22,356 nucleotides of DNA from assembly GCA_964549075.1 (NCBI GenBank), contig CAZJUB010000040.1:1-22356 (forward strand), written 5' to 3'. The translations under genes and the position numbers were made by a program. Source of the DNA: an uncultured archaeon (GTDB lineage: Archaea > Asgardarchaeota > Heimdallarchaeia > Heimdallarchaeales > Heimdallarchaeaceae). Numbering within the stretch: position 1 is the first letter of the stretch; the number at the start of each line of letters is the position of its first letter. The notes beneath the pieces are model-generated. The model was not told where the DNA came from. It was given only the letters and a program-made list of their open reading frames with translations, and searched no databases. This document shows, piece after piece, positions 1 to 22,356 of this stretch.

Positions 1-312
1 CAATGTTTTTTGTAATATGGCTAGAAAGTATGCCAACATATCATCATTGTTGAAACTCATATCATTAGAGTGGCTCTCTTGGATAAGATCGTTCAAATAC
101 TGAAATTGGAGAAATGCTTCAGCAAAAACATTCTGGGGGATAACACGTGCAGTAAGGTCTCTAACAATCTCTATGAACCTAAAAACGTGCTGTTGATTTG
201 AACTCTTATCAATGCGTTCCAACTTTCCATTAATTAGAAAGAGAGGACTATGCAGTTCCTGCAAACTCTTTACGAGGGGTCGAAGTTGTGCATCGTCAAT
301 GATAGTGGTCAT
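1..312 (-). CDS. hypothetical protein, runs off the left edge (first 104 aa visible: MTTIIDDAQLRPLVKSLQELHSPLFLINGKLERIDK...)
   Basis: Hand translation of the minus strand is open from ATG at 312 to position 1 with no stop. GAGGA lies just upstream of the ATG. Absent from the ORF track because it lacks a stop in the window. Confidence 0.7.
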   Translation of the reverse strand, partial: MTTIIDDAQLRPLVKSLQELHSPLFLINGKLERIDKSSNQQHVFRFIEIVRDLTARVIPQNVFAEAFLQFQYLNDLIQESHSNDMSFNNDDMLAYFLAILQKTL

Positions 313-795
313 TTGTTCCTCAATACATAATACTTACTTTGATTTAAAAGCTCAAAAGAATTTTTTACCACAAGAGAAGAAAGAGAGCAATAGGAGACCA
401 TCAAGTAGATGGTGACTCCCTCCCATTTCTTGTCTACACCCATTCTACAAGATTTGCGACTAAACAAAGATAAGCAGAGCTTATCAAACAAATAATTCGC
501 AGTTTGATTAATAAACTAGAGAAATATGATTGCATGAAGATTACATGTGAAAATTGTTCTGTTCTAAACAATATTGTCTCCTATTTTTCTTTAAACGACA
601 TTAATCTTTGATAGTGGTTTTCAATGGAATCTAACAAGTTATATTCATAAAAGAGCTTTAGAAGGCTCAGTACTAACGATTAATTTCTAATAAGCATCCT
701 TGCCCTAGAGGTGTTTTAAAATATCTTTTTCTGTGGATAATGCTTAAATAGTTTATTTGTGAAACGTACGAATTCAACGAGGAAAGGTAAGAATA

Positions 796-981
796 ATGCT
801 AGGAAATAGAAGAGAACAAATAAAAGCATCTTTGAAGATTGCTTTTAGACAGAGTAAACAACAATTCATAGCTGCAAATCAGTCAAAAAATTCGGGTATG
901 GCACAGCAAGCAGTAAATCTCAACATTAGATTTAATTGGGGAAAAAATTACCATAACGCTTTTATGATTTCGAAAAGATAA
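796..981 (+). CDS. possible small basic hypothetical protein (61 aa)
   Basis: ATG preceded by purine-rich GAGGAAAGGT; ends 32 bp before the co-oriented 1014 gene. No recognisable motif. Confidence 0.3.
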   Translation: MLGNRREQIKASLKIAFRQSKQQFIAANQSKNSGMAQQAVNLNIRFNWGKNYHNAFMISKR

Positions 982-1013
982 ATATGGTTGGTTAACAATC
1001 AAGATGATAGCTT

Positions 1014-1697
1014 ATGGTAATAGGGAAGAAGTCTTTAACTAATCTAGTAATTATTTTTCTTTTTATTAGTCTAATAAATTATGGTAATAAAATAGCTATT
1101 GCTGATGAGACAGAAGAACCAATTCCTCACTTAGTTAATCTAGGAATGAGCAGTAATGAAAATGACTGGGATTTCACAGAAAATATTGCCATTACCTACT
1201 TGCATGGTGAGGATGTACAACCACCGAATATAGAGATACAGGAAATCATCACTCACGACGAGTACAAATATTATACTGAAGACGCTAAGATAGTAGAGAT
1301 AACTGAGAAGACCAATTGGGAAGTTTTACCAAACAATAAAGCAGGTAATATAGCAGGAATTAACTTTGAGTGGACAGACATAGATGGATGGCATAATGTT
1401 AAAATAGAACTCTACTATTTGAATGAGGAAGGAATACTAGGTGTTTCTGTTTTTACTTTGCTATTTTATGATAACATCGGTACATATACTCCACCACCAG
1501 AAAATCCACTTAATCCTCCATCAGATGATGATCCGGAAATTACAACACCAATAGATAATGAAGAACCAACAGAGACTGATCCAGTAGGTGAAAATACTAA
1601 TACTCACACAACTACACTTCCAATAACAACAAACATGATAGTACTTAGTATAGTATTATTAGGATTATTGACAATAATAATAAAGAGAAGAAAATAA
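1014..1697 (+). CDS. secreted/surface protein with Pro/Thr/acidic linker and C-terminal TM anchor plus basic tail
   Basis: N-terminal KK plus hydrophobic signal peptide; PPPENPLNPPSDDDPEITT linker; C-terminus MIVLSIVLLGLLTIIIKRRK. Confidence 0.8.
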   Translation: MVIGKKSLTNLVIIFLFISLINYGNKIAIADETEEPIPHLVNLGMSSNENDWDFTENIAITYLHGEDVQPPNIEIQEIITHDEYKYYTEDAKIVEITEKTNWEVLPNNKAGNIAGINFEWTDIDGWHNVKIELYYLNEEGILGVSVFTLLFYDNIGTYTPPPENPLNPPSDDDPEITTPIDNEEPTETDPVGENTNTHTTTLPITTNMIVLSIVLLGLLTIIIKRRK

Positions 1698-1724
1698 AAA
1701 GAAAAAAGGATTATGAAAGAAGGT
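1693..1724. repeat. imperfect direct repeat, copy 1 (also a U-rich terminator-like tract on the minus strand)
   Basis: aataaaaagaaaaaag-gatta-tgaaagaaggt matches 3571-3600 over 16 + 11 identical bases. Confidence 0.65.
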
Positions 1725-3449
1725 TTATTTCTTTCTTCGTTTTGAGATGAATGGTAAAACTACTAAGATCAATGATGAAATCCAGAAGTAACTACTCTCA
1801 ACTGGTTCAACAACTGCAACCCAGATCGTGTTTGAAGCTTCATTGTCTGATGTATCTTTAGCAACAAGTGTATAGTTGTAAGTACCAACTGGAAGTAGAT
1901 CAACGTTGATAGAGATATTTTGACCATCGGTCCAAGACGCTGTTAAGGTAAATAGTATTCCATCTCTGTAAATCTCATAAGTATCAGGATTATCATCCTC
2001 GAGTATCCAGCTTATGAAATTGCCAGTAGTACCAAATTGATATTCTAGGTTATTATTAGAGGTAGTGATTAATGGAGGGGGATCAAGTTCTCTTACTGTA
2101 ACAAATATTGTACTAGTAGCTTCATTATCAAATGTGTCTTTTGCAACCAACGTATAATTGTAAATTCCAAGCGAAAGCAAGTCTACGTTAATTGTAACAT
2201 TCAACCCATCTGTCCATGGTGTATCACTAACAAGCATTATTCCCTCTCTAAGAATATTGTATGTGCCTGGATTGTCATCCTCTAATATCCAGCTGATATA
2301 ATTGTTAGTTCTTCCAACAATGTATTCAAGATCACCGCTTGAAGTAATAAGGGGTAAACTTTCATCGCTTAACTCAATTGGTCCTAATATAGCTAATGGT
2401 TCTGAATCTAGAAGTTTTCTAACAAAGAACCAATCAACTCTTAGTTCACCTCCAGGTTGAGGATATCCAGGAAGTGAATTATGATGCCAGCTAAATGATT
2501 TCAAAGCGCATCCAGAAGTTCCTGGATATGCATATGATTTAAGCAATATACCATATTCATCACCTGGACCAGCATATGCAGCTCTGGTTGCTAAAGTTAC
2601 TTGTAAAGGAACCGTTGGTATTTGAGCTGTATGAACAGCAATGTTTGTTCCATTATCAAACTCAACGTAAGAATTATTAAACCAACGAATCTCATTTGTA
2701 AACCAAGTCATTTGCGGTACATGATATTCTGTAACTTCCCAATCATCCTTTACAGTGGTAGCCCCTCTTGTTGTTGATGGGATTCCTATTCCCACCATAT
2801 TATCAACAGAAGTTGAAAGTGGTTGTCCATGACCAAAATACATGTCTGAAAATCCTACAAAAGCAAAACCAGTAAAATCATTTCCAGTATCAGTATTGAG
2901 ACGAAGGTAATCATCAGTGATTTCATAGCTACTATAGATGTCTGAATCAACTAACCACTTTGTGAGATTAAGACCAGGATTCGAGAAATCTTCAAAGAAA
3001 ATAAATGTTTCTTCTCCGTTACTTTCAGAAGAAGCTAAAGGATTTCCAAAGTACATTTCAATGAAAGGAGTGCTTGCTTTTGCTATTTTTACCCAAACAA
3101 TGGAAGTGCCAATCGGATTCCATTTTTCGATATAATAGCTCAGAGAATTACCAAGGCTATCTATGAACCGGATATCATCACCTGCTGAATCAGTTTTACT
3201 ATAATCAAAATTGGTTGTGTTTAGCTCTATCTTTAGTTGGTAATTGGCAATGGAAGGAGGAGGAATGATATCAATAGAAATTTTGTACTCCCATCCAACA
3301 AGGATGTTTTTTATTGAAAAATTAGTTTCATTTTCTCTTATTTCTACACTAGATGTCCCTTTTCCTTCAACAATTATTATATTTACAATACTAAAAACTA
3401 TAAGTGAGATAAATATAAAGTAAAAAAAAACTATTTCTCTTCTATTCAT
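1725..3449 (-). CDS. DUF2341-domain cell-surface protein with two tandem Ig-like repeats and C-terminal TM anchor
   Basis: WEYKISIDI...GDDIRF...LSYYIEKWN...VWVKI...MYFGNP is the DUF2341 pattern. Two ~88-aa repeats (SWILEDDNP...YNYTLVAKD). Ends in TM plus KRRKK. Start placed at ATG 3449 (GAGTGAT upstream) rather than TTG 3473. Confidence 0.85.
   Translation of the reverse strand: MNRREIVFFYFIFISLIVFSIVNIIIVEGKGTSSVEIRENETNFSIKNILVGWEYKISIDIIPPPSIANYQLKIELNTTNFDYSKTDSAGDDIRFIDSLGNSLSYYIEKWNPIGTSIVWVKIAKASTPFIEMYFGNPLASSESNGEETFIFFEDFSNPGLNLTKWLVDSDIYSSYEITDDYLRLNTDTGNDFTGFAFVGFSDMYFGHGQPLSTSVDNMVGIGIPSTTRGATTVKDDWEVTEYHVPQMTWFTNEIRWFNNSYVEFDNGTNIAVHTAQIPTVPLQVTLATRAAYAGPGDEYGILLKSYAYPGTSGCALKSFSWHHNSLPGYPQPGGELRVDWFFVRKLLDSEPLAILGPIELSDESLPLITSSGDLEYIVGRTNNYISWILEDDNPGTYNILREGIMLVSDTPWTDGLNVTINVDLLSLGIYNYTLVAKDTFDNEATSTIFVTVRELDPPPLITTSNNNLEYQFGTTGNFISWILEDDNPDTYEIYRDGILFTLTASWTDGQNISINVDLLPVGTYNYTLVAKDTSDNEASNTIWVAVVEPVESSYFWISSLILVVLPFISKRRKK
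1812..2354 (-). repeat. two tandem intragenic Ig-like domain repeats (~1812-2075 and ~2094-2354)
   Basis: PLITSSGDLEY..ISWILEDDNPGTYNILREG..WTDG..NVDLL..YNYTLVAKDT aligns with PLITTSNNNLEY..ISWILEDDNPDTYEIYRDG..WTDG..NVDLL..YNYTLVAKDT. Confidence 0.85.
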
Positions 3450-3570
3450 TTGAATCACTCTTATACTTGTCAACTAACAAGTTAGAAGGGAGTCAGTTTA
3501 ATAAAGTTTACTAAATTATGTGCAATATGGTAAAAATATAAAGAAAAATCCCTTTTTTAAATTATAGTAT

Positions 3571-3600
3571 AATAAAAAGAAAAAAGAGTTGAAAGAAGGT
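3571..3600. repeat. imperfect direct repeat, copy 2; likely U-rich terminator downstream of dppC
   Basis: aataaaaagaaaaaag-agt-tgaaagaaggt, 2 bp after the dppC stop. Reads as a poly-U tract on the minus strand. Confidence 0.65.
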
Positions 3601-3602
3601 TG

Positions 3603-4661
3603 TTAGTCCTTCAGTCTTGGATCTAAAGCGTCTCTTAAAGAGTCACCGAGTAGGTTAAAACCTAAAACCGTGAAGAAGATGAACATCGCTGGAAACATCG
3701 GCATCCAAGGATATTCCAGTAAATCGTTCTGCCACTTGTTCAGGTCGTCCCCCCAGCTTACAGCGTTAGGATCTCCGAATCCGAAGAAAGCTAAAGCCGC
3801 AAACAGGAATATGGTGTTCGCAATACCTAGCGTTACTATAATGATCAGCGGTGCTAGTGAGTTTGGTAAGATATGTTTGAAAATAATTCTCATATCACTC
3901 GCACCCAGCGCTTTTTCCGCCTCCACAAAATCTTGTTGTTTCAGCGAGAAGAAGTTCGAACGTACTATCAGCGCCGTACCGCCCCAACCGATCAAACTAA
4001 AGAATATAACTACTACCGCGTACCGCCCACCCGGTATTTGCACGTCTTCGAATAACACAATGATGAATATCATCAATATGAATCCTGGCATGGAGTATAA
4101 CAATTCGATAATTCTTTGTAAAACATCGTCTATTACACCTCCGTAGAATCCCGCTATCGCACCTAAAACTGTTCCTATAATTACTGTTGTCATCTGACCT
4201 ATAAATCCAAGAGCTAATGAAACGGTTGCTCCAAAGAAAACTCTGGAAAGCATGTCTTGTCCAGTTCCATCAGTTCCAAATGGATGTAGAAATGAAGGTG
4301 GTAATTTAGCTTGATCTGCGAATTGGTATCTAGGATGGTTGAATAAAACGATAGGACTATCTTTAGGCATACCCGGTATCCACAGCTCGACATACAAGTT
4401 GTTCAAACTGATGGCGTTATTAGGGTCTCCCAGTATGATGTCTCTGTTTGTCAAAAATTGGTCGAATGATAATAATATCCAGGAAGTAAAAGCCATTAGA
4501 ATCAAGAATAAAACGATATAAAGACCAAGCATACCCATCTTGTCTTTCTTAATACGTCGCCAGACAATGGACCATTGTCCAGCACCTTTCATAGTCTCAA
4601 TTTCTCTTAATGTTTTTTCATCAAGTAGAAATTCTTCTCTTTGTTCGTCTGCAACTGCCAT
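3603..4661 (-). CDS. dppC: oligopeptide/dipeptide ABC transporter permease, DppC/OppC family
   Basis: HPFGTDGTGQDMLSR; EAA-loop variant DFVEAEKALGASDMRIIFKHILPN; C-terminal FNLLGDSLRDALDPR. Confidence 0.92.
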   Translation of the reverse strand: MAVADEQREEFLLDEKTLREIETMKGAGQWSIVWRRIKKDKMGMLGLYIVLFLILMAFTSWILLSFDQFLTNRDIILGDPNNAISLNNLYVELWIPGMPKDSPIVLFNHPRYQFADQAKLPPSFLHPFGTDGTGQDMLSRVFFGATVSLALGFIGQMTTVIIGTVLGAIAGFYGGVIDDVLQRIIELLYSMPGFILMIFIIVLFEDVQIPGGRYAVVVIFFSLIGWGGTALIVRSNFFSLKQQDFVEAEKALGASDMRIIFKHILPNSLAPLIIIVTLGIANTIFLFAALAFFGFGDPNAVSWGDDLNKWQNDLLEYPWMPMFPAMFIFFTVLGFNLLGDSLRDALDPRLKD

Positions 4662-4671
4662 ACTTTACACC

Positions 4672-5679
4672 TTAATATTTGATTCTTGGATCAATAAACA
4701 CATACGTGATATCCGTTAGCAACCGCGCTATTAAGAATAATAGCGGAAAGATTGTGTTCGTGGCCATCATAAGTGGATAATCTCTAAAAAGCGCTCCTTC
4801 TAGAAACACCGTTCCTATCCCAGGCCATCCGAAGACTCTTTCGATCATTACTGAACCTGCTAGCAATCCAGGCAATGAGTTGCCTATAATTGTGACTATC
4901 GGCAGTAAACCGTTTCTAAACGCATGTTTGTATATCACTGCTCTGTTGTCCAACCCTTTCGCTTTTGCCGTCGTAATATAATCTTGTCTCAAAATCTCTA
5001 AAAGTTGTGATCTTACTAATCTTGCCATGAACACCAGCCCTCCGAGGGTTAGCGCTAATGTTGGTAATATCAAGTATTTGTAGAAACTCGGATTCAAGAA
5101 CAATGGTTTTCTAAAAGCGTCCTTGTTGGCTACTCCTGTAAAATTAAACAGTTGATATGACAATAGCATCAGAAGTTTAGCTAGCCAAAACAGTGGCATG
5201 GAGTACCCCAATAACATTGCTACAGTGAGTGATCTATCCCAAAATGAATTCTGTCTTGTTGCCGAGACTACACCTATTGCTGTAGCCAGTAACAACGAGA
5301 AGATAAATGATAAGATATTCAGTACCAGTGTATAAACTGCACGTTCTGAAATTATCTGCGCTATTGGTACCCCTTCTCCCGCTTGAGTATAATACCAACT
5401 ATTCCCCAGATCAAAATGCAGTAAATCATTAACGAAGTTAATATACCTAGTAAACCAAGGTACTGTATACATGTTTTGGTCTAGTAGCCCCATTTCAAAT
5501 GCTTCCTGGTTATACGCCTGGTTGTAACAATCTGGCGTTTCACAATGGATCAGCCCAATTCTCACCACAACCGGGTCACCTGGACTTACATTAATTAGTG
5601 TAAAATTCATTAACGTAATTCCTAGCATAACAGGGACAATATATATGGTTCTTCTAATTATGAATCCTCTTAATGACAT
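4672..5679 (-). CDS. dppB: oligopeptide/dipeptide ABC transporter permease, DppB/OppB family
   Basis: FIIRR...PGDP; FDLGNS; QDYITTAKAKGL...KHAFRN; IERVFGWPGIG; RDYP; DPRIKY. Confidence 0.92.
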   Translation of the reverse strand: MSLRGFIIRRTIYIVPVMLGITLMNFTLINVSPGDPVVVRIGLIHCETPDCYNQAYNQEAFEMGLLDQNMYTVPWFTRYINFVNDLLHFDLGNSWYYTQAGEGVPIAQIISERAVYTLVLNILSFIFSLLLATAIGVVSATRQNSFWDRSLTVAMLLGYSMPLFWLAKLLMLLSYQLFNFTGVANKDAFRKPLFLNPSFYKYLILPTLALTLGGLVFMARLVRSQLLEILRQDYITTAKAKGLDNRAVIYKHAFRNGLLPIVTIIGNSLPGLLAGSVMIERVFGWPGIGTVFLEGALFRDYPLMMATNTIFPLLFLIARLLTDITYVFIDPRIKY

Positions 5680-5700
5680 ATATTTTTCTCCGCGAAGTTT

Positions 5701-5764
5701 TTACTCAAAACTTTGAGTAATAGTGAGTCACTAATTAGATGAAAACTTTTATGTGCTTTTATAA
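5701..5764 (-). promoter_or_regulatory. dppB promoter: TATA box (TTATAAAA, 5764-5757) followed by two perfect palindromes (5721-5733 and 5701-5720)
   Basis: ttactcaaa-ac-tttgagtaa and tagtga-g-tcacta read directly from the sequence. TATA-like element ~25 bp upstream of them on the minus strand. Confidence 0.5.
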
Positions 5765-5837
5765 GCTTTATCTTCCAACTAGGGGAAAAATATATAAATA
5801 GGTGGAAAGTCGGTCGGTTCCTAAAACTAGCTTCTTT

Positions 5838-6563
5838 TTAGATTTTAGCCTTTGGTCCTGGAATGTTTGCATCTAAATCTTGTTGGTCAAAGGTTATTTT
5901 TCCATCATGCATGTGCAGAATTCTTCCAGCTCTTTTCGCTGCAGCTAGATCGTGGGTCACTAAAGTTATAGTAGTTCCTCGTTCTTCGTTTAATTCTTTA
6001 AACAAATCCAGTACAGATTGACCTGTTTTGGTGTCCAGATTTCCCGTAGGCTCATCTGCCAATAGCATAACTGGGTTATTTATCAATGCACGCATAATAG
6101 CTGTTCGTTGCCTTTCTCCAGAGCTTAACTCTTCTGGAAACTTTCCCTTCAGCTCTTCCAATTCGAATTCTTTTATCATCTTGTCTACTTTGTTTTTTCT
6201 TTGCTCATACGGCACTGAATCAAATACCAATGGTAATTCTATATTCTCTTCTGTTGTTAATCCTTCAATTAAATTGAAAAACTGGAAAACAAAACCAAGA
6301 TTCTTTCTTCTAAAATGAATTAATTCTAATTGTGAGAGTTTGCTGAGATCTGCATTCTTAATAATTACTCTACCTCTTGTAGGAACTTCCAATGTACCTA
6401 TTAAGTTAAGCAAAGTAGTTTTACCGCTACCGCTTGGTCCTACTATGGATGTAAATTCCCCTTCTTTTAAACTTAAACTTACTCCCTGAACAGCTTTTAC
6501 AACATTTGTACCTACAATAAAATGCTTAGAGACATTGTCGCAAACCACAATCTCATTCTTCAT
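5838..6563 (-). CDS. ABC transporter ATP-binding protein, LolD/MacB/SalX type
   Basis: Walker A GPSGSGKT; GFVFQFFNL Q-loop; signature LSSGERQR; Walker B LLADEPTGNLD; VTHD H-loop. Start ATG 6563 preferred; GTG 6587 possible. Confidence 0.92.
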   Translation of the reverse strand: MKNEIVVCDNVSKHFIVGTNVVKAVQGVSLSLKEGEFTSIVGPSGSGKTTLLNLIGTLEVPTRGRVIIKNADLSKLSQLELIHFRRKNLGFVFQFFNLIEGLTTEENIELPLVFDSVPYEQRKNKVDKMIKEFELEELKGKFPEELSSGERQRTAIMRALINNPVMLLADEPTGNLDTKTGQSVLDLFKELNEERGTTITLVTHDLAAAKRAGRILHMHDGKITFDQQDLDANIPGPKAKI

Positions 6564-6641
6564 TAATCTCTTTAGAAAAACATGCACTAATAAAGTTGTT
6601 TAAAGACCTATTATGAAACCTTAAGAGATTTTTACTTACTT

Positions 6642-8099
6642 TTAAATCACTGCTGGATTTAGTAAAATTACTTCTTGAGTAGGAGAAAGGAAGATGACTT
6701 TTCCTTCAATATTCTGATCGCCTTGTTTGGCTTTAAAACTATAAATTGTTGCAGGAATATAAATAACATGAATAATTATGTCCTGTATATCTGATTTAAC
6801 AACAACTGAATCTTCGAATAAGTTCTCTATATCTTTTGTATCGATTATTGAATGGATTTTCTTAATTAATCCTTCTGAATAATTTTCGATTAGCATCTTA
6901 TTTGCTTGACTCATATCTGGGTGTGAGATAACATTTATCCATCTTTTTAGAGTGTCTTCCATTCTTTTGGTATGTTCAATATTCTCTGATAAAAGATATT
7001 TTTGATTCTGAAACTCTCTTACTTCTTTAATCAGCTGTTCTTTTTCTGTTTTTGGTATTGTTTTATTTCTCTTTTCATCAAGTTTGAATTTTTTTGTTTT
7101 AGCATCAAGTTTTCTCTGGATCTTTTTCAGTTTTATAAATTCAATTTGGGCTTCTCGACTGATTTTTCTCTGTTTTTCTTCAAATTCAATGAGTTGTTTC
7201 TTGAGTTCTTTTTTAGCGTTTGTGAACTCCTCATTGTTCTTCCAGAAAGATTTTTCCTCGGAAATGAGCTCTTCAAGTTCATGAAGATGATTCAGAATTT
7301 CTTCTTGATAATTTTGTAATGTATTAAGTTTTTCATCGTATTCCTTTATGTATTGTTGAATTCTTGAGAGATCAATATTTACCAGCTTCATCTTAGGTGC
7401 TGTTTTACTAAGGTTTTCCTTAGCTCTACTACCAATAAGTTGAGTTAACTTAATCTGAAATCGGGTAAAAGCTTGATCCCAGATTTTCTTTTCACTTTCA
7501 GTCAATTCAAGCATACTTTCTTCAGTAACATGCAGTAATTTGAGATTTGTATTTGAATCAACTAGTAATGTTGGAAGTTTGATTTTATCAATTTCAATTG
7601 GGATGATTACTTGATACTTTCCTTCTAGCTTACATAGTGCAAAAGGTAATCCCAGAGTTTCAATTTTCTTTAGATTGATTTTGTCAATAGCCCGTAACTT
7701 AGATTTGATTCTGTTGACGATATCTGCTTCTTGATCTTTTTCTTGTTTATAGTAAAAATCAGATATTTGTATTTTAGCACCAGAATAGAACTCAATTAAC
7801 TCTTTTTCTATTCTAACCAAATCCTCCATTTTCTGCTGATCAACTTTAATTCCTGCTTTATCTACCACTCCTGATATGGTTTCTTCTAGTTTCGAAGTTT
7901 GTTGTTCAACTTTTTCGATATTTTCAGTTTGAGGAAATGTTACTGCTTGAGTGTCTATCTTTTGTTCTAGAGAACTTTTATTGATGAGCTTATTTTCTTG
8001 TTCTAAATCAGGTGTTTGTTCAAGAATATTTTCAATCTTCTCTGCTAAAGAAACAAAATCTGAAAATGTTTGATTTTTTTCTTTTTGAGATTCGCTCAT
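6642..8099 (-). CDS. hypothetical protein with long central coiled coil (485 aa)
   Basis: Long E/K/Q-rich heptad region (~aa 240-390) flanked by beta-rich segments. No family recognised. Confidence 0.8.
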   Translation of the reverse strand: MSESQKEKNQTFSDFVSLAEKIENILEQTPDLEQENKLINKSSLEQKIDTQAVTFPQTENIEKVEQQTSKLEETISGVVDKAGIKVDQQKMEDLVRIEKELIEFYSGAKIQISDFYYKQEKDQEADIVNRIKSKLRAIDKINLKKIETLGLPFALCKLEGKYQVIIPIEIDKIKLPTLLVDSNTNLKLLHVTEESMLELTESEKKIWDQAFTRFQIKLTQLIGSRAKENLSKTAPKMKLVNIDLSRIQQYIKEYDEKLNTLQNYQEEILNHLHELEELISEEKSFWKNNEEFTNAKKELKKQLIEFEEKQRKISREAQIEFIKLKKIQRKLDAKTKKFKLDEKRNKTIPKTEKEQLIKEVREFQNQKYLLSENIEHTKRMEDTLKRWINVISHPDMSQANKMLIENYSEGLIKKIHSIIDTKDIENLFEDSVVVKSDIQDIIIHVIYIPATIYSFKAKQGDQNIEGKVIFLSPTQEVILLNPAVI

Positions 8100-8273
8100 C
8101 TTTAATAACCAAGTCTATTACGCTATTTGAAATATTTAAACCACTCGAAATACACGTTATGAATCTAATTTGAATTCAGAAGAAATCTCTTGCTATTTTA
8201 CTTTATAAACAAATTCCCTAAAAATATCTACGTATTGCCGAATTATATAAAGAACGCATCGAAGTTAAAATAG

Positions 8274-9554
8274 GTGAGTCCTATTTCAAAAAAGAAATGT
8301 CACATATGTAACTCTACCTATCCAGATAAAGTAATATTCTGTTCTGTTTGCGGAACAGAATTGGTAGATGATACAAAAAAAGCATCTAACGATATCGATT
8401 CTCCTTTAGATCTCCCTTCAGGCCACCCCAATTCTAAGATTTACTTTAGAGACGAACCTTTAGACACTAAACCAGTTGATGGGGGATTTATTACTGATAA
8501 AACTCAGTATGCTTGGAAGGTCTCTGAGGAAATCGTACCATTCAAAATGAAAAGCCAAATTAGTTATAGTGATGGTTTTAAGTCTCCTAGACTAGATATC
8601 AATCGTTTCAAACAAATATCTTTTCTAGACGGATTCTATGTGGGAAGCATTAATTTACTTAACTCCTTACTTTTGATCCTTTTCGCTAGTCTTGTTCTAT
8701 TGACAACTATGAAATTATTAGCTTTAAATTGGTTACCAATTTTCCTTTCTGTTGTTATAGCTTTGCTGTATTTTGGGCTCTCCTATCTAAGTTTCTTCAA
8801 AACAGCTCAAGTGATTTCAGATTGGGAAAATCAACCTCTGAATATTACTAAAGCGAATTTCTTATCCTTTAGTTTTATCCAAACTGTTCATATAGGAATA
8901 ATAAGTACAATTTCTGTTGTCAGTATGAAGATATTCTTCCCCAATACAGACCCTATTAGCTCATCTATCTCGATTTATGTCCCTTCTATTGTTATCATTT
9001 TACTAATTGCCTTTATCTCACCAACATTTCATATAGCTAAGATCTTATCTCTTCTACGTAATTCTGGAATTATTCAGAATTTTCTTGATGCTGTTCAGTT
9101 TCCAAAAATAGGCCTCAAAAGAACCTTGGAAGTAGCTATTTTCTCTTATATTGTACCTGCATCTCTGCTGGTATCTATATTCTCATCTGCATCTCACTTG
9201 GTGTCAGCGATTTTGTCTCCAGAAAGTACAACTACTATTGCAGTTTGGGAATACATAATTGTTAGTTTTGTCACTTTAATTCTCGCAATTAGTTTAACTT
9301 ATATCAACTTCGCAGATGTAAACACTTTCCTTTTCTATGAACAGAAAATCAAGCAGTACGTTGAACCTCCAAGCCTGAATTGGGTAAAGAAAGCAGGTCA
9401 TTTCTCACAAGAAAATGATGAAGATATCTCCAATGAGTTTAGTGATTCAAATTACGGTTTAGTTACTAAGAATGAAAGATGTTCAGCTTGCTCTGCAATA
9501 TTGGTGAAAGGTGCAGAATTTTGTACTGATTGCGGTAAAAAAATTGTAAGATAG
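8274..9554 (+). CDS. multi-pass membrane protein with N- and C-terminal zinc ribbons
   Basis: CHIC...CSVC at the N-terminus, CSAC...CTDCG at the C-terminus, about 6-7 hydrophobic segments between. TTATATAA lies ~25 bp upstream of the GTG. Confidence 0.85.
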   Translation: MSPISKKKCHICNSTYPDKVIFCSVCGTELVDDTKKASNDIDSPLDLPSGHPNSKIYFRDEPLDTKPVDGGFITDKTQYAWKVSEEIVPFKMKSQISYSDGFKSPRLDINRFKQISFLDGFYVGSINLLNSLLLILFASLVLLTTMKLLALNWLPIFLSVVIALLYFGLSYLSFFKTAQVISDWENQPLNITKANFLSFSFIQTVHIGIISTISVVSMKIFFPNTDPISSSISIYVPSIVIILLIAFISPTFHIAKILSLLRNSGIIQNFLDAVQFPKIGLKRTLEVAIFSYIVPASLLVSIFSSASHLVSAILSPESTTTIAVWEYIIVSFVTLILAISLTYINFADVNTFLFYEQKIKQYVEPPSLNWVKKAGHFSQENDEDISNEFSDSNYGLVTKNERCSACSAILVKGAEFCTDCGKKIVR

Positions 9555-9563
9555 AGATTTCCT

Positions 9564-10334
9564 CTATTCTTCATGTTCATGTTGTATTGTTTGGACAATT
9601 TTCTTGATGATTGTTTGAATTGTATTCAATCTTTCTTCAATTACATCAATTCTTTTATTTATCTCATCGATATCTTCTTTTGTTACTTCAGAGGTGCTTG
9701 TGATATTTGCGAGTTTCCTCTCTTCAATAACAATGCCTTTCTTTTGTTCTCTTACATCAATAATATCCTTACTTTGTTCAGGAGGAACTGCATCTTGAAT
9801 GTTGTTAGCTTCTAAGAGTTTGTAAGCTAAGATATCAAAAGTTTCTTGGATATTCTGTCCAGTTAAAGCACTGGTTTCACTATAGTAGAAGTGAATTCCT
9901 GTTTCAGCATCTAGACGATTACAAAACTCAAGAGCCATTTCTCTAGAAACTCTTCTTTTCTCTTCTAAATCCACTTTATTAGCAATTATGAAATAAACAA
10001 GAATTCCATTATTAGCTCCTTCGATAGCTTCTTCCAACCAGTTTGATAGATTGGTCATGGTTTTTGGATCTTGGCAATCAAAAACTAGAATCGCAGCTGT
10101 AGCACCTTTGTAAAAAGTACTTCTCACAGCTTGATAACTGTCCTGACCTGCTAAATCCCAGATTTGAAAAGCAATTGAATCTTCCTCTTTTTGAATTTTC
10201 TTTGATGCGAAGTCTGCTCCAATAGTTTTCAAATAACTAGATTCAAATCCTTTTCCCATATATCTCTCACGAATGGAAGTCTTTCCGACAGCTCCGTCTC
10301 CAGCAAGCACTACTTTGAAATTCCATTTTCTCAT
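9564..10334 (-). CDS. Rab/Ras-like small GTPase with C-terminal coiled-coil extension
   Basis: G1 GDGAVGKT, G2 KTIGADF, G3 WDLAGQ, G4 NKVD, G5 ETSA. Start at ATG 10334 (GGTGA RBS, 13 bp after the upstream stop). Confidence 0.93.
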   Translation of the reverse strand: MRKWNFKVVLAGDGAVGKTSIRERYMGKGFESSYLKTIGADFASKKIQKEEDSIAFQIWDLAGQDSYQAVRSTFYKGATAAILVFDCQDPKTMTNLSNWLEEAIEGANNGILVYFIIANKVDLEEKRRVSREMALEFCNRLDAETGIHFYYSETSALTGQNIQETFDILAYKLLEANNIQDAVPPEQSKDIIDVREQKKGIVIEERKLANITSTSEVTKEDIDEINKRIDVIEERLNTIQTIIKKIVQTIQHEHEE

Positions 10335-10347
10335 GTTGTCACCAATT

Positions 10348-11043
10348 TCATCTATACTGTGATAACTCTTCTTCAAGTTCATCGATTTTAGCTTGAGCTT
10401 CCAATAATTTTTTCTGGAAAGTAATTCCTACTTCAGCTTGAGTTTTTTCGAAATGTTCTTTTGCATCATCAAGTTCTTTTTTCATCTTTTGCCTATCTTC
10501 TCGAGCACTTTTTATTTCTTCACTCTCGCGAACTTCTTGAACTGCTTTCTTTAGTAATTCTTCTAAACTAGTTTCTGAGATATTCGCTCCTGAAGAAAGT
10601 GTTAATTTCATAGCTCGTATTTCTTCATCAGAAATTTGAGGTTTATTTGATAAAAGATCATTTACTTTCTCATCTAGAGCTTTCTTTTCAACCATTATAT
10701 CTGCCAGTTGAGATTTTAATTTCCTATTATCTTCAGAAAGTTCAGAAGAATTTTGCAATTCTAAATCAAGAGAGCGTCTTAGATGTTCTAAATCTTCAGA
10801 ACCTTCACCGTACTGATTCATATATCTTACAACCATGGTGAGATATTCTCTAACCATGGGATGCAAAAGTTCCCAATACTGGACTAATTCTCTTTCTACA
10901 TCTTTTAATCTCGCATCCTTTTGTCCTGGAGGAAGTTTTGTAAAAACAGGACTGTCAATGTTAACAGATGAATAATAATCAGGAATATAGTCGTAAATAG
11001 TTTCGCCTTTATACTTCTTTGGTTTAGACATAGAATAACCCAC
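10348..11043 (-). CDS. coiled-coil hypothetical protein, apparently co-transcribed with the GTPase
   Basis: E/K/L heptads over the C-terminal two thirds. Alternative start ATG 11031. Confidence 0.8.
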   Translation of the reverse strand: MGYSMSKPKKYKGETIYDYIPDYYSSVNIDSPVFTKLPPGQKDARLKDVERELVQYWELLHPMVREYLTMVVRYMNQYGEGSEDLEHLRRSLDLELQNSSELSEDNRKLKSQLADIMVEKKALDEKVNDLLSNKPQISDEEIRAMKLTLSSGANISETSLEELLKKAVQEVRESEEIKSAREDRQKMKKELDDAKEHFEKTQAEVGITFQKKLLEAQAKIDELEEELSQYR

Positions 11044-11118
11044 AAAACTCTTTTCCTATACAAAAATAAACATTACGAAAGTATCGCACATTTAATTTTG
11101 AAGAAACTCAGATAAGAA

Positions 11119-11394
11119 TCAATTACTTGAGCTATTTTTCTTCTTTCCATTCATCCATCGAAAACTAAAAGCTGCTTTCAAATTCTTTCTATCTAAGAAT
11201 ATCTCCCCTATATCTAGATAGTTGTTGGTTATCGTCTCTAAAGTTTTTTGATCTATTTTCATTTTACTCAATTTTTCAAAAAGAATTTTTCTCATATGGC
11301 TTTTTCTTTTTCGTTTTTTTCTTGCGTACCAACCTAATTTAATCCGAATAATGACCCCATAAAATAGCGCTTTAATAAAACTCAATATACCCAT
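11119..11394 (-). CDS. small basic hypothetical protein with hydrophobic N-terminus
   Basis: AAGGTG upstream of the ATG; RKKRKRK patch; C-terminal helix motif similar to the upstream gene product. Confidence 0.7.
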   Translation of the reverse strand: MGILSFIKALFYGVIIRIKLGWYARKKRKRKSHMRKILFEKLSKMKIDQKTLETITNNYLDIGEIFLDRKNLKAAFSFRWMNGKKKNSSSN

Positions 11395-11433
11395 TATTGC
11401 ACCTTAAATTCCGTTGATATTAATCTATTGATT

Positions 11434-11748
11434 TTAATCTTTCTTTCTGAGAACTGCTGCGAAACGATCAACATTTGCCGAATATTCAATAATAATTTTT
11501 TCAGCAGTTTGTTTAGTAATACCTTCTTCTCGAAGCTTGTTGTAAATGTGTATGAGAGAATCAGCAAATGTTTCAGCAACATCTACATTGTATATTGCAC
11601 CAAGAAATTGTTCAACTAGAGGACCAATCTCACCTGACAAAACTTTAACGATATCTTTGGTTTGTGAAAAATCTTTGATGGTTTCTTTTTGTTTGTCAGC
11701 TTTTAAGTCATTGATGCTCTGTTTCTTTTTTTTACCTTTCTTAGCCAC
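11434..11748 (-). CDS. small helical hypothetical protein
   Basis: GGTGAT RBS before GTG 11748 (ORF track start 11766). Motif IYNKLREEGITKQTAEKIIIEY resembles small conserved archaeal proteins. Confidence 0.75.
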   Translation of the reverse strand: MAKKGKKKKQSINDLKADKQKETIKDFSQTKDIVKVLSGEIGPLVEQFLGAIYNVDVAETFADSLIHIYNKLREEGITKQTAEKIIIEYSANVDRFAAVLRKKD

Positions 11749-11820
11749 AAAATCACCATACTTCAAGTTTACAACAGTGTGAAGTATAAAACGTTTCCTC
11801 TCCAGACTACCTTAATGTGT

Positions 11821-11861
11821 ATAATAAAAAATGAGAAAAAGAGAAAAACAGAAAAACAGAG
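11821..11861 (-). terminator. U-rich terminator-like tract downstream of the CDP-alcohol phosphatidyltransferase gene
   Basis: Minus strand reads ctctgtttttctgtttttctctttttctcattttttatt just after the stop. Confidence 0.45.
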
Positions 11862-11869
11862 TCTAACCA

Positions 11870-12583
11870 TTATTTCGGGACTTGAACATCTTTTGCTGCT
11901 TCTGCCTTAGTTAATTGAATCGAGACATAAGCAAATCTTTGAATGACGGTAATTACACAGAGTGCAGTTAGAATCATGTAACCTATAGAGAAGTAGGATA
12001 ATCCCCATACTGCCAATATGCCTTCACTTGGCGGATGTGTAAAACCTTGATTGGGTACTAGTATACCAACGAACATCAGTATCATTAGCAACATAACTCT
12101 CTCTCCTCTTTCCATTATACCCACTGTCATATTTTTAACACCTATACTCTCACCTTTAGCTCTAATATAACTGATTAGAAGAGTTGAGGCAACCATTACT
12201 ATTCCAACACTAATGTCTATCACAACTCCTTTGGTGATTTCTCCTCCTAACTGAGTAAAAGCAATATAGATTGGTCGGATTATTATTGCACCAAAAACTG
12301 CAACATCACTAGCCCTATCTGTAAAACTATCTATGAAAGAACCTTTCTTTGAATCTAGTTTATTATATCTTGCAACACCACCATCGATGAAATCCATAGC
12401 ACCAGCAAACCAGATAATTATAAAAGCTGTCAAGAAGTTATCAATTGCTATAAAAACAGCTGATGTAATGGATAATATTAGTCCAATTATAGTGAAAACA
12501 GTTGGGTGAATACCAAGTTTTGCAAAGAAAATGATTAGTGGTTGAACTATCTTTGAAAGTGGTTCTCGTATCTGCGATATCAT
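11870..12583 (-). CDS. pgsA: CDP-alcohol phosphatidyltransferase (archaetidylinositol phosphate synthase/PgsA-like)
   Basis: Signature DxxDGxxAR...GxxxDxxxD (DFIDGGVAR...GSFIDSFTDRASD); HPTVFT; SYIRAKGE; ERGER; TVIQR. Confidence 0.9.
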   Translation of the reverse strand: MISQIREPLSKIVQPLIIFFAKLGIHPTVFTIIGLILSITSAVFIAIDNFLTAFIIIWFAGAMDFIDGGVARYNKLDSKKGSFIDSFTDRASDVAVFGAIIIRPIYIAFTQLGGEITKGVVIDISVGIVMVASTLLISYIRAKGESIGVKNMTVGIMERGERVMLLMILMFVGILVPNQGFTHPPSEGILAVWGLSYFSIGYMILTALCVITVIQRFAYVSIQLTKAEAAKDVQVPK

Positions 12584-12722
12584 TAGCTAAATCACTTGTA
12601 TCGCAAAAGTTTTTTAAGTTTTCTGTAATCTGTATAGTTTTATTTCTTATTGCTTTCTACTTTTTTATGGAATGAATCTGTATGAAATAACCCTATAAGA
12701 GATGATGTTAAATTTGGGTAAA

Positions 12723-13166
12723 TTAAGATCCAATAATATTGAGGATTTCTTCCATTTCTTGGATTTTTATTAAAATAATGTTAGTAGTACGTCGTTTATT
12801 TGTATCACTAACCATATCATAGGAATTCTGGGAGAATCTATTTCCTATGATTATAGCACCATCACATTTCATATCATTAATTTGATGCTCTGTACGAATT
12901 ATTGTGTTGGTTCCAATACTTTTTTTCCAATGATAAGCAAAGACAGCATACTTCTGATCTTGACTCTCCACAATATAAGGTAAAATTCTGCTATGTGAAT
13001 CTATTGATTCTTCTCTGAGTTTCTGAACTTTGCCATACCTATTGAGGAATTTTCCAACCTTCTCTTGAAATCCTTTTTCTTCCATTTCTCTCAACTGAAC
13101 ATTTTTGTCGGAATATTTGATTATTGGTATCCCTAAAGTATTACAAGTTAAAAAACTATCTGTCAC
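12723..13166 (-). CDS. restriction-endonuclease-like (Mrr_cat-type) fold protein, catalytic residues absent
   Basis: FQEKVGKFLNRYG.V, W..SIG, GAIIIGNRFS, IILI..E pattern; the expected D...Q/ExK motif is replaced. Alternative start ATG 13085. Confidence 0.6.
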   Translation of the reverse strand: MTDSFLTCNTLGIPIIKYSDKNVQLREMEEKGFQEKVGKFLNRYGKVQKLREESIDSHSRILPYIVESQDQKYAVFAYHWKKSIGTNTIIRTEHQINDMKCDGAIIIGNRFSQNSYDMVSDTNKRRTTNIILIKIQEMEEILNIIGS

Positions 13167-13178
13167 AAAATTAACTTA

Positions 13179-13493
13179 TTAACGTCTAGTTCTCATTTGA
13201 AGTGTATCTTCATCTTTTTCTTCTTCTTCAGGAGGAGCAGAGTGTTTGCGAGATGATCTCATCGTCAACAGAATGATTCCAACACCTAAAACTCCTAGAG
13301 AACTGAAAAGTGCGATTATTTGATCTTTCCAAATTGTGTAGTAAAGGACTAGCAAGACTACACCTACAGCAAGAATTGTATAATTAATTATTTGGTAAAA
13401 TAATCTAAATCTTGGTCTCTCCATTAAAGGAAGTAATTTTTCTTCTGGTATTTCTGGTTGATTCTTTTGTGATTGCTTTTTTTTTGAACTCAT
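13179..13493 (-). CDS. small two-TM membrane protein
   Basis: Two hydrophobic helices between charged termini; 12-bp gaps to both co-oriented neighbours. Confidence 0.75.
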   Translation of the reverse strand: MSSKKKQSQKNQPEIPEEKLLPLMERPRFRLFYQIINYTILAVGVVLLVLYYTIWKDQIIALFSSLGVLGVGIILLTMRSSRKHSAPPEEEEKDEDTLQMRTRR

Positions 13494-13505
13494 ATCTTTT
13501 ACCCT

Positions 13506-14027
13506 TTACATTAACATTTTCGAGAGCATTTTTGAGATTAGATTCTCGGGTGATATTATTAGTAAATTATATATCTTAACTTGTGGATAATTGAGGTAAC
13601 TGAAATGTGATGTAGGGACGTACAAGATATTCCAGAGTAAAGCCCAAACAGCTACTGCAGTTATGAAATACTGGAAAATTGCAGAAGTAAAATATTGACG
13701 AACTTTAATGCCTGTCTCTTCTTTTCTGAGATAAAGGAACCAACCAACTGACAAAGCTATATAGATAAGCAATAAAGTTAAACCTGCGGGCCAATTAGTA
13801 AAATTAGTTAAACCAAAAATTAACCCAATTGTGATACCAACTATCAATTTAGACCAATAAACTTGGTTCATTCGTGGCATTTCATTTATTTTTACTTTAA
13901 TGTTCTTCGGTTTCACTCCCTCTTTTAAGTTCTTAAAAAACCTCACAAATGAATTCTTAATAGAATTTATCATTCGTTTGAATAGATTTTTAATTCCACT
14001 GAATATTTTGGTTATATCAAATCTCAA
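13506..14027 (-). CDS. EMC6/Rab5ip (OPTI/RAB5IF)-like three-TM membrane protein
   Basis: VYWSKLIVGITIGLIFGL...W...Y...FTSAIFQYFITAVAVWALLWNIL matches the recalled EMC6/Rab5ip pattern. GGTGAT RBS supports TTG 14027 (track start GTG 14036). Confidence 0.65.
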   Translation of the reverse strand: MRFDITKIFSGIKNLFKRMINSIKNSFVRFFKNLKEGVKPKNIKVKINEMPRMNQVYWSKLIVGITIGLIFGLTNFTNWPAGLTLLLIYIALSVGWFLYLRKEETGIKVRQYFTSAIFQYFITAVAVWALLWNILYVPTSHFSYLNYPQVKIYNLLIISPENLISKMLSKMLM

Positions 14028-14046
14028 ATTAATCACCGTGATTTAA

Positions 14047-16059
14047 ATGAAGACATATCTTTCAAGCATTGATATTGCAGCTTTAGTTGCGGAAATCCGC
14101 CCTAGGATTATTGATAGTTGGACTAACAATATTTATTCAATCGGGAAAAATCTGGTTATATTAAGGTTTCGTAAATCGACTGAAAGTCCGTTTGAACTTG
14201 TTATAGATTTAGGGAAAAGATTTCATACAACACAGTTTTTTAGAAAAAAACCTGCATCACCTAACAATAAAGTTCTATCGATGAGAAAACATATCAGGGA
14301 TTTGCCAATAAAAGATTTTTATCAAAAAGATTTAGACAGAATAGTAGTATTTGAAATAGCTTATAAAGACAGTTTTTATAAATTGATTGTAGAGTTATTT
14401 GGGGAAGGAAATATAGTTCTCGTAGGGCCAAATAACAAGATAATACTTGCTTATAACTACAGAAAAATGAAAGATAGAGATATTCATCCAGGTAAAGATT
14501 ATCAGTATCCACCTTCGTCAGAAAAAAACATTCTGAATTTAGATGAGACAGAAGCTTTAGCTTCAATCTCCGACTATAAAGGAAAAGTTGTCAATTGTTT
14601 AAATGAATTAATGGGATTGGGACCTGTGTATTCTAAAGATGTTATTACAAAATCTAGAATAGAAAAAACAACTGTAGAAGAAATGGATGAGGAGGATAAA
14701 CAGAGACTTATATCTGAAGTGAAAAAGCTACAAGATATTATTATTAACAAAAAATTTGAGATTACTAAATACTTCGATGAAGATGAAGTGGTTGATATAA
14801 CTCCAATTCCACTATCAAGATATGAAGATTTAGAACAGAAGACAGTTTTATCATTTGATTCAGCTTTAGATGAATTCTTCTCTTCAGCTGAAGAAGAACC
14901 TGAGTTTGTTGAAGATAAAACAGAAGTTTCAGATAAAATGAGTAAAACACAAAAAATCCTAACTAACCAAGAGAGACATCTTGAGACACTAAAAGATCAA
15001 GAAAGATTAGAAAAACAAAAAGGGGATCTTCTTTATGCGAATTTTGCTGCTTTGGATGAATTACTTTCTACAATTCTGAAAGCAAGAAGAGATGATATTA
15101 CGTGGGAGGATATTGAAGAAAAACTAAAACTTGCTAAAGAGAAAGGTATTCCTTCTGCTCAATTACTTGAGAAAATTACTCCAAAAACCAAGCAAATATG
15201 GGTAAAACTTGCCGATGTCGAAAAGAACGAAGAAGAGATAGTAGAATTAGATTTTACTCAAAATTTGACTGAAAATGCCAACTCATTTTATGAAAAAGCG
15301 AAAAAAGCTAGAAGAAAAATCCCCGGAGCAATAGCGGCAATTGAGAGAACAAAGAAACAACTTACTGAAATTGAATCTACAAAAGAGACCATGGAAAAGG
15401 AAATTGAAAGTAAACCTATGTTTGTAAAAAGAACTAAGAAATGGTATGAGAAGTTTCATTGGTTTATATGTGATGGTTTTGTAGTTATAGGGGGAACAGA
15501 CGCTAGAGTGAACGAACGAATTTTAAAGAGTTATCTAGATGATAATGACCTCTTCTTCCATGCAGATGTACATGGTGCCCCATATGTTGTTGTTAAAGAT
15601 GGTCAAAGCAATCTTAGTGAGGAATGTAAAAGAAATATTGCTATATTCGCATTGAATTATTCAAGCCTCTGGAAAGATAAAAAGCTAGTTGGAGATGTTT
15701 ATTATGTTTTACCCGATCAAGTTAGTCTTACTGCACCATCTGGACAATTTCTTGCTAAAGGTAGTGTGATGATTTATGGAGAGAAGAATTATTTTAAAAA
15801 TGTTGAAATTGAGCATTCGATTGGGTTCATTATTTATGATGATTATATACAAATTATAGGTGGACCTACTAAGGTAGTTGATTCTAGAACAGAATATTAT
15901 GTCTCAATCAAACCTGGGCAAATACAGAAAGGGAGAATAGCAACAGAAATTAAAGAAAAGCTCTACAAATTATGTCCAGAGGATGAAAAAAGCAAATTTG
16001 ATGTTATCACTATTAATGATATACTTCCGTTTATTCCAGGGGATTCTGAACTAATATAA
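14047..16059 (+). CDS. rqcH: ribosome quality-control factor Rqc2/RqcH (NFACT family)
   Basis: NFACT-N with DR (DLDRIV) and ELFGEGN; HhH GLGPVYS; coiled coil ENANSFYEKAKK; NFACT-R WYEKFHWF, GGTDARVNE, FHADVHGAP. Confidence 0.93.
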   Translation: MKTYLSSIDIAALVAEIRPRIIDSWTNNIYSIGKNLVILRFRKSTESPFELVIDLGKRFHTTQFFRKKPASPNNKVLSMRKHIRDLPIKDFYQKDLDRIVVFEIAYKDSFYKLIVELFGEGNIVLVGPNNKIILAYNYRKMKDRDIHPGKDYQYPPSSEKNILNLDETEALASISDYKGKVVNCLNELMGLGPVYSKDVITKSRIEKTTVEEMDEEDKQRLISEVKKLQDIIINKKFEITKYFDEDEVVDITPIPLSRYEDLEQKTVLSFDSALDEFFSSAEEEPEFVEDKTEVSDKMSKTQKILTNQERHLETLKDQERLEKQKGDLLYANFAALDELLSTILKARRDDITWEDIEEKLKLAKEKGIPSAQLLEKITPKTKQIWVKLADVEKNEEEIVELDFTQNLTENANSFYEKAKKARRKIPGAIAAIERTKKQLTEIESTKETMEKEIESKPMFVKRTKKWYEKFHWFICDGFVVIGGTDARVNERILKSYLDDNDLFFHADVHGAPYVVVKDGQSNLSEECKRNIAIFALNYSSLWKDKKLVGDVYYVLPDQVSLTAPSGQFLAKGSVMIYGEKNYFKNVEIEHSIGFIIYDDYIQIIGGPTKVVDSRTEYYVSIKPGQIQKGRIATEIKEKLYKLCPEDEKSKFDVITINDILPFIPGDSELI

Positions 16060-16081
16060 GTGTATAAGTTTTTTCTAAAAA

Positions 16082-16126
16082 TGACAAATAGTGTAAAACC
16101 TTTAAAATAACTTCAACTATTTGTCA
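16082..16126 (+). promoter_or_regulatory. BRE/TATA promoter bracketed by a perfect 11-bp inverted repeat
   Basis: tgacaaatagt (16082-16092) and actatttgtca (16116-16126) enclose gtaaaacc-tttaaaat. Confidence 0.55.
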
Positions 16127-16152
16127 ACATAAGAATATGGAAGGTTTGCAAA

Positions 16153-16746
16153 TTGAAATCAATTTTCGACGAAAAAAAATTCGACATGGCTGTAAAAGAA
16201 ATTATGACAAAGAATGTATTTACAGTTTTACCGGATACTTCAGCAGAAGTGTGTGCTAAGTTGATGATTGAAAACAGAATAGGCTCTGTTGTTGTTTTAG
16301 ATTCAGATGGGAAATCAATTGGGATTATTACTAAAGAGAATTTGATAAAACACGTCATTGCAGCAAATAAAAAAGCAGATGAAGTTAAAGCTGAAGAAAT
16401 GATGTCATCGCCTCTGATAACAGCATCTCCTTCATTAACAATAATTCAAGCTATGCAAACCATGTTTAAGGACGGTATTAGACATCTAATCATAGTAGAT
16501 AAAAATGGACAATTAAAGGGAATATGTACTGACACAGATATTTTCAAAGTTGTACCTCAGCTAATATTACTAGAACAAGAATATCTCAAAGTAATAGGTG
16601 AGGAACAGGCTGAATCTAGCGATGAGGAGGAGATCGCAGGATATTGTGATGATTGTAAGGAATATTCTGATAGTTTAGTCTTCAGCAAGGGACAATATCT
16701 CTGTAAAAACTGTGCTTCTGATGAGATGATAGAAAGTCATGTCTAA
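16153..16746 (+). CDS. CBS-pair protein with C-terminal zinc ribbon
   Basis: VKEIMTK...IGSVVV...GIIT; MSSPLIT...IRHL...GICTDTD; C-terminal GYCDDC...LCKNC. Confidence 0.9.
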   Translation: MKSIFDEKKFDMAVKEIMTKNVFTVLPDTSAEVCAKLMIENRIGSVVVLDSDGKSIGIITKENLIKHVIAANKKADEVKAEEMMSSPLITASPSLTIIQAMQTMFKDGIRHLIIVDKNGQLKGICTDTDIFKVVPQLILLEQEYLKVIGEEQAESSDEEEIAGYCDDCKEYSDSLVFSKGQYLCKNCASDEMIESHV

Positions 16747-17197
16747 ATTCTATACGGACTCTATGTTAGGAAAATTAGCTCGTTTTTTACGTTTTTTAGG
16801 TTATGATACCCTCTATAGAAGAGAACAAACTGTAGACGAGATGCTAGAAGCATCTAAACAGAATAATCGTATAGTTGTATCTAGCTCAAGAAGTATTATT
16901 CAATTATGTAAAAAAAATGATATCCAACAAATTTATTTAAAATCAACAGAAGTTTCTGAGCAGTTAAAAAGTATTAAAGATAAATTTGATTTGAATGTCA
17001 TTTATCCCCCAATAAATATGCGTTGTAGTGTGTGTAATGGCTCTTTGACTAAACGAAGCAAAAATGAAGTTATTAATCGAATTCTCGAAGGAACTGCTAA
17101 AAATTATGAAGAATTTTGGGAGTGTGATTCATGCTCCAAGATTTTTTGGTTAGGAAGTCATTGGGAAGATATTAAAAAGACTATTGCAGAACTATAA
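16739..17197 (+). CDS. Mut7-C RNase (PIN-like) domain protein with Zn ribbon
   Basis: FYTDSMLGKLARFLRFLGYDT; RCSVCNG; CDSCSKIFWLGSHW. 8-bp overlap with the CBS gene. Confidence 0.88.
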   Translation: MSKFYTDSMLGKLARFLRFLGYDTLYRREQTVDEMLEASKQNNRIVVSSSRSIIQLCKKNDIQQIYLKSTEVSEQLKSIKDKFDLNVIYPPINMRCSVCNGSLTKRSKNEVINRILEGTAKNYEEFWECDSCSKIFWLGSHWEDIKKTIAEL

Positions 17198-17210
17198 TTA
17201 GTGGTGATAT

Positions 17211-17834
17211 ATGAATTTTGAAGATGAAACGGGAGTATATCTTGTTAAACTTGCAAGATATGCAGCTGAAGCTTGGGTAAGAAGAGAAAAATCCCCTCAG
17301 CCTATAGAACCTATTCCTGAACAAGCTAAATTTGTAACAGGAGCATTCGTAACTGTAAAAACTATCGAGGGAACTAATCATAATCTCCGAGGTTGTATAG
17401 GTTATCCAATCGGAATTGATCCTCTCTTTAAAGAAGTAATAAATTTAGCACGAGCTTCAACTTTAGAGGATCCACGCTTTCCTCCAGTTAAAGAAAGAGA
17501 ATTACCTAATCTAGTTTTTGAAGTTACAATAATGACACCACCTCAAAAAATTGTCTATTCCTCCCCACAAAATCTACTAGAGCAGATAAATGTTCCAGGT
17601 GATGGTCTTATAGTAAAATTAGGTCGATTTCAAGGTTTGCTTTTACCTCAAGTTCCTATTGAACAACATTGGAACACTGAAGAATTTCTCTCTTATACTT
17701 GCAGAAAAGCTTACTTATCTATGGATATTTGGAAAAAAGAAAGAATAACCGTTGAAAAATTCCAAGGAATAGTTTTTTCTGAAACAGATCCAAATGGTTC
17801 AATCATCAGACAAGAATTAGATGGTAGTTGCTAA
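17211..17834 (+). CDS. AMMECR1-domain protein
   Basis: GAFVT, LRGCIG, DPRFPPV, GLLLPQV, C.KA motifs; GGTGAT RBS. Confidence 0.92.
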   Translation: MNFEDETGVYLVKLARYAAEAWVRREKSPQPIEPIPEQAKFVTGAFVTVKTIEGTNHNLRGCIGYPIGIDPLFKEVINLARASTLEDPRFPPVKERELPNLVFEVTIMTPPQKIVYSSPQNLLEQINVPGDGLIVKLGRFQGLLLPQVPIEQHWNTEEFLSYTCRKAYLSMDIWKKERITVEKFQGIVFSETDPNGSIIRQELDGSC

Positions 17835-18746
17835 AACTTTACTCAATTCTTTTTCATCTACGATATCTACAAGATGGGGAACAAAGATAGGTACCTTTAC
17901 TGGCAATTCTTTTTCTAGATCATTAAAAACCGTTTTTGACATTGCGATTCCTAAACATTCAGTTTCTCTATACAAATCTATTAAGTTGTCAACATCAAAT
18001 TTGTCTTTAATATAAAAAATACCTATTTCTTTTAGATATGGTTGCATATTTTGAATACGTATAACCGTTTCTTTAAATTCTGTATCTAGATTAGATTCAT
18101 TCAGCAATGAGTAGATTAAGGTAATTGCTCCTCGTTTATAGAGCTGAATGATATTTGAGATATCTTCCTGTATCCCAGAAACAAGAACTAGAACCTTACC
18201 TTGACTTCCAACTGGTAATCCTCCTAGTCCCTTTTTTATTTCATCAAAAATATATGCTTTATTCTCTCTAACTTCTATCCTAAGTGTATATTCAGGTTTT
18301 GTAAGATTGACTTTAAGGTGTTTATCAATATTATTTTCGAGTATGAACTCCCCGAGTATTGCTCCTAATTCCACACTAGAATAAGGGTGATTTCCTGTGC
18401 GTTTTACTTTGACCGCAAAAGATTTTTCTTTATCGATTTTAGAGAAAAAACTCTTTTTTAGACAAGTTTTGATTTCATTAATTTCTGAAGAACATTGGTA
18501 AACTTCGCTTACACTTACAGCACCTGGAATGAGGGATGCTATTATGTTTTCGACTTTCTTATTTTCACTCGATTTTACAAAAATTCTACTATACTCTTTT
18601 ATTATTTCGAAATCTTCTATATTCTGTTTATTTAACATATAGTTAATATGAGAAACCAAACGATTAGTTAACCAGTGTCGTGTTTTTGCTCCTTTTATAG
18701 CTATCTCAGAGAATCGCACCATAACCATAGGTAAAGACTGTGGCAT
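17817..18746 (-). CDS. THUMP-domain ThiI-like protein with degenerate PP-loop domain
   Basis: VRFSEIAIKG, SFAVKVKR, VNLTKP and GLGGLPVGSQGKVL are ThiI hallmarks; SGGIDS is replaced by SGIQED. Confidence 0.85.
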   Translation of the reverse strand: MPQSLPMVMVRFSEIAIKGAKTRHWLTNRLVSHINYMLNKQNIEDFEIIKEYSRIFVKSSENKKVENIIASLIPGAVSVSEVYQCSSEINEIKTCLKKSFFSKIDKEKSFAVKVKRTGNHPYSSVELGAILGEFILENNIDKHLKVNLTKPEYTLRIEVRENKAYIFDEIKKGLGGLPVGSQGKVLVLVSGIQEDISNIIQLYKRGAITLIYSLLNESNLDTEFKETVIRIQNMQPYLKEIGIFYIKDKFDVDNLIDLYRETECLGIAMSKTVFNDLEKELPVKVPIFVPHLVDIVDEKELSKVLATTI

Positions 18747-18767
18747 ATTGTATTCTATCCGTTTGGA

Positions 18768-19028
18768 TTATTCTGTTTCGAAGAAATCTATACCTTCAAT
18801 AAATCTCTCTCTTCTTTCCTCTAATTCTGCTTCGGATATAGCCTGCTCACTATCAACAGGTATGACTTCTGTTAATTCACTGGTTTTATGTTCAACTTCA
18901 TCTTGAACATCGTATCCACCGTCTTTATTCAGTTTAAGTTCTATTCCACATTTTGAACAAACCAGTACCTTTGCTTTTCCTTTTTTTTTCGGGATTAATA
19001 ATTTTCCACACTCTGGGCAAAATTCCAT
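18768..19028 (-). CDS. TFS/RpoM (Rpb9/A12/C11-family) paralogue with only the N-terminal zinc ribbon
   Basis: MEFCPECGKLLIP...LVCSKCG; acidic helical tail in place of the second Zn ribbon. Confidence 0.8.
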   Translation of the reverse strand: MEFCPECGKLLIPKKKGKAKVLVCSKCGIELKLNKDGGYDVQDEVEHKTSELTEVIPVDSEQAISEAELEERRERFIEGIDFFETE

Positions 19029-19169
19029 TTTCAACACTTCAAAGTCTGATTTTTTTTCGTATATGTCCTTTCTTTCTTAATAACCTTTCCCTTTGATACA
19101 AAATTGCTCATAAATTTTTGATATTTTGTCCAACTACAGATTTATATTACTGAAAATGTATTAAACCTC

Positions 19170-20219
19170 ATGGAAGAGAAAGAAATCTCCTCAATTTCTA
19201 CAAGGAAAGATGATCACATTCTTTTGTGTCTTGAAAATGATGTTCAATATGATAGAATTACTAATGGCTTTGATGAGATTAAAATTGAACCTTCTCTTTT
19301 ACCTACTGTCTCTTCAGAAGAACTAAATTTATCTACAACATTCCTTTCTAAGGAAATTAATTTTCCTATAATTGTCTCTGGAATGACAGGTGGAAGTGAA
19401 AATGGAAAGGTGTTTAATGAAACCATTGCAAGAATTTGTAGTGAATTTCAGATTGGTATGGGAGTAGGTTCTCAAAGAGCAGCAATAGAAAATCCTGAAT
19501 TAATAGACACATACAAAGTTAGGCATATAGCACCAAATATCCCACTAATGGCAAATTTAGGAATAGCTCAATTTTTCAAAAATTATGGTCAAAAGGAAGC
19601 AAGAAAAGCTATCGCTATGATTGGCGCAGATGCTTTAGCTATACACATTAATCCTTTACAAGAATTTATTCAAGCTGAAGGTGATGATTCTTTTATAAAC
19701 ATCTCCTCAAAAATTCATGAACTTAAGAATGATTTTGAACTACCTTTGATAATCAAAGGCATTGGAACAGGTTTAACAAAATCCGATGCAAGAAAATTAT
19801 CGGAACTCAATGTTTATGCTGTTGATGTCGCTGGAGCTGGTGGAACAAATTGGTCTAAAATAGAATCTTATCGCAACGATCAAGTTAAGTACCTTTCTGA
19901 TAAATTTCTTAATTGGGGAATATCAACAAAAGATAGTCTTCTAAATATGGTTAGTTTCACAGAGAATAAAAATACTAAAATTATTGCTTCTGGAGGTATT
20001 TGGAACGGTTTTGATGCAGTAAAAGCATTACTTTTAGGTGCTGATTATGTTGCTTTAGCTTTACCGATATTAAGGGCTATTGGAACAGGGGGAATAGATG
20101 AATGTCGACAATTTCTCTCTTCATACATATTAGAGATGAAAGCTGTTATGACAATGTTGAATCTATCAGATTTAAGGGAATTAAAAAAAGAAAGGCATAA
20201 AATACTAGACAAGATATAA
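19170..20219 (+). CDS. fni: type 2 (FMN-dependent) isopentenyl-diphosphate delta-isomerase
   Basis: RKDDHI, GMTGG, GVGSQRAA, HINPLQE, GAGGT.W..IE, ASGGI motifs. Confidence 0.93.
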   Translation: MEEKEISSISTRKDDHILLCLENDVQYDRITNGFDEIKIEPSLLPTVSSEELNLSTTFLSKEINFPIIVSGMTGGSENGKVFNETIARICSEFQIGMGVGSQRAAIENPELIDTYKVRHIAPNIPLMANLGIAQFFKNYGQKEARKAIAMIGADALAIHINPLQEFIQAEGDDSFINISSKIHELKNDFELPLIIKGIGTGLTKSDARKLSELNVYAVDVAGAGGTNWSKIESYRNDQVKYLSDKFLNWGISTKDSLLNMVSFTENKNTKIIASGGIWNGFDAVKALLLGADYVALALPILRAIGTGGIDECRQFLSSYILEMKAVMTMLNLSDLRELKKERHKILDKI

Positions 20220-20221
20220 TT

Positions 20222-20278
20222 TCAGTCTAACTATGATTCATCATTGAGCGAAGCTCTCTGTAATGCCTTGTTCATCCT
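20222..20278 (-). ncRNA. box C/D methylation-guide sRNA, dual guide, predicted targets in 23S rRNA H69 and H70/71
   Basis: Minus strand: AGGAUGA (C) - ACAAGGCAUUA (11 nt) - CAGA (D') - GAGCUUCGCUCA - AUGAUGA (C') - AUCAUAGUUAGA (12 nt) - CUGA (D). Both guides are complementary to conserved LSU rRNA sequence (recalled). Confidence 0.82.
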
Positions 20279-20326
20279 TTTGTCTATTTTCAATTACACC
20301 TAATTATCTTTTGTGATTGAAATTTT

Positions 20327-20366
20327 ATTGGTAGATACTTGTCAAGATTGGTAGATACTTGTTAAG
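20327..20366. repeat. 20-bp tandem duplication (19/20 identical) spanning the stop codon of the M50 gene
   Basis: attggtagatacttgtcaag / attggtagatacttgttaag. Confidence 0.9.
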
Positions 20367-21337
20367 AATTTTGGATTTAATATAAATGACACTATAACTA
20401 AAGCCAAATTAATTCCAACAAGGATGAAAAATGCAACTTTACTCCATTTTAAGATTTTTTTGCCATCAAATTGCCATATTGGAATACAATTGAATAGAGC
20501 AATCAATCCGTTAAACTGAGCAACAAGAATGAAGATGTTAGGCACACCCCAAATCCCAGTCATAGCTAATGGTCCAACTAAACCTGCTACTGCGTATCCA
20601 CTGTAAGTCAATAAACCAATAATAAGACTTATTGTACCGATTACTGCATTTGTTGCTGGGCCTGCTACTGAAACTAATCCTATGTCTTTTTTATTCATCT
20701 GACGTTTCAAAGGAACTATGGATACAAAACCAGGTACTACTAAACCTATCCCAATAAGAAGTGTTAGAAATGTTAACATCAGTCCTCTGACCCATAAAAT
20801 ATAACGAGCAAATTGACCTTTTTTAATAGCTACAAACTTGTGTGCAAGTTCATGTGGCAAAAACGCTGTTCCAACTAAAATAGCTGCAATAGCAAAACCC
20901 CACCATCTATTTTTAGTACTTATAATAAATTGGTAGAAACCAAAAACAAGAACAATTAAAGCAAATCCAAAGAGGATGTCGAGAACTTCGTTACCCAATG
21001 AAAAAAGATCTCCAGAGGCTGTAAGACGTTTTTCAATGAACTCTTTCTTGCTCTTTTCATCAGGAAAATACACTTGTTCTTGAGCATTAGCTTGTTGTTG
21101 AGCTGCTTGTTGTGCAGCTTGAGCAACTCCATAAGCAATCCTACGCATGACTTCTTCGGGTCTAACTTGACGTTGTGCACCTTGTGCACCTTGTGCACCT
21201 TGTTGTGTCCCTTGTCTTAAAGAAGGACAATTATGTGCTGGGGCATCTCTGTGTTTCTGACAAAAAGAACCTCCACAGTAACGACAGTAGAATAAAATAT
21301 CGGCTTCAGTATTGCACTGGGGGTATTCACATTTCAT
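20342..21337 (-). CDS. AN1-type zinc finger fused to site-2 (M50) intramembrane metalloprotease
   Basis: C-x4-C...CRYC...FC..H...H.C AN1 pattern; HELAH; AGP..N; FNCIPIWQFDG. Confidence 0.9.
   Translation of the reverse strand: MKCEYPQCNTEADILFYCRYCGGSFCQKHRDAPAHNCPSLRQGTQQGAQGAQGAQRQVRPEEVMRRIAYGVAQAAQQAAQQQANAQEQVYFPDEKSKKEFIEKRLTASGDLFSLGNEVLDILFGFALIVLVFGFYQFIISTKNRWWGFAIAAILVGTAFLPHELAHKFVAIKKGQFARYILWVRGLMLTFLTLLIGIGLVVPGFVSIVPLKRQMNKKDIGLVSVAGPATNAVIGTISLIIGLLTYSGYAVAGLVGPLAMTGIWGVPNIFILVAQFNGLIALFNCIPIWQFDGKKILKWSKVAFFILVGINLALVIVSFILNPKFLTSIYQS
21173..21199. repeat. 9-bp in-frame tandem repeat (ttgtgcacc x3) encoding GAQ repeats
   Basis: Three perfect copies plus a degenerate flanking copy in the Q/A/G-rich linker. 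Confidence 0.85.
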
Positions 21338-21541
21338 AATAAATAATCACATAGATTTATTCTATACCCAAAATACCTTGGGTATTTTAGAACATATCTA
21401 TTTGACAAAGAAATTCTCTTTTGTACTTCGTTCTCTATCAGGTTGTCTACCAACTCATAAATTTTCTCGCAATGAAAATACTTTTTAAGTAAAACACTGA
21501 AAAAACTTCAATTAACACTCGATAAAATGACGATGATTATT

Positions 21542-22356
21542 ATGAAATCAGATATTGAAATAGCTCAAGAAAAGCAGAAAGATATGAAAAATATTCGAGA
21601 AATTGCTGCAAAAATAGGTCTAAAAGAAGACGATTTGGAGCATTATGGGAAATATGTAGCGAAATTGGATTATCAAACAATGTTAAAGATATTGAATTCA
21701 GATAAGCCAAATGGAAAATTAATATTCGTTACAGCTATGACTGCCAGTAGAGCAGGAGAAGGAAAGACTGTTACAACAATAGGATTGTCACAAGCATTTC
21801 ATAAGTTAGGAAAGAAAGCAATGTTTGCAATAAGAGAACCAAGTATGGGGCCAACCTTTGGAATAAAAGGAGGTGCCACAGGAGGAGGACAATCACAAGT
21901 TTTTCCAATGTGGGATATAGATCTACACTTTACAGGTGATATCCATGCTATTACTTCAGCTCACAATTTGCTAGCAGCGATGATAGATAACCATCTAACA
22001 AAAGGAAATAGGTTGAACATAGATCCAACTAAGGTAACATGGCCAAGAGCATTAGATGTTAATGACAGGGCATTAAGAAACATTATTACCGGATTAGGTG
22101 GAAGAAGAATGGGAGGAGATATAAGAAACACAGGATTTGTAATAACTGCAGCATCAGAAATAATGGCAATACTAGCATTAGCTGGAGATTTAGCAGATCT
22201 AAGAGAAAGATTAGGAAATATACTGATAGGATATACCTATGATGATATGCCAGTATATGCAAAAGAATTGAACGCAGTAGGAGCAATGGTGTTAATACTA
22301 AAAGATGCAATAAAACCAAATCTAGTGCAGAATTTTGAAGGAGTACCAGGATTTAT
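21542..22356 (+). CDS. fhs: formate--tetrahydrofolate ligase, 5' part (runs off the right edge)
   Basis: Hand translation: MKSDIEIAQ...YGKYVAK...LIFVTAMT..AGEGKTVTTIGL...IREPSMGPTFGIKGGATGGG...LHFTGDIHAI. In-frame upstream ATGs at 21527 and 21533. Confidence 0.95.
   Translation, partial: MKSDIEIAQEKQKDMKNIREIAAKIGLKEDDLEHYGKYVAKLDYQTMLKILNSDKPNGKLIFVTAMTASRAGEGKTVTTIGLSQAFHKLGKKAMFAIREPSMGPTFGIKGGATGGGQSQVFPMWDIDLHFTGDIHAITSAHNLLAAMIDNHLTKGNRLNIDPTKVTWPRALDVNDRALRNIITGLGGRRMGGDIRNTGFVITAASEIMAILALAGDLADLRERLGNILIGYTYDDMPVYAKELNAVGAMVLILKDAIKPNLVQNFEGVPGF

Follow-up and report, generated by a model that had tools for sequence, protein, structure and literature searches.

On the minus strand of the window (the whole 22,356-nt stretch of DNA under analysis, contig C40 of the host assembly G000), positions 20278 to 20222 very probably encode an archaeal double-guide box C/D sRNA of ~57-60 nt with a transcription unit of its own, judging from sequence comparison. 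A dual-guide box C/D sRNA had been proposed here in a sequence-only reading of the window, and the proposal is supported by the recovery of the sRNA from 27 of 30 other family genomes, by synteny, by a TATA-like element, by a covarying hairpin and by a compensating difference between guide and target. The host assembly comprises 3.23 Mb in 217 contigs with 32% GC and is 89.7% complete. Its matches to Pfam Actin (448 bits) and to ESCRT-II (77 bits, with matches in 0 of 14 control genomes) point to an Asgard-type archaeon, low in GC and not hyperthermophile-like.

Read in the direction of the minus strand, the sRNA is arranged in the order box C, guide, box D', hairpin, box C', guide and box D. 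Box C, AGGATGA (AGGAUGA in RNA, 20278-20272), departs once from RUGAUGA, with G in place of U at position 2, and is followed by the 11-nt D' guide ACAAGGCATTA (RNA ACAAGGCAUUA, 20271-20261) and by box D', CAGA (20260-20257), which likewise carries a single departure from CUGA, with A in place of U at position 2. A D'-C' spacer of 12 nt (20256-20245) leads to the canonical box C', ATGATGA (AUGAUGA in RNA, 20244-20238), the 12-nt D guide ATCATAGTTAGA (RNA AUCAUAGUUAGA, 20237-20226) and the canonical box D, CTGA (CUGA in RNA, 20225-20222), all of them on the minus strand. The features of a box C/D sRNA, with C near the 5' end, D near the 3' end and the order C-D'-C'-D, are present. Guide spacers of ~10-12 nt are the rule for archaeal C/D RNAs, and the guides of the family copies measure 10-12 nt. 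Four boxes in canonical order and spacing with guides of 11 and 12 nt had been claimed from the letters, and on re-reading the minus strand all of them were found as claimed.

The locus is located inside a 122-nt gap between two protein genes. The convergent fni-like gene on the plus strand (19170-20219) has a Pfam FMN_dh match, as would suit a type 2 IPP isomerase, and its stop codon (20217-20219) stands 2 nt from the end of box D. Upstream of the sRNA, the M50 gene on the minus strand (20342-21337) encodes zf-AN1 and Peptidase_M50 domains, and the sRNA locus begins 64 nt downstream of its stop on the same strand. A 20-nt tandem duplication was also observed across the end of the M50 ORF.

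In front of box C stands a promoter-like element, ATCA-CAAAAGATAATTA (20301-20317, minus strand), which is conserved within the genus. The mean column identity of its TATA-like core AAGATAATTA (20310-20301, minus strand) reaches 0.99 across 20 genus sequences, and in the rows of the genus alignment the conserved stretch upstream comprises roughly ATCAAAAAAGATAATTA; the element is presumably an archaeal TATA/BRE. The centre of the core lies ~27 nt upstream of box C, a distance that is fixed in the genus, so that transcription, as in archaeal promoters generally, would begin at box C or just ahead of it. Only two places in the genome have the promoter word AGATAATTA ahead of a C box, so the word is of no use for finding further sRNAs. 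An inverted repeat around the TATA element was rejected as a conserved feature, as it is absent from the relatives. On the other side, 19-39 nt past box D, there is a T-rich tract (20183-20203, minus strand) that includes a run of 7 T at 20189-20183 and runs antisense to the last part of the fni-like gene, where the coding sequence is on the other strand. By general archaeal termination this tract is taken here as a possible oligo-T terminator, in which transcription would end before the 3' end is trimmed back to the RNP.

Such a position, 64 nt past the M50 stop on the same strand, with a 3' flank antisense to the end of the fni-like gene and conserved among relatives, could also belong to an intergenic element with another role, either a 3' UTR or terminator of the zf-AN1/M50 gene or an antisense regulator of the fni-like 3' end, whose rRNA matches would be incidental. 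Overlap with the 3' ends of protein genes is known as well for C/D sRNA genes of Pyrobaculum, as far as the accessible part of PMC6009581 describes them. The distribution of conservation argues otherwise, since the conserved part consists of exactly the boxes and guides and not the flanks: within the genus the RNA has a mean column identity of 0.93 with 41 of 58 columns invariant, compared with 0.55 for the 22-nt spacer after the TATA-like core and 0.58 for the 3' flank. The locus also has its own conserved TATA-like element and no stable fold, the same guide recurs in unrelated contexts in other families, and the guide and rRNA of the genome G296 differ in a compensating way (both described below), all of which makes this alternative highly improbable.

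The targets of the double-guide sRNA were sought in the host 23S rRNA gene, which is located at C65:1287-5521; a 16S gene is not found in the host assembly. The D' guide has a perfect 10-nt complement, AATGCCTTGT, at positions 2721-2730 of the 23S gene, and the D guide has a perfect 10-nt complement, CTAACTATGA, at positions 2694-2703, with predicted duplex energies of -14.1 kcal/mol and -13.0 kcal/mol, respectively, and with 27 nt between the two target sites. The N+5 base of the D' guide is C at 20265, opposite G2724 of the 23S gene, and that of the D guide is U at 20230, opposite A2697. Pairwise alignment to rrlH matched A2697 with A1913 of E. coli, which lies in the loop of helix 69 within the motif UAACUAUGA, and G2724 with E. 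coli position 1940, which is U in E. coli. The 10 perfect pairs of each guide with the host 23S gene include N+5 and exceed the criterion of at least 9 bp of complementarity, which is the one used in PMC4644070 in the portion of that study available. As the 5' guide is directed to the downstream site and the 3' guide to the upstream site, both duplexes can form at once. The modifications predicted from this analysis would be 2'-O-methylations, namely Am for the A1913 equivalent and Gm for that of position 1940.

These results bear out what had been expected of the guides, namely two nearby 23S sites and duplexes of 9-11 bp, and the E. coli numbers 1913 and 1940, which had been given for the N+5 sites, came out the same in the alignment to rrlH. 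The motifs UAACUAUGA and AAUGCCUUG, on whose occurrence in the host 23S rRNA the sequence-only reading had been made to depend, are both present and each is paired over 10 nt. Two inserts, one of 681 nt with a LAGLIDADG ORF and one of 150 nt, are present in the 23S gene itself; without the 681-nt insert, which lies upstream, the target positions would be 2016 and 2043. A link between the sRNA and this insert was considered and rejected, because 110 nt separate the end of the insert from the helix 69 target.

Given the shortness of the boxes and the departures from consensus in two of the four, short motifs in AT-rich intergenic DNA might have fallen into this arrangement by chance. The strict four-box pattern nevertheless gave one match on both strands of the 3.2-Mb genome, which is the sRNA locus, and none in each of 5 shuffled genomes. 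Matches of at least 10 nt in the 23S gene were found for 3003 of 199,811 random genomic 12-mers (1.5%), and a 10-nt match in 23S was reached by the shuffled D' guide in 99 of 20,000 trials (0.5%) and by the shuffled D guide in 219 of 20,000 (1.1%). Genome-wide, 7 and 6 copies of the two target 10-mers were counted, approximately the number expected by chance, and the two are adjacent only in the 23S gene. With both guides matching adjacent rRNA sites and with conservation across 5 genera, which already contradicts it, a chance origin is barely conceivable. A cruder scan, for C...D pairs with an rRNA match, returned 11 matches in the genome against 0-2 in the shuffles, most of them without C'/D' boxes, and with so few other candidates a rich sRNA repertoire is not demonstrated in the host genome.

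Conservation was followed from the genus to the family. Using blastn, the 106-nt region was found in 21 of the 24 other genus genomes at E <= 2.2e-6, while G006, G016 and G021 gave weak partial matches only. A covariance model built from 20 genus copies located the sRNA in the 27 family genomes mentioned above, which span 5 genera (21/24, 2/2, 1/1, 1/1 and 2/2 genomes per genus), with G011 carrying it on two contigs. Under stricter filters, the same model had no match in 16 genomes from the order's three remaining families. In 26 of 29 loci the sRNA is accompanied by both neighbours in an unchanged arrangement, with the M50 gene on its own strand upstream and the fni-like gene convergent, and the flanking proteins of the relatives' loci are just 48-77% identical to the window's own. 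A search of the genome contigs with the fni-like protein as query returned no related locus.

Among the 29 family copies, box D is the most constant element, with CTGA in all 29. Box C' reads ATGACGA in 23 copies, ATGATGA in 4, ATGAAGA in 1 and ATGATGT in 1, and box D' reads CTGA in 25, CAGA in 2, CGGA in 1 and CCGA in 1. Box C is AGGATGA in 19 copies, GGGATGA in 6, ATGATGA in 3 and GTGATGA in 1; the canonical forms (AUGAUGA/GUGAUGA) thus stand at the same column in 4 of 29 copies, which come from distant genera, so that G at position 2 is a derived state of two genera. This position is presumably the one flipped out in the K-turn.

The target side is nearly invariant. The 81-nt rRNA stretch spanning both sites was recovered from 16 family genomes and is identical in 14; all 16 share the same D target and 15 of them the same D' target. 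The D guide core TCATAGTTA is unchanged in all 29 family copies, and in G041 and G042 an A stands opposite C at the duplex end, at the second guide position from box D. Of the 29 copies, 22 retain the D' guide, among them the variants UUAAGGCAUUU (G043) and GCAAGGCAUUG (G045 and G046), in which pairing to the unchanged target is retained through A-U or G.U. In the other seven (G002, G005, G008, G012, G017, G022 and G044) it is replaced by A-rich sequence, and these seven replaced guides gave no match longer than 6 nt when compared with 23S. Replacement in 7 of 29 copies for the D' guide and in 0 of 29 for the D guide core implies that the 1940 guide is dispensable, whereas the helix 69 guide is not. 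As the copies compare, the helix 69 guide is apparently the old and indispensable half of the sRNA, and the 1940 guide is apparently family-specific and decayed in one subgroup.

Directly after box D', the spacer contains an internal hairpin (20246-20256, minus strand) formed by GAGC (20256-20253), a UUC loop and GCUC (20249-20246). In the aligned copies the loop measures 3-5 nt and is followed by three unpaired bases before the GA of C'. Pairing is retained in 98.4% of the alignment cells, and a shift of the 3' partner by 1-3 columns lowers this to 27-52%. The closing C-G pair is changed to U-A in four distinct sequences (GAGU/ACUC), and in another genus, represented by two closed genomes, the hairpin reads GUCU/AGAC with three pairs changed together; on this alignment evidence the D'-C' hairpin covaries. 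The elements of a C'/D' kink motif, namely GA dinucleotides in place, the covarying 4-bp stem and a 3-nt bulge on the C' side, were all found, and the hairpin would give the C'/D' motif a closed stem and hence a K-turn instead of a K-loop.

No conserved terminal stem that would close the C/D motif in K-turn register was found in the family copies, and pairing of the AGACAA/UUGUCU flanks was rejected as such a stem, as the relatives do not keep the pairing. The minimum free energy fold of the sRNA includes the 4-bp helix of the hairpin, and the RNA alone is weakly folded (-6.6 kcal/mol, z +0.89), which is expected with open guides.

The guide directed to A1913 extends beyond the family. A pattern consisting of a C' box, 1-3 nt, CATAGTTA, 2 nt and CTGA was searched in a sample of 400 phylum genomes and matched 40 of them, with 0 of 400 for the reversed control. 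Outside the family there are 13 matches (family f6, 1/2; f25, 5/5; f31-f33, 7/89), and all 13 lie in full C/D RNAs, in which box C is canonical, the D' guide is a different one and C' is preceded by a short hairpin. Terminal stems of 4-7 bp in K-turn register, read by eye, were seen in those of the RNAs that come from f31. Of the 13 outside-family genomes carrying the pattern, 6 yielded the helix 69 region. One of these cases, G296 of f25, has G in the rRNA where the family has C (E. coli 1910), and its guide has C where the family has G, so that the difference in the guide compensates for that in the rRNA; in G332 and G334 an A-C mismatch stands at the same end position of the D duplex. In all, the A1913 guide occurs in at least four families of the phylum, three or more of them other than the host's.

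The action of the sRNA would follow the established mechanism of its class. The kink motifs at C/D and C'/D' would be bound by L7Ae and would take up a dimer of Nop5 and two copies of fibrillarin. Each guide would pair with nascent 23S rRNA, upon which fibrillarin would methylate the 2'-OH of the rRNA nucleotide facing the guide's fifth base counted upstream from D or D'. The presence of two simultaneous duplexes on the pre-rRNA stretch may also aid local folding. L7Ae was identified in the host genome at 93.7 bits, and fibrillarin and Nop5 were not found in the host assembly (89.7% complete). In 40 of 40 relatives searched, fibrillarin and Nop5 are encoded by adjacent genes, and a 2151-nt G000 contig carries, at nt 35-433, the counterpart of the gene that stands after fibrillarin in G020, a close relative; a neighbour situated 35 nt from a contig end makes a contig break the likely reason for the absence.

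The assistance of local folding by double guides has been argued by Dennis et al. in the available part of PMC4644070, and the sRNA might accordingly act mainly or only as a folding chaperone for helix 69 and the following strands, with methylation absent at 1940, which would be the most likely case, or at both sites. Binding of the two guides to sites 27 nt apart and the loss of the D' guide in some copies would fit such a role. Both duplexes are nevertheless perfect across N+5, guides of 11 and 12 nt suit archaeal catalytic spacing, and the A1913-equivalent site is methylated in yeast. As methylation and chaperoning are not exclusive, and in view of these features, an exclusive or predominant chaperone is regarded as improbable, and a methylation guide remains the preferred reading of the double-guide sRNA.

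In yeast, the helix 69 loop contains Am2256, which is guided by snR63, and psi2258, which corresponds to E. coli 1915, according to the excerpts available of PMC2794176 and PMC5199042; it follows by arithmetic that yeast 2256 is E. coli 1913. The published yeast methylation list in PMC5199042, in its accessible part, has nothing between Am2281 and Gm2288, and by our own position arithmetic on that part of the list the 1940 site would be without a yeast counterpart. The main target of the sRNA is therefore placed, by this numbering, at an adenosine of the helix 69 loop that is methylated in yeast and lies at the subunit interface in contact with the A-site tRNA.

The sRNA gains interest from a host group that is poorly charted for C/D RNAs, from a target that is a eukaryote-conserved methylation site and from a guide that recurs across families of the phylum, and it provides a data point on the rRNA methyl marks common to Asgard archaea and eukaryotes. 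A search of openly available papers, by phrases free of slashes, found no description of individual Asgard C/D sRNAs. The family copies amount to a seed alignment for an RNA family missing from Rfam, and the locus offers a concrete and conserved handle on rRNA methylation in cultured relatives. A more far-reaching proposal, tentative and on balance doubtful, is that the helix 69 guide is ancient and Asgard-wide and related by descent to snR63, that mark and guide predate eukaryotes, and that the stem-closed C'/D' motif, which the other Asgard copies have as well, represents an early step toward eukaryotic snoRNA architecture; if this were true, both the ribosomal methyl mark at the A1913 equivalent and its guide would be older than eukaryotes.

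The Rfam search that had been recommended as a check did not place the sRNA, since there were no matches in the window at the gathering score and the sRNA belongs to no Rfam family at threshold. A more permissive scan returned nothing but generic snoRNA matches below threshold. The best C/D match was the plant C/D snoRNA family snoZ155 (RF00326), at 20207-20285 on the minus strand, which used the boxes together with the AGACAA/UUGUCU flanks and reached 21.9 bits (E 0.9) against a gathering score of 43. Membership in snoZ155 was rejected as generic box resemblance, the match being sub-threshold and the flank pairing not being conserved in the relatives.

The sRNA is an ordinary example of a well-known class, which is textbook in hyperthermophilic archaea and eukaryotes and is not catalogued for the host group. 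It resembles the archaeal double-guide sRNAs (the sR RNAs of Pyrococcus, Sulfolobus and Pyrobaculum) in its four ordered boxes, its guides of 11-12 nt and its length of ~57 nt. Double guides with targets within 100 nt account for 262 of 489 archaeal sRNAs, and the surroundings of A1912 in helix 69 are a predicted methylation hotspot of hyperthermophilic archaea, both as reported in the available portion of PMC4644070. Two rRNA targets within 100 nt and a target in the helix 69 hotspot are accordingly shared with the archaeal double guides as that portion presents them, and so, as far as the accessible accounts go, are a promoter of its own (here a TATA-like element) and a 3' end that abuts a convergent protein gene. 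It differs from them in the D'-C' spacer, which is a 12-14-nt covarying hairpin here and usually a short K-loop, according to the part of PMC6009581 available, and further in the G at position 2 of box C in the host genus and in a family that has no conserved terminal stem. From snR63 of yeast and SNORD46, which we take to be its human counterpart, the sRNA is distinct, no sequence or structure similarity to either having been detected, as neither of them is among the Rfam matches up to E = 10. With snR63, as the accessible sources describe it, the sRNA has in common the same predicted target, the A of the helix 69 loop two positions 5' of the pseudouridine at E. coli 1915.

The 23S rRNA gene of the host assembly (contig C65, positions 1287-5521) is 4235 nt long, as against 2987 positions in the model, and it carries an insert of 681 nt at C65:3189-3869 (23S gene positions 1903-2583), whose end lies 110 nt upstream of the helix 69 target of the sRNA. 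Within this insert is a 185-aa ORF (C65:3282-3839) with a LAGLIDADG_3 domain (45.6 bits). Of 12 relatives whose 23S pieces were compared, 10 lack the insert at this junction, G046 shares it, and G020 carries one of differing length at that point. The LAGLIDADG-bearing insert looks like a mobile rRNA intron. A second insert of ~150 nt, at 23S gene positions 3747-3896 on C65, also occurs in G009, G014 and G020, and nine of the 12 relatives in the comparison lack it.

Box C/D RNAs from other families of the phylum (loci L107-L118, in genomes G079, G292-G296, G320, G322, G323, G332, G334, G385 and G386) share the helix 69 D guide of the sRNA in the window, but their D' guides differ from its own, and a short hairpin separates D' from C'. 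Among them, the RNAs of family f31 include several apparently degenerate D' boxes (CUUA, CCUA), together with clear terminal stems.

In the relative G011, the same sRNA occurs on two contigs (C23:16541-16614 and C27:19802-19875) with identical scores, both copies being close to a contig end; the pair could reflect either a duplication introduced by assembly or a genuine second copy. Near the sRNA of the window, a 20-nt unit is present in two tandem copies, 95% alike, at 20327-20366, spanning the zf-AN1/M50 stop codon. An inverted repeat of 16 nt with 88% identity pairs 20420-20435 (+), on the opposite strand within the M50 ORF, with 20264-20279, which comprises box C and the start of the D' guide; this likeness is probably due to chance.

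Fibrillarin and Nop5, core proteins of C/D sRNPs, were both missing from the whole host assembly, and the 16S rRNA gene was likewise not found there. The two protein genes stand side by side in all 40 relatives, and the gene that G020 carries downstream of fibrillarin has its match at nt 35-433 of host contig C195, the very start of this 2.1-kb contig, suggesting that a contig break accounts for their absence.

The host contig C18 encodes both a eukaryote-like actin (448 bits, 14983-16092) and a protein with an ESCRT-II (Vps25-like) domain (33287-33628), which fits an Asgard-type host.

Follow-up and report, generated by a model that had tools for sequence, protein, structure and literature searches.

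A predicted dual-guide box C/D sRNA for the A1913 and 1940 equivalents of 23S rRNA in a Heimdallarchaeia genome

Guides for the helix 69 region and how the locus compares with them

The loop at the tip of helix 69 of the large subunit rRNA, which we take to be the site of intersubunit bridge B2a, carries a 2′-O-methyl adenosine that sits at the subunit interface beside the A-site tRNA, and yeast, human, Giardia and a nucleomorph all retain it. In yeast this is Am2256, guided by snR63, and in human it is Am3739, guided by U46 (SNORD46). U46, as presented in the parts of PMC7229835 that deal with it, measures 98 nt and lacks recognisable C′/D′ boxes, and the nucleotide after its box D is a conserved C. 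Giardia has a U46-like RNA, GlsR7, and yeast snR75 is the guide for Gm2288. For archaea, the relevant sections of PMC4644070 (seven archaea) and PMC6009581 (six Pyrobaculum species) give both dual guides for nearby rRNA sites and methylation hotspots at helices 69 and 71 as known patterns. Archaeal guides are 10-12 nt long and follow a fifth-nucleotide rule for methylation (passages on guides in PMC7994747). The archaeal C′/D′ motif folds either as an internal k-turn, with a stem I, or as a k-loop, and stem I is needed by eukaryotic Snu13 but not by L7Ae (k-turn passages of PMC8413462). A literature search on box C/D sRNAs of Asgard archaea returned no paper describing them, and such a paper may nevertheless exist.

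The window, by which we mean the whole 22,356-nt stretch of Heimdallarchaeia DNA analysed here, includes on its minus strand a 57-nt locus (20222-20278) that we think is very probably a dual-guide box C/D sRNA for the A1913 and 1940 equivalents of 23S rRNA, apparently with a promoter of its own and belonging to an old archaeal family. The closest described RNAs in plan are the archaeal dual-guide sRNAs of the helix 68-71 hotspot, with which it shares, as far as the sections on these sRNAs in PMC4644070 and PMC6009581 describe them, the four boxes, guides of 10-12 nt, nearby sites in one rRNA region, a target in helix 69, and a terminal stem that is short or absent. It differs from them in coming from a mesophilic member of the Heimdallarchaeia, in having a 4-bp stem I at C′/D′, and in the G at position 2 of its C box. 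Guides for A1913 and G1945 may already stand among the site predictions that these two papers make for their own species.

The comparison with the eukaryotic guides has two sides. The predicted target of the D guide is the same helix 69 loop adenosine that SNORD46/snR63 addresses (yeast A2256, human A3739), the guide sits ahead of box D as in U46, and the Rfam consensus of GlsR7 has the same 9-nt guide core in the same register. In contrast to U46, however, the window RNA is short, has clear C′/D′ boxes and a second guide, and is followed by an A after box D. The Rfam SNORD46 model (RF00218, gathering score 40) searched against the whole genome has its best matches at no more than 15 bits, all elsewhere and none at the locus, and SNORD46 is not listed for the locus by cmscan at E-values up to 10. 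The GlsR7 model (RF02476) scores 9.4 bits (E = 9.1), well below its gathering score of 75, and what aligns is the C′ box, the guide core and the D box alone. The likenesses would all follow if the RNA were the Asgard orthologue of SNORD46/snR63, inherited by eukaryotes from an Asgard ancestor. The model scores and the architecture count against such orthology, and the similarity within the guides is forced, because the target is shared. Within eukaryotes, according to the portion of PMC6461891 that bears on this, RNAs whose guides are identical could not be connected by a covariance model, which we also count against it.

Anatomy, conservation and internal stem of the locus

Read 5′ to 3′, a C box and an 11-nt guide come first, then the D′ box, a 4-bp stem and the C′ box, and last a 12-nt guide and the D box. 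The C box AGGAUGA (20272-20278) departs from the consensus RUGAUGA by one change, U to G at position 2; GAUGA is invariant in the 21 distinct family sequences, and genera g3-g5 have AUGAUGA or GUGAUGA. The D′ guide ACAAGGCAUUA (20261-20271) is followed by the D′ box CAGA (20257-20260), which has one deviation from consensus. Over 28 family loci this box is CUGA in 24, CAGA in two, CCGA in one and CGGA in one, so that C and GA are invariant. An internal hairpin GAGC-UUC-GCUC (20246-20256) then pairs GAGC (20256-20253) with GCUC (20249-20246) across a UUC loop. The C′ box AUGAUGA (20244-20238) is preceded by A20245, the two occupying 20238-20245, and AUGA.G is invariant in the same 21 sequences. 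The D guide AUCAUAGUUAGA (20226-20237) leads into a canonical D box CUGA (20222-20225), which ends 2 nt away from the stop codon of a convergent gene (19170-20219). Both the D-guide core UCAUAGUUA and the D box are invariant in the family.

The locus is found in 28 of the 31 genomes of the family, and in relatives it lies between the same two genes, whose proteins have diverged to 48-81% identity. The relatives of the same genus and family are Heimdallarchaeota, including AB_125 and Ca. Heimdallarchaeum, which bears out the first-pass annotation in treating the genome as of Asgard type. Archaeal promoters keep a characteristic spacing between the BRE/TATA elements and the start of transcription. 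A BRE/TATA-like element AATCACAAAAGATAATTA (20301-20318, minus strand) has its 3′ end 22 nt ahead of the C box, and the motif AATCAAAAAAGATAATTA(T/G) recurs 21-23 nt 5′ of the C box in genera g1-g3, with g4-g5 less alike. By archaeal promoter geometry, this motif would be the promoter, with expression of the sRNA starting at about 20278-20282.

Box-like motifs might also have come together by chance in an intergenic spacer from which no RNA is made. The fold energy is unremarkable, as this reading would have it: the whole RNA folds no better than its shuffles (z = -0.24). A look-up of RNA sequencing runs likewise returned none with the locus in it. Against it stand the conservation, the covariation described below, the promoter motif and the synteny, together with a strict dual-box search of the 3.2-Mb genome in which the window locus is the single match and the reversed control gives 0. 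We consider such an accident hardly conceivable.

Other searches around the locus gave little. No Rfam family matches the window at gathering scores, and at E-values up to 10 there are weak box-driven matches only (snoZ155 at 21.9 bits; sR20, sR11 and others), which we do not retain. A half-mer search for further box C/D sRNAs in the genome is noisy, with 33 matches, mostly in coding sequence, and 5 in the control. We rejected a distal stem that would pair AGACAA with UUGUCU (about 20279-20285 and 20206-20212). Relatives do not conserve it, its 5′ arm lies at the predicted start of transcription or ahead of it, and its 3′ arm is antisense to the final codons of the convergent gene. The family has no conserved terminal stem (45.5% paired over the wider alignment); one is seen only in the Thor-labelled group.

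In the k-turn pairing scheme, stem I is followed by a 3-nt bulge and tandem G·A pairs. The window RNA resembles the internal k-turn form of C′/D′ motifs in having stem I directly 3′ of D′, and then a 3-nt bulge and tandem G·A pairs. The hairpin between D′ and C′ would provide stem I, and the internal motif would therefore be a full k-turn and not a k-loop. By comparison with the k-turn consensus, as given in the passages of PMC8413462 on that motif, A20245, A20244 and U20243 would form the bulge. That the GAGC/GCUC stem closes the D′/C′ motif in place of a bare k-loop had been proposed from the window sequence, and the relatives agree. Across the 21 distinct family sequences 97.6% of the stem I cells are paired, three of the four pairs show compensatory change (GAGC/GCUC, GAGU/ACUC and GUCU/AGAC are the variants), none of 500 shuffles reaches the covariation score, and controls slid along the alignment are 29-51% paired. 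Across four Asgard families, 86.9% is paired. The stem is present in the Asgard members of the family, whereas the few non-Asgard members parsed have a 3-5-nt linker, and within this small sample the stem-closed C′/D′ appears limited to the Asgard versions.

The two rRNA sites and the proposed methylation

Ten contiguous Watson-Crick pairs join the D guide to LSU 2694-2703 of the 23S rRNA of its own genome (G000:C65, LSU 2693-2704), leaving guide positions 1 and 12 unpaired. Facing guide position 5 is LSU A2697, which in an ungapped alignment with E. coli K-12 rrlB (2904 nt) is A1913, the adenosine at the helix 69 tip. The first-pass annotation had placed the D-guide target at A1913, and the fifth-nucleotide rule applied to the own LSU leads to the same adenosine. 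Its equation of this site with yeast Am2256 (snR63; human SNORD46) holds as well, with Am3739 as the human site of U46/SNORD46, by the offsets in the table of PMC2794176, where yeast Ψ2258 is E. coli 1915 and human 3741. What does not hold is its mismatch at guide position 2, where the G pairs because the own rRNA has a C at the 1910 equivalent.

The D′ guide likewise forms 10 contiguous Watson-Crick pairs, with LSU 2721-2730, and its N+5 position is LSU G2724, the E. coli 1940 equivalent, 27 nt downstream of the A1913 site and just before helix 71. The N+5 pairs are U-A for the D guide and C-G for the D′ guide. Ten contiguous pairs are reached by 57 of 5000 shuffled D guides and by 28 of 5000 shuffled D′ guides, and neither guide pairs with a tRNA over more than 7 nt. 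Guide and target also change together. Position 2 of the D guide is G here, facing C1910, and C in genomes G296 and G146, facing G1910; position 8 is U facing A1916 in Asgard, and G facing C1916 in a non-Asgard phylum.

The two guides differ in how firmly they are kept. The D′-guide segment AAGGCAUU is retained in 21 of the 28 family loci, and in the other seven unrelated 10-nt spacers have been swapped in while the D guide is unchanged, so the D′ function looks dispensable. This bears on an alternative in which the RNA serves mainly as a chaperone of rRNA folding, keeping helix 69 and the helix 71 strand together during assembly, with methylation secondary or absent. The pairing of two guides so close together on one rRNA stretch would suit such a role, which has been proposed for dual guides of this kind (chaperone passages of PMC4644070 and PMC6009581). 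Yet both N+5 positions are Watson-Crick paired, and the invariance of the D guide where the D′ guide is lost suggests that a single D-guide function is under selection. We therefore find the chaperone role improbable.

Under the preferred reading, a guide for methylation, L7Ae would bind two k-turns, the terminal one formed by C/D and the internal one formed by C′/D′. Nop5 and fibrillarin would then assemble on the sRNA, both guides would pair with nascent 23S rRNA, and fibrillarin would methylate the 2′-OH of the nucleotide that faces the fifth guide position, counted upstream from each D-type box, that is at A2697 (D guide) and at G2724 (D′ guide). The genome of the window encodes L7Ae (93.7 bits). 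In this 89.7%-complete assembly, the best match to fibrillarin reaches 22.7 bits, below the cut-off of 27, and there is no Nop match for Nop5. The nop5 and fibrillarin genes are adjacent in all five relatives searched, and one gap in the assembly could thus explain why both are missing. The loop-9 stretch of the L7Ae reads LKVGSA, compared with IEVPCA in A. fulgidus L7Ae, and is mostly archaeal in character.

Spread in archaea and origin of the family

A covariance model of the family detects this dual-guide RNA outside Asgard as well, in a phylum with a Bathyarchaeota-labelled MAG among its members (we take GTDB to place Bathyarchaeia in Thermoproteota). The guide there is adapted to C1916, and in all four cases checked it points to A1913 on the own rRNA. 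The adapted guide with a D box is present in 59 of the 241 genomes sampled from this phylum, with 6 control matches, and one further A1913 guide is found in a third phylum (genome G400). The D guide leads to A1913 throughout the lineages examined. The D′ guide is more varied. On the own rRNA of G296, G146, G468 and G495 it leads to the G1945 equivalent; the sister lineages with this target are f25, f20 g43 and two genomes of the non-Asgard phylum, and the guide sequence of families f5 and f6 predicts the same. In the Thor-labelled group, nothing near helix 69-71 clearly matches the D′ guide, and the D′ box is degenerate. The G1945 equivalent corresponds to yeast G2288, the site of snR75, by a constant offset of 343, which also relates Am2256 to A1913, and at this offset the own rRNA has the fitting base for each of four yeast modifications. 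The D′ guide of the window differs from snR75 and the sister lineages in having its predicted site 5 nt further upstream, at the 1940 equivalent (yeast G2283), where the yeast table consulted gives no modification.

Pattern scans had suggested a narrower spread. Exact Asgard-form guide patterns are found in 40 of 400 Asgard genomes, and among 185,579 species genomes 39 of the 43 stretches with such a pattern are Asgard; two other phyla give 1 of 66 genomes and 2 of 401, the latter with 1 control match. Allowing one mismatch in the Asgard-form pattern gives 101 of 400 genomes, with 7 control matches. These scans produce false negatives. Family f5 goes from 0 of 22 genomes by pattern to 22 of 22 by the covariance model with lax filters, and the non-Asgard phylum goes from none to its 59 of 241 once C is allowed at 1916. 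The same caution applies to f4, most of f20, f19 and f12, which yielded nothing under strict filters or with narrow patterns; this does not show that they lack the RNA. We rejected Asgard specificity as an artefact of the exact pattern, given the non-Asgard A1913 guides in the same register. The guide sequences point to an old family of helix 69/helix 71 dual-guide sRNAs, widespread in archaea, in several Asgard families as well as in the non-Asgard phylum.

The first-pass annotation had proposed a candidate archaeal counterpart of SNORD46/snR63 with an Asgard-eukaryote link, and had itself named A1913 guides scattered over the archaea, in no Asgard-eukaryote pattern, as an observation that would tell against it. 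A1913 guides outside Asgard are what the covariance model finds, and the RNA therefore shows no special Asgard-eukaryote link. Inheritance of SNORD46/snR63 from an Asgard orthologue of this kind drew its first apparent support from the 39 of 43 Asgard stretches. With that specificity gone, and with the guides of the non-Asgard phylum and of G400 in view, we hold it to be quite unlikely.

The reading to which we lean, by somewhat better than even chances, is that archaea and eukaryotes recruited A1913 guides separately, a methyl group being useful at the subunit interface near the A-site tRNA, with no guide inherited. Convergent evolution of guides is reported in PMC4644070 (passages on guide evolution), and short guides evolve easily, as the D′ guide that is shifted or lost within one family illustrates. 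Less easily reconciled with separate recruitment are the same nucleotide and register in at least three archaeal phyla, yeast, human, Giardia and a nucleomorph, and a partner guide that in several archaeal lineages points to a second site also methylated in yeast.

Another reading is deep vertical inheritance, in which a dual-guide sRNA predates the split of Asgard and Thermoproteota and its two functions survive in eukaryotes as snR63/U46 for A1913 and snR75 for G1945. In its favour, all lineages examined agree in the target of the D guide, the D′ guide addresses the G1945 equivalent in the four genomes checked on their own rRNA and by prediction in f5 and f6, and yeast is methylated at both positions. 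On the other side, helix 69-71 is a methylation hotspot for which the same passages of PMC4644070 document guide convergence, nothing outside the guides is comparable, and the offset between yeast and E. coli comes here from one paper's table. The D′ target has moved to 1940 in the family of the window, from which it follows that targets drift. On balance we regard deep inheritance as doubtful. A more specific scenario, rather less probable still, is that the A1913/G1945 sRNA, older than the Asgard/Thermoproteota split, passed to the first eukaryotes and split there into snR63/U46 and snR75, while on the Asgard side the k-loop became a stem-closed k-turn. As eukaryotic Snu13 requires this form, the Asgard RNAs would then be architectural intermediates.

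The window RNA is a functional analogue of snR63/U46, and the RNAs themselves may or may not go back to a common ancestor. A shared target should not be read as an Asgard-specific link. That A1913 guides occur commonly both in several Asgard families and in a further phylum argues that the mark, and perhaps the guide, is older than eukaryotes. The family offers a test case for the origins of snoRNAs, with one guide that is invariant, a second guide that by lineage addresses a site methylated in yeast, has moved, or has been lost, and an internal motif that is unlike between the Asgard and the non-Asgard members seen.

The sRNA locus and its conservation

The minus strand at 20222-20278 reads as a 57-nt dual-guide box C/D sRNA. 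From the 5' end, the C box AGGAUGA is followed by the 11-nt D' spacer ACAAGGCAUUA, the D' box CAGA, a GAGC-UUC-GCUC hairpin and a single A, the C' box AUGAUGA, the 12-nt D spacer AUCAUAGUUAGA, and the D box CUGA at the 3' end. The range 20222-20256 that drew the first-pass annotation runs precisely from the D box through the 5' arm of the hairpin. The D box is 2 nt from the stop codon of a convergent FMN-dependent dehydrogenase-family gene (19170-20219, plus strand), and the sRNA has the same orientation as an AN1 zinc-finger/M50 peptidase gene (20342-21337, minus strand). No Rfam family matches it at gathering thresholds. In loci of genera g1-g3 of the window's family, the C box is preceded, at a distance of 21-23 nt, by the motif AATCAAAAAAGATAATTA(T/G), which we infer to be a BRE/TATA promoter, with transcription starting at or just before the C box. 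A candidate distal stem, AGACAA/UUGUCU, was rejected because of the position of that start and its lack of conservation. A tandem direct repeat (20328-20367, plus strand; 20-nt unit, two copies, one mismatch) spans the stop codon of the AN1/M50 gene, immediately upstream of the promoter motif.

We searched the 47 genomes of the order by BLAST and then extracted motifs. Of the 31 genomes in the window's family, 28 have the locus; the other three are 78-89% complete. The window's genome, G000, shares its genus with the AB_125 MAG and its family with Ca. Heimdallarchaeum (Heimdallarchaeia; named records). Across 21 distinct sequences, the invariant elements are the GAUGA of the C box, the C and GA of the D' box, the AUGA.G of the C' box, the guide core UCAUAGUUA, and the D box. 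Covariation is seen in the hairpin (GAGC/GCUC, GAGU/ACUC, GUCU/AGAC), where 97.6% of cells are paired and three of the four pairs are compensatory; none of 500 shuffles reaches its covariation score, and slid controls are 29-51% paired. The GAGC/GCUC stem that was proposed to close the D'/C' motif is thereby confirmed. Each of the 26 family-type loci (named records) has at least one of the two flanking genes, FMN-dehydrogenase-family or AN1/M50, beside the RNA, and the flanking proteins are only 48-81% identical. A strict dual-box search of the whole genome returns this locus alone, with zero matches in the reversed control. By this comparative evidence, the locus is a real gene.

Seven of the 28 family loci (L020 and L022-L027, in genomes G015, G027, G022, G023, G029, G014 and G005) have unrelated 10-nt sequences in place of the D' spacer, with stem, C' box and D guide intact; the D' guide of these loci seems to have been orphaned or retargeted. 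Genome G018 has two identical copies of the sRNA (C23:16549-16570 and C27:19846-19867); the locus may truly be duplicated, or the bin may contain redundant contigs.

As for the protein machinery, G000 encodes L7Ae; searches for fibrillarin and Nop5 in its 89.7% complete assembly found neither. The genes for these two proteins are adjacent in five of five relatives searched, so that one assembly gap would account for both absences. The G000 L7Ae (L111:1447-1809, on contig G000:C114) has LKVGSA in loop 9, the stretch that distinguishes L7Ae from Snu13, versus IEVPCA in A. fulgidus L7Ae, with a lysine in place of the archaeal glutamate.

Predicted rRNA targets and their eukaryotic equivalents

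In the G000 assembly (217 contigs, 32% G+C), contig C65 carries the single LSU rRNA gene. Ten Watson-Crick pairs in a row join the D spacer to LSU positions 2694-2703, with A2697 opposite the fifth guide position upstream of box D. The D' spacer likewise pairs without interruption at ten positions, 2721-2730, and selects G2724 by the same fifth-nucleotide rule (PMC7994747). Aligned without gaps to E. coli K-12 rrlB (2904 nt), A2697 is A1913, in the loop at the tip of helix 69, and G2724 is position 1940, a U in E. coli. Ten contiguous pairs are reached by 57 of 5000 shuffled D guides and 28 of 5000 shuffled D' guides, and none of the tRNAs of G000 pairs with the guides over more than 7 nt. The mismatch suspected at guide position 2 disappears on the organism's own rRNA, which has a C at the 1910 equivalent that pairs with the guide G; the unpaired D guide positions are 1 and 12. 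A search for RNA sequencing runs containing the locus found none; expression of the sRNA and methylation of both predicted targets are what we infer. The LSU match (L001, G000:C65:1287-5521) is 4235 nt long versus 2987 positions in the archaeal model, so the 23S gene has about 1.2 kb of extra sequence, in insertions or expansion segments. The 16S rRNA was not found in the assembly.

The yeast modification table of PMC5344495 assigns Am2256 to snR63. According to PMC2794176, Am2256 is located in the helix 69 loop, and Psi2258 corresponds to E. coli 1915 and human 3741; therefore yeast A2256 is E. coli 1913 and human 3739. These offsets place the predicted A1913 target at A2256/A3739, as the first-pass annotation had held in naming the snR63 and SNORD46 site. 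Human U46 (SNORD46), as described in PMC7229835, is 98 nt long and uses its D spacer for A3739, the same half as here; C'/D' boxes are not recognisable in it, and a C follows box D in about 90% of its homologues. By its predicted target, the D guide is the functional equivalent of snR63/U46. Membership in the SNORD46 family fails: over the whole of G000, the family's covariance model scores at most 15 bits, elsewhere, and it never lists the sRNA locus. The sole guide-driven Rfam match is Giardia GlsR7, with 9.4 bits versus a threshold of 75; the GlsR7 consensus matches the sRNA in the 9-nt core, two more bases and CUGA. According to PMC6461891, covariance models fail to link even eukaryotic RNAs whose guides to the A1913-equivalent site are identical. 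Orthology of the sRNA with snR63/U46 is not demonstrable, because the roughly 16 comparable nucleotides are dictated by the shared target.

Distribution of the A1913 guide in archaea

The exact guide pattern occurs in 40 of 400 Asgard genomes, with zero control matches, and in 43 stretches among 185,579 species genomes, 39 of them Asgard. The four non-Asgard stretches are two bacterial chance matches, one chance match without a C box in a Bathyarchaeota-labelled MAG, and one genuine sRNA in the Thermococci-labelled MAG B88_G9 (L079, G400:C82:1597-1618). The latter is compact and canonical, with a GGCC/GGCC terminal stem, a 3-nt k-loop linker, and the A1913 guide on the D' side, not the D side. 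Scans of two non-Asgard phyla with the guide pattern gave next to nothing; in the one to which L079 belongs, 66 genomes contained no further match, by a pattern later found insensitive. Allowing one mismatch, we find 101 of 400 Asgard genomes (versus 7 control matches), including 57 of the 86 genomes of the Thor-labelled family f31, where the C' box is degenerate. The near confinement to Asgard archaea was a false lead, as the patterns missed both the Asgard family f5 and non-Asgard homologues.

A covariance model built from 33 sequences of four Asgard families and run with lax filters finds a 64-nt homologue in 22/22 f5 genomes, versus 0/22 by patterns. In 41 genomes of the non-Asgard phylum of the Bathyarchaeota-labelled MAG it finds 12 matches, of which 6 or 7 are dual-guide sRNAs with one substitution in the D guide relative to the Asgard form. 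In four of these genomes (loci L163-L166; G468, G495, G496 and G504), the helix 69 loop is UAACUCUGA, with C at E. coli position 1916, and the guides make 9-11 Watson-Crick pairs and select A1913. Position 1916 is A in the Asgard genomes and in the archaeal Rfam consensus, where it is variable, and the guides covary with this difference. Of 241 genomes sampled from that phylum, 59 have the guide so adapted followed by a D box, versus 6 control matches. This same guide being widespread in another archaeal phylum contradicts an Asgard-specific reading of the sRNA as the counterpart of a eukaryotic snoRNA, and is the result that the first-pass annotation had set as grounds for rejecting it; judged by these searches, A1913 guides are no Asgard-eukaryote peculiarity.

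On the genome's own rRNA, the D guide selects A1913 in 8/8 cases (G000, G296, G146, G334 and the four non-Asgard genomes). The D' guide selects the G1945 equivalent in Njord-labelled G296, in G146 (family f20) and in two genomes of the non-Asgard phylum, and in families f5 and f6 the D' spacer is nearly the same as the G1945-targeting one. At the constant offset of 343, G1945 corresponds to yeast G2288, which the PMC5344495 table gives as Gm2288 with snR75; at this offset the G000 bases fit the four yeast modifications in the region (C, A, A, G). The ACAAG common to the D' spacers lies five positions further from D' in the window's family, which moves the predicted target to 1940, yeast G2283, a position with no modification in that table. 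On these predictions, the D guide stays constant through the family, with A1913 selected in all eight genomes, and the D' guide is labile, with its target shifted or its spacer replaced. In f5 (G058:C12, G074:C8/C9; L147-L150), the LSU matches are fragments alone (model 16-1422 and 2721-2973) and the helix 69 region was not found in them, even on long contigs, which may reflect assembly problems or a heavily interrupted rRNA gene. The Thor-labelled versions (L065, L070, L086, L089, L093, L096, L103) combine a 4-bp terminal stem with degenerate D' boxes (CCUA, CUUA or GUUA, not CUGA), in most cases a degenerate C' box (CGACGA), and a D' spacer with no clear target near helices 69-71; these degenerate D'/C' boxes resemble the poorly conserved C'/D' motifs of eukaryotic snoRNAs.

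The internal stem and the predicted conserved marks

Archaeal C'/D' motifs include internal k-turns with a stem I and k-loops without one, and stem I is required by eukaryotic Snu13 and not by L7Ae, as reported in PMC8413462; the stem is therefore a known variant and no new kind of motif. In the 39 distinct Asgard sequences parsed, all linkers are 8-18 nt, and RNAfold predicts a hairpin in 30, the nine exceptions being four parsing errors and five f5 linkers with 2-bp GC..GC. Helix pairing across the four Asgard families is 86.9%, and three of the four pairs are compensatory. The non-Asgard linkers are 3-5 nt in the three sequences parsed, a small sample from one sRNA family, and by eye in L151, L162 and the Thermococci-labelled RNA. 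A possible change of internal motif on the Asgard side is the second lead, and a lead only with so small a non-Asgard sample.

By all these comparisons, the sRNA is a genuine, conserved and uncatalogued box C/D sRNA of a kind already known. The point of interest is the A1913 mark, predicted in archaea, which would be deeply conserved from archaea to eukaryotes; the G1945 mark, likewise predicted in archaea, would be conserved from archaea to eukaryotes in many lineages.
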